Source: Azolla caroliniana | Taxonomy: Eukaryota; Plantae; Polypodiophyta | Direction of reading: 5' to 3' | Assembly: GCA_043228905.1 (NCBI GenBank) | Contig: JBHGNT010000004.1 | Location: forward strand, 8,618,001-8,682,000 | DNA: 64,000 nucleotides | In this document: in pieces, positions 1-64,000 of the stretch | How the letters are laid out: the number at the start of each line of letters is the position of its first letter | Position numbering within the stretch: position 1 is the first letter of the stretch | The notes under the pieces: generated by a model | Databases searched by the model: none | What the model was told of the DNA's origin: nothing | The model's input: the letters and a program-made list of their open reading frames with translations, nothing else | Program-made: the position numbers and the translations under genes

Positions 1-590
1 GAGTCGGAGCTCGTATCCTTATCTTTCCGACGCGCCTCCTCATCTAGCAAGCTCGACTTTACTCTTGCTAGGGATAACCACTTTCTTTCCAGCCCGGCGT
101 TGCCCAAAGTGACAACCAATGTCTCCCAGCTATCCGGGAGGGAACCGAGCAGGAGTAGCGCTAGTACCTCATCGGCGAGAGGTACTTCCAATGAAGTTGC
201 CTGGTGGATCAGCCCCTGGAAGGCATTCATGTGCTCCGCCATGCTGGAGCCATCTTGGTACCGGAGTCTTACTAGCTTCCGGAATACCGACACTTGATTA
301 ACAACATTTTTGTTCTGAAACATTATGCCGATCTTCTCCTAGAGCTCATGAGCCTTGCTCTCTTCATTGAAGTTGTTGTATAGGCTCATGTCGATGAAGC
401 ACCGTATGTACGCCGTTGTCTTCATGTGCATCACCTCCCATATTGTGGCGTTGATCTTGTCCGGTCTCTTGTCCCCGAACTGAACCGGTAGCCAAAGATC
501 TTTAACCACGAGCATGTCCCTCATCTTCGACTTCCACACTGAATAGTTGGAGCCGGTGAGCTTGAACATGCCGCCAAACGATTCGTCCAT
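1..590 (-). pseudogene. Copia gag N-terminus with a premature stop at 339-341
   Basis: ATG at 590; KLTGSNYSVW and LLGSLPDSWE gag motifs lie in one frame on either side of a TAG. Confidence 0.85.
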
Positions 591-1084
591 TTTCTGTGTC
601 GATTTTGCTCTGATACCACTTGACGGGAACTCAACGCTCCTAATGCACAACGCTCGGCCACAACCGAGCTTAGAATGATACACAGAAAAACGGGAAATAA
701 AAACATGACAAGAAGAAGAAGAGAATACACAGGAGGTTTACGTGGAAAACCCCAAACTAGGGGAAAAACCACGGCAGCCCACAGGCTGCAAACTGTCACT
801 ATGTAGGAATATACAACAGTGAGTTCACTGAGGCACCGACCTCGTCTCACAAATCTTCGCCACAGGCGGCGGTTATAACAGAGGCAACGACCTCTTTCTC
901 TCTCTCTCTCTCTCTCTCTGTACAGTTATGCACACTAATCTCGTGCAAAACAGAAAATGACAACAACAACTAAAAGTTTGCCCTAAGTCATATTTATACT
1001 AATATGACTTTCCGGCTATTTACAAATATAGCCTCGATGGGCTCTTAGAAACATATTTACGAATATGTCTCTTCCTCCGGTTCT

Positions 1085-1340
1085 CACCGGGTCTGCACCA
1101 TCCGGCTCTCCGTAGCCGGGTACTCCTCATCCGGTTCACACCGGGTCTGTATCATCCGGTTCTCTGTAGCCGGGTACTCCTCATCCGGTTCACACCGGGT
1201 CTGTATCATTCGGCTCTCCGTAGCCGGGTACTCCTCATCCGGTTTCGGCCTCGGCCTATTGGCCTCGGCTGAGTTTGTTCATCGGCACTGTACCATCCGG
1301 CTCTCCGTAGCCGGGTACTCCTCATCCGGTTTCGGCCGAG
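1085..1340. repeat. ~53-bp CCGG-rich tandem repeats in the U3 part of the copia LTR
   Basis: Unit caccgggtctgyaycatccggytctcygtagccgggtactcctcatccggttca, 3 copies plus a variant fourth. Confidence 0.85.
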
Positions 1341-1502
1341 GCCGACAGGGACCTGTCTTCTCCCTTCCCATCCGGAGGGACCTGTCTCCCAACACATCCG
1401 GTCATTCGCCGCTTCCTCCAATAGCCTGGAACTTTCCGCTCGTTCTTCGGCGAGTGCCGTTGTGGCCCTATCAACCTCTTGCCGGAGCTCGGCCATCCGT
1501 TC

Positions 1503-3665
1503 CTATTGTTGTTGATGCTCCGTCTCCAGGTGCTTGTAGTCCCGATGTAGATGATCAAAATCATCGGTCTTCTGCTTTAGCCTTTGGTTGATCTGACGGT
1601 GCGCGCAGTCCTCCCGGTCCTTCTTTTGCCGGAGCTCTTCCTTCAGCCGCTCGATTTCCGTTTCCGCCATCCGCCGCAGCTTGTCTTTTTCCTGTTGCAC
1701 TTTCTCTTTTTCCTCCTTCAGCCGGTCATAAGCATGATGTCCTTTACGTAGGTTTTCCTCTGCACGGCGAAGGTTCTCAGCAGTCTTTCTTAATTCTTCT
1801 TCGGCCACCTTCTTCAAGTTGCGTTCGTGGCTCCGTAATGCTTCTTGTGCGGCAATCTCATCTTGTAATTTCGCAAGCTCTTGGGCTTGCGCCGCATGTT
1901 TCTCCGGGACAGTTTGTGTCTCCGGGGTCTTATTCTTCTGTACATCAACTGGAGTCACCAGTGCTTGGATCTGCGTTGCGGTTAAGGCCATTTTGGCCAT
2001 ATCTCCAGTGATCCGATCCAAGTCTTGGTCGAGGCACCGGATCCTTGACCGGGCCGTCTCCAGTTCATCGGTTATGACTAGCAACTGTTCCGTTTGCGCT
2101 CTTTCCTCCGCCTCTATGCATCCGACTACTCCGACAATTTGGTCTCCTATCCACCGGAGCCATTGGCTGCCGGTGCACTGTTGTTGCGCATGCACGGAGA
2201 GTTGGCTAATGGGTTCACTCGCCGGTGGCTGGTCCCACCGTTCTGCGTCAAGCTGCGCTTCTGGTTTTGCCAGCTGACCACTTTGCCGTTCCGGCTCTGA
2301 GTGTGTTTCGGCTAGTCGCCCCTTGTCTGCTTGTTCTTGGTCGGCTAGGGTGGTTGGCCTTTGTATCTCCGGCTCTTGGGTGACGGGGCTTGCCGGTGCT
2401 GCCTGTTGTGCCGGGACTTTTGTGATCGGTTCCATCCAAACCGGTTCCGGTGCCTCCCTTGGCGTGGGTTGCTTAGCGTGAGTTGTGGGCATTCCATCCT
2501 TCTGTGGGTCCAAACGCTTCTTGCCTGATTCAGCGGTGCTCTTCATCGGCCGCCGCTGGAGGTGCTCCGTGGGTTCTTCCTCCATTTCTTCCGCCTGAGT
2601 CCCGGCATTCATTCTTGCCGCCAGGGTGTCCGTTTCCTGTTGCACCGGTCGGTGGAGTGGGCTCTTCAAGGGCCGTGCCGGTGTCTCCTCACTTGCATCC
2701 ATCGGCCACTTCCGGCTGGCGCGCTCCTTCATCGCCTTCTCTGCTTCGGCAGTCTTCCCCTTAGTAGCCTTGGAGGCCAACAGTTGTTGCCATTTCGAAG
2801 CAGGTTTCGGGGTGCCGTTTGTTGCTCTTCCCCACTTCTTGGTTTGGACGGGCTCGACCGGTGGCGCCAACAAGGTGAGCCATTGTGTCACCGCATGCCA
2901 TATTTTCCGGCCTTCCTTGCCATCCTTTCCTCTTACTATATCAATGGCCGTACACAGCCCGTCGGCGATCAGCACCAACCAATCTACCTTGACCCCTTCG
3001 TACGTTGCGATAATCAAGCCCGCTCGGTTCTGAGGCATGACGGGGGGTCGAGGGTACACGTGGCCGAACTCGTGGAGCACACGGGCAATTTCACGGAATA
3101 ACATATCTTCGCCGCCCTGTGTCCTGTAGCCCTTGCTGGCTAGTGAGTACTCACCGAAATATTTGATGAGTTGCTCGGAGGTAGGATTGTCGATCGTGTA
3201 GATACCTCCCTCCGGAAGGCCTATTAATGCACGGATCGCTTCCTCCGTGATCACCTCTGTGTCGATTTCTTTTATAATCTTTTCGGCCTCCTTGTGTGGC
3301 GCCGCCTCCATGATCGTTAAGAAACCCTCCAGACCGTGTTGTCGTAACCATTTCTTGGCGGTTTCAGACAACGTTTGGCAGTCCATCTCTGCGTCGAGGT
3401 CGGAGAGCGTTGGCGAGGTTTGGTGGTGGGGAGAGTGTGAGAGAGAAAGTTCTAAGGGAGGGGGTTCTCTGTGTGCGAGCTCTCTACAATTGATCTTCGC
3501 GCGTCGCTCCGCGTCTGTTCTCCTTGGTTCGCGATAGGAGAAGGTCTCGATGCGTGGGGGTTTTTCTCTGTGCATCTTGACGCCTTTTTCGAGCCTCCGC
3601 ATGTGCAGGTCGTGTACTATAATAGCATTGTGTGCCATGTGGCGATGGTTTAATGTCCTATTCAT
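1503..3665 (-). CDS. Extra sense ORF downstream of integrase (720 aa): globular N-terminal region, P/Q/E-rich linker, long C-terminal coiled coil; function unknown
   Basis: Long open frame; the TAG at 1503-1505 is followed in frame by more coiled-coil sequence (MAELRQEVDRA...) up to the copia junction at 1395. Confidence 0.7.
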   Translation of the reverse strand: MNRTLNHRHMAHNAIIVHDLHMRRLEKGVKMHREKPPRIETFSYREPRRTDAERRAKINCRELAHREPPPLELSLSHSPHHQTSPTLSDLDAEMDCQTLSETAKKWLRQHGLEGFLTIMEAAPHKEAEKIIKEIDTEVITEEAIRALIGLPEGGIYTIDNPTSEQLIKYFGEYSLASKGYRTQGGEDMLFREIARVLHEFGHVYPRPPVMPQNRAGLIIATYEGVKVDWLVLIADGLCTAIDIVRGKDGKEGRKIWHAVTQWLTLLAPPVEPVQTKKWGRATNGTPKPASKWQQLLASKATKGKTAEAEKAMKERASRKWPMDASEETPARPLKSPLHRPVQQETDTLAARMNAGTQAEEMEEEPTEHLQRRPMKSTAESGKKRLDPQKDGMPTTHAKQPTPREAPEPVWMEPITKVPAQQAAPASPVTQEPEIQRPTTLADQEQADKGRLAETHSEPERQSGQLAKPEAQLDAERWDQPPASEPISQLSVHAQQQCTGSQWLRWIGDQIVGVVGCIEAEERAQTEQLLVITDELETARSRIRCLDQDLDRITGDMAKMALTATQIQALVTPVDVQKNKTPETQTVPEKHAAQAQELAKLQDEIAAQEALRSHERNLKKVAEEELRKTAENLRRAEENLRKGHHAYDRLKEEKEKVQQEKDKLRRMAETEIERLKEELRQKKDREDCAHRQINQRLKQKTDDFDHLHRDYKHLETEHQQQ

Positions 3666-3822
3666 AACTCCTCGTACCTTTTCGACATGCCTCTTTACTC
3701 CTCGTGTGCATGGCTGTTTCCACCACTCCTTTCCATGATTTATTTGATTTGCTCCTTTTTTTTATTTTTCATTTATTTATTTATTTATTTATTTTATTTA
3801 TTTTTTTAACTTACTTGTGTGG

Positions 3823-5133
3823 TTAGTTTTTCTCCGGTCTTGTTGGAGCTTTGCCCAAAGTGTGCAACTTGCCGGCCTCTTGACAGTTTGCTGCCGTTCT
3901 GCTCTCCTCGGTTGCCCGCTCATACTCCTCCTTATTGGCTTGGTGGTAGCCGTCGTCTTCACCGGTTGCCGTTATGGTTGGTCTGCCGGCGTCTGATTCG
4001 GTGGCGGCCTTTCGTTCAAATGGGTTATTAGGCATAGGTCCTTTGTATGGTTTTAGTCTAAATCCGTTGACCCATTTGCCCAACACTTCTCCGGCAAGTG
4101 TCCCCAACTGGTAGGACCCATTGAACTCACGTGTGATCCAGTATGGTCCGGTCCATCTAAACCGTAGTTTACCTGGCATTTTGCCCATCCAGGTCTAGAA
4201 CACGAGTCCCGGCTTGCCGGTCCCGAACATCTTTTCGTTTCCCTTCCGATGCCGATCTACAAATGCTTTCCATCTCCGTTGTTCCAATTCCAGGTGCATA
4301 ATGCTCACCAGTCAGTGTTCTTCCAGTTCGCACAGAGCCTTTAACCGAATTGCCTCCGATTCCTTTTCGTTCAATTGTTCCCGAATCTGAATCCGTAAGC
4401 TTGGTACCTGGAACTCGACTGGCATGACTGCCTCCAATCCGAATGCTAACCGGAACGGTGTTGTTCGGATGCTTGTTTTGTACGCTGTCCGGTAAGCCCA
4501 GAGCGCACTGTGCAGCTTTGTGTCCCAATCTGTCTGATTTTCATAGACGATCTTCCTGAGGATATTCTGGAGCGTTTTGTTCGTCTACTCAGCTAACCCA
4601 TTTGCTTGCGGATAGTACGGTGTGCTTCGTTTATGTACTACCGCATAGAACGTCGTCAAACTTTCTACCATCTGTCCAAGAAAGTGCCCTCCTTGGTCGC
4701 TTATCACCTCTATGGGGCATCCGAACCGGTAACAAATGCATTCGTATAAGAATTTCGTTGTTGACGCCGCGGTGTTGTCTCGTAGGGCTTTCTCTTCCAC
4801 CTACTTAGTGCAGTAATCCATTGCGACCGTCACGTACCGATTGCCAGTTCTCATTGCCGGTGGTTTAAATGGCCCGACGAAATCCAACCCCCATTTCTGG
4901 AATGGTTCTAGTGGTAGGACTGGCTGGTGTGGCATCCGAGCTTGTTCCGTTGGTTGACCCATTCGTTGGCATATATCACACTCCTTGGCATACCAAACTG
5001 CATCCTTCAATGTGGTCGGCCACCATAGGCCACTTTGCCATACTTTCCTTGTCGTCGCATCTCCGGCATAATGGCCTCCGACGACTCTGCAGTGTGCCTC
5101 CCGTAGTATTACCTCCTTCTCGTCACTGCGCAC
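3823..5133 (-). pseudogene. Gypsy integrase (HHCC zinc finger, DDE core, GPY/F motif) with stops and frameshifts
   Basis: EAHCRVVGGHY...CDICQ; WGLDFVGP; ISDQGGHF; TPYYPQANGLAE; KLRFRWTGPY. Confidence 0.9.
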
Positions 5134-5142
5134 CGCTCGTCG

Positions 5143-6801
5143 CTAGATACCGTCCGCACCTTTGTGGTATAGCGTGTCCTGTAATAAACAGAAGTGTCGG
5201 CTCTGTACAGCCAGGCGTTTTCTCTCGTCCCGGTTCATCTCCTCTGGAGGCAATCCGGTACTCAGAAACTGGTGCATATTAGTTAGCCACTTATCTTCTT
5301 GTGCCACCGTTTCATCTGTTGCTGTTTCCGTGGTGACTCGAAAAAACTCTGCATCCGGAAACTCGTCCGGTACTCCGTTACCTGTCTCCCCGGAATCTAA
5401 CCGGCTTAGATAATCTGCTACCGGATGTTGTATGCCGGGTCGGTGGAATATCTCGAATTCGAACTCTTGCAACAACAAAGTCCACCGGGCCAACTTACCG
5501 GTAAGTGACGCTTTGGATACTAGGTAGAGGAGCGCCGAATGATCTACATGGAAGGAGAACTTTCTTCCCAATAAATAATGCCTGAATTTTGTTACACTGT
5601 AGATCATTCCTAAAGCTTCCCATTCCATGGTAGAATAATTTCGTTCTGCTTGGGATAGCTTCCGGCTGGCATAGTACACTGGCCGATACCACCTTGGCTC
5701 GGTAAGCTGCATGAGCGCACTGCCGATTGCGATATCGGAAGCGTCCACGAACACATGAAACTCTTTACTCCAATCCGGAGGCTGCACTACCGGTGCTTGT
5801 GACAATAACAACTTTAGTGCCCGGTATGCCTTGTCTTCGATGTCGGTCCATTGGAACGGTGTTCGGTGTACTACCGCATGCAGAGGTGTAGCCAGGTCTG
5901 CCAAATATCGGAGCATACGGCTATTCCAGCGGATTTGTCCTAGGAAACGGCTCAATGTCTTTGCCGTTGCCGTTGCCGTTGCTTCCCGGATTGCTTTCAC
6001 TTTGTCTGGATCTACAGCAATGCCTTCCTTGCTCACTATATGCCCTAGTAACGTTCCGCTGGACCCTCCAAATACACACTTCGCCGGGTTTAGGCTTAGC
6101 CGGTACGCCCTACACTTCTCTAGACATAGTCTGAGATGCTGCAAATGATCTTCTTCTCTGCTATAGACGGCGAAGTCGTCAAGGAACACCTGCATAAAAG
6201 CCGGTATGTATTCGCCAAAGATCTCCATGATGATCCGTTGGAATGTTGCTGGTGCCGTTTTCAGCCCGAACATCATCACCACCGCAATAAACACTCCCCA
6301 TTTGGTGACGAAAGCCCTTTTCTCTTGATCCTCCGGTTGCATCCGGATCTGATTATACCCGTTGAATCCGTCTAAGAAACTGTAGACTTCATGGCCGGCG
6401 ACGGCATCCAACACTTCATCCGTAAACGGAAGTGGAAATGCATCCATTACCGTTGCCGCATTCAGCTTCCGGTAGTCGACACAAACTCTAATTTTTCTGT
6501 TCTTTTTCGGTACGACTACGATCGGGCTCAGCCATGTAGATTTCTTTACGGGACGGATGAAGCCGACCCTCAGTAGTTTGTCGATCTCCTCCTTGACTTT
6601 GGTGGCGTAGTTTGGGTTCATCCGGTACCGACGCTGTGCTACCGGCTTGGCATCTTTGCTCAGATGTATCTGGTGCTGACACAAGTGAGGATCCAAGCCT
6701 CTCATATCCTCGTACGACCAGGCAAAGACGTCGCGAAACTCGTTGAGTGTAATTATCGCTGTTTTGTTCTCTACATTCATTTCTTTGGCTGGTGCTGACA
6801 C
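5143..6801 (-). pseudogene. Gypsy reverse transcriptase and RNase H (552-aa open segment of a disrupted pol)
   Basis: SPIVVVPKK, RVCVDYRKLN, FLDGFNGYNQI, MFGLKTAPATFQR, VFLDDF, FVDASD, YYASRKLSQAERNY. Confidence 0.93.
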
Positions 6802-7183
6802 AACTGAGGATCCAGGCCTCTCATATCCTCGTACGACCAGGCAAAGACGTCACGAAACTCGTTGAGTGTAATTATCGTTGTTTTGTTCTCTACATTCATT
6901 TCTTTGGCGATGTGCACCGGTTTTGCCTCCTCCCGTTCCTAGATTTACCTCTTCTAATTGGGACGTTTCTACGCGCTGTGATACGGCCATTTCCCTTTCC
7001 AACGCCTCCTGGGCATGCCGTAACTCCCAGATTGCTTCTTTATCCGGTTCCGCTTCGGTTCCGTCCGGTTGCAGTAAGTAGGGTGATACCGCTTCCGCAA
7101 CGTCAATTTCAGATAGGGGTACAATCTTCGGGTTCTCCAGCAAGTACTGCTCTTCTTCTTCATCCGCTAATCCTTCCAGCATA

Positions 7184-7875
7184 TTGACACACTCCGCATA
7201 TTACAGTGTCAGATCCTTGCCGGTGCCCTTCCTTGGTTGTGTTGGTACCCGTACCTTTGCTTTTACCCGTCGGAACGTAATCATATTCCTCCTCCAGTTC
7301 TACTTGATATGTGTCGTCTTTAACCAAGGGCGTCCCAACAATAATGGGTACGCTCCTTCAGCCTGCAACTGGAGAACTACGGCTGAGATTCGGAATGTGT
7401 GGCCCCCGATGGTTACTTCCAAGTTCCGTATTAAACCTGTCGGTTGCACCGAGCTTGTGTCCGCCATTCAGAGCTAGAACGGACATGGCTCCCACTCTTT
7501 GATTCCAAGAGCATCGCACGTCCGGAGGCTTATTACATTAACACCGGAGCCTCCAACTATTATCTTTCCGGGGAGTTCTTTCCCTTTCACAATGGCCGTA
7601 ATTGTTGGACTGCTGGTGTCCACCACCGTCGGTCCCTCCTCCAGATTTGAGAAGAATGCCGGAGCCGGTGGTGTTCCGCTTGTCGTCATGCCTTCCTTGA
7701 GTCCTTCTGTGAATCTTGGTACTAGCTGCAAGAGTCGTCCTAACGGCAGCGTGATCTGGCATTCCTGCAATACTTGCCATGTCGCGTTTTCGGACTGACT
7801 GCCGCCGGCGAGCTCTTCGGTGTTCTCCTTGTGTTGCGCGAGTTCTACTACGTTTCGCTCATTGGCCTTTTTCAC
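7184..7875 (-). pseudogene. Gypsy aspartic protease region, degenerate
   Basis: KIIVGGSGVNVIS (degenerate D-G-G-S motif) and a downstream LLGRPWL motif. Confidence 0.75.
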
Positions 7876-7953
7876 CCATTCCGTTGCCTGTTTCCGAATG
7901 GCCTCTTGTGTCTCCCATTCCGTAGTCTTCCCCTGCGACCTTGTGGTGACCTA

Positions 7954-10185
7954 CTAGAGGTCTGCAACTTCGGCGACTACCATGTTTACTGCCGGTCGCT
8001 TATCATAGCTCTTTGGCGGACATTGATTACTATAATGTCCTTCTTGCCGGCAGTAATAGCAATATGCTTTCCGGGTGTTGCTGAATTCGGCATTGTTTTG
8101 TGTACCCGATGGAGGACTTGTGGTAACCGCGGGGCTCTGGTCTGGTTGACTACTTGAGGCGCCTTTTTCCAATTCACGTGGGTGGCTCCCGTTTTTGAAA
8201 TGCCGTTTTTTATTAAAGTTCTTTTTGTTGCGGTACCCTTGCCGGGGTTGGTTGTCATACCTCCCATAATCTTCCCGTCATTGGTGATACCCGGGGGAGT
8301 GATCCCGGTTGTGATGCTCGTACCGTCCATTGTAATCTCGGTACTTGTCGTATCTCTTGTACCGGTCGTAGTTGTCTCGCCGATTGTCGTACCAGACATC
8401 TTGTGTCGGTCGATATCGCTCCTCTCGTCGCCAACGTTCTTCTTCTTCGTCTCGACTGCTACGTGGCTCGATTTGCCGGACTGGTGGAGCTTGCCGATTC
8501 AATAAGTTATATTCGCACTAGTCCATCGTGTGGCTCGTAGATTGGCAGAGTCAGCAATGCGTCCGCATGGTGCACTCCAGTGACGAGTGTCCGGAATTTA
8601 AGCAGGTCATGCATTGGATTGCTTGCCGGAAACAGAGATCCTCATCGGTTGGTAATGCTCGTTGGAGGGCTCCCATTGTTAGCCAAGAGCTCGTATTTTC
8701 CATTTCTCTAACCCGGTCGATGACCTGGTCGACGGTGCTTGTGCGAAAGTCGATGACCGTGCATACCGTTCGTAGAGGTTCCCGGAGCGCGGCTAAAAAT
8801 ATAGCCCATGTTTCTTCCTCCAAAGGTGCGCAGGTAAGCTGACTGTGCATCCATTGAAACCGGATGACAAACTGTGGGATGCTCTTGCCGGGCTCCTGCT
8901 GAATTGTATAAAATAAGCCCACCATTTCTCGCTGATCCACCTCCTTCTGGAAGAAGTGCAAGAATTTGTCTTTCAGGTCCGCAAAGGTGGTGATGGTGCT
9001 GCGAGCCGGCGTCCAGTGCCATCTGGCGGCCGGTCCTTCTAATGTCACGCCGAATTCGGCTATCTTAGATCGTTCCTCTTCTGCCGCGGTTAACCATTGT
9101 GACACATGGTTTGCTTCCGCATGGTGCACTCCAGTGACGAGTGTCCGAAATTCAAGCAGTTCGTGCATTGGATTGCTTGCTGGAACTGGAGATCCTCATC
9201 GGTTGGTAATGCTCGTTGGAGGGCTCCCATTGTTATCCACGAGCTCGTTTTCTCCATTTCTCTAACCTGGTCGATGACTTGGTCGACGGTGCTTGTGCGA
9301 AAGTCGATGACCGTGCATACTGTTTGTAGAGGTTCCCGGAGAGCGGCTAAAAATATAGCCCGTGTTTCTTCCTTCGGAGGTCGGCGGGTAAGCTGACTGT
9401 GCATCCGTTGAAACTGGATGACAAACTGCGGAATGCTCTCCCCGGGGTCCTGCCGGATTGTATAAAATAGGCCCACCATTTCTCTTTGGTCCACCTCCTT
9501 CTGAAAGAAATGCAAGAATTTATCTTTCAGGTCCACGAAGGTGGTGATGGTGTTGCGATCCTACGTCCGGTCCTTCCAATGTGACGCCGAATTCGGCTAT
9601 CTTAGATCGTTCCTCTTCGGCCGCGGTTAACCGTTGTGACACATGGTTTTCTTCCCATGTTTGTTGAAACGCGTGAACATGAGCCTCCGCGTCCGGGTCA
9701 TCCCGATACTTGGAGTATTGGAATGGCATGTCGTCGTCCGGTGTCGGTACGCGGGCTGGTGGTGTCGGTGGTCTTTCCTGCTGTTCCGTTGGCATCTGAG
9801 GTCTTAGCCGGTCTTCCTTTGGTGTTGCCGGCTCGAGTTCCGGTGTTGGAAGTTTTTTCCGGTGTACTTCCGTCTCCGGAGGTTGCTCCACGATGAGTGC
9901 CGGAGGTTCTCGGTCTGCCAACTCTGGTTCCGGTGTCGGTAAAGTATCCGACTCCTCGTCCTCCGGTCCTCCTGGGGTGTCATTCCTGCTGCGATAGTTC
10001 GTATGCGCATTGTAACCCCATTCCGAATCCGATTCCAACGCTGAAAATGCTTTGGATTCGCCGTCTCTTCCGGCCAAGGCCTGGAGAAGGGTTTCCGCTT
10101 CCCGGAGGCTGCTTAAGCTACTTCCTTCGTCCGGGTAGGCGTTTTGTTGCAGACGGAGCGACTCCTCCGTCACTTTCCGGATCAC
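7954..10185 (-). pseudogene. Gypsy gag with CCHC zinc knuckle and an internal ~554-bp tandem duplication
   Basis: CYYCRQEGHYSNQC; DPDAEAHVHAF...TLEGPAARW...F..LKDKFL capsid motifs; 8562-9115 repeated at 9116-9656. Confidence 0.85.
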
Positions 10186-10346
10186 TTTGGAAAATGATCG
10201 ATCCGTTCGGATTTCTTCCGCTGCTTGCTGGAAAGCCTCTCGACGCCGTCTCCGTTCAGCAAGTCTTCATGCTCTCTCCGTAACCGGGTCGTCTGTTGGC
10301 CTAGTCATCCATTCCTGCCGTTGTTCACTACGATAATGCAGGAATC

Positions 10347-10356
10347 GTGGTCGCCA
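10347..10356 (-). promoter_or_regulatory. Primer binding site, probably tRNA-Arg
   Basis: TGGCGACCAC 5 nt after the LTR end; matches the 3' end of plant tRNA-Arg(TCG) as recalled, not checked. Confidence 0.65.
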
Positions 10357-10799
10357 CAAACTGTGTTATTGCTAGGGCCGGACAACAGCCTAACACAGGG
10401 TGTCCACTTAAGACACATCACCAAAGGGTGGTATGGTAGAATGACTTATGGCACAACGCTTACTTACACCTTAATCGATTACTTAGCCATCCGTAATTAA
10501 CACGCGTAAGATACAACAATGAATACAGAATGGTAATCAACACTGGAAGATTAAGACAATAAGCTTTATTAATTATCCGCTCCTGATTACATTGTAACCG
10601 GGCCTTTATATAGGTCTCCGGTGCGAAATACAAAACGGTGCCAACCGGCACCTTTACGGAATCGTTCCGGATCCGGATCGGCATACCGATTGCAGTCCGT
10701 CCATCCACATCTTCTTATATAATAATATGTATATATTAAGACTACTAATTACAACAGTTCCCGAATAACTATTCCTTTCACACTCTGGTTTGGACCTCC

Positions 10800-10959
10800 T
10801 TAAGCCTTCTTGCCGGCCGATAACATCGAGCGGAGTCAGAGTCAAAGTTGTCTCGGGTGCGTACCAAGATGCAGACTTGTCAAAAACGACGTCTCGACTT
10901 ACTCGAGATTTTCGAGTCAGGGGTTGTAGCATTTGTACCCCTTTTGCTCCAATGAGTAT
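10800..10959 (-). pseudogene. Copia integrase C-terminal fragment (host of the 10960-22697 element; continues at 22698)
   Basis: RVSRDVVFDKSASWY; removing the insertion restores KCILIGY|SLEQKG. Confidence 0.8.
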
Positions 10960-11691
10960 TGTGAAAGTGTTTTTAGAATTCAAGGTATTGAAGTCTACAA
11001 AAATATAAGGTATGGAGCATTCACACCCGAAGGCCAAGAACACGAGCTAAGGTTTCAAGTATAAGTCAAACAAAAAGCAAGTCACGTGGAGAAAAGTAAA
11101 AGAAGAAAAAAGCGGGCACCAAAATGTAGTCTACAACGAACGCTCATAACTCATTCGTTTGGAAGCCAAATATAATGTGTAAATATGGGTTGGAAAGCTT
11201 GACGAGAGTTATTCATAGGTTTTTAAAGCTCTAAATTTAGAGCTTCGACGAGGGAGATATGACGATTTGAAGATTGTTGTGTCATAGCTAAGAATAGGAG
11301 ATGGAAAAGCTCTAAAAAAAGCGTGGAAAAGAAAGCAAGCGAAACTTATCTACTAGAGGAGAACTTCATATAAAGCAAGAAGAGTGAGGTGGTGAGGAGG
11401 GCTTTTTTCTTGTGATGTTTTCTTGCCTATTCACATAGTGTTGGTTGAGTTGTTATCAATTCATCCTTGTAGGCTTGAGTTTATGTATCTTCTTTCTCTT
11501 GTTTCTATGATCATCACTCCTTATTAATATATCTTTGTAGATTTGGGTTTCTATATCTTCCTTCTCTCTCTTTTCTATCATCATCTCTCTTTTCATTTTG
11601 GCGCCCCAGGGAGGGTCGATCCTTTCTGTATAACGGGAGGAACGGTTGTCCACTAATTGATGGTTGTATCTACCGATTCATCATCAAACTA

Positions 11692-13449
11692 ATGGCAAGA
11701 TATGGAGTTCGCGATGCGACAGATCTACGAAGAGAACTTTTCCAATTGCGTATGGTTTCACCAATGTGCTACCTGGAGTATGAGAAGACGTTTTTGGATA
11801 TATGGTCCACTTGGATTGGACTTGTTGGAGGCGTTGAAGATGTATACTTCAAGATGGAAAGATTCAAAGCAGGGCTAGATCCATATTTTCAATATGAAGT
11901 GCATATGAAGTACCGAAGGTCTTTCCATGATTTGCTTCGAGTATGTCAAAGTTATGATCAACAATTGAAGAAGTTGTTATTCGGTGAAGCATATGGAGTA
12001 TCGGCGTCATATACCATAAATCCAAGCTATAATAATTGTGGATCGGTCATGAGCCAACAACCAGCCTACTTGCAATGTCCGATTCAACAGGTTCCGTCAT
12101 ATCATTATTCTAATTTTTGGAGTTATAATGATGTCTATGAAGGTGATTCCAGAGACAATGAAGAAGAGGTGATGAATGTGGAGTCCCCCCATCTAGTTCA
12201 TGAGGACAACCATGATATAAAGAATGATGATGTGAAAGACGAATCTAAGGAGATTGTTATGAGAAGCGATGTTATGGATGGTGATGCCAATGTACATCAT
12301 GTTGAGGACATTATTACAACAAGCGATATGGTGGTTGATGATGAATATGTGCAAGATGAAATGGAAGATATGACAAAAGAAGTTGTTGATGGTGAAGTAC
12401 CCACAACGAAGTTGCAAGATGAAGAAGGTAACCTAGAAGTGATAGCTGGAGATTGGCTTTTGGAGATCAATGCGTGTAAGGAAGCATTGGTAAGTGCCAA
12501 GTTGCAGTGTATGAAGGTGTTCGTGCAAGATTTGTGTTTTGGATTTGCATTGAGTGGCAACAAAGTTATGTGGGCATCAACTCTTCAACAACAATTTGAC
12601 CAAGAGCCAAGAGATTTACTTGTAATGCATGATTGGAGTATCATTAACTTATCACCATCAAAGGATCCACCACAACTAATCAAACGTATAAAGGAGAAGG
12701 AATCATCTATCAATAATGGCAATCAAGAAGAGGAAAGCATAACAATTGATGAATCTTCATGGGATAGGGAAAACAAATCATTCCACATGGTGTCTAAGGA
12801 GGAAGAAGAAGTCATTGAAGAGAAAAGCATTATCACCTTGGAGAAGATGATTTCAAGCTATATCCAAGGAGAAGAGCATCTAAGGTTTAGTTCTTTTCTT
12901 TTTGAGTTTCCAAAATTACTCATAAATGTCTATTCACATATAAAAGGAGAAGATTGCTTCAAAGACCTTATCAAATTGAAGGTACCAATTGCCCAAACTC
13001 TTCAAGAATCTAAGGTTGTGCAAAAGATAGATCATAAAGCATTGTTACAAGAGAGTTTCATTTATCATATGGAGAATTTGAAGTTTGTCTCACTTATTGT
13101 GGTTGTTCCAAAGGAGAAAGACGTCAACTTCCAACCCTTGAATGATTCAACCAAACGAGTTTTATTTTTGCTTCCTTTTCGAGATGAGATTCTAGATGAA
13201 ATGGTCATACATACAAAACAAGGTAATGTGGAGAATGTGGTGTGCCAAGAAGAAAGTCATGTTGATGAAGCAAAGATCGACATAATTCAAAATATGACAA
13301 TTCTGACAAGTCTCGAAGCTTTGAAGGTATTTGTACAAAAGGTTCGCTCGCTCGAAAGATTTATTCATATGTTAACATGCTTACTTCTATCAAGAGTTAT
13401 GTATCACATAGACCTACTTCTGTTTGGAAAGTTGATGAAGATATACTAA
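11692..13449 (+). CDS. 585-aa ORF: gag capsid-like N-terminus, acidic linker, and RT remnants lacking the catalytic core
   Basis: ERFKAGLDPYFQYEV gag-like motif; VSLIVVVPKE..VNFQPLNDSTKR.LFLLPFRDEILDEM (RT N-part) joined to VVCQEESHVDEAKIDII...LEALKVFV (RT C-part); no YxDD. Confidence 0.75.
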   Translation: MARYGVRDATDLRRELFQLRMVSPMCYLEYEKTFLDIWSTWIGLVGGVEDVYFKMERFKAGLDPYFQYEVHMKYRRSFHDLLRVCQSYDQQLKKLLFGEAYGVSASYTINPSYNNCGSVMSQQPAYLQCPIQQVPSYHYSNFWSYNDVYEGDSRDNEEEVMNVESPHLVHEDNHDIKNDDVKDESKEIVMRSDVMDGDANVHHVEDIITTSDMVVDDEYVQDEMEDMTKEVVDGEVPTTKLQDEEGNLEVIAGDWLLEINACKEALVSAKLQCMKVFVQDLCFGFALSGNKVMWASTLQQQFDQEPRDLLVMHDWSIINLSPSKDPPQLIKRIKEKESSINNGNQEEESITIDESSWDRENKSFHMVSKEEEEVIEEKSIITLEKMISSYIQGEEHLRFSSFLFEFPKLLINVYSHIKGEDCFKDLIKLKVPIAQTLQESKVVQKIDHKALLQESFIYHMENLKFVSLIVVVPKEKDVNFQPLNDSTKRVLFLLPFRDEILDEMVIHTKQGNVENVVCQEESHVDEAKIDIIQNMTILTSLEALKVFVQKVRSLERFIHMLTCLLLSRVMYHIDLLLFGKLMKIY

Positions 13450-14289
13450 TTGTTGTAACCTCTTTCTTTGTGTTGACAAGGAGAAAGATGGTGATGGCAA
13501 TTGTCAATGTGTATGTGTGTGTGTTTAGAAGTGTGAGGTTTTTCCTATCAACTAGCGGGGGTTTTACTCACATAGTTTGTTTCTTTTCTATTTATTTTCT
13601 CCTTCTTTGTCTATAGCCATGAATAAGGCGAAGGAGAACCTTTAGTTTTATTAGTAGCTTAGGGTTCACCATAAAGGGTTCACCAAAAAGCAAGGGGGAG
13701 GGCTAAATGTGAAAGTGTTTTTAGAATTCAAGGTATTGAAGTCTAGGTCGAAGCACGCTACGGTGTACCAGAAAAGTACTGTTTTTGGCCACAAAAATTG
13801 TCAGTACTTTCAATACTGTTAGTACTGAATAATTCAGAAAAGAAATTAGAGAAAAAGAAAATCGATTTTGGAGAGTGGGGTGACTGTAGTACAAGTGTCA
13901 TTTACTGTAGAAGGAGTGGGGGGAACACGTGAGGAGATGTTCTTCCATTTTGGGGGCTATTTTCCCCTCACGTCGATTTTGGCGCTTCCCCTCACGTCGT
14001 TTTGGCGATTCCCCTCATACTGCTCTTCCTCTATCCCTCTGAGCTTTTCATCACAAACATCCATGTCACGTTTCTGATTTTCCTTCAATCTAAATCTCAG
14101 ACATCCATGTCTGGTTGGAGAGTTTGCGTTGAGGATTTCTGATTTTTTTAGGGTTTCTGTTTTTGTTAGGTTTTGGTTGAGGTACAGAGACTGTTCTAAG
14201 GGTTCAGGTAGCAGCCAATAGCCACTTCTTCGACAACGACTTTCTTACTTCCACCGATTGCAGTTGATGTCGTGGTGATTTGGGGCTTT

Positions 14290-14822
14290 TTCCACCAAAT
14301 CGAGGTTGCATTGGAGGTTCCTTCCACCAAATCGAGGCGGCATATCCAACGCTCCCTCCACCATTGGAGGTTCCTTCCACCAAATCGAGGCTGCATATCC
14401 AACGCTCCCTCCACCATTGGAGGTTCCTTCCATCCATTTTTTTATTTTCAGTACTAAAATGTTTCATTTCTTCATATTTCAGTACTAAAATTTTAGAATT
14501 GACATTTGTCATATTTGATATGTAATTCTATTGTTTGAAACAAAATATTTCTCACTTTGCAGGCCACATTTAAAAACATTTGATTGTGTTTTCTTGGTTG
14601 AGTCTATATATCCACGCTCCCTCCACCATTGGAGGTTCCTTCCATCCATTTTTTTATTTTCAGTACTAAAATGTTTCATTTCTTCATATTTCAGTACTAA
14701 ATTTTTAGAATTGACATTTGTCATATTTGATATGTAATTCTAATGTTTGAAACAAAATATTTCTCACTTTGCAGACCACGTTTAAAAACATTTGATTGTG
14801 TTTTCTTGGTTGAGTCTATATA
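14290..14822. repeat. Tandem repeats upstream of the transposase: ~58-bp units (14290-14430) and a ~210-bp duplication (14400-14822)
   Basis: ttccaccaaatcgagg...cgctccctccaccattggaggttcc is repeated; the AT-rich block starting catccatttttttattttcagtactaaaatg occurs twice. Confidence 0.85.
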
Positions 14823-14876
14823 ACATTAACTACTTTCGCAAGACACTTAATTTTTGTGGATAAATCTAGTGACCGA

Positions 14877-17800
14877 ATGGGGGTTCCTAACGAGAGTGAG
14901 TTGTCAAGTAACTCATGCATATCTGAAAGGACTAAGAGACGAGTGGTTCTTCACATAGTCCGTTATTTGGTAGAAATAACGAAGAGATTTAGTGAAGAGG
15001 ATCGTAGGGATATTATCTGTAGAGTGTTACACCATCAAAGTTTGAATGAAGACATGGAGAGAATAAAATTTAGGGACCAATGTGTTTCAGAAGAGATTGT
15101 GGAGTCTATGAAGTCATCCCTAGACTTAGTGAAAGGTGTAGAGAGCTTAGACAAACTTGCTGCAAAGAGGGCAGCCCTACACATGGTTGTGAACGGTGCG
15201 AGAGAAAAAAAATATAGTGATAGTAAAGTTGCCTTAGCCCTGGGTATTCAAAGAAGGAACTTGAGGAAACATCGCCGAAATATACACACAAGCAAATTCA
15301 AGTGGCTGGGGTCGGGACGTAGACAACGATGTGATGCCTTATCTCAAGAGATTATTGAGAAAGTGGATTCATTTTGGGCCAAAAATACGCGTGTCTCACC
15401 AAATAAGAAGGACGCGTGTAGACAACGAATAAGTCAGGGTAAGTACCAGATTCACCCTAGACACTTCTTGGAGATGATAGAGGTATTCCATTTTTTTATA
15501 TCAATTCACATTCCATAACTTTGTGTTTTGACCAAGTGTATATTAATGTTTGCTATATATATTGGTTGATGTAGGCTGAATTGTACATGAACTTTAAAGA
15601 CCAACATCCAAGCTTGACTGTCGGATTCTGCAAGTTCCAAGGTTTGAAACCATTTTATGTTAGAAAATTAAATGAGAGGAATACATGTTGTTGTGTGTAC
15701 CATGTGAAGATGGACATGTTAAGGCTAGCAGTGAATGCAATGCGTACTGATTCTAAGGGTATACACGGGGAATTATGTGTCTGCACTTGTGAGATTTGTA
15801 GACCAAATGGGGAGGATAATAGGTGTAATGCACGAAACATGACTTATGCATCCGTTTCTGAGCTATGGAGGTCTTGTGTTTGTGAAAAAGAACCATCATG
15901 TGAATGGCATCGTCGTACATGTCTATTAAGAACATGTAAGGTTTGTCCGCTACCATTATTTTGTAGGCAGGAGCTTGATATGGGAAATAATCATATCGTG
16001 AAATGGAAATATTTGGAGTATGTGACTGAAAATATTGGCAAGGGAGTTGTAACTAAGCGTATCAAGGAAGTATATAAGGAGACATGTGCTGCTACCCTTG
16101 TCTCAGAATTTAAGAAACAACTTGGGGAGTTTATTCCACATAACTTCCGGAGTTATTGGCAAAATTCACAATTCAAGGAATGTATTAATAACTTACCAAT
16201 GGGTGTCATTGTATCTGTTATTGATTTTGCAGAAAACTATACATTTAAAGTTCAAAATGAGGTTCAATCAATGCATTGGTACAATGATCAATGTACAATA
16301 CTTGTACATATTTGCTATTGGAGGCAAGACGGTGAGTTACATAAGAAATCAATATTTTACATTTTAGATGATAAAAAGCATGATACACTATTTGTTCAAC
16401 ATTGTTTTAAGCTTCACCATGCAGATTTATTTTCTCTAGGGTTAACCTTTAACCGTCATTGGGTTTGGTCTGATGGTGCTGCCTCGCAGTTTAAGGCGGC
16501 ACGATCGTTCTACTTTATCGCCAGGTAATTTTTAATCCATATGTTTAGTACTTATCATGCAATGTGTAAGGAAGTAATTCTTGTGTTAGTGGATGCATAC
16601 TAATTATGTTTGTAACTATTAACAAACAGTACTAGTCACATGGATGCATACTAATTATGTTTGTAACTATTCGAATCTTGCACTTGTGAATGGATGCATG
16701 CATACTAATTTTGTTTGTATTATGTTGTACTAAGTAACTTTTAATCCATGTGAAGTGTTCTCCATAGACACATTGTACTATGTTGTGTTTACAGAAGGAT
16801 GTAAAGTACTCATCTTGTACTCATAGTATTGTCCGTCCTTAAGAGAATTGTACTAATTATCTTTTTATCCATGTGAAGTGTTCTCCATAGACACATTGTA
16901 CTATGTTGTGTGTATAGAAGGATGTAAAGTACTCATCTTGTACTTAGAGTATTGTCCGTCCTTAAGGGAATTGTACTAATTATGTTTTAATCCATGTGAA
17001 GGGTTCTCCATATACACATTGTACTATGTTGTGTGTTGGTTTTGTACTATGTTGTGTTTACAAAAGGATGTAAAGTACTCATCTTGTACTCATAGTATTG
17101 TCCATCCTTAAGAGAATTGTACTAAGTATCGATTAATCCATGTGAAGGGTTCTCCATAGACACATTGTACTATGTTGTGTGTTGGTTCTGTACTATGTTG
17201 TGTTTACAAAAGGATGTAAAGTACTCATCTTGTACTTATAGTATTGTCCGTCCTTAAGAGAATTGTACTAATTATGTTTTAATCCATGTGAAGGGTTCTC
17301 CATAGACACATTGTACTATGTTGTGTGTTGTATCTGTACTATGTTGTGTTTACAGGAGGATGTAAAGTACTCATCTTGTACTCATAGTATTGTCCGTCCT
17401 TAAGAGAATTGTACTAAATCAGTATTTACTCATGTTGTACTCATAGTATTGTACTCATCTTGTACTCATCTTTTAAACACACTGTGTGGTACTGATTATC
17501 TATTAATCAATGTTTAGCGTTCTCCATGAACACACTATATTGTACTATGTGTTGTATCTATACTAAATTAGTGTTTATTGGGGGATGTAAAGTACATGTC
17601 TTGTAGTACTAATGATCTTCTAAGGAGGGTTGTGTTCTCCGTGGACACATTGTATTGTACTATCCGATATTGAACATTTTGTACTATTTATCTGTTAATA
17701 CATGTAGAGTGCTTTCCATGAACTCATTGTACTATACTTTGTGCTATATCCATACTAAGTTAGTATTAAATGGATGCCAGGTACTGTTGGTCGACAACAT

Positions 17801-18577
17801 AGTACTATTTATCTTTTAATAAGTGTAGAGTGTTCTCAATGGATACGTTGTGCTATGCTTTGTTTTGTATTTGTACTAAATCAGTATTAATGGAAGTGTA
17901 GTACTCTCAATTGACAACATAGTACTAATTTTGTTGGAAACCTGAGATACCAAAGCAGGTATTTCTCCTTATTCAATATTCGTATGCAATGGAATTACTT
18001 CGGGTCTGGACATGGAAAAGGAGAGCATGATGGCGCGGGGGCTGTGATCAAACATGCCCTTACAAGTGAGCAGTTGGATAATAATGGCGCTAAGTTACAA
18101 AATGCACATGATGTTGTTCAGTGGCTAACATGGAAGATGTCAAATGATGGTAAGAACAAATTGTTTGTTGAAGTTCGCGCTGATGAGGTCGATAGAACTA
18201 AATCATATGGTTGTAAAACCGTGAAAGGCACACACAACACCCATTGTGTGTTAGGGTTTAGCCGCAAGGACACAACCCAATTGTTACTCCGTAGTTTATC
18301 ATGCTTTTGTTCCATGTGTCTAGATGAAGCTTGGGATAAATGCATCAACCTATCAATCGTGGAGCCCTGGAAGCTGCAAAAGCTTGAGCCTGAACGACAA
18401 GATGATATTGAAGAGGATGTGCATTCAAACGATATTGTATACTACAACCAAAATCAAGACTTGGCAGTTTTATTGGAAGTTGGAGATCATTTTGCAGTGC
18501 TCAAATATTCTCAGAATTACACAAGGAGTACTAATCCCGAACAATGTACCACTGACTTAGTCAAATTACACAATTAG
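14877..18577 (+). CDS. Spliced DDD-type transposase (exons 14877-15482, 15575-16524, 17959-18577); 3' end possibly truncated near 18500; true start may be upstream
   Basis: GT-AG introns 15483-15574 and 16525-17958 both join the ORFs in frame; motifs IDFAENY, DDKKHD, WSDGAASQFK, WNYFGSGHGKGEHDGAG; Cys-rich segments TCCCVYH and SCFCSMC. Confidence 0.85.
16740..17420. repeat. About five ~120-140-bp GTAC-rich tandem units inside transposase intron 2
   Basis: atccatgtgaag(t/g)gttctccatagacacattgtactatgttgtg...gatgtaaagtactcatcttgtact...gtccttaagagaattgtactaa repeated. Confidence 0.9.
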
Positions 18578-19387
18578 TACTAATCCTGAACAATGTACTA
18601 CTCAACAATGTACCACTGACTTAGTCAAATTACACAATTAGTACTAATCCTACAAAATGTACTACTCACTTATTTTCTAGATTACTGATCTAGTACTAAT
18701 AAGGTACAAAACTAGTACTAATAAGGAACAAAGTACTACTTAGTTCCCAAATTACAAAACTAGTATTAATCATGAGCAATGTACTAGTAACTTAGTTCAC
18801 AAAGTACAGAACTAGTACTAATCATGAACCATGTAGTACTTACTAAGTACTAATCCAACAAATGTAGATTGGTATTTTGCACACAAGTAATACTAAACAT
18901 GATATGTGTTCTACACACCTAGTTACATAACTTGTACTAATTACACCAACAGTATTAATCTTGAACAGTATTAGTACTAAACCTGATATGTGTTTGACAC
19001 ACCTCATTTCCAAATTACAATAATTGTACTATTATTCAGCAATTTACTATACACCTTGTTCCCAAATTACATTACTAGTACTAATTCCCAAGTTACACAA
19101 ACAATACTAACAGTCAACAGTGTACAATAAGTATAGTGTTTACTAAACTAATACTAGGCAAGTTGCAATATAGATTGGACGATGTTGTACCTGGTTCCCT
19201 TTTAGTACTACTAATTCTGGAAAATATCCCTTCAACTACACATACCAATTATATATTAAGAGTAATGCCAATACTAACCCACATAATTAGGGTTCCACAT
19301 AATAGTTGTTAGAGATTACACTAAATTTGAAGTATGAATTGTGGCATACACTAGTTCTAGTCCAAATGTTAATTGACATCATATAAA

Positions 19388-20749
19388 TCAAACAATAGAA
19401 TAGTAGAGCCACATACCGTACGGGTGTACTTTTAAACCCCAAGCATAGTACCACTCAGCCGCAATTGTAGTTTTACAGTCCATACATGTATTCTCTTTCT
19501 CAAAATGATACTTAGCACATAGCACATGATATGTGTGCAAGCATGGTGTAATCACAACATCCATAGCCTCCAGCTTGAATCCGAGGCCACAAAATATACA
19601 CCTGGAAGATTGCAAACACAAGTTATAATATATTAGCTGCTCACTTATTTATACCAGAGAAGTAGAAATAAATAACTTTTAAAGCCAATACCGTGATATA
19701 GCTATACTAATAATGGTACTTTCTATACCACTTGGGTGCTCAATTACAGATGGAAACAAAGTATCAAAACCATTTTGTTTTAAATCCTGCATCAAGCATG
19801 CAAGGTTCTCAGAATGCAACTTTAAGGTTGACAACTTATTATCTATTTCTTCATGTGCATTCCTGCAAGTATCAAGGTCTCTCATCTGTGAACCTAATTG
19901 AGTGCCCATATTGTTTAGCTCTTTCTTCAACTCCTCTTTCAACACCTCACTTTCTGAATTTTGGATTGTCGATGCAATCCATTCATATGTAGTTTTTATT
20001 GAAGAAAATTTCTTTTTTGCCTGTATCTCAGCTGATTTAACTGCTTCCAAATCAACAAGTAGTGTTTGTATTCTTGAGCTCATAGAAGCTATGCAACCGG
20101 CCATCATCTGTTCATGCTTTTCAATCATTGTGGCCCGTACCTTTGCCTCTAGAACTTGGTGGACAGGTGTTATAGCTAGAATATCCACATGAGAGGTTCC
20201 AGATGACTTCAAGCCAGTGTTGGTACTGGAGGACCCTTTGTAATGTTCTGACCAGTGCCGATTAAAATCTTCCCAATTTACGTCAATGCCACCTTGAACT
20301 TCACATGCAAAAGCACGTGCAAAAACAGTACCCACCTCATTGTTAGTGATTTGATTTGTATCATAAACATGTTCGTATCTCGTCTTCAATAAATTCGTGT
20401 ATTCCCTCTTCAAACCACTTATGTGGAATCCTCGCCTTGTGTCGGGATGTGCTGACCCCCAGGTTTTTAACAACCACTCTCTCAGCTCTGGATAAATGTC
20501 AGGTCGTGCTCGAAGGAAATAATTCCATCCAAGAGGTGTGTCTCGACTGATGGAGTGGTACATCTTGTTTCTCTGTGTTGATGAATTCATCACCCTTTCT
20601 CTTGTGGGTGTCTTCTTGCTTTCTTTCATGGGTGTCCTTCTTCCTTCCTTCACTGGTGTCTTCACTTTCTCTTTCATCAATGTCTTCTTTATGGGTGTCC
20701 TTCTCGTCATTGTCCTAGTCAACACAATTCTCAGGGAATGAATATGCAT
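19388..20749 (-). CDS. Second, convergent gene of the DNA transposon: basic TP-repeat N-terminus, helical domain, coiled coil, C-terminal RING-H2 finger
   Basis: 356-aa ORF joined in frame by a 90-bp GT-AG intron (19602-19691; CG|G TGT gives R-C) to CIFC-x15-CLHTYHVLC-x10-CMDC (C3H2C3). Confidence 0.75.
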
Positions 20750-21722
20750 GTACTAGAAGAAAACTCAAACAATTACCATCAACACATAGCAAATCATCAC
20801 ATTGCATGTACAAACCATGTCAAACACACAATAACCCTAAATAGTCGGAAAAAAACTCATCCATGTCAAACACACAGACAATAAAAACAGACGGATAGGA
20901 AAGTCAAAGAAAACGAAAACATTGTAAATCATCATAGCCAACTCCATCACATCGCATGTACAAGCCATGTCAAACACACAAAAACCCAAAATAGTCGGAA
21001 AAACACTCATCCATGTCAAACTCACACAAAATAAAACAGATGAACAGGAAACAAGAACAAAACGAAAACATAGCAACTCATCATAGCCAACTCCATTTAC
21101 GTTGCATGTACAAACATGTCTAACACACAACCACCTCGATCAAAATATTGTCATACATTTTTAAAAGAAACACAGAGAAACACAGAGAAAACAAAAACAT
21201 ACCAGTTGGGCATGCAACACATAGACTATGAATAATCAAACCCTAAAAATGGCCATACACATGCAAATAAAAAACAGACAGACAGGAAACATTCAGAAAA
21301 AGAAAACATACCAGTTGGGCATGCAACATAGACAATACCTGGAGGTCGTACAACTTGCAGAGGTACCACACCGTGTTGATTTCGACAAACGAGGCTGCTG
21401 CAGAGGACACAAACGAGCATAGACAGAGGAGACAAACGAGCATACACAAGGAAGGAAAATCAACAACACATACAACGAGCAGGGGAAACAAAAATCTCTG
21501 CGTATACAGAGTTCAGAGATCGAACCTGGCACAGAGGGGAACACAAGAACAGCTACGCGGGGAAACAGAGAATCGAAGGTGGAGTGAGAGAGAGAAACAG
21601 AAAGAAAGAAAGAAACAGAGCTTCGAAGGTGGAGTGAGAGAGAGAAAGAGAGAGATAGACCTGTAATAGATATGTCGTCTTTCTTTAACTTTCTGCCACT
21701 GTCTGTCTGACAACTTCAAGAC

Positions 21723-21726
<4 letters not shown>

Positions 21727-21770
<44 letters not shown>

Positions 21771-21821
21771 CCAATTGACACGTTCGACTACCCATACCAG
21801 AGAGAGAGAGAGAGAGAGAGA
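21727..21821. repeat. (GA)n microsatellites in the right subterminal region of the DNA transposon
   Basis: About (GA)20 and (GA)11 runs. Confidence 0.9.
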
Positions 21822-22697
21822 TACTGAGACTGACCAACGGTCACAATGGATACCTTCTCCAGGTGTGCTTTCGTACAACTCTACCTAGGAGACTGGGGCA
21901 ACAATTAATGTATTACATATGGCCTAGGGACATTTCGAGTGTGACGTACAATATCTTTGTGCATTCGAGTGTGACGCAATGAATTTTTTTTTTTTTTTTA
22001 AACTTATTTACAATTTTTAATGTTTATTTTCTTCTTCGATTTAGTACTAAATTTTTGGCCAAAAGTTGGTACACCGTAGCATGCTTCGACCCGTCTACAA
22101 AAATATAAGGTATGGAGCATTCACACCCGAAGGCCAAGAACACGAGCTAAGGTTTCAAGTATAAGTCAAACAAAAAGCAAGTCACGTGGAGAAAAGTAAA
22201 AGAAGAAAAAAGCGGGCACCAAAATGTAGTCTACAACGAACGCTCATAACTCATTCGTTTGGAAGCCAAATATAATGTGTAAATATGTGTTGGAAAGCTT
22301 GTGACGAGAGCTATCCATAGGTTTTTAAAGCTCTAAATTTAGAGCTTCGACGAGGGAGATATGACGATTTGAAGATTGTTGTGTCATAGCTAAGAATAGG
22401 AGATGGAAAAGCTCTAAAAAAAGCGTGGAAAAGAAAGCAAGCGAAACTTATCTACTAGAGGAGAACTTCATATAAAGCAAGAAGAGTGAGGTGGTGAGGA
22501 GGGCTTTTTTCTTGTGATGTTTTCTTGCCTATTCACATAGTGTTGGTTGAGTTGTTATCAATTCATCCTTGTAGGCTTGAGTTTATGTATCTTCTTTCTC
22601 TTGTTTCTATGATCATCACTCCTTATTAATATATCTTTGTAGATTTGGGTTTCTATATCTTCCTTCTCTCTCTTTTCTATCATCATCTCTCTTTTCA

Positions 22698-22990
22698 AGT
22701 ATCCTATGAGGATACATTTCTTCGACTTCGGGTCAAGCTTTTGACGCTTTTTGTCGGGGATGTGCACGTATGCTATCGCGCCAAATATCCGGATGTGCAA
22801 TAAATCCGGCTTCTTTCCGAAGTATTTTTCGTGCGGAGTGACCTCGTGCACGCCAGATGTTGTGCACTGGTTCATTAGGTAGACGGCCATATTTGCAGCT
22901 TCAGCCCAATAAGACTTGGGCATATGCTTCTCATTCATTATGGACCGTGCTACTTCGAGGATGTGCCAATTTTTGTGCTCGGTTACTCCT
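22698..22990 (-). pseudogene. Copia integrase core fragment
   Basis: GVTEHKNWHILEVARSIMNEKHMPKSYWAEAAN...KLDPKSKKCILIGY. Confidence 0.88.
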
Positions 22991-23238
22991 TTGGCGGATG
23001 CCGATATTACGTGCTCTTCATCGACGACTTCTCTAGGCACACTTGGATCTACCCGATGCGGCAGAAGAGCGAAGTGTTCGTACACTTTCAAAAATCCAAG
23101 AATGAAGTCGAGAAAGCCACGGGCTGACATGTACGATGCCTTCGATCGGATGGTGGCAAGGAATACTTCTTAGACGATTTCACGGCGTATCTCCGAAAGG
23201 AAGGAATTCGGCAAGAATTCACTTGCCAACACACTCCA
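22990..23238 (+). pseudogene. Copia integrase N-terminal core fragment in the opposite orientation to its neighbour
   Basis: FGGCRYYVLFIDDFSRHTWIYPMRQKSEVF...CLRSDGGKEY...EFTCQHTP on the + strand. Confidence 0.85.
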
Positions 23239-23389
23239 TGTAAAGAATCAAGAGATGGATTCTTGTGAAGCAGAAGAGATATGAGTTATGTGTGTGTATC
23301 ATACATGCGAGTCGACACGAGTCGACGCGGACTCCAGAACGCGAGTTGAAGCGGATTTCGGATACCGTCTAAAACCGACCCGACCTGAG

Positions 23390-23786
23390 CTTGAGGGGGC
23401 GTGTTGAGAATCAAGCTCAACTTGGTCTAGTGTGTGAACTCACCTTGAGAGTGAAGAGACACTCCAACGGTCAAGAGTCACCATTATGTCACCACTTTGT
23501 ATTCTAGCATTTAGTATGAGTCATAGAATCATATTCTATGACACATAACTTATGAGCTTTCACATTCCCCATGCTCCATGAGTCTTGTAGTTAATGAAGA
23601 GAGAGGGTGACTACATAAAGCACCCTCCTCCCACTTTGTAAGGAGTCGAGTCTTTTTCTCCTTTGTCAATATACTTTTACCTTGCGTATTCTCTGTCTTT
23701 CACTCTCTCTCTCTCTCTCTCTCTTACACACACACATAACTCACATCTCTTCCGCTTCACAAGAATCCATCTCTTGATTCTTTACA
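23390..23786 (+). mobile_element. Copia-type PPT plus LTR (23402-23786); its last 59 bp also occur inverted at 23239-23297
   Basis: GAGGGGGCG then TGTTGAG...CTTTACA; inverted copy with 2 mismatches. Confidence 0.75.
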
Positions 23787-24035
23787 GATGCTAAAAACTA
23801 ACTAAGTGGAATTAAGGGAAAAAGCAAGATGTAATGAGGCATGTTGCTACACAATAGAACATGGATTGACAATATGCAACCAACCAACCTATCAAACTGA
23901 AAGGCCGATTAGGCTAATTGCAAAAAATGGAAAGGATATGATGATTGATCCCAAACCAAGTGAGATCACACCGACGATAGTGTGTTGGCCGATAGAAGGG
24001 TATTGAGATAAGCTATCACAGTTTTACACACCCAA

Positions 24036-24424
24036 TGTTGAGCTTGCCTCTCAACAATTAACTATGTGTCATAGAATCATATTCTATGACACATAACTAA
24101 TTTGTTCCATATTCTCAATGACTAATGAGTCTTCACATTCCTCAAGGTTCTAGAGAGAGAGTGAACATTGTAGTGACTTAATGAAGAGAGAGGGTGACCT
24201 GATATAAAGCACCCTTCTCCTACTTTATAGAGTGTCAGTTGTAACTCCTTGTAATGCTACATTTTGTAATTGGTATTCTCTTTGTTAATACACCTTCTTC
24301 TTGAGTACTTCATTTTCTATCATCTATCTATCTTGTGTTTTCTCTTCTCTCCTTTCTTTCCTCTCACACATACACATAACACACATCTCTTCCGATGCAC
24401 AAGAATCATATCCAATTCTTTACA
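24036..24424 (+). mobile_element. LTR related to 23402-23786, without a matching TSD
   Basis: TGTTGAG...CTTTACA ends; shares gtcatagaatcatattctatgacacataact and taatgaagagagagggtgac blocks; flanks CCCAA and ATGAT differ. Confidence 0.7.
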
Positions 24425-25095
24425 ATGATATTCAGATACCGTTGAGATACTAAGCTCAACTAGGTTTACTAGTGTTGTTATAGATAGAATCTAACTAACT
24501 TAGATTTCAGTGCTCATGAATGAGCCGAATGTACTTCTGTTAGCCCACTACCTTTTTGAGAGGAATATAGGGCTCTATATATAAGAAGCTCACAAGGTAC
24601 GTTTGTAGATGGATCGTTTTTTTTATAGTGAATTGGTGTTCTTCTGTTCTCTTTGGTGCATATTGATTCTCTATATTTGTTGTTGTCTTTATCTCTATTT
24701 TTGTTCCTATTTCTATTTCCATCTCCGTCATTGTTTCGTTCTCAGTTTTTGTCACTGGGTTAGCTGACGATTGTAACCAATAGACACAGTAGATTGAACG
24801 TTCAAACCCAAACGTTTTGTCAAGAAGATTGTGGTAGAGATATGGATTGCTTGATACTAATTCTACACTTAAAGAATAGTTGCACAACAATTAATTATTA
24901 TGATTCAACATATGCTCTTGATCGACTATTAGATATGATATAATCTGTGTAGTAGAGGCTGAATTCGACACAACGACAATTAGAAAAACTTAGAGAGGAA
25001 TCCACAGAGCAGATACTCTAACTACTAAATTTACAATGATCTCGGTCCCTTTTTATAGGTGACCTAAGAGTCTCTCTCTAAGATTACACTTGCCT

Positions 25096-27117
25096 TGTTC
25101 AGCAAGAATCTGAGTGGAATAGGGCTCTGCCACAACCGAGTCTCAATCACTGAATGGAAGAGAGCAGAAAAATAGAAAGTAAGAAGAAGACACAAGATCT
25201 TAACATGGAAAAAACCCTAGTCAGGAAAAAAACACGAGAGCCCATAGACTCCAACTATCACTATGAGAGGGAGGGTACAATGCGAGACTCAAAGGCCACG
25301 ACCTCGAACTCTATGTCTTCGCAAACCGGCGGTTACAACAAAAAACTATCTATGTGTCTCTCGCTCTCTCTGTATCTCTATACAACAATAATGACAACAA
25401 CATTATGAACATCGTTTCCCTAGTTATATTTATACTCATATAACTTTAGGGTTATATAGAAACATGACCTCAATGTTCACCTTTGAACATATTTACTAAT
25501 ATGTTCCTACATGCTGGTTTATACTGGATCCATCCAATCCGGTATCCGGATACCTTCCGGTTCGATCCGGTCTAGTTCCTTCCTTCGGATCGGCTCATTT
25601 GGATCCCATCCGGAGGGACTTGTTTCCCAAAAAACTCCCCCTTCACTCTGGTATGGGATGCCTCGTCATTCCGGTCCATCTCCGGCACACGTCCAGCTTG
25701 TCGGCTGACAACACCTTGGTCAGCATGTCCGACCTGTTATCCTCCGTGTGGATCTTCAATAGCAAAACTCTTTACCTTCTACCTTCTCTCGAAGCTAGTG
25801 ATATCACCTTTAAAGCACCTTTTTCATGTACTTTTCCTATGACAGCCACAAATGCTTCTTTGACCAGTTCCAGATTATGCGCATCCCCAAAATTTGTCTC
25901 GTCGGACCTATATCTTTCATTGCAAATGACCGGCTCAAAGCCTTCTTCAACATTCCAATTTTGATATGGTCCCATCTAACAATCAACATGTAGTCCACAC
26001 ACAACTGTAGTATCAGGAAGTCTCCTCCGTCAAACTTCTTCATGAACACGCAGTGGTCGTCCTGCGTCTTGTTGTATTCTTGGTCGGTCTTGACGGAATC
26101 GAACTTCCGGTACCATTTGCTGGGGAGCTTGCTTCAGTTCGTATAAGCTCTTCTTCAACTGGCATACCAGGTGCTCCTTCCCTTTCTTGACAAATCCCTC
26201 CGGTTGTTGCATGTAGATCTCTTCTTTGAGGTCACCGTGTAGGAACGTCATCTTAACGTCTAGTTTCTCTACCTCGGGGTCCATACTCGCCGCGATGCTC
26301 AACACCGTCCGAATGAATGTCATCTTGACTACCGGGGGGAAGATTTTGTCGAAATCCACTCCTTTCTTCTATTGAAACCCCTTCACCACAATCCGGGCTT
26401 TGTATCTCGGTGGATTTCTGACGTCGCCCGGTTTTAGCTTGTACACCCACTTGTTTCAAAGCGCCCTCTTTCCTTTCGACAACTCCAACAATTCATATGT
26501 GTGGTTCTCATGTAGGTAATCCATCTCATCTTGCATGGCACTTAACCACTTGCGGTTGTGGGTGTCTCTCTTTGCTTCTTCAAAACTTTTCGGCTCCCCC
26601 TCGTCAGTCAGTAAGACATGCTCTGCATCTGGAAATCTCCTGGGGGCCTTTCACTCTCATAGAGGGTATCTATGTCCTTGTTTTTCGACCACCGGTTCCT
26701 CCGTTTGTTCTTCATCCCAATCCGATTCGAGGTCTTGTTTGGTTCCGGTGTCCAAATCTTCTTCTTCAGTCGGTTCAGTTTCTTCGAGGGTCATCCGACT
26801 TTTGATCGGATGGGTCCTTGCTTCTTCTGACCGATCTTTGTTGGTCAACCCGGATTTTGCTATCTTCTTCTCCGACTCCCAGTCGGCAATGGTCTTGTCT
26901 TGCAAATCTATGTCACGATGCGAGACTTAGAGGCAACGACCTCGAGCTCTATCTCTTCGCCAACCGGTGGTTAGAACAGAAAACTATCAGTGTCTCTCTT
27001 GCTCTCTCTCTCTCTGTATCTCTATATAACAATAATGACAACAACATTATGAACATTGTTGCCCTAGTTATATTTATACTCATATAACTTTAGGGTTATT
27101 TACAAATATGACCTCAA
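25096..27117 (-). mobile_element. Heavily deleted copia element: 3' LTR ~25096-25632, PPT, RH and RT fragments, partial second LTR 26930-27117
   Basis: DFDKIFPPVVKMTFIRTVLSIAA, LKKSLYELKQAPQQ; the aacaataatgacaacaacattatgaacat block occurs in both LTR pieces; similar to the 59326 element. Confidence 0.82.
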
Positions 27118-28328
27118 CGGATGAAAATGAAGACATGGAGGAATCTAATTGATCATCGTAGCCGAAATCTCACTTCTTCTCTTCTTGGCACGTACCGGAG
27201 GACGTGCGGTTTGGTGGGGGTGGATGTCGTGAAGATTTTCGGCAATAGTGTGAAAATCCCATAAAACGTACAAAATCGAGTATGAATCATGTAATACAAT
27301 AATTGTGAAGATAACATTTTTAATATCTAAGTACAAAATGATGGAGGTTTCGAATGCACTTTATTACACGAGAAATGGACAACTAAATGTCAAGATATGA
27401 GGGTATAAAGTTTGTGAAAAGAAAAGAGAAAATTGTGAGATATCCCACATAGGCACGACAAATACGGCTCTCATCATATATAAGGTGGAGCAAAAGATAT
27501 TATCTTTGTGTCTATGTGTGGAGCATAGAGAGTTCAAGGTAGCTTGAACTTAGAGTGGAGGTGGCTAGCTACTCGAAAAGGGTTTTGGCCAACCAAAACC
27601 GGACCGGCGATGGAGACGGTGATCCGACGGCATCTGACCGCAATCCGGCGGCGGCATGCGGCACCGGTATCCGGCGTCAGCGTCGGTATCCGGCGGCGGC
27701 ATCCGGCGGCGGCACCGGTATACGGCGTCGGTATCCGGCGTCAGCGGCGGCATCCGGCGGTGGCACCGATATCCGGCGTCGGCATCCGGCGGCGGCACCG
27801 GTATCCGGCGACGGTATCCGGCGAACCGGCGACTAGATAAAATAAATATATAAAAATATATACATATACAAGGAGGGCAAGTATGGATTCGAACCTTGCA
27901 CCTCCAAGTTAGGAGTTAAATGGCTTACCATTAAGCCATAGTATTTAGTTGAAATTATATTTCTATCATTGTACTTTTACATGTAAATTCTCACTAAAAT
28001 GAGTGACATGGTTAGCATGCACCACATGTAATACTTAAGCGCCAAATGGCAAACATGCAATTTACGCATGTCTTGTACCCTCACATGCATCATATGCATG
28101 AGAGCATCTATAAAAGAGGGAAGGGGGAGGAGAAAAACATGGTTTTTTTTATGAAAATTAAGAAGAAGAAATTCGTTATCAAATCAATCGTGTAATCTCA
28201 TCTTCTCTCTTTCCCAATCTATCTTAAGTACTTTCTCGCCAAAGCTTGTATCGACTCTAAATCCTTCTGGTCCAGAACCCCGGCGGTTCCGCCTCACGAT
28301 CCGCGCGTAGTGACGGATCTTCACGACA
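27118..28328 (+). mobile_element. 3' end (INT tail, PPT, 1104-bp LTR 27225-28328) of the fungal-type gypsy family also found at 54042-59325
   Basis: Reverse complement of 54042-55184; the LTR has 12-bp terminal inverted repeats TGTCGTGAAGAT/ATCTTCACGACA. Confidence 0.9.
27871..27945 (-). promoter_or_regulatory. tRNA-derived Pol III type-2 promoter cassette inside the LTR
   Basis: A box TGGCTTAATGG (27938-27928), B box GGTTCGAATCC (27895-27885), 32-nt spacing, D-stem GCTT/AAGC, CTCCTAA anticodon-like loop, T5 at 27856-27852. Confidence 0.75.
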
Positions 28329-29416
28329 ACGGACCAAGCACATTGAGCTGCACTACCATTTTTTCCGTGAGCGTGTCCTTTCTGGTGAAGTCGAACTTCA
28401 ATATGTTCCGACGGATCAGCAGACCGCTGACATCTTCACCAAGTCTCTTGGTCTGGACAAGTTGCGGCAATTTTCGGGTGCGCTTGGGTTGCGTCACTTC
28501 GACGTGCCGAACTTGAGGGGGAGAAACGTCCTAGATGACCACGAAAGGGAGCAGGAAAGCAGCGGAAAAGACCTCGGATCGGCTGAAGAAGCCGAGAGCG
28601 GATCCGCGGAAGAGTCCGAAAGCGAACATAAGGGGAGCAGTCGAAAGAAAGAGCCAAAGCCAGCCAGGCATGGGGGAGGCGAGAAGACCGGAGACGAGTT
28701 GGAGATAGCCAACTCGGATGAGAACGAAAACCGATCGGAGGTAGCCGAGTCGGTTTGGATGTTTGATTCAGATACACTAGATCAACTAAGGGCCAAGCGG
28801 AAAAGAAGGCAACAGGAGAAGCGCCAACACTGCGACAGCAAGGGACCTGTGAAGGGCCGTGGGAGCAAACAAGCCGGCCAGAAGGGTCGAAGCGCGCGGA
28901 GTCGAACTGGCCGAGGAGCGCGAGCAAGGCGTGGAGCTAGGAGAAGCCGGAGCGTAGGTCCAGCAGAGCAGGTGGAACCTCAAGTTGAGATTGAGGGGGA
29001 GTGTTGAGAGACAAGCTCAACATTTGTGTGTAATACGATGCGTAACAAGTGCGTAGACTGGGTGCACAAAACCGGTACGCAGACCGGTGTGTAGAAAGGC
29101 CGTATTGGTGCGTAGACCGAAAGGCCATTAGAAAGATATTCCTTGTAAGGAATAGTTTTGGGAGTAAGTGTCGAGGCTCATTTATGTGCAGTCAAGTACT
29201 GTCAGTACTTGTGTCAGCCCATTGTCAGGGCTTGTATAAAAGTGCTCACTGAGCACATCCTATGTACAGATTGAGTATTATTTTTCGAATTTAAGTTCTT
29301 GTGTTACTCTCTCTCTATCTCTCCTATGTGTACTGTGAAAACCTAAGCTTTCCATTAAACCTGCGTTTTTTTGTTGTTCGGTTTTCCTATATTGCTTCCG
29401 CACGCCATTCTTTTCA
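28329..29416 (+). mobile_element. 3' part of a copia element: RNase H end, charged C-terminal extension, PPT, LTR 29002-29416
   Basis: RTKHIELHYHF...ADIFTKSLG; GAGGGGGAG before TGTTGAG; LTR related to the solo LTR 52460-52879. Confidence 0.85.
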
Positions 29417-29735
29417 TGTCCGAGTACCAACGAGAGACTGCAGAGTCGGGAAGTGGTGGCAAGAAAGGTAAAGTCGGATGCCGGTTCGGATACAAGATGA
29501 TCCAGACAAAATTCTGATCTAAACCAAAATCGACCCGAAAGGGGGCCGACTCGGTCAAAACCGATCAACCGAGTCCGATTCAGTCGAATACGAATCCGAT
29601 CGGAAGCCGATCCAACTGAAAGCCGATCGGACGAGACCGAATCAGAAAAAAGTCAAGGTTGATGAAGACAAGAAAGAGGCCAGGAAAAGACCCTACCACG
29701 GATGACAAGGGGCAAGCGGATTTGAAGGGTATTAT

Positions 29736-32700
29736 TGTTAAGAAATGGAATGGCAAGAGTGGTTGTAATGCAGCAGAAGGTGAGCGTATGTGTGTGTGTG
29801 TATAGTAGCAGAGCGAGAGAGAGAGAGCTCAAGGGAAAGAGATAGACAAAAGTATATATAATATTAACAAAACGAGATACATCCAACAGTGACTAAGTTA
29901 CAATGAGTTGGTTTATATATCAACTAAGCTAGGGCAAGTGCCCTTTCTACTATTTACAAAACTAGCCTAGAATGTCCATGAGCTAGTGTGAAACCTATCT
30001 ATGGGAAGTTGAGTTCAATTCTCAACACGCCCCTTCGAACACAACTTCCATCTATTCGGTTTGAAGTTCAGCGTACATATCTGCGTATGAATGCATATGT
30101 ATCAATGCGTACTCTGTGTACTCTGTGTACTCCCCCTCAAGCTTGGCAATGTGGACGACGTGAGACCAAGATCCGATGCAAATTGCCCGAGCATGTCGAT
30201 GCCTAAGGCCTTCGTAAAGATATCAACGACTTGTAGGTGCGTGCTGATGTGTTGGAGGTCAATTTCTATGGCCTGGACGCGCTCGCGGATGAAGTGGTAG
30301 TGCACTTCGATGTGTTTAGTCCGTGCGTGAAATACGGGGTTATGCGCAAGGTAGATGCTTCTCATGTTGTCGTAGTACAAGCATATTGGATCTTTGATGG
30401 GTACGCCCAGATCTTTTAGTATACGCTTAAGCCATACAACTTCGCATGCGGTGACTGCCACGCCCCTGTATTCGGCTTTAGTGCTCGATTGTGTGACTGT
30501 CGGTTGTTTCTTGCTGCTCCAGGAGATCGCTCTGCTGCGGAGGGAGAAGACGAATCCGGATGTGGATTGTCTATCCGCTTTGTATCATGCCCAGTCCGCG
30601 TCTGTGTACCCTTCAAGTCGAATGGTCGTATTCGACTTATACAGGATGTCGTGATCCATTGTCGTATTGACATACCGTAGTATCCTCTTAGCACAATCGA
30701 GATGAAGGTTACACGGATTCTACGTAAATTGGCTAAGTAGGCCAACCGAATAACTTAGATTGGGTCGCGTAATGGTGAGGTAGATAAAGCTACCGATTAG
30801 TTGGCGATACTGAGTCGGTTCAGTCTCGGTCATGCCAGAACTGGCATCAATCTTGATATTGTGATGAAGAGGGGTAGTCACAGGTTTGCACTTTGTCATT
30901 CCGAATTTGTACAATAGGTTGAGGACGTAGTGCCATTGTGAGATCATTAGCCCAACTGGTGTCCGAATTACTTCAATACCTAGGAAGTAATGAAGTTCGT
31001 GCAGGTCTTTCATTTTGAATCAGCCGGAAAGAAGTAATTTAACTTTGCTAATCTCGGTGAGATCCTTTCCTCCGATGAACAAATCATCCACGTAGAAGAT
31101 GATTATCGGGCTATCCGACTCGTTTCGAATGTACAGGGAAGTGTCGGATTTTCACATCTGAAATCCGACTTGATGAAGATACTGCGTGATCTTCGAATGC
31201 CAAGCACGCGGTGCTTGTTTGAGGCCTTAAAGTGGCCTCTTGAGTCGGCATATGGCATGTGGATGATTACACGATTCAAATCCGGGTGGTTGTGTCATAT
31301 ACACCTCTTCTTCTAGCTCTCCTTGGAGGAAAGTGTTTTTCACGTTCATCTGATGGAGGTGCCACCCTGTTGTTCCTCCTAGCGCGATTACGGTTCGTAT
31401 TGTCATCATCTTTGCCACCGGGGCAAACGTTTCTTCGTAGTCTATGTTGTGTGTCTATGAGTAGGCTTTTGCAACGAGCCATGCTTTGAAGCGATTTACG
31501 AAACCATCAACATTGTGCTTCACCTTGTAAATCCACCTTGGTTTCTTGTTCGGGGGGAGAGGAACGAGATCCCATGTCTCATTTTTGCATAACGCTTCCA
31601 TCTCCTCATTCATCGCGTTGACCCATCGCGGACCCTTTGCAGCTTCGGAAAGCGTTTCCGGTTCCCGTACTGACGCTACCTTCATCATGAATGCGTAATG
31701 ATACGCCATGTATTCATCGTAGCCGTAATGGTTTACGGGGTTCTTCTTGCGTGTGGATCGGCGTGGCTTGTCATTTGCGGGTTCTAGGGGTTTCTTCATG
31801 CCATTCGTGTGGAGGTCAAGGTCTTTGACCTCACTGTCGAGATCGAAATGATCTTCATACTCCTGTATTTTCGCCTTGCCTTTGTCTAGCAGTGGACTCG
31901 ACCAAGATGTGCTTTGATCACTTCGGGGCTCTTGTGGTCCGCTTAGCCATGTTGAGATTGGACTTTCTTCATGCATATGCGTGAGAAGATCTTCGACTTC
32001 TATTCTTATTTCGGTGTCATTCGCATCGAGTGAGGTTGGAGTCGAAGTATTTTCCGGTGCGTACCAAGATGCGTATTCATTGAAGACTACGTCTCGACTT
32101 GTTTGAACCTTACGGTTAGATGGGTTGTAGCCTTTGTACCCCTTCTGTTCGAGTGAGTATCCTACGAGGATACATTTCTCCAACTTTGGGTCAAGCTTTT
32201 TCCACGTATCATCGGGAATATGTACGTAGGCGATAGAGCCGAGAATGCGGACATGCAATAAGTCCGTCTTCTTTCCAAAGAACTGCTCATGAGGAGTTAT
32301 GTCGTGTACTCCTGAGGTCGTGCACCTATTCATGAGGTATACGGTCGTGTTCGCCGCTTCTGCCCAGTACGATTTCGGTAGTTTCTTCTCATTCATCATG
32401 GTTCGTGCGACTTCTACTATGTGGTGGTTTTTACTCTCAGCTACGCCATTTTGCTGAGGTGTATGTCGACACGAGAACTCTTGTCGGACTCCTTCCTTGT
32501 GGAGATACGACGAGAACTCATCCGAAAAATATTCTTTGCCTCCATCTGATCGAAGGCAGCGTACATGCTGGCCCGTGGCTTTTCCACTTCGGCTTTGAAC
32601 TTTTGGAAGTGGCCAAACACTTCACTCTTTTGCTTCATCGGATAAATCCAGGTATTTCTGGAGAAGTTGTCGATGAACGTGACATAGTAACGGCATCCGC

Positions 32701-34691
32701 CGAAAGTAGCTGTTTGGGCTGGTCCCCACATGTCTGAATGTATGACATCCAAGATCCCTTTGCTTACATTCCACTCTTTTGGGAATGGATGACGGCGTTG
32801 CTTTCCGAATTGGCATGCTTCGCACACGCCCGTGATCTCCTTTGCCGTAAAGTTCGGGAGTCTGATTACGACTCCTTTTGTCTGCATGTTCTGAAGCTTC
32901 TGGAGATTGGTGTGGCCGATTCTCTTGTGCCACAACTTTAAGTTGGTTTTGACTTTCTGGCCTTTTGCGTACATGGCCGACTTTACTTCGCTCGAATCGA
33001 GGATGAACATACGGCCTTCTCGTCTGCCGTGAGCTACGATTTGATCGCCTTTTTCAATGAAGCACCCATCGTTGCTACATTCCTTGTTCTACAATCTGCC
33101 TGATCGAGACCAGATTTTTTGTGATGGTGGGAACATGCAGTACGTTCTTGAGGTAGGTCTGTTCGCCATCATTTCCGAATGGGACACTCCCGATATGTTG
33201 TATTGGATGAGTCGTATCATCACCTATTTTGACATATCCAGGATGTTCGGGCTTCCGTAATTACCGAAACCAATCTTCATGGGAAGTCATGTGATTGGAA
33301 GCTCCCGAATCGACAAACCATACACTATTAGGAGTGGAGGCGGTGGTTGTCGCAAATGCAGATATCGAGTGTGCTTTCTGCTTCATTATGAACATTCCGC
33401 CACAATCGTCGTAGTTGGAGTTTGTCGCATAGTTCGTGAGTTGTCGGCTTGCCTCACGTTTCTTCTTTTGGCACTCTTCTTCGTAGTGGCCAGGTTTTCC
33501 GAAGTACTCGCACTCGACTGGGTTTCGGCGATTTCTTGGTCAGGAGTTATGACTGCCCCTTCCTCCAAGCTCTTTGGGCCCGTTCCTGTCCGCTTGCCAC
33601 TGGTGGGAGTTACGCCCTTGATTCCGCCGATCATTATGGCCTTGTCCGAAATGACCTTAGTTTCCACGGCCGAAATCTCTTCTACTATCCGACTCGGAGT
33701 AGAGCAAATGACCATCTGATGTGTTGTTCCTCTGTCGGGCGTGATTCTCTTCGACCAACAATATCGATTGAAGGTCGAAGAAGGAGGGAGGGTTCTCCCT
33801 TGTGAGAATAGCCAATCTAATTGCGCCGAAACGCGGTGCTAAGCCTCCGAGGCATATCTACACCAGTTCGTCATCGTCAATGACGACGTTGATCAATCCA
33901 AGGGTGTCATATAGCTCCTTGATCTTCAAGGTATAGTTGTTGATTGACATGTCCCTTTGTTGAAGATTTTTTAGCTCCTGTCGAAGTTGGAGCTTTTGTG
34001 CGGCCGTATTGGCTGTGAAGATCTTCTTGAGGTTTTCCCACACCTGCTTCGGCGTTTTAGCCTCTCGAATGTAGCCAAGCATATGATCATGAACACATGA
34101 TGCAAGGTAATACAACACACGGCTTGCGGCCTGCTCCCAAGCGGGATAGTCAGCGTGTGTTGGGTTGGGGTGTGATTCGTGAGCTCCTTCGATGTAGCTC
34201 TAGTAGCCTTGTCCAACAAGATATTGATGCATCTTGTATTCCCAAGATGCAAAGTTTGTTTTGTCGAGCTTCTCGATAGGAAGAGCGCTTCCCATTTGAA
34301 TATTCATGGTGATTTCTTCTCGGTCGATGGGTCGGTTCTATTGATCGTAGGCGTGCAGTACAACACAGTCGAAAAATGCTTGATCAAGCAACCACACGCT
34401 CTGATACCATGTTAAGAAATGGAATGGCAAGAGTGGTTGTAATGCAGCGGAAGGTGAGCGTATGTGTGTGTTTGTATAGCAGCACAAAGAGAGAGAGAGA
34501 GAGAGATAGACAAAAGTATATATAATATTAACAAAACGAGATACATCCAACAGTGACTAAGTTACAATGAGTTGGTTTATATATCAACTAAGCTAGGGCA
34601 AACGCCCTTTCTACTCTTTACAAAACTAGCGTAGAATGTCCATGAGCTAGTGTGAAACCTATCTATGGGAAGTTGAGTTCGATTCTCAACA
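29736..34691 (-). mobile_element. Full-length but degenerate Ty1/copia element (4956 bp), TSD ATTAT
   Basis: LTRs 29736-30027 and 34410-34691; TSD at 29731-29735 and 34692-34696; iMet PBS 34398-34409; gag, GAG-pre-integrase, INT, RT, RH fragments broken by frameshifts. Confidence 0.93.
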
Positions 34692-34919
34692 ATTATTAAC
34701 GATGAGATCTCAACAAAGAAGAAAGGCTCTAATGGGAAGAACGTAAACACTAACGTGAGATTCTATGACGAGAGAGAACAAAGAATATGGTGGATCAGAT
34801 GGCGACAATGGTTCGGCTGGAAAGAATGGATATGCTCAAAATGGAGAGACAAAGACAACATTGCGGGACAAACTGAGGATATTACGGATGGAGAATAACG
34901 AGCCCGACAATTTCGGCAC

Positions 34920-35834
34920 CTACTGGAGGATGTGCGGGTTCGGAGGGGGCGAGTGTCCTAGTGTAGTTCGCAGACTATGAGAAATTTGCAGTTTTGGTCC
35001 CTTCGGATGGGACATGGAGACTCGACAATAACCTGATGAAGAGTACCCGGTGAGAACCGGACGAAGCAGACTGGCAAGAGCCGGATGAAGAAGGCTAGTG
35101 AGAGTCAGTGAGAAACGGACAAAGAGGACCCGGTAAGAACCGGATAAAGAAGACCCAGTGAGAACCGGATGAAGCAGACCTGGCCAAAGCCGGATGAAGA
35201 AGGCCAGTGAGAGTCTCTCACCGGATGAAGAGACAAATTTGTAAATAGAAGAAAAGATATTACATGCATAGGGAAGGATTCAAACCCTGTACCTCTACAT
35301 AGACAAACCCCAACCTTACCATTACACTAACATATCATTAGTGTTAAAAAAAGTAAATGTTCCACATAGAAAGGTAAGTCCACACTAGGAGAAACTTTAG
35401 TTAGAAGAAAAGGCATGATAAAAGAAAAAGCTACACATGCACATCTACCGTGCATGAACACTATAGTCGATAGAAAAAACGCATGACTTTAGAAAAAGCA
35501 TGTTAGGTAAAGCATATAGTCTATAGCTAGAGAAAAAGCATGGATTGTGAAGACTCTCTCATCACTATATAAGGATGGGAGCAGTATGTAATAGGGTGTG
35601 AAATATTTGGAAATTGGATATATTTCTTAAAACACCAATTAATAAAATATAATCGTGGGATTCACGAAATTCATATTCTTATATATATATATTGATTAAT
35701 AAAATTAATTATCCTTGTGGGATTCACAAGTTTTCTATATCTCTTTCTTATAATCTATTTATATTCTTATTAGCCTTAAAAGTCTCCTCTTGCTAGTCCA
35801 AAACCTCAGCGGTTCCCACCCAACTACACAACGA
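34920..35834 (+). mobile_element. PPT region and LTR (~34954-35834) of a family related to the 27225-28328 LTR
   Basis: Upstream ctactggaggatgtgcgggttcggaggggg resembles gtaccggaggacgtgcggtttggtggggg; 3' end tagtccaaaacctcagcggttcc resembles tggtccagaaccccggcggttcc; CCGG repeats at 35040-35230; right boundary approximate. Confidence 0.7.
35265..35336 (-). promoter_or_regulatory. Second tRNA-derived Pol III cassette, antisense within the LTR
   Basis: A box TAGTGTAATGG (35329-35319), B box GGTTTGAATCC (35286-35276), 32-nt spacing, T4 at 35255-35252. Confidence 0.65.
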
Positions 35835-37498
35835 TCCGGCGACGAAAGGCACGACAGCGCGAGTAGTTGTCGATGAAGGTTACGAAGTATCGGCATCTGT
35901 CGATCGTCGGCGTTTGAGCCGGGCCCCATACATCCGAGTGTATGACGTCGAGGAGGCCTTTGCTTGCGAAGCTCTCCTTCGGGAATGGGAGTCGATGTTG
36001 TTTGCCGAGTTGACACGCTTTGTATACTCGGTCGACTCATTTCGACTCGAATGTCGGAAGTCCGATGATGACTCCCTTGGTTTGCATCGTTCGAAGCCGT
36101 TGGAGGTTTATGTGGTCGATTCTCTTGTGCCACAACTCGATGCTTGTCTCGGTTTTGAGAACTTTGGCGTGCATTGCCGATTTCACCTCATTCGAATCGA
36201 GGATGAACATTCGACCATGTCTCCACCCCTTCACTATGAGTCGGCCATCTTTATCGATGAAACAACCTTCATTGTTGAAGCGGACTTGCATGCCTTGCTC
36301 CACGATTTGGCCAACTAAGACCAAATTCTTCATTATTGTGGGCATGTGCAAGACATTCTTGATGCAAGTTTTATCGTCTTCTCTCGATGTGCCGAATGTG
36401 GTGTGTGGTGTCGTCTCCCATCTCTATGAAGCCGGGTCGATCCGACGTTTGTGAATCACGAAACCACTCTTCGTGAGATGTCATGTGAGCTAAGGCCATC
36501 GAGGAACCTTCGAAGTGGAAGCTCCCCCTTCTTCCGAAGGTTCCCTTCGTGTGATGGGTCGAATTGACCTCTTCTACCGCCGTGACCTCCTCCTCGGCCA
36601 CCGACCAAATTCGAGAAGAACATTTCTCATTCCGACATCTTGCTTTTGGTTCGGACATGGTTCTCTTCGACCAATAGCATTGATTGGAGGTCGAAGAATG
36701 AAGGAGGGTTTTTTCTCGCCAAGATTGTTGTGCGTAATGGATCAAATCGTTGTGCGAGGTCGCCCAAACATACTTGAACCATCTCTTCTTCGTCGACGTT
36801 TATTTTGATGGAGACAAGCGAGTCACAAATGCTCTTGATCTTGGCGGTGTAGTCAGACACGGACATGTCTTTTTGTCGAATGTTATTCAACTCTTGTCGA
36901 AGTTGAAGGTTTCGTGCGGTTGTGTTGGCGGCGAACATTTTCTTTAATTTCGCCCACGCTTCTTTAGGCATCTTGGTGTCTCCAATATGGCTAAGCATGT
37001 GGTCATGGACACATGTTGCCAAGCAATACATGACTCGACTAGCCGCTTGCTCCCATGTTGCGTAGTCGGCGTTCTTTGAGTCGGGTCGATTTTCTTGAGC
37101 GCCGTTGATGTAGCTCCAATACCCTTGGCCGACAAGGTATTAGGTCATCTTGTACTCCCAAGATGAATAACTAGTCCGGTCTATCTTTTTGCTAGGGAGC
37201 GAGATACCCATTTGTGTGTTCGTGTTGATTGTAGTGTCTTCTCTCTTTTGCTTTTCTTCCTTCGATCATGTACACGTGCTATGTAGCGGCACTACGGTAG
37301 CCGATAGCCAGATTTTGTCGTTGGCGTCTCGAACACACAATCATGGAGTCGGGTGGGCTTAGTGGATTTTCTAAACCACACGCTCTGATACCATGTTAAG
37401 AATTAGGTAAGTAATTAAGCAGGGATTAATTAGTACCTAATTATGTGATTAGTTGATAAGCGGAAGATTAAGTGATATGTGTGTGTATGTGTGTGAGA

Positions 37499-37540
<42 letters not shown>

Positions 37541-37858
37541 CACTTATAAACAACACAAGATGGGGGATGAGTAAGTATATTAAATTAGCATTATCATCAT
37601 CAAATACCGAAATACCCACAACAAAGTATATATACATCTCATGTGCAAAGGTGCACATGTGTGAGTAGGATATAGGTACTAATGTGTAAGTCCTATATTA
37701 AATGTACTTAGGAGTGTAGGATCTAGAATATCCCACTTAAGTACAAGGTCCTATTTAAGTCATTATAGTCAACACTTCTAACTAGATTCTATCTAGGTAA
37801 CTACAAAGTTACATGGTTGACGAACTAACGAAACTAAGTTGAGGTTGATCTCTCAACA
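35835..37858 (-). mobile_element. 5' half of a degenerate copia element (5' LTR 37394-37858, PBS, gag to start of INT)
   Basis: iMet PBS 37382-37393; LQLRQELNNIRQKDMSVSDY; ELWHKRIDHINLQRL; same group as 29736-34691. Confidence 0.88.
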
Positions 37859-40680
37859 AGTACTACCGAAATGCCTAGTCGTATGTGTCATGATAGTTTT
37901 GGACTACTCAAAGGCGACCAGAACCATTAGGAACATACAAAAGTTTCTTAAAGAATAGTAATCCATCATGGCATTCGAATTGTCGATAGTCCGTACCTAG
38001 TCGTTGTATTGCAAATAAGATGCCTGAGAGGGATCAATGTCTTCTAGAATGGCTTGAGCGAAAACATCTGTCTTCAAGTCCTCACGTACGGTATCGATAA
38101 TGTGGGAATCTAATGGCATATCGAAAACCTGCGTTGCTTGCAGTCGTGCCGGTGCTAGGATTACTTCCTTTTGGTTATCGAATGTTGGCCCACCGGGACG
38201 CGGTGCTAGCTACAAGCGTCGCAATAACACATCTGCATTCCCTTGTTGTTTCCCAAGACGATATGTAATTTTGAAGTCGAAACAAGTGAGGAATTGGGCC
38301 CACCAAGCTTGACGTCGATTTAATACATGAGCATTCTGGAAGTAGGCAAGATTTTTGTCAATCGGAATATGGTGACTTGATGAGAAGATCCCTCTAGAAA
38401 ATGTCTCCATTGTGTAAAAGAGTCCACTATTGCTAATAGCTCCTTGTCATGAATTTCATAGTTGATTTTGGTGGTGTCAAACATGCGCAAGTGGAAAGCC
38501 ATAGGATGTAGTTTTTCATCATCGCCTTGTTGTGACAGAATGCTACCTAAGGCAAAATCTGACGTGTTTGCCTCAATGATGAACGGTTTTTTCGGATCAA
38601 CATGGGCTAGGATAGGAGCTGATGTAGATTCGTTCTTAAGACTCTCAAAAAGCCATGTCCTCTTCTTTAGACCAAACAAATGACTGCCCCTTCTTGGCAA
38701 GTTGTGTGAGAAGCAGAATAAGCTTTGAGTAATCCTGTATAAACTTGCGGTAAAAATTGGCAAAGCCTAAAAAGCATTGCACATCTCACAATGAACGTGG
38801 CGTTTGCCACTCTACCATAGTTTTCACCTTAGCTGGATCTATAGAGATGCCTTCCGAGGAGATGACATAGCTCAGAAATTCCAATTGGTTGTACTTGTAA
38901 CTACATTTTTCCAGTTTTGCATAAAGACGATGTTCTTGAAGCCATTTTAGTACTAAAAGTACATGAGAATCATGCTCTTCTTCAGTCTTCGAATAAACCA
39001 GTAGATCATCCAAATAGATGATCAAACAAACATCTAAGAGATCTGGGAATATATCATTTACCATATGCTCAAAGACTATTGGCGCATTAGTGAGACCGAA
39101 TGGGATGCCCGTATACTTGAAGTGCCCATATCTAGTGCGAAATGCGGTCTTCCATTCATCTCTTGATCGGATCCATACGAGGTTATATGCTCCTCGTAAG
39201 TCGATATTTGTGAAGAACCTTGCACCACTGATCCGTTCTAAAAGACTTGAGTTAAGGGGGAGTGCATACCTATTCCTGGTGGTGACCTTATTCAAGCCAC
39301 GGTAATCTACGACGAGACGAGAAAATGGGTGCGCCGGCCGGAGATATCGAATGTCGAATGAAACCGTTTCCCAGATTCTCTTCTATATAGGCTCGAAGGA
39401 CTTCTAGCTCGGTTGGTGACAAGTTGTAGATCAGTCCCCATGGTGGCTCTTTTCCCGGTTGTAAATCAATGGGGCAATCATACGGTAGGTGGTGAGGAAG
39501 CGTATTGGCTTGTACCTTATCGAAAACATCGGGATAATGACGATACTTCTCTGGAAGTTGAATTGTGGATTCCTCTTTAATGTTCTTGGAAGGTTTTACT
39601 CATACCACGAAGATGAACATTGCTTCCTTGCGTCCTTCCTCACGCAATTGATGTAACGAAATGGTTGCAATCCTATGAGTAGATCCTCGGGTTTGTCGAT
39701 ACCACATTTCTCTTGTTCTCCAATCTATGTCTGAGTTATGTAATTCGAACCATGGTAATCCCAAAACAATGGGATGTTCTGGGCTACTAATTATATTAAA
39801 TGATACTACACACGCTAAATTATCTAGGACAATATTAATTGGCTCTGACTCTTCTACGATATTTCCGGAAGCAATGGGACGACCATCAATGAGTACTACG
39901 AAGGCTGGACAAGGGAGTTTTCTTAGGGATATCTGATGAGCTTGGGAAAAATTCCTATCCATGAAGCAAGAATTAGCTTTTAAATCTAGGACTGCTATAA
40001 CATGTACTGGAGGGGTACTTTTAGTACTAACTGTTACTTGAGCTAAGAACACATTGCTAACTTGCTTAGAGGGAATTGAACCGTTAATGGGCTACACAGA
40101 TCTAGGGTTGTCCAACCAAACGACTCCTATTTTGGTTGGACTTAGTCGTTTAACTCTTCTTCTAACTGACTAAGGACATCAAATTTGTTTGATAGACTTG
40201 GGCTATTAGTACTGTTAGGACTATGAGACACTCCTACCAAAATAGACTCGAGTTTAGTACAAGAAACTATTTGATTTACCTATCTTCTTGGTCTATGTCG
40301 ACAATTTATTGCAATATGCCCTGGTCCTCCACAGTAAAGACATAATCGATTTACTCGACGTCGTTGCTTTTCTACTTCCGACAATGGTCCATGACGACGT
40401 GTGGTATCAATTTCCATCGGTGTTGGAGTATTTGCCAGAGATGCATGATATGACTCCCTTGCAAATGGTTTTCCTACGATCGAGGCGTATGTGGGCTCCA
40501 ACCTAGTCCTTGGCATTTGTAACTGGCGTTCCGAACGTCGTTCGAAAAGCTGGTTATCGCATCGTACCGCTTGACTGATTGCCTCTGTGAGCGATTTTGA
40601 TTCTTCAAAGAAAGTCAAGAGTAAGTCTTTGACATCATTTCGTAGGCCGAATTGAAATTGCTCCATGAATGCTTGGTCAT
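37859..40680 (-). mobile_element. Degenerate chromovirus-type (Tcn1-like) gypsy gag-PR-RT-RH-INT start; LTRs not identified
   Basis: CLYCGGPGHIAINC; IVLGLPWF; NKVTTRNRYALP, IDLRGAYNLV, DEWKTAFRTRYGHF, IYLDDLLVYS, NYEIHDKELLAIV, LNRRQAWW. Confidence 0.88.
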
Positions 40681-41346
40681 CCCTTGAGTACTTGATCCTT
40701 GTTGTTGCTATGCTACAATGGTTGCTTCAAGTTGTTGCACTTGTAATGCTAACTCCCCATCTTGTTGTTGTGCTTCCTGCTTTTCTAAAGAGATTTGTTG
40801 AGGATCCCCCAACAACCGTTGATTTTCGTGTTCCAATGCGACAAACTTTTCTTTCAAGCATTGCAGCTCCGAGAAAACAAATTGGTATTCTTGAGCGCTA
40901 ACAATTTCAATAGTATTGGAGGAAGGAAGGATAAGAAGCTTAGTATGAAGGGAAGGAGGGATACGAAGCTGAAGAGGGAAAATCGGTTCAAACTATCGGG
41001 GATAGTACTAGAGGCAAGGAGAATTAGTACTAAAGGTAGAGGAGAAGAATGAGGATTAGTACTAAGAAGGGAAAGAGTGTGTGAGAACTACGTGAGAGGA
41101 GAGAGAGAGAGATAATGATGACAACAAGAAGTATATTATATTATAAGAAGAAAGATACAAGAACAACTAGGAGGCTAAAGAATGGCGTTGAACTGATTTG
41201 GTTCTTGATAATGCCATCTGCCTCTTTTTATAGTGGCTTCAGGAATACTCTTGACATTTCTAGAATGTTCTAGAGAAATCTAGAATATACATGGATTTCC
41301 TAAGTGAAATAATAAATGGAAATAATATTCTTTGTATTACAACTTA

Positions 41347-41400
41347 TAACTTAATGGTAAGACTTTTGCCCATGTGCTACAAGGTCATGGGTTCAAATAA
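41347..41400 (+). other. Degenerate tRNA-like (SINE-head-like) fragment
   Basis: TAACTTAATGG and GGTTCAAAT separated by 32 nt; truncated against copia RT sequence. Confidence 0.45.
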
Positions 41401-41409
41401 GGCGATCTT

Positions 41410-43931
41410 TAGGAGCAGGTGTATATGGTTCAGCCCCCGGATTTCAGTCTGGAATGAACACGTGGTTGTTTGCCGACTGAAGAAGTCCCTTTATGGACTA
41501 AAGCAAGCCCCATGTGCCTGGAACATGAAGATCACAGAGCGACTGCGTCGGATGGGGTTCGCCATGTCAAAGTCAGATTCTTCACTCTTCACCCGGCAAG
41601 GTCGGAACGGGCTGGTGAGCATTTTGCTTTATATTGATGATTTAGTCATCATTGGCGCCGACCTAGCCAAAATCGATTGTGTGAAGTCCGAACTCCCGTC
41701 ATCATTTGACATGAAGGATCCTAGGGACCTTCATTACTTCCTCGGGATCGAAGTGATCCGCACCCCGGAAGGCATACTGATCAGTTAATGGCACTATGTG
41801 TTAAGAATGCTCTTCAAATTTGTTATGAATGAATGCAAATCCGTCTCGACTCCTCAGGACTGGAATGGCATGCGACCCGAAAAGGTTCCTACAAATAGTA
41901 GGAAGTCTCATATATCTGACCATCACACAACGATTGCGTCGGATGGGGTTCTCCGCGTCAAAGTCAGATTCTTCACTCTTCATCCGACAAGGTCAAAACG
42001 GGCCAGTGAGCATTTTGCTTTATGGTGATGATTTAGTCATCACTAGCACCGACCTAGCCGAAATCGACTGCATCATGTCCGAACTCGCGGCATCATTTGA
42101 CATGAAGGATCCTAGGGACCTTCATTACTTCCTCGGGATCGAAGTGATCCGCACCCCGAAAGGCATACTTATCAGTTAATGGCACTATGTGTTAAGAATG
42201 CTCTTCAAATTTGTTATGAATGAATGCAAATCCGTCTCGACTCCTCAGGATTGGAATGGCATGCGACCCGAAAAGGTTCCCACAAATAGTAGGAAGTCTC
42301 ATATATCTGACCATCACACAACGATTGCGTCGGATGGGGTTCTCCACGTCAAAGTCAGATTCTTCACTCTTCATCCGACAAGGTCAGAACGGGCCAGTGA
42401 GCATTTTGCTTTATGGTGATGATTTAGTCATCACTAGCACCGACCTAGCCAAAATCGACTGCATCATGTCCGAACTCGCGGCATCATTTGACATGAAGGA
42501 TCCTAGGGACCTTCATTACTTCCTCGGGATTGAAGTGATCCGTACCCCGGAAGGCATACTGATCAGTCAATGGTACTATGTGTTGAGTATGCTCTTCAAA
42601 TTCGTTATGAAGGAATGCAAATCTGTCTCGACTCTTCTGGACTGGAATGTGAAGCTTCAATTATGACTCTGGAACGGCATGCGACCCGAAAATGTTCCCA
42701 CAAATAGTTGGAAAGTCTCATATAGCTGACCATCACCCAACCAGACCTCAATTATTCGGTCGGACTAATTAGTCAATTTATGGCGCATCCAACCGTGAAG
42801 CATCTTCTGTCCACACTAAATACTAAGGTACGTTAGCGGCACTAAGGACAGGGGGTTGATGTATCAAACCGGTGTAGTCGGACAGATTGTTGGCTACACG
42901 GATGTCGATTGGGCCAGAAATGCCGATGACCGTAAGTCTACATCCAGATATGTGTTTTCCGTCGGAAGCGTCGCAGTTGCCTATAGCAATAAGAAGCAGC
43001 TGACACTAGCATTGTCGAGCACCGAGACCGAGTACCGAGGAGCGGCTGTCACGACATCCGAAGCCATATGGATCAAGAGGCTCCTAAAGGATCTATTGTT
43101 GGAGATGTCCGATTTGACGACGATCTACTATGACAAACTCATCAGCATCCAGTTGGCGAAGAACCCCATCTATCATGCCTGGACCAAGGACATTGAGGTG
43201 CACTACCATTTTATCCATGAGTGTGTCCTCTCGGGTGAAGTGGAACTGTTGTATGTTCTAATAGATCGACATATTGTCGATATCTTCACCAAACCCTTGG
43301 GTCTTGACAAGTTATGACATTTTTCAGGCATGCTTGGTGTGTAGCACCTCGATATGCGGAACTTGAGGGGAGGAGTGAAAGGGGGAGAGATGGTCAAAAC
43401 AAACTGCAGAATCAAGCTGAGAAAGAAGATGTTCGGAAAGTTGAATCGGATACCGAATTCAATTCCAACCCGACTCAAGAAGTCGGACTGCACGGATCGG
43501 CTGAAGAAGTGACCACAAAGGGAAATCAGAGCCAAAGACAACTGAAAAAGGGGGAGGTATGTCCAAGGAGGGCAAGAAGACCAAGACACGGACATGGTTC
43601 GATGTCGTGAAGGGTCTAAAGATTGAGGATGAGTTGGAGACAACCAACTCGGACAAGAGCGGGAACGAATCGGAGACAACCAATTCAATCAAGATGTTCG
43701 ATTCGGAAGAGTCGAATTATCTAAAGACCAAGGTCCTTGTGAGCAGACAAGCCGGCTATGAAGGTCGAGGTGGACGAGACCGGAAGGATTGTGGAAAAGT
43801 GGGACCAGACGAGTCGAGGAGCATGAGCCAGGCGGGAGGACGCCAGGTGTAGCCGGAGAAAAGGATCAGCAGACACAAACACTGACACTACGATCCGACC
43901 TCAAGTTCAGCTTGAGGGGGAGTGTTGAGCG
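41410..43931 (+). mobile_element. 3' part of a degenerate copia element (RT with a 391-bp triplication, RH, 3' extension, PPT, LTR start); the LTR resumes at 49330-49757
   Basis: VCRLKKSLYGLKQAP, LYIDDL, GYTDVDWA, KDIEVHYHF; GAGGGGGAG before TGTT at 43923. Confidence 0.88.
41531..42700. repeat. Three tandem copies of a 391-bp RT segment
   Basis: Units start at 41531, 41922 and 42313 (atcaca...gcgtcggatggggttc). Confidence 0.92.
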
Positions 43932-46900
43932 TGTTGGAGACGAGGAAGGTCGTCTTTGCGGAAGATCAAGAAGCATTCGATTCTTGCTGAATACCTGCGT
44001 ATGACAGATTGTAGGTCGTGCACAGAGAGAGAGAGAGAGGGAGAGACACAAAAGACTTCTTATTCCATAAAGCAATAATACAACATCCAACCTTACAAAA
44101 AGGTTGCAAGGTCACTATATATAGTGACCGACTTAGGGCAACTACCCTTTATGCTAATTACATAAATGGCCAAAACGAGATAGTGTGAATACGTCCATTA
44201 TACACATGTATTCGACACTCCCCCGTAATGGGCGTATACATGGGTTATCTAAGATTACAGGTATAGACTTAGGTTCTCGGACATATCAGCTTTGTTCGAG
44301 TCGGCAGGGTCCGAAGGCAGAAGACCGAACTGGTCGGGTCGGAACAGTTGAAGCCGATCATTAAGGAACTGATGTCGGTTGTCGGGAACCATCCTGCTCT
44401 GTGTCCGGCTCTAACCGGACTGGTTTGTCGTTACGCCCATCTGATGCCGAAGAGACCGAAAACGGTCTGCCGAAAGACACTTGGTCATTCCATCTGCGAC
44501 ATTGTCGGTTGTGGATATTTTCTCTAGACCGATTTTCCCTGAAATGACGCAGTCCCGAACGAAGTGATATCGAACGTCGATATGTTTGGAGGCGTTGTGG
44601 TGAACCGGATTTTTCGACAAGGCAACAGCACCTTGACTGTCGCTGTAGACAACTGGAGCCGAGTCATGGTCGACTTGTCGAAACGTGTGCGCCAGCCGAC
44701 CGAGCCACAAAGCTTCTTTTGCTGCGTCGGACGCAGCTACATATTCTGCTTCGGTCGTTGAAGTCGCTGTGCACTCCTGAAGTTTCGACTTCCACGAGAT
44801 TGCTCCATTGCCGAATTTGAAGCAGTATCCGGTTGTTGATTTCCGACTGTCTATACAGCCGGCGAAGTCCGAGTCGGTGTAACCGACTACGCCTGAGGTT
44901 CGGTCCGGACCGAAGAGAATGCCATGGTCTTTTGTGCCAGCCAGATATCTGAACACATGCTTGACTGCGTTCCAATGCGATCGGCCAGGATTGTGCATAA
45001 ATCTGCTAACAACTCCTACGACATGAGAAATATCAGGCCGTGTCGCGACCATTAGGTACATAAGGGAGCCGACTGCCGGTGCATACGGTACCGACTTCAT
45101 ATCTTCCCCCTCCGGGCCGGATGTCGGGCAGTCTCGCTGAGAGAGCCGAAGATTCATGGGGAGCGGGGTTGAAGCAGATTTGGCTGATTGCATGTTGAAG
45201 CGTTCCAAGACACGTCCGATATAGTCGGTCTGAGACAAAAAAAGATGTCGGTTATCGCGATGCCGACTAATCTTCATGCCAAGGATGTGTCGTGCCGGAC
45301 CGAGGTCCTTCATGGCAAACTTCAACCGCAGTTGCCGAATGAGATCGGCAAGTTCGCCCGCGTGGCGTCCAGAAATTAGCATGTCGTCCACGTAAATGAT
45401 GAGGAAGATGGGTGATCCATCTTGAGCTGGTTTGGTGAAGAGACAATGGTCCTCATCGCTTTTTGAGAAGCCGATCGATTGGATGAAGTCGTCGAACTTC
45501 TTGTACCATTGTCGCGGTGCCTGTTTGAGGCCGTATAGACTCTTCCTGAGTCGGCAGACTAGATGTTCTTGGCCAGTCGCCACGAAGCCTTTTGGCTGCT
45601 CCATATAAATTTCCTCTTCAAGATCACCATGGAGGAAGGCTGTTTTGACATCTAGCTGAATCAGCTCCAGGTTGTCGGCTGCCACTACGCCGAGTAGAAA
45701 ACGAAGGGTTGTCATTTTCACCACTGGTGAAAAAATCTCGTCGAAGTCGACGCCATATTCTTGTCGGAAGCCCTTCGCAACTAATCTGGCCTTGTACTTT
45801 GGGGTGGTCGAATCAGACGTCTCTTTTAGTCGATAAACCCACTTGCAAGGAAGAGCACGTCGGTTCCTGGGTAATTCGACCAGATCCCAAGTCTTGTTTG
45901 CCCGAATGGAGTGCATTTCCGACTCCATCGCCAGATGCCAGGTGGCTGAATCGACAGATGTCGATGCTGCTTCGTAAGACGTCGGTTCGCCGGCGTCGGT
46001 GAAGAAAATTCCAGGAGAGTATCTCTCCGGAGGTTGCGACAGTCTCTCGGATCGGCGAGGTATGATTGGACTGGTCGCATCGGGTATCGAGGTCGGATGG
46101 TCCGAAAGAGAGTCATTCGGCTGTGCCGAGTCGGAGCTGTCCGAGTCGGGAGTGTAAGGTTCAGCTACCCGTGAAGCTGACCGTGTGTTGAGAGCGGGGC
46201 CTTCTTGAAGGGTCGGCACATCGGAAAATGTTACCCTTCGGACTTCGATCGGTTTTTCGACTGATGGATTCATAGCCGACTCGTTGAACACAACGTCCGA
46301 ACTTCGAACGATTTGTCTGCGTTCGGGGTCCCAGAGTCGGTATCCCATTTCGCCGTCGGATCCATATCCAAGGAAAATGCATTTCCTGGACCGAGGTGCA
46401 AGTTTTCGGCGATCATCTTTCGGAATAAGGGCGTACGCCTCGCATCCGAAGATCCTCAGCTTGTCGTAATTCGGCTTACTGCCGATCCATAGTTCCTGAG
46501 GAATTTGAAGTCCTAGAGGTCTACTTGGCGACATATTGATTATGTGCACTGCCGTGAGTAGAGCCTCTGCCCAGAAGCCATCCGACAGTCGGGAGTGTTG
46601 GAGCATGGAAACTATCCGTTCTTGGATTGTCCGATTCATTCGTTCGGCAATCCCGTTTTGCTCCGGACTGTGTGGTGCCGTAAATTCACGTCGGATGCCG
46701 CGTTGTCGGCAGAATTTGACGAATTCTTCAGATTTGAACTCTCCCCCATTATCGGTCCGAAAGCATTTCAGTTTTCGGTCGGTTTGATTTTCTACCATAG
46801 CGAGCCAATCGGAGAAGATCGAGAAGACACGATCTTTGGTGCGAATTGGATAAGCCCACACCTTTCGAGTCGAATCGTCAATAAAACTGACGAAGTAAGA

Positions 46901-49324
46901 GGCACCGCCAAGAGACTGATGCGGCATTGGGCCACAGACGTCCGAGTGGACTAAATCGAGAGGTCTCGTTTCTCTTGGTGCTGATGTCGGGTGTGATGCG
47001 GCTGCTTGTTTGCCATACTGGCAATGCTCGCAGAATTGATGGTCCGAGAAGGAGAGTTTGGGGATGTATCCGGCTCTAGATAGGTGCGTGATGCCGGCCT
47101 TGCTGAGGTGTCCTAACCTTCGGTGCCATAATGATGACACAGGAATATCCACCAAAAACAGGTTACCCTCTCTGAGCGTAACATGTAACGGATACAGTGA
47201 GTGTATCTTGGGTCCTCTAGCAAGCAGGAGGTTCCCCCTGTGGAGTGTCCACCCTCCCGAAGAAAAACCGGCACGAATGCCGTCTTCATCTAGTTGTCCG
47301 ACTGAGATCAATGGCCTTGTGAGCTCGGGTACATGTCGGACATTGTGGAGTACAAGTGCAGAGCCACCTGCAAGGTTGAGCTCCACTGTGCCGATTCCGA
47401 CGATGTCACAGTGTTGTGAGTTGCCGACTCGAACTGAGTCGGAGTGACGGATCGTATATTGCCGAAATTGGGATCGATGAGGAGTCACGTGAAATGACGC
47501 GCCCGAATCCAAGAGCCATGTGCTCGATTCTTCAGTCGTGAGTAGAACTTCTGATCCGACTGGATTTTCTATTGATAGTATATTCGGGTCGTCCGGTAGT
47601 ACATCAGCTGAGAAGCTGACGTAATTGATCTCCTCATGCCGGCCACTCTTCTTGTTGTTCTTGTTCTTGAGTGCGCGGCAGTCGGCTTTGATGTGTCCGG
47701 GTTTCTTGCAATAGTTGCAGATTCGGTTATCCCGTGACTGGCTCCGTCTTCGCTGATTGTTCGGCGGCCGTGAGGAATCTCTTCCTCGTATGTTCGATCG
47801 GTCTGTCGAACCTTGTACTACGTAAGCGTCGTCTGTTGAGTCTTTGGCGAAAGACTTTCTCCGAGCTGCTTCGGTCAGGATTGCGCTTGTGACTTCGGAG
47901 TATTTAACAGCCGTGGTTGACGCGTTGCACACGGTTGTGACGAAAGTTTCCCATGATGAGGGAAGGCTGCTCATGAGTATCATTGCTCTGAGTTCATCCT
48001 CGATTGCCGTCCCCTGTGACGAGATTTGGGAGCTTATGCTTTCGTACTCATTGAGGTGTGCTTGAACCGAGTCGGATTCTTTCATCCGCAAGTTGTAGAG
48101 GCGCCGGATTAGAAACATCTTCGTTGCGGCGACCTTCTTTTCGTAAGTGTCCGACAGTGTTTTCCACAGTTCGAATGCTGTCGTACACGATTGCACCGTA
48201 AAATATACCGATTCCGATAGGTGCATCCGAATCGTGGCGCGGACGATTCTGTCCAGCTTCTGCCACTCAATTGGTTTGTATCCTTCTGGAGGTTCTTCAT
48301 TTTCGATGGGATCGATTTGCCCCTTGACTATGAGATAGTCCTGCATTTGCTCCTTCCAGAAGTTAAAGTTCGATCCATCGAACTTTCGTAGACTCATTTC
48401 TGACGAGCCGGATGTTGATGCCATCAAATTTGGTATCAAATTTGGTTTCGGTTGACGAAGCTCGGTTCGGAGTTGACTACGAATCTTGTTGGAGTGCAGC
48501 CTGTTGGCTCACCCGATATCGTTCTAGTCGGATTTGAACCCGAGTCGGTTCGGCTTCGGATATATGTATTGTTGAACTTGCTCGAATTGACTCCGGTAAC
48601 TTGAGGGACAGAACCGACTGGTCTTCCCGAATGTCGCCGAGTCGGAGTGAGCCCGGTTCGCTTCGGATATATATGCCGAATACCGATTATTGAAACCGAT
48701 TATCTGGACCGATTCGGCTTCGGGTGACTGCAGCGACGAGAGAGACGGATCCGACTGATCCTCCCGAATGTCGATCAGCCAGATGAAGCACGAATTTGGG
48801 TTGTTGTCAAAGTTGCACAAGGGGATTTCACCTCGAGCGGTTACGATCACAAGGGACAGAGTACAACCTGCTGGCTTACTCCAAGCAAGGGGATCTAACG
48901 CGATGAGGTGCAAACCTCGTTTTCGTTCTTCTTCTCTCTTTCTTCGAATGACGCGAATACTGTGCAGGCCGTGATGAAGTGAAGAACCGAATGCTGTGCA
49001 GGCCGTGATGACGGCCGAACCTCTGCTCTGATACCAGATGTTGGAGACGAGGAAGGTCGTCTTTGCGGAAGATCAAGAAGCATTCGATTCTTGCTGAATA
49101 CCTGCGTATGACAGATTGTAGGTCGTGCACAGAGAGAGAGAGAGAGGGAGACACACAAAAGACTTCTTATTCCATAAAGCAATAATACAACATCCAACCT
49201 TACAAAAAGGTTGCAAGGTCACTATATATAGTGACCGACTTAGGGCAACTACCCTTTATGCTAATTACATAAATGGCCAAAACGAGATAGTGTGAATACG
49301 TCCATTATACACATGTATTCGACA
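43932..49324 (-). mobile_element. Intact, very young Ty1/copia element (5393 bp), TSD GAGCG
   Basis: 286-bp LTRs 43932-44217 and 49039-49324 with one mismatch seen; TSD at 43927-43931 and 49325-49329; iMet PBS 49025-49036; PPT 44218-44224. Confidence 0.97.
44411..48439 (-). CDS. Complete copia Gag-Pol polyprotein (gag, CCHC, PR, INT, RT, RH), Tnt1-like; likely ATG at 48424
   Basis: CNYCKKPGHIKADC, WLLDSGAS, WHRRLGH...CEHC, VHSDVCGP, RTDNGGEF, NGIAERMN, IYVDDM, YTDSDFAG, KHIDVRYHF. Confidence 0.97.
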   Translation of the reverse strand: MIPNLMASTSGSSEMSLRKFDGSNFNFWKEQMQDYLIVKGQIDPIENEEPPEGYKPIEWQKLDRIVRATIRMHLSESVYFTVQSCTTAFELWKTLSDTYEKKVAATKMFLIRRLYNLRMKESDSVQAHLNEYESISSQISSQGTAIEDELRAMILMSSLPSSWETFVTTVCNASTTAVKYSEVTSAILTEAARRKSFAKDSTDDAYVVQGSTDRSNIRGRDSSRPPNNQRRRSQSRDNRICNYCKKPGHIKADCRALKNKNNKKSGRHEEINYVSFSADVLPDDPNILSIENPVGSEVLLTTEESSTWLLDSGASFHVTPHRSQFRQYTIRHSDSVRVGNSQHCDIVGIGTVELNLAGGSALVLHNVRHVPELTRPLISVGQLDEDGIRAGFSSGGWTLHRGNLLLARGPKIHSLYPLHVTLREGNLFLVDIPVSSLWHRRLGHLSKAGITHLSRAGYIPKLSFSDHQFCEHCQYGKQAAASHPTSAPRETRPLDLVHSDVCGPMPHQSLGGASYFVSFIDDSTRKVWAYPIRTKDRVFSIFSDWLAMVENQTDRKLKCFRTDNGGEFKSEEFVKFCRQRGIRREFTAPHSPEQNGIAERMNRTIQERIVSMLQHSRLSDGFWAEALLTAVHIINMSPSRPLGLQIPQELWIGSKPNYDKLRIFGCEAYALIPKDDRRKLAPRSRKCIFLGYGSDGEMGYRLWDPERRQIVRSSDVVFNESAMNPSVEKPIEVRRVTFSDVPTLQEGPALNTRSASRVAEPYTPDSDSSDSAQPNDSLSDHPTSIPDATSPIIPRRSERLSQPPERYSPGIFFTDAGEPTSYEAASTSVDSATWHLAMESEMHSIRANKTWDLVELPRNRRALPCKWVYRLKETSDSTTPKYKARLVAKGFRQEYGVDFDEIFSPVVKMTTLRFLLGVVAADNLELIQLDVKTAFLHGDLEEEIYMEQPKGFVATGQEHLVCRLRKSLYGLKQAPRQWYKKFDDFIQSIGFSKSDEDHCLFTKPAQDGSPIFLIIYVDDMLISGRHAGELADLIRQLRLKFAMKDLGPARHILGMKISRHRDNRHLFLSQTDYIGRVLERFNMQSAKSASTPLPMNLRLSQRDCPTSGPEGEDMKSVPYAPAVGSLMYLMVATRPDISHVVGVVSRFMHNPGRSHWNAVKHVFRYLAGTKDHGILFGPDRTSGVVGYTDSDFAGCIDSRKSTTGYCFKFGNGAISWKSKLQECTATSTTEAEYVAASDAAKEALWLGRLAHTFRQVDHDSAPVVYSDSQGAVALSKNPVHHNASKHIDVRYHFVRDCVISGKIGLEKISTTDNVADGMTKCLSADRFRSLRHQMGVTTNQSG

Positions 49325-49329
49325 GAGCG

Positions 49330-49757
49330 GACAACCTCGACCGGATCCAGATCGGCTGAACAAGCCAGAGCCGAATCGAAGTCCAGAATGAAGAATTGAA
49401 TTGGTGTCCGAATGTTATCCGGAACCAGGAGCCGGATCGGATTGTAACTGGTAGGCTGTTAGAGGCCTACAAATCTAATCTAGTGCGTAGTCATATTTTT
49501 AGGAGTCAGGGTCAGCCGCTTGTATGAGCATTGATGTACTTTTTAGTACTTTTGTCAGTCCTCTTTAGGACTTCTATAAAAGTGCTCACAAAGCACATTG
49601 CATGTACAAAGTGTTATTATTTTTTAATTCAGTTTATGTTGTTTTGCTCTCTCTATCTCTCCCGTGTATTCAAGCTTTCCATTAAACCTCTGTTTTGTGT
49701 TTTGTTGTTATCCGGACTAACCGGTTTTGTCTTAGCTTCTGCATATTATCTTTTTCA
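49330..49757 (+). mobile_element. Remainder of the 3' LTR of the 41410-43931 copia element
   Basis: Continues after the TSD; shares tataaaagtgctcac...aagctttccattaaacct with LTR 29002-29416; ends in TTTTCA. Confidence 0.8.
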
Positions 49758-50125
49758 GGAAACAGGTCCCTCTAGATGGAAGAGGCATGACTCCTCCGGA
49801 TGGATCTACAACACAAGACGAATCAGATGGATCCAGAGCTGGACCGGTTCCGGAAGGTATCCAACCGGATCGGATGTGAACCCGGAAGAGAACATAGTTG
49901 TAAATATGTTCTACTACGCCTTTCAAGGCTACATCTATAAATAGCCCTAAAGTTGTATTAGTGTAAATACAACTAGGGCAATAACATTATAGTGTGTTGT
50001 TCAGAGGCTGTCATTGTACAAAATGAGTTGTAACTATGTGTAGAGCATGAGAGAGAGAGAGAGTGATAGATAGATAGACTATATTATCGTCTTCGGAGGT
50101 CGAATATGACCTATGAGACCAAATA
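49758..50125 (+). mobile_element. Truncated LTR of the copia group seen at 621-1394 and 25096-25632
   Basis: ggaaacaggtccctctagatgg matches the LTR start TGTTGGGAGACAGGTCCCTCCGGATGG minus its first bases. Confidence 0.6.
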
Positions 50126-50127
50126 TA

Positions 50128-50962
50128 TTACATTTCACGTGATACATGTGAAAATGAGTAGTGACTCTCAATGTTCAAGAACTTTACCAATGAATGTTGC
50201 AATCGAGAGTGCACATTGTGGTTGTGACAAGAATTCATGCAAGGATTGGGCTCGGTCGAAGAGATGTGGAAAGCATGGTCGAATATGATCAAAGGCAGAG
50301 CATTGTATAAAAGTGTGATACTCAAACTCGCAAACTTGTTTAGGGCAAAGTGTGCATAGCCGACCACTTTAGTCACTTGTGTCTTAACGCCCTGTCTCAC
50401 ATCACAATGCATGTGAGCTAAGTCGCATGGAAGCAATGGTTCGAATGGCAGATAACGGTATGGGCTCTAACATGTGTCGATGTGTACGATTTCCTTGTTC
50501 TGCAAAGAATATGGTTTTGTAGTTAGGTGCAACATGTGTAGCATAATGTGTGAAGCATGAGCCTCCACATTTATCCCATGTCAGGATACATTGGCATTGC
50601 AAAAAGGCCTCATTTATAGAGGAATCTAATGATGCATCATGAAGCAAGTGTCTCGCATCCCATCTACCAAACCATTTTTCTATATCTTGCATCCAACTGG
50701 AACACAAAATATTGCTTTTATGTGTCTTTTGGATCTTTTTGCTTGCTTCCTAGGAAATTCTAGGAAGTTGATGTGAGGGACTTTTTTGAACCTTAAGAAT
50801 GTATTTAACAACCCTTTCCATGGCCATGATCTCAATGGGAAGTGATCCCGTCTCAAGGAGGAGGGTGTAGGGAGTTTGTTTCTTAACTTGTAGAAACTTT
50901 GTAAGAAAATGTTTTTGGACATTTTCAAACTCTTTCCACATAGATTTAGGGATGCTACCATA
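50128..50962 (-). pseudogene. Non-LTR retrotransposon (LINE) ORF2 C-terminal remnant
   Basis: WKEFENVQKHFLTKFLQVKKQTPYTLLLETGSLPIE...; IASMRLSSHAL.CETG followed by a degenerate Cys/His motif; frameshifted. Confidence 0.7.
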
Positions 50963-51356
50963 TGTTACTCATAAGAATATACGGGGAGGCATAAGGGTAT
51001 GTGTAACGATGTGGTTGATGTGTATGTGTAAAGTAAATGAGTGTGTGAGGATGAGTATGTGTATGGACACATGCACAACTATGATCATGTGCACAAGAAT
51101 GCGTAACAGTCTTATTTATAACTGTCATGTAATCGTTACATTGGATGTATTATATAAACCCCCTCTAGGGTATGTAATGAATAAGTTTTTCCCCTCTCAT
51201 TTGGTGTCATTTTCTATTTGTCTTTCTCTCTCGCTCTCTCTCTAACTTAACCCCTTGGGAGAATGGCTTCACCCCCCACCCCAACAACACTTTTGGCATG
51301 CCTCAACGGCCAACCCTTCCTTGAGAAAGAAGTCTCTTATTGTCCCTCTTCAACAC

Positions 51357-51360
<4 letters not shown>

Positions 51361-51421
<61 letters not shown>
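51361..51421. repeat. (CT)30 microsatellite
   Basis: Uninterrupted CT run. Confidence 0.95.
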
Positions 51422-51424
<3 letters not shown>

Positions 51425-51959
51425 GTATCTCTGTGTTGTGTGTGTGTCTCTCTCCCCTAACTCATCGTTTCATTTTTGGGATGAAAACCCTAGACCCTCG
51501 AAAGAAGTAGTGAAGAAGAAACGCAGCAACAACCTGGAAGGAGAGGAAGGGAAATGGAAGAAGATGAAGAGGTAGAGCCTTTCTTAGAGTCTTGCACTAT
51601 TCTGAGGATGAAGATGAGACATGGCATCCTCCTTCTTTCAAATCCTCTTATCATGTTCATGCCATGATCCTCTTTTTCTCTGTCTCTGTTTCCCTTTTCT
51701 CTTGCTTTGCCAGAGAACGAATCTATCCATCCATCAATCCATCAATGGAAGGCTTCAATCATGAGGAGCACCAACCGAAATGGAAACAGAAGTAGGAGAA
51801 GCAATCTCCGCTCGACTTCTCCGTGATCACATGCTTCTCCTGATATCTGATCACAACTTCTCGGTTTTCATCTTCCCTTGGTATTAGCTTCCAGGGTGCT
51901 CTCAAGCTCGACCAATACATTTGCATTGGTCTCTCACACATCTCTGTCTACGTCGACCA

Positions 51960-53010
51960 TCCACAACCCGAATGATCGAGGGAAAGGTCCATGGAGCCCC
52001 AACGAAGACGCGGCTCTCCATCGACTAGTTGAGAAGTATGGAGATCGAAACTGGTCTCTAATAAGCAAAGGAATACCTAGTCGATCAGATCAGGCCATAA
52101 AAGCTCACGTGGGCTGCCATAGCTCGATTACTCCATGGTCGCATAGACAATGCTATCAAGAACCATTGGAACTCTACTCTTCATTGGTGTTGCCATACTT
52201 CCTCGTCTACCTTCTCAGTGAAGAAAATCTTGTGTTGTGTGAAGAAAACAATAGCTCTACTCCTTCTTCAGTGCTAAATAGAGAAAACTTTTCTCAAGCT
52301 TTAGCTTTCCATGAATAGAAAAAAAGAAGTTTCATGAAAGTAGAAGATGCAATGAGCCTCATCAGTACTGCCATTAAAGCTGCAGTTTCTCAGGTTCTTG
52401 CTCCCATTGTTCAACCACCACCTCGTCCTCATCATAATGGTAAGACCAATAATGATGATTGTAAAGAATATGTGTGCGGAAGCGTGTGCGTAAACACATA
52501 GTACACAGTTCGAAAATAAGACAGTTCGGTAAACTCAAGAAACACAAAGATGGAGATGGAGATGGAGAGACAAATAGAGAGTAGACAACTTAGTTCTATT
52601 TCAAAAATAATGACGCTCTATATATACATCGTGCTCAATGAGCACCTTTTATACAAGCCCTGACAGTTGAACTGACACAAGTACTGACAGTACTTGACTG
52701 CTCATAAATGAGCCTACTACACTAACTCCCAAAATTATTCCTTACGAGGAATACCATAATAACGGCCTCGCGGTTTACGCACCGCTACGGCTACGTTATG
52801 CGTACTGTTTCATGCACCTAGTCTACGCACTGGGTTACGCACCGTATTACGCACCCAATGTTGTTCTTCTCACTAGACAATGATGAAAATTACAAGAACA
52901 ACGATGATGGCGGTCTTCTTTGTGCATCTAATTGTAATGGATCTAGTCTAAATGAAGGTTTAATGGCGGCAATGAAGGAAATGGTAGCAAAGGAAGTTCA
53001 CACATGTATG
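51960..53010 (+). pseudogene. R2R3-MYB subgroup-22-like (MYB44/73/77 type) pseudogene with internal deletions and a solo-LTR insertion
   Basis: DRGKGPWSPNEDAALHRLVEKYGDRNWSLISKGIPSRS; [24 protein letters not shown] in another frame (52110-52181); C-terminal LMAAMKEMVAKEVHTCM resembles the subgroup-22 motif. Confidence 0.85.
52460..52879 (-). mobile_element. Solo LTR with 5-bp TSD ATGAT
   Basis: TG...CA ends; ATGAT at 52455-52459 and 52880-52884; reverse complement resembles LTR 29002-29416. Confidence 0.9.
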
Positions 53011-53874
53011 GCCACCTGTTTTGTGCCGTTTCATGGCTATCCTAATGGTGTTGGTGTTCATCATCATCAAAACCAAGCCCTCATACTAAATCATATGAGG
53101 CATCTACACCTCAATCCAGAAAGAAGAGCATATTATGCTCATCAACGGATATTAGCAGAGCCCTCATGAGCAACAACTCCATCATCACCATTACAACTAT
53201 CTCCAACAATAATTGCATCCATTCTCGGGAGCAATACTCCTAGCATCAATGGCAGGGACAATTACAACATCTTCAACAAAATAGTCCATGAGATCAGCGC
53301 CACAATCGATGTTGCTACCGCCGCCGCAATCCGCTAGAAGTGAAAGGCGAGAATATGAATGGAAGCAAGAAGACAGGGGCATTCAAAAAGCGCAAGGCAG
53401 ATCGCAAAATTTCAAATTTTGGAGGGCATCAAAACCGAATTTCAGAAGATTGAGGGCAGATGACGGAATTTCAAAAGCTGGAGAGCATGAGACCAAATTT
53501 CAAAAATTGGAGGGTAGAAGGGAAAATTTTGAAGATTCAAGGGCATAAAATAAACAATAAAAACTTGAGGGAAAATTTTGAAAGACCAAAGAGTGAAAAA
53601 TATAAAACTCACTCCACATGATGAAAGAAAGAATACACAAATGCACAACACGATTTCACGACCCATGCCATAGTGAACTAGCCGATTGGTGTATGATCCA
53701 ATTGTGATTTGTGCTAACCGAACAAGAAGGTTCGAGTCAAGCAAAGCTTCAATCGAAGTTATCGATCGTAGAGCAGTGATCGGGTCGAGGGATTTTTGAC
53801 CGTTAAGACGACTGATGGAGTTCCGGTCGAGAAGAGTTGCCATGAAGAGTGGGTTCACCGTGTAATGCACTGTT

Positions 53875-54041
53875 GCATAGGTGTGCCATGTGTTACTTGT
53901 TATCTTTTAGGTTGGACAAGTCCTAACACAGGCTGTCCCTATGGAACACTTCACCAAAGGGTGATACAGTGACATATGGATGGATCGTGGTATCAAATGT
54001 TAATGATCGTAACACACGCATTGTCGTAACACACTTAATTA
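53875..54041 (-). mobile_element. Partial LTR and PBS-like site related to the gypsy LTR at 10362-10709
   Basis: tgtgttact...ggacaagtcctaacacaggctgtcc...caccaaagggtg versus tgtgttatt...ggacaacagcctaacacagggtgtcc...caccaaagggtg; TGGCACAC adjacent on minus. Confidence 0.55.
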
Positions 54042-54435
54042 TGTCGTGAAGATCTGTCACTACGCACGGATTGTGAGGCGAAACCGTCTGGGTTCTGGAC
54101 CAGAAGGATTTAGAGTCGATACAAGCTTTGGCGAGAAAGTACTTAAGATAGATTGGGAAAGAGAGAAGTTGAGATTACACGATCAATTTGATAACGAATT
54201 TCTTCCTCTTAATTTTCATAAAAAAAACCGTGTTTTTTCTCCTCCCCCTTCCCTCTTTAATAGATGCTCTCATGCATATGATGCATGTGAGGGTACAAGA
54301 CATGCATAAATTGCATGTTTTCCATTTGGCGCTTAAGTATTACATGTGGTGCATGCTAACCATGTCACTCATTTTAGCTCTCATGTATGAGAATTTACAT
54401 GTAAAAGTACAATGATAGAAATATAATTTCAACTA

Positions 54436-54510
54436 AATAGCATGGCTTAATGGTAAGCCAATTGACTCCTAACTTGGAGGTGCAAGGTTTGAATCCATAC
54501 TTGCCCTCCT
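54436..54510 (+). promoter_or_regulatory. tRNA-derived Pol III cassette in the second copy of the LTR (antisense to the element)
   Basis: A box TGGCTTAATGG 54443-54453, B box GGTTTGAATCC 54486-54496, 32-nt spacing. Confidence 0.7.
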
Positions 54511-55149
54511 TGTATATGTAAATATGTATATATATTTATATATTTATTTATCTAGTCGCCGGATGCCGTCGGTCGCCGGATACCGGTGCTGCCGCCGGAT
54601 GCCGTTGGTTACCGGTGCCGGATGCCGGATGCCGTCGGTTACTGGTGCCTCACCGGATACCGGTGCCGGATGCCGTCGGATCACCGTCTCCATCGCCGGT
54701 CTGGTTTTGGTTGGCCAAAACCCTTTACGAGTAGCTAGCCACCTCCACTCTTAGTTCAAGTTACCTTGACTCTCTATGCTCCACACATAGACACAAAGAT
54801 AATATCTTTTGCTCCACCTTATATATGATGAGAGCCGTATTTGTCGTGCCTATGTGGGATATCTCACAATTTTCTCTTTTCTTTTCACAAACTTTATACC
54901 CTCATATCTTGACATTTAGTTGTCCATTTCTCGTGTAATAAAGTGCATTCGAAATCTCCATCATTTTGTACTTAGATATTAAAAATGTTATCTTCACAAT
55001 TATTGTATTACGTGATTCATACTCGATTTCGTACGTTTTATGGGATTTTCACACTATTGCCGAAAATCTTCACGACATCCACCCCCACCAAACCGCACGT
55101 CCTCCGGTACGTGCCAAGAAGAGAAGAAGTGAGATTTCGGCTACGATGA

Positions 55150-58100
55150 TCAATTAGATTCCTCCATCTCTTCATTTTCATCCGGCCTATTATGTTCATC
55201 GTCGAGGTAATCGAGGTCAGGATCCTTGTCTTGTCTTTTCTTGAAAAGCTTTACTCTTTTTCCCGCAATGGGTATGGCCAACCTTGATCCGTCTAGTTCT
55301 GCAAGGTGGTATGTGGCATTATCGTTGGCACTTGTCACCACATACGGCCCGAACCATCTTCTTGCGAACTTCCTTGTTGTACTATGTTGATTGTCAAGGG
55401 TGCTGTCGTAAACCAAAACCCAATCCCCTTCTTCAATCTTCTTGGGACGAAGTCGATGCGTGTTGTCGAACCGAACTTTGTTCTTTACTCGGGCTGCCTT
55501 CATCATCTTTCGCGCTTTTTCTAAATCTTCAGGTCTTCTTTCAAGTTGCCTTATCCGCGCCGCTAATAACTCTTCTTGGCTCATCTCGTTCTCCCACGGT
55601 ATCGCTACCCATGAGGCGATCGTCCTTTCGATGGGCATAATCGGCTTTTGTCCATACATAAGCTCCGTCGGCATATACCCTGTCACCGAGCTATGTGTCG
55701 TTCTATCGGCCCACAAGGCATAGGGTAATAGTCGTGGCCAATTCACGACTCGACTGTTGCATGCCCGTATGATGGCTTTAACGATAGGTCCATGCCCTCG
55801 CTCGATCTTCCCATTTCTTCCGGATTGTAGGCAGTCGTGAGGGAGAGCTTCACGCCTAGTCTTTCGAAGAGCTCCGTCGCTTCATGCGCGTCCAACTCCC
55901 CTCGGTCGGCCACTATCTTCCCTACACATCCATATCGGCAAACAACATCTTCAAGTAAAAATTTACAAACGGCTGAAGTCGTCTTATTTGTCAAGGCTCG
56001 TCCTTCCACTTGATTTGTCAAGTCTTCCCTTGCGAGCGCTAAGTACTTCATTTGTCCCACTCCCATTGGCATTGAGACCAGATCCACCATCCATTTGAAG
56101 TGAATGGTGAGTGGGTATGTCGGCTTTAACTCATCACGATGACGTATATTTGAATATATTTGGCAAGTTTCACATGTGGACACGAAATGAATATATTTGG
56201 CAACATCTTCAAGTAAAAATTTACAAACGGCTGAAGTCGTCTTATTTGTCAAGGCTCGTCCTTCCACTTGATTTGTCAAGTCTTCCCTTGCGAGCGCTAA
56301 GTACTTCATTTGTCCCACTCCCATTGGCATTGAGACCAGATCCACCATCCATTTGAAGTGAATGGTGAGTGGGTATGTCGGCTTTAACTCATCACGATGA
56401 CGTATATTTGAATATATTTGGCAAGTTTCACATGTGGACACGAAATGGAGTACATCTTTGTACATGCTTGGCCACCAATACTTCTCCTTCAATTTTTCGA
56501 ACGTCGCCCATGTTCCTCTATGACCTGCCCAAGCACTCTCGTGGAATTCGGTCATCAGCGTCTCTTGCTCTTCTTTCTTTACCACCACTCGACGTGGTAT
56601 TCCTGTCCTTCTTTTTGGGTGTCGCCAAAGGAATCCTCCCTTCAAGAAGTATCGATAAGCTTTCTTTCGGATTCGTAGGGCCTCCTCCTTTGTCAACGAA
56701 GCATCTGTCGTCAATGTTCTTAGGAATCTACCGATGAGTAACCATTCTCCTTCGTACTCGTTCTCGTTGAAGGCGTGGAGGGTTTGCGTGTCCTGGTCTT
56801 CCGCTGACAATTGAGCCATCTTGAAGAAGTTGAGGGCGACATCTTCATCTTCCGAAACTATGTTACTTCCATTTGAAAATCTTGCCCTCGACAGCATGTC
56901 AGCCATGGCGTTCTTCTTCCCTGCGATGTGACGGATCTCTGGGTTTAAAGACTTGATGTAGGCGATCCACCTTAGCATAGCAAGATCTGGGGTCGCACAT
57001 CCCGAGACCATTCCGAGAATTGGGAGACAATCTGTCTCTATTATCACTTATGACCCGATCAGGTAATCTTTGTCCGTCTTCACTGCCGACACAATACCCC
57101 AAAGTTCCCGCTTGACTTGGGCATACCTTTGTTGCCGTTCGCTGAGAACCTTTGCTCCGAACCGGACGGCATATCGCGCATTATCTTCACCTTCTTGATT
57201 GATGACCCACCCGATTCCGGTTGGGCTCGTATCTACGGTCACGTAAATTGGTTTCCCTTTGGCATAGTCGGCCTTCCTTAGTGCCGGAGCTTCAAGAAGC
57301 AGTTTCTTTAATCTTCGCATCGCCTCTGTGTGCTCATCTCGCCATTCGAACTTTATTCTTTTCTTTAGTAGTCCATATAACGGTTCGGCGACATGAGCGT
57401 AGTGAGGAATCCATATATGATAAAATGCGCACGCTCCAAGGAACCTTCGAACCTCCGTTTGGTTTTCGCATTCTTCTTTCATGTCTTGGATTGCGTTCAC
57501 TTTGGATGGCGAGGGCTTCTGGCCGTATGCTCCACACAAGTGACCTACCACCAAGATCTCCGGTTGCCCGAATGCGGATTTTTCTCCCGAAAATGTCAAA
57601 TTCGCATCTTCGAGCCTTTGAAGCACCTTCTCGCAATCTTTCATATGATCCGCAACGAACTTTCTACAACCTTCCTTATCTTTCAATTCATCTTTCTCCT
57701 CATCCGAACATCCTTTTATCGGAATATCATCCAAGAATGGCATCGTGATGTCCGGAATGCAATCCTTCAAGACTTTATTCATGGCATTCACCATATGAGC
57801 CACCGAGTTCGTTGCGCCTTGGGGTAAGGTACACATCCGCACAAGCCCGATCGGAGTCCTCATGGTTGTAATGTCCCGACTGTCGATCGCCAATTGGAAT
57901 TGGTCATATCCGGAGTAGAGATCGCCAATGGAGTAGATGGACCGGCCCGCAAACGCTTCGGCAAATTCGTCCACGCTCGGACCGATTCCGGCATTTCGAA
58001 TTGTCACCTTGTTGACGGGTTGAAGATCTTGGATGAATCGCAATGATCCATTCTTCTTCGGCACCGTGAACCACCTATTGGAATAAGGAGCATTCGACGG

Positions 58101-58817
58101 TTCTAGAATTCCCATACTCACCTTCTCCTTTAAGAGCTCGATCAGCTTCGGAAGGTGTGCTCTCGGAACCGGTATCGGTTTCAAATTCCAAGGCACATGA
58201 GGCACCGTGAAGATCACCATTGGCTCTATAACCTTTGGGTCGGCGCATCCGATTTCTCGTGGGAAGAATGCGAAAGCCTTCCCATGTCTCTCAAGCATAT
58301 CGCGAAACATTCGCTCCTCTTCAGGGAGAAGGAAATCCTCCTTTCCAACTCGTAGCTTCCCCTTCGTCTCTTTGGTGAAGTCATGACCTATCTTCTTCGG
58401 ATCTCTTAAGCTTGGATCGTTAGCGACTTCCTTCATCTTTTGCCAGCTATCTTCCGGTAGCGGAACCGCAACTGGCTTGATCTTCTTATCCACCGTTTTA
58501 TATTTCGTGTTGATGTCAGCTTCCTTCATCGAGATGCCACGACGGTATTCATCGATGATAGCGTACATGTTGACTGAGTTAACCGAAATCACGCATTGGT
58601 TGTGAAGATAGCTCAAGTCCACGACGTCCTCGATTTCGCCGATGGTGTCGTTAAATGAGGCTTCTTCCATAATATGAGTCACGAACTCCCCTTCTTCTAT
58701 TATGTTCTCTTCTTTCAGCATCTTCTCGAATTCTTGTATCCGGTGCTTGTGCTTCTTGTCGGGTAGTACTAGTTTACATGCGCCACTAGGTGTGACACAT
58801 GTTGCTTCTCCTTGCAA
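55150..58817 (-). pseudogene. Gypsy pol (RT, RH, INT) with one stop, one frameshift and an in-frame 258-bp duplication
   Basis: ORFs of 589, 434 and 198 aa are collinear; HFVSTCETCQ...KFLLEDV occurs twice. Confidence 0.9.
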
Positions 58818-58891
58818 TCCACGCGCTCTTCTTTCTTGTGGGGTCTTGTGATTGCTCTGACTATTTGTGCCCCATGCTTCAATAGTCCGCT

Positions 58892-59325
58892 CTAAAAATC
58901 CGAGGATTCGCCTCCGAGACTATCTCGATTCCTTTCCTGATTGGCTCGCACTGTTAGGAATTGGACCGATCTTTGGTTGTCAAGACTCTTTATTCGTGCG
59001 AAGGCTGCTCCATTATCGAACACTTTGGTCTCCATCCGAGATGATGTGATATAAGGTTGCCCTAGGATGACAGGATGCGACGCCGATTCTTGTACGAAGA
59101 AGTGTTGATCCATCTCCACATCCCCGATCGTGACTTTGACATTGGGACAAGCTCCGTACAAGTCCTCCGTAGACTTTGTTGCCGCGTGAATCTTCCATCC
59201 GTGGTTTGTATTGATTGGCCATCTTCCCTTTTTGTAGAAGTCGGCTGACATGAGGTTGATCTCCGAGCCGTGGCCGATCAAGGCTACGACGGTCTCTTTC
59301 TTCTCCCCGATCTTCACCGGCGTCT
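58892..59325 (-). pseudogene. Aspartic protease region ending the upstream ORF at GGATTTTTAG
   Basis: VALIGHGSEINLM (catalytic D apparently replaced by G) and VILGQPY. Confidence 0.7.
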
Positions 59326-62300
59326 TGTTGGGATTACGGTCCCTTCGCATGGGATGGTCGGATATCGGAGATGAATGCCGACAAGCCCGGTTTCGGTTTC
59401 GGATCCGGATGACGAAGACCCCGGTTTCGGTACCGGATGACGAAGACCCCGGTTTCGGTACCGGATGATGAATGTACCCGGAGAGCGATCCGGATGCAGG
59501 GACATATCCGTGAATATGTTCGCTATGGGCCCCTGAGGCTACAGTTGTAAATAGCCCAAAGTCATATAAGTATAAATATGACTTAGGGCAAATAGTTTAG
59601 TTGTTGCTTCTCATTTTTCTGTTTTTCCACTTAAGAGGAGTGAAGTGTAAGCAGCCGTGAGAGAGAGAGAGATAGAGCGCGAGAGAGGAAGAGGTAGACG
59701 CCTTTGTGTATTTCCGCCGCCTGTGGCGAGGACAGCGAGCTCAAGGTCGTCGCCTTGCAGCTCGCCATTGTATACTTCTCTGTATAGTGTTGGTTTGGAG
59801 TCTTGTACTCCCGTGGTTTTTCCCGTATAGGGTTTTCCACGTTAATCCCTGTGTACTCGCGTTTTGTTTCTCTTTGTGGTTCCTATTTTCTGCTCCATCG
59901 ATTCGCGCTTACTCGGTTGTGGCCGAGCGGTGAAGGTGAATAGAAGCGTCTATTCCTTACAAACTGGTATCAGAGCGACTGTTGCAGAAAATGGAAGGCG
60001 GCGGCAGCGGGCAGCCGGGGATGATGGTGCTGAATGCACAGAATTACGCCGACTGGAAGATCAAGATGGAGGATCTTCTGATTGTTCGGGACCTGTACGA
60101 ACCGATTGACAGGTCGGAAATACCGAAGGGGGTACTTGAGTCGGAGTGGAAGCTCCTGAACCGGAAAGCCGTAGCGACGATCCGACAATATGTCGATGTA
60201 AGCGTCCTACAACATGTGGCGAACGACACCAACGCATATGAGATGTGGAAGAAGCTGTCGGGCCTCTACGAGAGGAAGAATGCGTTGAACCGGACCTCCC
60301 TGATGAGGAAGATAGTGAACCTCAAGTACCGGGACGGCGAGAGTATGGTTGAACACGTAAGCACGTTCATGGGATTCGTGAACCAGCTTGCGGCGATTAA
60401 GTTCCCGTTGGAGGATGCAATGCAAGCCATCATCCTGATGTGTACATTGCCAGAAAGCTGGGAGAACTTGGTGGTGACTCTCAGCACCTCCTGCACCGAA
60501 GATAACTTGTCCTTACAGACGGTAAAGACAAGTATTTTGAATGAAGAAGCGCGTCGGAGAGATAAGGAACCGGCCTCCGACCCGAAGATGTTGTTTACCG
60601 AATCGGATCGGGGAAGACAATGGAACCGGAGTCCGCAAAGACGGGAGAAGTCGGGGACCCGGTCGCAGTCAAGAGGAAGGCTCACATGCTTCCACTGTGG
60701 GAAGCCGGGGCACTTCCGAAAGAATTGTCGGTATTACCGAAAAGACAATGGAACCGACAACACCGATTCGAAGAAGTCACCGGAGAGAAACGGTGCATAC
60801 CGGGGAGCCACGGACCGGAATGGTTCGGATCGGCGAGGACAGGACCGGAAAGGAACGACGGCACTCGCGGCAAGTGAAGAGGAGATCATGCTCATCACCG
60901 AAGAAGGTGAACTAAACATTGCCGGCGATGAGACGACCTGGGTGGTCGATTCCGGAGCATCGTTCCACCTGACCCCGGAGAGAAGATACTTCTCATCCTA
61001 CACAGCCGGCGAGCATGGCTGTGTTCGGATGGGAAACGAAGGTACGTGCCGGATTGCCGGCATAGGAGACGTGTGGTTGACAACCCCGACCGGATGCAAA
61101 ATGCTGCTGAAGAATGTCCGACACGTTCCGGAGGTCCGACTGAACCTGATTTCGGCCGGGAGGCTAGATGATGAAGGCTACACGGGTAGCATCCGGAACG
61201 GTGTCATGAAGTTCAGCAAGGGGAGCTTGATAGTGGCTCGGGCCCGGAAGGTCAACACACTGTACCTGATGAATGCCCGGTTATGTCCGGAAGAGCTGAA
61301 TGTGGCAGCCGACACTGCCGGTGAGCTGTGGCACAAAAGACTGTGCCACATGAGTGAGAAGGGGATGAAGAGGCTTGCAGAAGACAACCTTATTCCGGTG
61401 AAGCATGTGCACCTGGAGAAGTGCACCGACTGCCTGGCCGGTAAGCAGAACCGAACCTCCTTCCACTCAAGGCCACCGACGAGACGTAGCGCACCATTGG
61501 AGTTGGTGCACACCGACGTGTGTCAGGTAGAAACGAAGTCACATGGCGGAGCCCAGTACTTCGTAACTTTCATAGATGATCACAGCCGAAGACTGTGGAC
61601 GGCACCGTTGAAGACAAAGGACCAAGTGCTGTGCGTCTTCAAAGAACTCCACGCGAGAGTGGAAAGGGAATCCGGCAAGAAGCTGAAAGCGATACGAGCG
61701 GATAACGGAGGGGAATACCGGGGGCAGTTCCAGGAGTACTGTCGCTCGAAGGGAATCCGGCTCGAGTTTACTGTGCCGAAGACGCCGGAACTGAACGGGC
61801 TGGCCGAGAGGATGAACCGGACCATAATGGAGAGGGTTCGGAGTATGCTGGCGCATGCGAAATTACCCAAGGGGTTTTGGGCTGAGGCAATGTTGACGGC
61901 GACATATGTAATAAACCGATCACCCTCAGTACCTTTGGACGGAGACACGCCGCAGAGAGTGTGGACCGGTAGGGAAGTATCCTACCGGCATCTGAAGGTG
62001 TTCGGGTGTCTCGCATACGTGCACGTGGCGAAGGACCGGAGAGGAAAGCTAGATCCGAAGACCCGGCCATGCATATTCCTCGGTTACGGCGACGACGAGT
62101 TCGGCTACCGAGTATGGGACCCGGTCGACAAGAAGATATTCAGGAGTCGAGATATCGTCTTTATGGAGGACAAGACACTCGCCGACTGGGAGTCGGAGAA
62201 GAAGATGAAGAGCTCCAAGTCGACCGGTGAGGATAAACTCCACGAGGAGCAGTCCCGACCGGCAAGGGACCGGTTAGCACTCGAGGACCCGGCCGAAGAC

Positions 62301-64000
62301 GGTGAAGAAACAGAACCGGCCGAAGAAGATGAAAATGATGCCGGAACCGGCCCCGATCCCGAAATGGATTCGGATGAAGAAGAAGAATCGGAAGAACCGG
62401 TTACCGAAGCTCCGAAACGGAGATACCCTCAAAGAGAGAGAAGGGCCCCCCGGAGATTTCCGGAACCAGAGCACGTGTTGCTAACCGACGAGGGGGAGCC
62501 GGAGAGCTTTGAGGAAGCAAAACATGACACCCAGAGCCGCAGGTGGTTGAGTGCCATGCAGGACGAGATGGATTCCCTGCATGAGAACCACACATATGAA
62601 CTTGTGGAGTTGCCGAAAGGAAAGCGGGCACTTCGAAACAAGTGGGTGTTCAAGCTGAAACCGGGAGATGCCGGAAACCCCCCGAGATACAAAGCCAGGA
62701 TCGTGGTGAAGGGGTTTCAGCAGAAGAAGGGCGTCGACTTCGACGAGATATTTGCCCCGGTAGTGAAGATGACCTCCATCCGGACGGTGCTGAGCATAGC
62801 GGCAAGCATGGACCTCGAGGTAGAACAGATGGACCTGAAGACGGCATTCCTTCACGGCGACCTCGATGAAGAGATCTACATGCAGCAACCGGAAGGATTC
62901 GAGAAGAAAGGGAAGGAGCACCTGGTATGCCGGTTGAAGAAGAGCCTTTACGGACTGAAGCAGGCTCCCCGGCAATGGTACCGGAAGTTCGACTCCTTCA
63001 TGACCGACGAAGGGTACCTCAAAACGCAGTCCGATCACTGCGTGTTTGTGAAGAAGTTCGAAGGAGGAGACTTTCTAATACTCCTCCTGTACGTGGACGA
63101 CATGTTGATCGTCGGACGGGACCAGGTCAAGATCCGGATGCTGAAGAAGGCTCTTCACCGAACCTTCTCAATGAAGGACCTGGGTCCGGCGAGACAAATA
63201 CTAGGGATGCACATCATCCGGGACCGGAGCAAGAAGCAGTTGTGGCTTTCACAGGAGAAGTACGTGACGAAGGTGCTTCACCGGTTCAACATGTCGGAAG
63301 CAAGACCGGTCGGATCGACCCTCCCGACAAACTGCAAGCTGTCCAGCAAGCAAAGCCCCAAGACAAAGGCTGAAAAGGAGGATATGATGAAAGTGCCGTA
63401 TGCCTCAGCCGTCGGGAGCTTGATGTACGCCATGGTGTGTACGAGACCGGACATCGGACATGCAGTCGGAGTGGTGAGCCGGTACATGAGCAATCCCGGC
63501 AAAGAGCATTGGAACGCGGCCAAGTGGATACTCCGATACCTGAAGGGCACGGCAAACGTGTGCCTCCGATTCGGCTCCGGTAAGCCCGAACTCGACGGCT
63601 TCACCGATTCGGATATGTCAGCTGATGCAGATACCAGCCGGTCCACATCAGGGTATGTGATGACGTATGCAGGGGGAGCTGTTTCATGGCAGTCGAGGCT
63701 GCAGAAGACGGTTGCGCTGTCAACCACGGAGGCGGAGTACATGGCGGCTGTTGAAGCCGGCAAGGAAATAATATGGATAAAGGACTTCATTAGAGAGCTC
63801 GGTATCCGACAGGAGGAGTACCGACTCTACTGCGACAGTCAGAGTGCAATCCACCTTGCGAAGAACGCGGCCTATCACTCCCGGACGAAGCACATCCAGC
63901 GAAGATATCACTGGATCCGGGAAAGGATAGAAGACAAGGAGTTCGTGCTGACGAAGATCCACACGGACGAGAACGGGTCGGATATGCTGACCAAGGTCCT
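59326..64000 (+). mobile_element. Ty1/copia element: 5' LTR 59326-59961, PBS 59965-59976, ORF running off the right edge
   Basis: TGTTGGG...CCTTACA; TGGTATCAGAGC; expected TSD CGTCT (59321-59325), whose right copy would lie outside the window. Confidence 0.95.
59991..64000 (+). CDS. Apparently uninterrupted copia Gag-Pol (>1336 aa, partial), absent from the ORF track because no stop is reached
   Basis: MEGGGSGQPGMMVLNAQNYADW; CFHCGKPGHFRKNC; WVVDSGAS; VHTDVC; RADNGGEY; LYVDDM; FTDSD; the final DMLTKV is in the same frame as the ATG. Confidence 0.92.
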   Translation, partial: MEGGGSGQPGMMVLNAQNYADWKIKMEDLLIVRDLYEPIDRSEIPKGVLESEWKLLNRKAVATIRQYVDVSVLQHVANDTNAYEMWKKLSGLYERKNALNRTSLMRKIVNLKYRDGESMVEHVSTFMGFVNQLAAIKFPLEDAMQAIILMCTLPESWENLVVTLSTSCTEDNLSLQTVKTSILNEEARRRDKEPASDPKMLFTESDRGRQWNRSPQRREKSGTRSQSRGRLTCFHCGKPGHFRKNCRYYRKDNGTDNTDSKKSPERNGAYRGATDRNGSDRRGQDRKGTTALAASEEEIMLITEEGELNIAGDETTWVVDSGASFHLTPERRYFSSYTAGEHGCVRMGNEGTCRIAGIGDVWLTTPTGCKMLLKNVRHVPEVRLNLISAGRLDDEGYTGSIRNGVMKFSKGSLIVARARKVNTLYLMNARLCPEELNVAADTAGELWHKRLCHMSEKGMKRLAEDNLIPVKHVHLEKCTDCLAGKQNRTSFHSRPPTRRSAPLELVHTDVCQVETKSHGGAQYFVTFIDDHSRRLWTAPLKTKDQVLCVFKELHARVERESGKKLKAIRADNGGEYRGQFQEYCRSKGIRLEFTVPKTPELNGLAERMNRTIMERVRSMLAHAKLPKGFWAEAMLTATYVINRSPSVPLDGDTPQRVWTGREVSYRHLKVFGCLAYVHVAKDRRGKLDPKTRPCIFLGYGDDEFGYRVWDPVDKKIFRSRDIVFMEDKTLADWESEKKMKSSKSTGEDKLHEEQSRPARDRLALEDPAEDGEETEPAEEDENDAGTGPDPEMDSDEEEESEEPVTEAPKRRYPQRERRAPRRFPEPEHVLLTDEGEPESFEEAKHDTQSRRWLSAMQDEMDSLHENHTYELVELPKGKRALRNKWVFKLKPGDAGNPPRYKARIVVKGFQQKKGVDFDEIFAPVVKMTSIRTVLSIAASMDLEVEQMDLKTAFLHGDLDEEIYMQQPEGFEKKGKEHLVCRLKKSLYGLKQAPRQWYRKFDSFMTDEGYLKTQSDHCVFVKKFEGGDFLILLLYVDDMLIVGRDQVKIRMLKKALHRTFSMKDLGPARQILGMHIIRDRSKKQLWLSQEKYVTKVLHRFNMSEARPVGSTLPTNCKLSSKQSPKTKAEKEDMMKVPYASAVGSLMYAMVCTRPDIGHAVGVVSRYMSNPGKEHWNAAKWILRYLKGTANVCLRFGSGKPELDGFTDSDMSADADTSRSTSGYVMTYAGGAVSWQSRLQKTVALSTTEAEYMAAVEAGKEIIWIKDFIRELGIRQEEYRLYCDSQSAIHLAKNAAYHSRTKHIQRRYHWIRERIEDKEFVLTKIHTDENGSDMLTKV

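Follow-up and report, generated by a model that had tools for sequence, protein, structure and literature searches.

Does the second gene of a DNA transposon in the fern Azolla caroliniana serve the element that carries it and, if so, in what way? The element lies within the 64,000-nt stretch analyzed here (the window) and combines a Sola-like transposase with a convergent, spliced partner gene that encodes a RING-H2 domain.

Element ends and insertion site

The element spans positions 13745..22092 (8348 bp), with the following boundaries:

13741..13744, unstranded: left TSD copy, GTCT; a single GTCT is present at the empty site (10993-10996) in the 5' LTR
13745..13770, plus strand: left TIR, 24/26 bases matched, first base A vs G in the right TIR
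22067..22092, minus strand: right TIR, starting with GGG
22093..22096, unstranded: right TSD copy, GTCT, paired with 13741..13744

The element is inserted into a retroelement, in its 3' LTR; the 5' LTR lies at about 10958-11595, and the two LTRs differ in 3 of the 634 aligned bases. The 5' LTR contains only one GTCT, so that the empty site is visible inside the window, and the 26-bp TIRs and 4-bp TSD of the original prediction are borne out. This copy is a recently inserted cut-and-paste transposon. Sola2 termini start with 5'-GRG. With respect to this rule, the right end has GGG and the left end AGG; GGG is also found at a related end that lies upstream of the partner gene, in a different flank, at another locus (L003).

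The transposase probably belongs to Sola2

The transposase consists of three exons that, when joined across GT-AG introns, yield an open frame of 724 codons and a stop, as predicted for a gene with frame-restoring introns:

14877..15482, plus strand: transposase exon 1, with a putative start codon; aligns to P0035 residues 79-295
15575..16524, plus strand: transposase exon 2, containing the catalytic residues D419 and D502 and a region rich in Cys and His
16525..17958, plus strand: transposase intron 2, with a 123/146-bp minisatellite and 11 AGTACT motifs
17959..18517, plus strand: transposase exon 3, containing the third catalytic residue, D543; homology stops at 18517 and read-through leads to a stop at 18577

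All three predicted junctions (15482/15575 and 16524/17959 in the transposase, 19692/19601 in the partner) have the correct coordinates. The RNA reads, which come from relatives, agree in part: six poly-A reads from a relative join transposase exons 1 and 2, nine from a related subfamily lack partner intron 1, and none of the relatives' poly-A reads spans 16524/17959. At the latter position, the related proteins are continuous, and one (P0020) has an in-frame insert.

In a search of the transposase alignment against Pfam, no family scored above its cut-off, and the two of three Majorek supplements that were covered contained no Sola match. D419, D502 and D543 correspond to columns that are invariant in all 27 aligned relatives, and the motifs around them agree, in a by-eye comparison, with the published Sola2 alignment (PMC3627910 Additional file 10). 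The element shares with Sola2 the catalytic motif series DF.ENY / SDG..SQ.K / HGK..DG.G..K, the upstream Cys/His module, the 4-bp TSD and the short TIRs (Repbase; PMC3627910). Sola2 is defined with a 4-bp TSD (PMC10741241 and the accessible part of PMC3627910), with TIRs of 11-1124 bp and elements mostly of 2-9 kb (PMC10741241), which GTCT, the 26-bp TIRs and the length of 8348 bp all fit. The structural model of a relative (P0017, pLDDT 86) has the IstA transposase as its top fold match (Z 9.8, rmsd 3.2, 156 aligned), followed by integrases, which points to an RNase H/DDE-type fold. Membership in Sola2 is supported by this motif comparison and makes the original Sola-like assignment more specific; Kolobok membership was ruled out by the TSD (GTCT vs TTAA). 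The element differs from Sola2 in its second, RING-encoding gene and in its non-AT-rich TSD.

The partner gene and its family

The partner gene is encoded on the opposite strand:

19692..20710, minus strand: partner exon 1, encoding a basic disordered N-terminus, a folded orphan domain and a helical hairpin
19602..19691, minus strand: partner intron 1, 90 bp, GT-AG, an annotated junction in P0111
19388..19601, minus strand: partner exon 2, encoding the RING-H2 (C3H2C3), with read-through to a stop at 19388-19390

The orphan domain is predicted at about aa 55-157 (pLDDT about 85-90) and the hairpin at aa 183-313; fold searches with the partner returned generic coiled coils and nothing else. A tie between the orphan domain and the window's retroelement ORFs was considered and dropped, as the comparison gave no match. 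All eight C3H2C3 ligands are found in the window's RING, and the pattern and spacing are shared with P0111, P0130 and P0142. The match to Pfam zf-RING_2 (E=5.5e-5, 23.8 bits) is under the cut-off of 27.3, and P0130 is above that of zf-RING_11 (27.3 vs 27).

A metagenome scan identified at least 12 partner loci. Relatives at 36-95% identity share the intron, and in seven of the eight loci of testable length the RING exon comes after exon 1, the eighth (L011) being broken. Linkage to the element recurs: the transposase is convergent to the partner in L008 (80% aa identity) and L001 (61% aa), and L003 has a TIR on the upstream side of the partner. For six pairs, dN/dS is 0.28-0.43 in exon 1 and 0.13-0.21 in the RING. 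The domain order is common to P0130 (25% identity over 351 aa, E=4.5e-19) and the fern protein P0111. Spliced, sense-strand poly-A reads were found for both genes at very low levels, 17 and 10 of 12.6 million, from the relatives' copies rather than that in the window. The contigs from X19 and X20 are unspliced and may be DNA.

The partner could be a captured host gene, a passenger in the style of Pack-elements. RING-H2 genes are plentiful in plants, the seven exons of the full-length gene (see below) resemble a cellular gene, and the Adiantum, P0130 and P0142 relatives are known without genomic context. We consider such a capture very improbable: selection acts between element copies up to a dS of about 0.75, no characterised host family was matched by the partner, and a profile run against 1.84 billion representatives yielded 43 matching clusters, with the three named proteins among the 10 looked up all being hypothetical proteins of Adiantum. 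Partner relatives accounted for none of the 34 pattern matches in viral and none of the 32 in prokaryotic collections. Given the multiple loci, the shared intron, the linkage, the splicing and the selection on the RING, the partner is very probably a dedicated accessory gene of the element, as originally proposed. It is not confined to a single copy, matches no characterised host family, evolves non-neutrally and is spliced, and the architecture was not found catalogued in the literature searched.

The window copy is a deletion derivative

Both genes had been taken as complete, which turned out to be incorrect: the window copy is a deletion derivative in which the transposase and the partner are shortened at one breakpoint.

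18517..18527, unstranded: deletion breakpoint; the transposase tail is lost, as, judging from the sister subfamily, are partner exons 3-7
18518..19416, minus strand: AGTACT-rich spacer, a probable remnant of partner intron 2

The junction is common to the window copy and L008. Ten contigs in X8 and six in X15 diverge from the window at this point, and the X8 consensus continues past it into a tail of the L001 type. A transposase tail of about 100 aa that is absent from the window copy is present in 25 of the 27 aligned relatives, which were chosen by length (>555 aa); a fourth transposase exon was sought in the window and not found. In the fold search, seven of the 50 VIA rows map to residues 501-624, all of them BAH-containing proteins with Z <8. 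The tail, folded within a larger model, matches EBS (Z 6.7, rmsd 3.4, 88 aligned), MTA1, DIM2, DNMT1, ORC1, AIPP3 and ORC1b (Z 6.1-6.5) and, in Foldseek, the polybromo BAH domain (E=0.027, prob 0.92); at the sequence level, it gave no BAH match. The tail of the full-length transposase is predicted, from structural models, to be a BAH-like chromatin reader. The published Sola2 alignment omits the tails (PMC3627910).

In the partner, a splice donor within the RING exon (19417/19416) is kept in all six loci that reach it. In the L001-type subfamily, this donor leads to five further exons and a partner of about 790 aa encoded in seven exons, according to a gene model; the L001 sequence contains stops past residue 748, following a C-run. 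The extension comprises about 390 acidic residues, with 19% Asp+Glu in the L001 model tail. Tail exons 3-5 keep their exact lengths and GT-AG borders in all three loci examined, and the join of the RING exon to exon 3 is absent from the poly-A reads. For L001, L003 and L006, a reading of the exons beyond the RING as a third gene was rejected because all six L001 junctions are GT-AG and in frame. Thus, the prediction of a convergent spliced gene with all eight RING ligands stands, whereas the RING as its end holds for the window copy and not for the sister subfamily. The distant relatives P0130 and P0142 stop 17-22 residues past the RING. Because both tails are missing here, either the copy works in a shortened form or it was moved by a full-length relative.

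AGTACT arrays in the non-coding DNA

The remaining parts of the element are non-coding:

13771..14876, plus strand: left non-coding region, in which tandem repeats (53 bp and 212 bp) and 7 AGTACT motifs occur
20711..22066, minus strand: right non-coding region, the partner promoter/5' region, with 150-bp repeats and GA runs, partly common to L007, L010 and L012

AGTACT occurs 31 times in the 8348 bp of the element vs 26 times in the remaining 55,652 bp of the window, counts that are inflated by tandem duplication, and not at all in the 2.9 kb of coding region tested. For the motif AGTACTAA, 23 of the 33 matches in the window are inside the element, with 1.5 per window expected by chance. Ranked by enrichment, AGTACT comes first or second among the hexamers of the window spacer and of intron 2 in L001 and L006; the spacer has 13.4 motifs per kb vs 13.0-16.4 in intron 2 of L001, L003 and L006. 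The spacer and the L001 intron do not align, yet AGTACT is enriched in both. The motif is also found directly inside both TIRs (13775-13826 and 22043) and is sparse, with one copy in 1.4 kb, beside the partner's own promoter. An additional AGTACT cluster, at 37.8-41 kb, falls in the remains of retroelements and lacks a TIR.

The non-coding AGTACT arrays have a VANC-like layout. In VANDAL elements, an accessory gene, VANC, is likewise accompanied by a short motif in tandem repeats, within introns and elsewhere in the non-coding sequence, that is lacking in the coding regions, and the VANC21 motif, YAGTATTAY, is similar to AGTACTAA (available sections of PMC5735166). According to the same sections, binding and demethylation have been shown for VANC, whereas for the Sola2 partner they are predicted only; VANDAL is Mutator-type, the partner has no family match to VANC, and no RING is reported for VANC. 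Because the transposase is Sola2, the partner is not a VANC member, although its function may resemble that of VANC. The CG depletion values are 0.10-0.61 for the element vs 0.51-1.16 for the neighboring retroelements; depletion in the element is thus at least as strong, with no sign of escape from methylation.

Possible functions of the partner

We propose that the orphan domain of the partner would bind the AGTACT arrays of the non-coding parts of the element and that the RING would recruit an E2 and act as a ubiquitin ligase at the bound arrays, where silencing proteins would be removed or modified, reducing silencing. From the sequence, we lean slightly towards the partner being an active E3 ligase. 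That it is, by analogy with VANC, a motif-guided anti-silencing E3 ligase has a little less than an even chance in our judgment. A broader scheme is tentative: Sola2 elements of seed-free plants might pair a transposase that ends in a BAH-like reader of histone marks with an E3 of defined sequence specificity, which would dock on the element's own AGTACT arrays and strip them of silencing machinery. If true, anti-silencing would have evolved convergently with VANC but through ubiquitin, with a transposon directing the ubiquitin machinery to its own chromatin, and the protein would be a motif-addressed tool. Some viruses counter silencing through ubiquitin. To our knowledge, few transposons have been described to encode proteins that counter silencing, and there is no agreed account of how factors of the VANC type erase it.

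The ligase activity can be questioned on the basis of the RING itself. RING-E2 contacts typically involve Trp four residues after ligand 6, Pro after ligand 7 and Arg at the linchpin; active RINGs without this Trp exist. By this rule, the E2-contact residues are degenerate in the window RING, which has His, Met and Lys in place of Trp, Pro and the linchpin Arg, a pattern compatible with a structural zinc module. Such a pseudo-ligase would bind DNA and use its acidic tail to displace histones, with no involvement of ubiquitin; the Asp+Glu content of the L001 tail and the preservation of tail exons 3-5 are in line with this possibility. However, the RING is the most constrained part of the protein (dN/dS of 0.13-0.21 vs 0.48-0.74 for the acidic tail), and the tail is missing in P0130, in P0142 and in the lineage of the window copy and L008, where dN/dS is still 0.42, so we regard the pseudo-ligase as rather unlikely.

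Somewhat less doubtful is a role of the partner as a MURB-like transposition cofactor or regulator that would bind the transposase and aid integration or ubiquitinate it and so restrict its abundance, with AGTACT serving as transposase sites. Because AGTACT adjoins both TIRs internally, the transposase could indeed be the motif reader; furthermore, the two genes occur together in three elements, and MURA-MURB binding is reported in the available part of PMC12973397. Conversely, the densest AGTACT arrays are deep in introns, far from the ends, and the partner, with its 43 clusters, is far rarer in databases than the transposase. Taken with the 26 transposase relatives that lack genomic context (P0009-P0034), this rarity implies that many transposases may work alone. 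We retain the motif-guided ligase as our working model.

Comparison with other two-gene elements

Sola elements were originally taken to be described with the transposase only, and this does not hold. In the dictyostelid Sola2-Fanzor elements, a second gene also accompanies the transposase, and some families have lost most of the transposase; that cargo is a TnpB-like nuclease and the TSDs are AT-rich (PMC3627910, in excerpt), in contrast to the spliced RING protein described here. Sola1-1_Ec32 of Ectocarpus similarly carries an accessory gene on the opposite strand, for which binding and modification of the element's own sequence have been proposed, and differs in belonging to Sola1, in its length of 21.5 kb and in encoding a ParB and DNA methyltransferase (PMC12477816, in excerpt); the main text of that paper contains no words starting with RING, BAH or ubiquitin. 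The MuDR (MURA/MURB) and Kolobok elements, too, combine a TIR transposon with a separate accessory protein, yet represent other superfamilies, with TTAA duplications in Kolobok (excerpts of PMC12973397 and PMC9587614); the word RING is absent from both main texts. No Sola element with a RING partner was found in the literature searched. A second gene in Sola is therefore already known, and the RING partner is what appears to be new.

A RING partner under selection, together with a candidate DNA motif, makes for a specific case that experiments can address, in a superfamily and a plant lineage that have received little study. The full-length relatives differ from published Sola2 in the predicted BAH-like tail, and the deletion lineage, which moved recently without this predicted reader and without the acidic tail of the partner, offers a natural comparison for the roles of these parts.

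Boundaries and insertion site of the element

The predicted terminal inverted repeats and 4-bp target site duplication are both present. The repeats are located as follows:

13745-13770, left inverted repeat, pairs with 22067-22092 (24 of 26 bases match)
22067-22092, right inverted repeat, pairs with 13745-13770 (24 of 26 bases match)

GTCT flanks the element at both ends. The insertion site is the 3' LTR of a retroelement at about 10958-22697, and because the 5' LTR shows a single GTCT at the corresponding place, both boundaries and the duplication are fixed. Across 634 aligned bases the two LTRs show 3 mismatches, indicating that both the retroelement and the insertion are young. Inside the retroelement, which is likely non-autonomous, there is no pol, and the sole ORF (656 aa, 11479-13449) has no Pfam match. 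The LTR is transcribed (13690-13745) in organism C, and 11 reads from the poly-A run X22 show empty-site sequence after 13745.

A Sola2 transposase and a family-wide partner gene

The three transposase exons form an open frame of 724 codons. The predicted intron 1 (15482/15575) is supported by six poly-A reads (run X23) that depart from the window at 15477 and continue in exon-2 sequence; intron 2 is placed by homology only. With exon 2 as the query, 33 long relatives were found among 342 candidates, the nearest named ones coming from Calypogeia and Klebsormidium. D419, D502 and D543 sit in columns invariant across all 27 aligned relatives (chosen for length over 555 aa), and their sequence context, compared by eye, fits the published Sola2 alignment (PMC3627910, Additional file 10), which refines the predicted Sola-like affiliation to Sola2. 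The model of the transposase relative P0017 (pLDDT 86) resembles IstA and integrase cores (Z 9.0-9.8).

The defining features of Sola are a DDD transposase together with a 4-bp duplication (PMC10741241), and Sola is rare in active plant clusters (PMC12973397). The published second genes of Sola2-Fanzor (PMC3627910) and Sola1-1_Ec32 (PMC12477816) contradict the original assumption that Sola elements carry the transposase only. The listings and abstract openings of the literature searched, largely open-access and outside Repbase, showed no Sola element that has a RING gene as partner or a transposase ending in a BAH tail.

Of 1022 candidates, eight are related to exon 1 of the partner, the second, minus-strand gene of the element, at 36-95% identity; a profile search of 1.84 billion representatives gave 43 relatives. 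Among the ten of these that were looked up, the only named ones come from Adiantum nelumboides. Judging from these and from the named transposase relatives, the host is probably a seed-free plant, likely a fern. At least 12 metagenome loci carry the partner, and eight are long enough to include the RING exon; in seven of them it is present, preceded by a roughly 90-bp intron in the same position, and the eighth (L011) is interrupted by unrelated DNA. The coil-to-RING junction is the same in P0111, from an annotated fern genome, and the domain order is kept in the relatives P0130 and P0142 at about 25% identity or less. In the structure model of the partner, the basic start is disordered; an orphan domain predicted with confidence (about aa 55-157) and a long hairpin of helices follow. 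By sequence comparison, it is a gene of the whole family, as opposed to a feature of one copy.

Splicing of the RING gene, predicted at 19692/19601, is seen in nine X21 poly-A reads of relatives that skip the intron 19602-19691, and X21 and X22 reads over both genes have the predicted sense orientation. These reads are rare and mostly less than 95% alike to the window, and thus come from relatives in organism C. The gene does not evolve neutrally: across six pairs, dN/dS ranges from 0.28 to 0.43 in exon 1 and from 0.13 to 0.21 in the RING, with weaker constraint on the basic N-terminus (0.33-1.13), and it is very improbable that the partner is a passenger gene. The expected co-occurrence with the transposase holds in part: a convergent transposase is found in loci L008 and L001, and a TIR lies upstream of the partner, in a different flank, in L003, but the upstream TIR is absent from L008 and L011, both of which reach far enough. 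The remaining loci are too short or broken to be scored.

A deletion derivative

The original prediction of a complete transposase and a gene ending in its RING requires revision. The match to transposase relatives ends at 18517, and 25 of the 27 relatives continue for about 100 aa past this point; a missing exon was sought near 18517 and not found nearby. Contigs from the DNA runs X8 (10) and X15 (6) depart from the window at the same position, the X8 consensus leading into the tail sequence found at the end of L001. All seven structure matches of this tail are BAH-containing proteins, with modest Z (6.1-6.7), and, judging from these models, full-length transposases may end in a BAH-like chromatin reader. 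The tail is a beta-rich domain at P0017 residues 501-624 and L001 5459-5764 (minus strand).

A splice donor of the RING exon (19417/19416) is present in the window and in all six loci reaching that far. Past it, the L001 gene model contains five further exons, all junctions GT-AG and in frame, which predicts a protein of roughly 790 residues whose tail is acidic. L001, L003 and L006 agree exactly in the lengths of exons 3-5, and Adiantum P0113 shows, by eye, similar motifs after the coil. Among the poly-A reads, none joins the RING exon to exon 3. The X22 depth of 0.11 in bin 19297-19423 is consistent with, and not proof of, two reads below the listing threshold that stop at the predicted donor 19417. 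The last exon (L001 4075-4602; L003 6065-6760; L006 3174-3746) varies between subfamilies by tandem peptide repeats, like the variable regions reported for VANC proteins.

Because the spacer in the window has the motif density of the L001-type partner intron 2, a single deletion would account for the loss of both the transposase tail and the partner exons, and the window copy is, on this comparison, a deletion derivative. L008 has the same junction at a dS of about 0.2 from the window, and dN/dS is 0.30 in transposase exon 3 and 0.42 in the partner. Selection may thus have acted on the shortened two-gene form as such, in which case the predicted architecture would in part stand.

Possible function of the partner

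DDD transposases are established cut-and-paste enzymes. The Sola2 enzyme would cut and paste the element, full-length transposases may read chromatin via the predicted BAH-like tail, and the partner would bind an AGTACT-type motif, its RING serving as an E3 ligase acting against silencing. The AGTACT palindrome occurs 31 times in the non-coding DNA of the element, whereas the coding sequence examined (2.9 kb) contains none; the motif is retained in subfamilies whose introns have lost alignment. According to PMC5735166, VANC21, the VANDAL anti-silencing factor, binds a similar motif in the same layout. Given the persistence of these arrays and the likeness of the layouts, we tentatively consider the partner, by analogy, a motif-binding E3 ligase that opposes silencing. 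However, AGTACT motifs also adjoin the TIRs, the partner promoter has few of them, and CG depletion in the element is not relieved, all of which speaks against this reading; a transposase cofactor or regulator is a somewhat unlikely alternative. By the usual RING-E2 rules, the E2-contact residues of the partner RING are degenerate, which counts against an E3 ligase; that the RING is a non-catalytic scaffold seems unlikely.

Other features of the window

A 752-aa ORF at 1503-3761 (minus strand), with a terminal coiled coil and no Pfam match, adjoins Gypsy pol remains and is likely a retroelement accessory gene. An apparently intact Copia element occupies 43932-49324, with a 1365-aa ORF (44411-48508, minus strand) and flanking 286-bp repeats that are 99.7% identical.

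Follow-up and report, generated by a model that had tools for sequence, protein, structure and literature searches.

Kojima (2024, PMC10886601) argues that LTR retrotransposons, where they are autonomous, have to rely on Pol II promoters, and notes, without analysing them, tRNA-like pieces in "not a few" LTRs of Repbase. In Helenus/TRIMp3, tRNA-derived LTR sequence is conserved around boxes A and B, and it makes neither a working tRNA nor a complement to the primer-binding site (PBS); in the Cassandra and Ajax TRIMs a Pol III internal promoter is conserved within the LTR (Kojima, 2024, PMC10886601). Foamy-virus LTRs carry Pol III miRNA units, composed of A/B boxes and a terminator, in the U3 of an autonomous, otherwise Pol II-driven retroelement (PMC3993851). 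On the host side, yeast tRNA genes block the spread of silent chromatin, and both the A and the B box are required (PMC7990762). How LTR elements landing in silent, repeat-rich chromatin remain transcribable is an open question; the moss chromovirus RLG1 sits in heterochromatic islands and is still transcribed (PMC7466625).

Here, we analyzed a 64,000-nt stretch of the Azolla caroliniana genome (the window) in which LTRs of Ty3/gypsy elements contain a tRNA-like unit formed by an A box, a spacer and a B box (the cassette), and followed this unit through the genome.

An antisense A/B-box cassette in the LTRs of the window

The LTR under study closes a family-2 element at its 3′ end; a copia insertion (~29736-34691) interrupts the internal part of that element. 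Its features are as follows:

34942..34953, plus strand: polypurine tract (PPT), which marks the 3′ LTR of the family-2 element; the same tract stands before the 3′ LTRs of relatives
34954..35856, plus strand: family-2 LTR, TG...CA, 903 nt, then GCGC (NCGN-type target site)
35040..35230, plus strand: CCGG-rich repeats, optional in family 2 and common to a copia LTR of the window
35252..35255, minus strand: first T4 (predicted Pol III terminator), ~20 nt past the B box
35276..35286, minus strand: B box GGTTTGAATCC, with a C-to-T change at its CpG and likely inactive in this copy
35287..35318, minus strand: 32-nt spacer, of which the middle 16 nt drift and the first 5 and last 11 nt are conserved
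35319..35329, minus strand: A box TAGTGTAATGG
35566..35573, plus strand: TATA-like box of a predicted Pol II promoter, separated from the A box by ~240 nt

Two LTRs of a second family, family 1, are also present in the window:

27225..28328, plus strand: family-1 LTR
27885..27938, minus strand: its cassette, with A and B boxes intact
54042..55077, minus strand: second family-1 LTR; an RT-RNaseH-integrase region (55150-58919, minus strand) lies upstream of it
54443..54496, plus strand: cassette of this second LTR, to which it is antisense; the B-box CpG has decayed

An earlier note on this DNA had ended the family-2 LTR at position 35834. We place the end at 35856, because 28 of 30 close relatives stop at the homologous CACGACA. 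The antisense A/B-box cassette with a 32-nt gap and a downstream T4, which the same note had reported, was recovered in the window LTR and in both family-1 LTR copies. The boxes match the A- and B-box consensus of type 2 Pol III promoters at a tRNA-like spacing. The cassette pattern matched three times in the window, when compared to 0.01 matches expected from 100 shuffles. A search of the window with ARAGORN returned no tRNAs, the cloverleaf of a tRNA gene not being found, and an Rfam search of the window revealed no RNA family at the cassette.

The family-1 LTR has two TATA-like sites (window positions 27468-27485 and 28109), which flank the CCGG repeats and the cassette, and the 5′ site (~27468-27485) is identical to the family-2 TATA context at 18 of 19 positions. 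Since a second TATA-like site is located 5′ of the cassette, the position of the family-1 promoter is uncertain; this LTR may be composite.

A conserved order of CCGG repeats, antisense cassette and TATA had been proposed for the two families. The place of the cassette 5′ of the last TATA holds, but the CCGG repeats are missing from 36 of 52 family-2 LTRs, and a sense-oriented family (see below) shows that orientation is not fixed. Since both repeats and orientation vary, that order is not the conserved unit. Between the CCGG repeats of families 1 and 2 no alignment longer than 14 nt was found. The sequence between the boxes, which had been said to differ between the families, does so in its middle 16 nt (42% identical), but the last 11 nt are 78% identical.

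A copia LTR of the window (1393-621, minus strand), accompanied by a Met-type primer site and a copia-like gag start, has CCGG-rich U3 repeats that are 71% like those of family 2 over 149 nt. The similarity reaches the presumptive start of the cassette, and the copia LTR itself carries no cassette. Because these repeats are common to copia and family 2, U3 pieces may move between lineages or superfamilies here. Elsewhere in the window (1503-3761, minus strand), a 752-codon open frame with no Pfam match lies downstream of a gypsy RT region (5143-6849) and in the same orientation.

Families 1 and 2 are Phygy-like gypsy elements

Behind the 5′ LTR of both families lies the primer site TGGTGAACCCGACGTGA, which complements the 3′ end of the tRNA-Trp(CCA) genes found in this genome. 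Shared RT ancestry of the two LTR families had been set beforehand as a test, and it was borne out: the RTs are 82% identical and form one clade (support 100/100) in a midpoint-rooted tree of 21 rows, all from this genome, that carries a long-branch warning. Family-1 solo LTRs have NCGN flanks in 12 of 12 cases and an exact 4-bp duplication in 11 of 12. An internal region of ~5.7-5.8 kb, filled by a polyprotein (gag-RT-RH-INT, no Chromo match), fits the short non-chromovirus Phygy layout. Neumann (2019, PMC6317226) describes Phygy elements as short and non-chromovirus, and names the NCGN insertion preference as peculiar to them. By these features families 1 and 2 are Phygy-like gypsy elements.

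Insertions of families 1 and 2 occur nearly all at CG dinucleotides (NCGN, 4-bp duplication), and many are nested in other retrotransposons. Full gag-pol members of family 2 are represented by L149 and L347. Shorter family-2 elements (~3-4 kb; L061, L062, L063, L348 and L349) have paired LTRs and one long ORF, with no RT, and they are likely a non-autonomous derivative; a Pfam search of the long ORF of L348 and L349 gave no match.

Retention and conservation of the cassette in family 2

Family-2 LTRs were located by means of a 15-nt pattern from their 3′ end, which ignores the boxes (3342 matches), and 70 of the first 100 listed were examined. The antisense cassette was present in 52 of the 53 LTRs with both ends among these 70, the exception being a 72-nt remnant, and in 4 of the 17 LTRs devoid of the 5′ end. 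By copy count, the expectation that most relatives carry the cassette was thus confirmed. The distance between the boxes was 32 nt in 53 copies and 33 nt in the other 3. When the exact pattern was searched across the 523-Mb genome, 3173 matches were obtained at 32 nt, 100 at 33-38 nt and 51 at 26-31 nt, whereas the reversed pattern at the 32-nt gap gave 0 matches. As a control, LTR ends preceding a Met-type PBS (7 families, last 600 nt scanned) contained the cassette in 0 of 14 cases; a nested family-2 LTR gave one match.

Conservation was measured between 21 family-2 subfamily clusters, whose distances have a median of 0.28 and a maximum of 0.40. Transversion divergence between these clusters was low in the A box (0.014), the 5 nt that follow it (0.015), the last 11 nt of the spacer (0.019) and the B box (0.043), and high in the central 16 nt of the spacer (0.203) and in the upstream flank (0.232). 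A single indel event fell in the 54-nt cassette, when compared to 11-35 in eight other 54-nt intervals and 3 in the terminal interval. By net divergence, the A box ranked only at the 30th percentile. A-box position 3 deviates in one autonomous family-2 subfamily, and it does so in one chromovirus subfamily too. When contigs of four small runs of uncertain type were aligned to the family-1 LTR, three covered the cassette with related copies; the changes among the rows listed fall in the spacer and at the R position of the A box. As contigs carry no strand, start or level, these data were left out of the assessment.

The conserved block of family 2 reaches 11 nt before and ~14 nt after the B box, and the conservation includes CATG/ACGT palindromes. 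This extension would suit Pol II transcription-factor sites whose conserved words resemble A and B boxes by chance. We consider such sites an improbable explanation, because two boxes occur at tRNA spacing (the gap of the host tRNA-Trp is 32 nt) in unrelated lineages, and because variation among 16 representative copies falls mostly at the degenerate box positions.

At the B-box CpG, 56 family-2 copies have CG (29), TG (14), CA (10), TA (2) or GG (1). CpG decay leaves such a spread, and the window copy, which has TG, is probably dead; most genomic copies of the cassette, the window copy included, are predicted to be inactive. Among the clustered family-2 copies, the B-box CpG had decayed in 10 of 27 (37%), compared with 17% and 33% at other CpGs of the LTR. 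No protection of the B-box CpG relative to those other CpGs was seen in these copies, and thus there is no sign of methylation protection.

The decay of the B-box CpG at the pace of other sites would be expected of an inert relic, left by old tRNA or SINE insertions and riding on successful LTR families. The absence of the cassette from about six sister families, the weak box signal of the main chromovirus group (both below) and the frequency of tRNA-like pieces in Repbase LTRs (Kojima, 2024, PMC10886601) point the same way. Against a relic stand the box-specific and, but for the one event, indel-free conservation across subfamilies that are up to 40% diverged, the recurrence of the cassette at the same place in U3, in either orientation and in two lineages that are not related, and the lack of a free SINE among 90 pattern matches. 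We regard the relic as a distinctly unlikely account.

Selection on a Pol III promoter had been preferred in the earlier note to a chance SINE insertion. Retention in complete family-2 LTRs, together with conservation of boxes and spacing, supports selection on an A/B-box element, but capture and selection are not alternatives. The cassette sequence is of tRNA-like origin, and selection appears to maintain it.

Distribution among families with a Trp-type primer site

When loci were anchored on the primer site, 20 of 30 had an antisense cassette, 399-550 nt from that site. The remaining 10 comprised four loci cut by insertions, three with deletions through the cassette, two lacking it (L107 and L120), and L122, where a sense cassette lies within a neighbouring inverted LTR and was left out of the between-family figures. 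In a census of 70 primer sites the carriers were family 1 and its relatives, family 2, and the L134, L105 and L341-type families; a degenerate cassette was read by eye in L176. About six Trp-primer families have no cassette (L107/L120, L138, L141/L278, L197, L303/L347b and L291, 1-2 copies each), although the RT of the L107/L120 family is 88% identical to that of family 1. The absence from these sister families shows that the cassette is dispensable. The idea that the module tracks the clade therefore stands in part: carriers are spread across related families, but the six Trp-primer families lack the cassette and an unrelated chromovirus lineage carries it.

Among the antisense Phygy-like families (49 pairs of real copies), pairwise identity was 0.74 in the A box, 0.74 in the B box, 0.35 in the mid-spacer and 0.32-0.36 in the flanks, the box identities being partly circular because the segments were anchored on the boxes. 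The L341 LTR has a second A/B-like match, in sense and with 3 mismatches, downstream of TATA and ~375 nt before the primer site. In L108, L117, L118 and L124, breakpoints of deletions or insertions fall within the cassette or on its border.

Among the 25 best copies of one Phygy-like family, 24 have the cassette in sense, with a gap of 33 nt in 23 of them. A T4 is present at +23/24 in 22 of 24 copies, and it precedes the TATA, which in most copies is found ~100 nt beyond the B box. The existence of this family excludes a general antisense role.

A Tcn1-like chromovirus lineage carries the cassette

Four of the first 30 pattern matches were in a different LTR, which followed a chromodomain. LTRs of this lineage were anchored on their PPT (159 matches, 50 examined). 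An antisense cassette scored (at most 4 mismatches) in 45 of the 50, and 39 were clean (gap 31-33 nt, at most 2 A-box mismatches); the controls gave 0 on the other strand and 4 of 500 shuffles. In most cases, 10-31 nt separate the end of the B box from the start of the LTR. The boxes are perfect in each LTR of three young elements, which have 5-bp duplications and LTRs that are 99.6-100% identical.

A Chromo domain (PF00385, E 1.9e-14 to 2.8e-11) was detected at the end of the polyprotein in 3 of 3 chromovirus pol ORFs tested, and the RT is ~22% identical to the Phygy type. These elements have no tRNA primer site; in each of the 4 analysed, a self-priming complement (11/13) lies ~210 nt inside the LTR, and since it is located just after TATA the chromovirus cassette lies in U3. 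Tcn1 is described as a chromovirus lineage that is mostly without a tRNA PBS and self-priming (Neumann, 2019, PMC6317226). By chromodomain and self-priming our lineage is Tcn1-like.

Genome-wide, a pattern of PPT plus B box gave 1158 matches when compared to 0 in the control. The same pattern, which does not ask for an A box, retrieved 17 contigs from metagenomes, and in 14 of them an A box was present 31-33 nt away; these contigs are 73-99% like the families of this genome and do not represent separate taxa. For the main chromovirus group, 35 of 47 copies could be aligned, and the conservation of the boxes does not clearly exceed that of their flanks.

At the LTR 5′ end of L337 (571-658) and L342, the chromovirus cassette folds into a hairpin that is long and almost perfect (z -4 to -6) and adjoins the purine tract. 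Spacer and B box pair with each other in this hairpin, and by eye the subfamilies appear to differ by compensating changes. In a divergent chromovirus family (L169, L409 and L416), 11-16 nt lie between the LTR start and the B box, and only a weak A-box-like word occurs, 39 nt off; this is possibly a B-box-only site.

The cassette could also act as part of the genomic RNA while this is packaged or reverse-transcribed, either through a fold close to the PPT or through base pairing with the primer tRNA. The HIV-1 U3 has a tRNA-like motif that is comparable. With its start 10-31 nt away from the PPT and its long hairpin, the chromovirus cassette would be in line with such a role, and so would a 7-nt anticodon-arm stretch common to family 1 and the host tRNA-Trp. 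The chromovirus elements, however, lack a tRNA primer site and bear the self-priming signature, cassettes match tRNA-Trp at only ~33/54 positions with a generic B box, and the sense family is unable to pair with the tRNA. We judge a genomic-RNA role highly improbable, and as a general function it is largely excluded.

Origin of the cassette

The cassette layout is in tRNA register, and its gap equals that of the host tRNA-Trp (32 nt). No specific donor tRNA could be retained: in an incomplete panel of 40 tRNA cores the best scores were 29.5-37.5 of ~54, with family 1 nearest to Arg(TCT). Phygy and chromovirus cassettes compared with each other had a mean score of 29.2, and cassettes compared with tRNAs one of 28.4, so that a single old capture and independent captures are both compatible with the data. 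The 90 exact-pattern loci comprised 87 in these LTRs, 1 truncated LTR and 2 seemingly decayed tRNA genes, and none was a free-standing SINE. Capture would have taken place from a tRNA gene or a tRNA-derived SINE at least twice, or once with subsequent transfer by U3 swapping.

A self-encoded primer was considered and rejected: by eye, the 3′ ends of the cassettes show no complement to the Trp PBS, which matches the host tRNA-Trp(CCA). The tRNA-Trp 3′-end pattern itself is clustered at C8:17.80-17.82 Mb, C16:4.99-5.11 Mb and C5:10.105-10.112 Mb, with spacings of ~0.9-1.2 kb between many of the matches, which hints at tRNA-Trp genes in tandem arrays; ARAGORN confirmed a single site, on C5.

Candidate roles of the cassette

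Common to all carriers are the boxes, their spacing and a position 5′ of the last TATA (roughly 100-270 nt). Orientation, RNA body, fold and the presence of a terminator inside the LTR are not. The median z of the cassette fold was -0.4 in family 2, -3.6 in family 1 and -3.1 in the chromovirus, with similar values on both strands. A single conserved hairpin was discarded, as family 2 does not fold and the folds differ between families.

A Pol III gene whose selected product is a short RNA of ~70-110 nt, e.g., a hairpin small-RNA precursor or a silencing decoy, would account for the T4 present within 20-37 nt after the B box in 55 of 56 family-2 copies and at +23/24 in the sense family, and for the scarcity of T4 within the cassette (2/56 and 0/39). 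The strong hairpins of the family-1 and chromovirus cassettes would fit as well, and the foamy-virus LTR miRNAs provide a precedent (PMC3993851). We nevertheless hold a short RNA product to be unlikely: the family-2 cassette is unfolded, folds differ by family and are nearly equal on the opposite strand, a T4 inside the LTR is missing from 32 of 45 chromovirus cassettes, and the RNA body is saturated between families.

Orientation independence and the lack of a common fold fit an element that works at the DNA level. Given the variable orientation, fold and body, the tDNA barriers of yeast (PMC7990762) and the transcription of RLG1 (PMC7466625), we rank a barrier or promoter-opening site first. 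We tentatively propose, with confidence that stops a little short of even, that the tRNA-like A/B-box unit in the gypsy U3 is selectively kept as a putative TFIIIC/TFIIIB cis barrier site. The role is drawn by analogy with yeast rather than from plants. By that analogy, (i) TFIIIC/TFIIIB would bind the cassette, as suggested by the tDNA barriers; (ii) the bound factors would act in cis on LTR chromatin as a barrier against silencing; and (iii) the barrier would allow the Pol II promoter of the element itself to be used even within silent chromatin.

A bolder version, in which a tRNA-gene promoter was domesticated separately in each of two unrelated Ty3/gypsy lineages to serve as a portable anti-silencing barrier, appears doubtful to us. 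If it were true, every new insertion would bring a TFIIIC/TFIIIB boundary, and thousands of Pol III factor sites would be scattered genome-wide. The sites at hand, at least 3324 with the exact pattern plus the chromovirus variants that escape it (1158 matches to PPT plus B box, in part overlapping), could compete for TFIIIC or seed boundaries. The cassette is present or absent in close sisters, and it is found in both orientations and in two lineages, which makes the cis-barrier idea testable.

Comparison with known systems

Cassettes in LTRs of autonomous plant gypsy elements were not found described in the openly available literature, to which our search was largely confined. The Phygy and Tcn1 descriptions given by Neumann (2019, PMC6317226) do not mention Pol III boxes in the LTR. 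The supplement of Kojima (2024, PMC10886601), in its entries for LTRs with tRNA parts, has none for Physcomitrium or another moss, and a Selaginella LTR there has its tRNA part in sense.

Barriers at yeast tDNAs and TFIIIC sites resemble the proposed role, in that A/B-box DNA would act on adjacent chromatin; they belong to the host and are not inside an LTR, and the barrier activity of the cassette is inferred (PMC7990762). The boundaries formed by mouse B2 SINEs offer another host-side comparison, and there they are attributed to CTCF (PMC8136502). The foamy-virus units share with the cassette their place in the U3 of an autonomous element and their A/B boxes and terminator, but they yield defined hairpin miRNAs, as established by experiment, whereas the units described here are predicted, lie in plant Ty3/gypsy elements and have no common fold (PMC3993851). 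The Cassandra and Ajax TRIMs likewise conserve a Pol III promoter within the LTR; unlike the cassette it is 5S-derived, the elements are non-autonomous, and in Cassandra the promoter transcribes the element (Kojima, 2024, PMC10886601).

Helenus/TRIMp3 is similar in its conservation around the two boxes, and in having neither a working tRNA nor PBS complementarity. Helenus elements, as characterized in the text of Kojima (2024, PMC10886601), are non-coding TRIMs of 311-1263 bp, whereas the cassette elements are protein-coding, 6-8 kb long and keep a TATA. Taking all cassette elements with paired LTRs, the span is ~3-8 kb and many encode gag-pol, which places them outside TRIMs by size and coding content. 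In two LTRs of the same supplement the Helenus tRNA part is in sense, and it is thought to make the genomic RNA (Kojima, 2024, PMC10886601). The cassettes described here are mostly antisense, and the sense one is closed by a T4 before the TATA, unlike a promoter of genomic RNA of the Helenus type. New in this work is thus a real and probably selected cassette in the LTRs of protein-coding gypsy elements, in an unrelated chromovirus lineage and in a sense-oriented Phygy-like family. It extends the TRIMp3 idea from non-coding mini-elements to protein-coding ones, an extension not expected in the defining paper, to judge by its treatment of autonomous elements (Kojima, 2024, PMC10886601).
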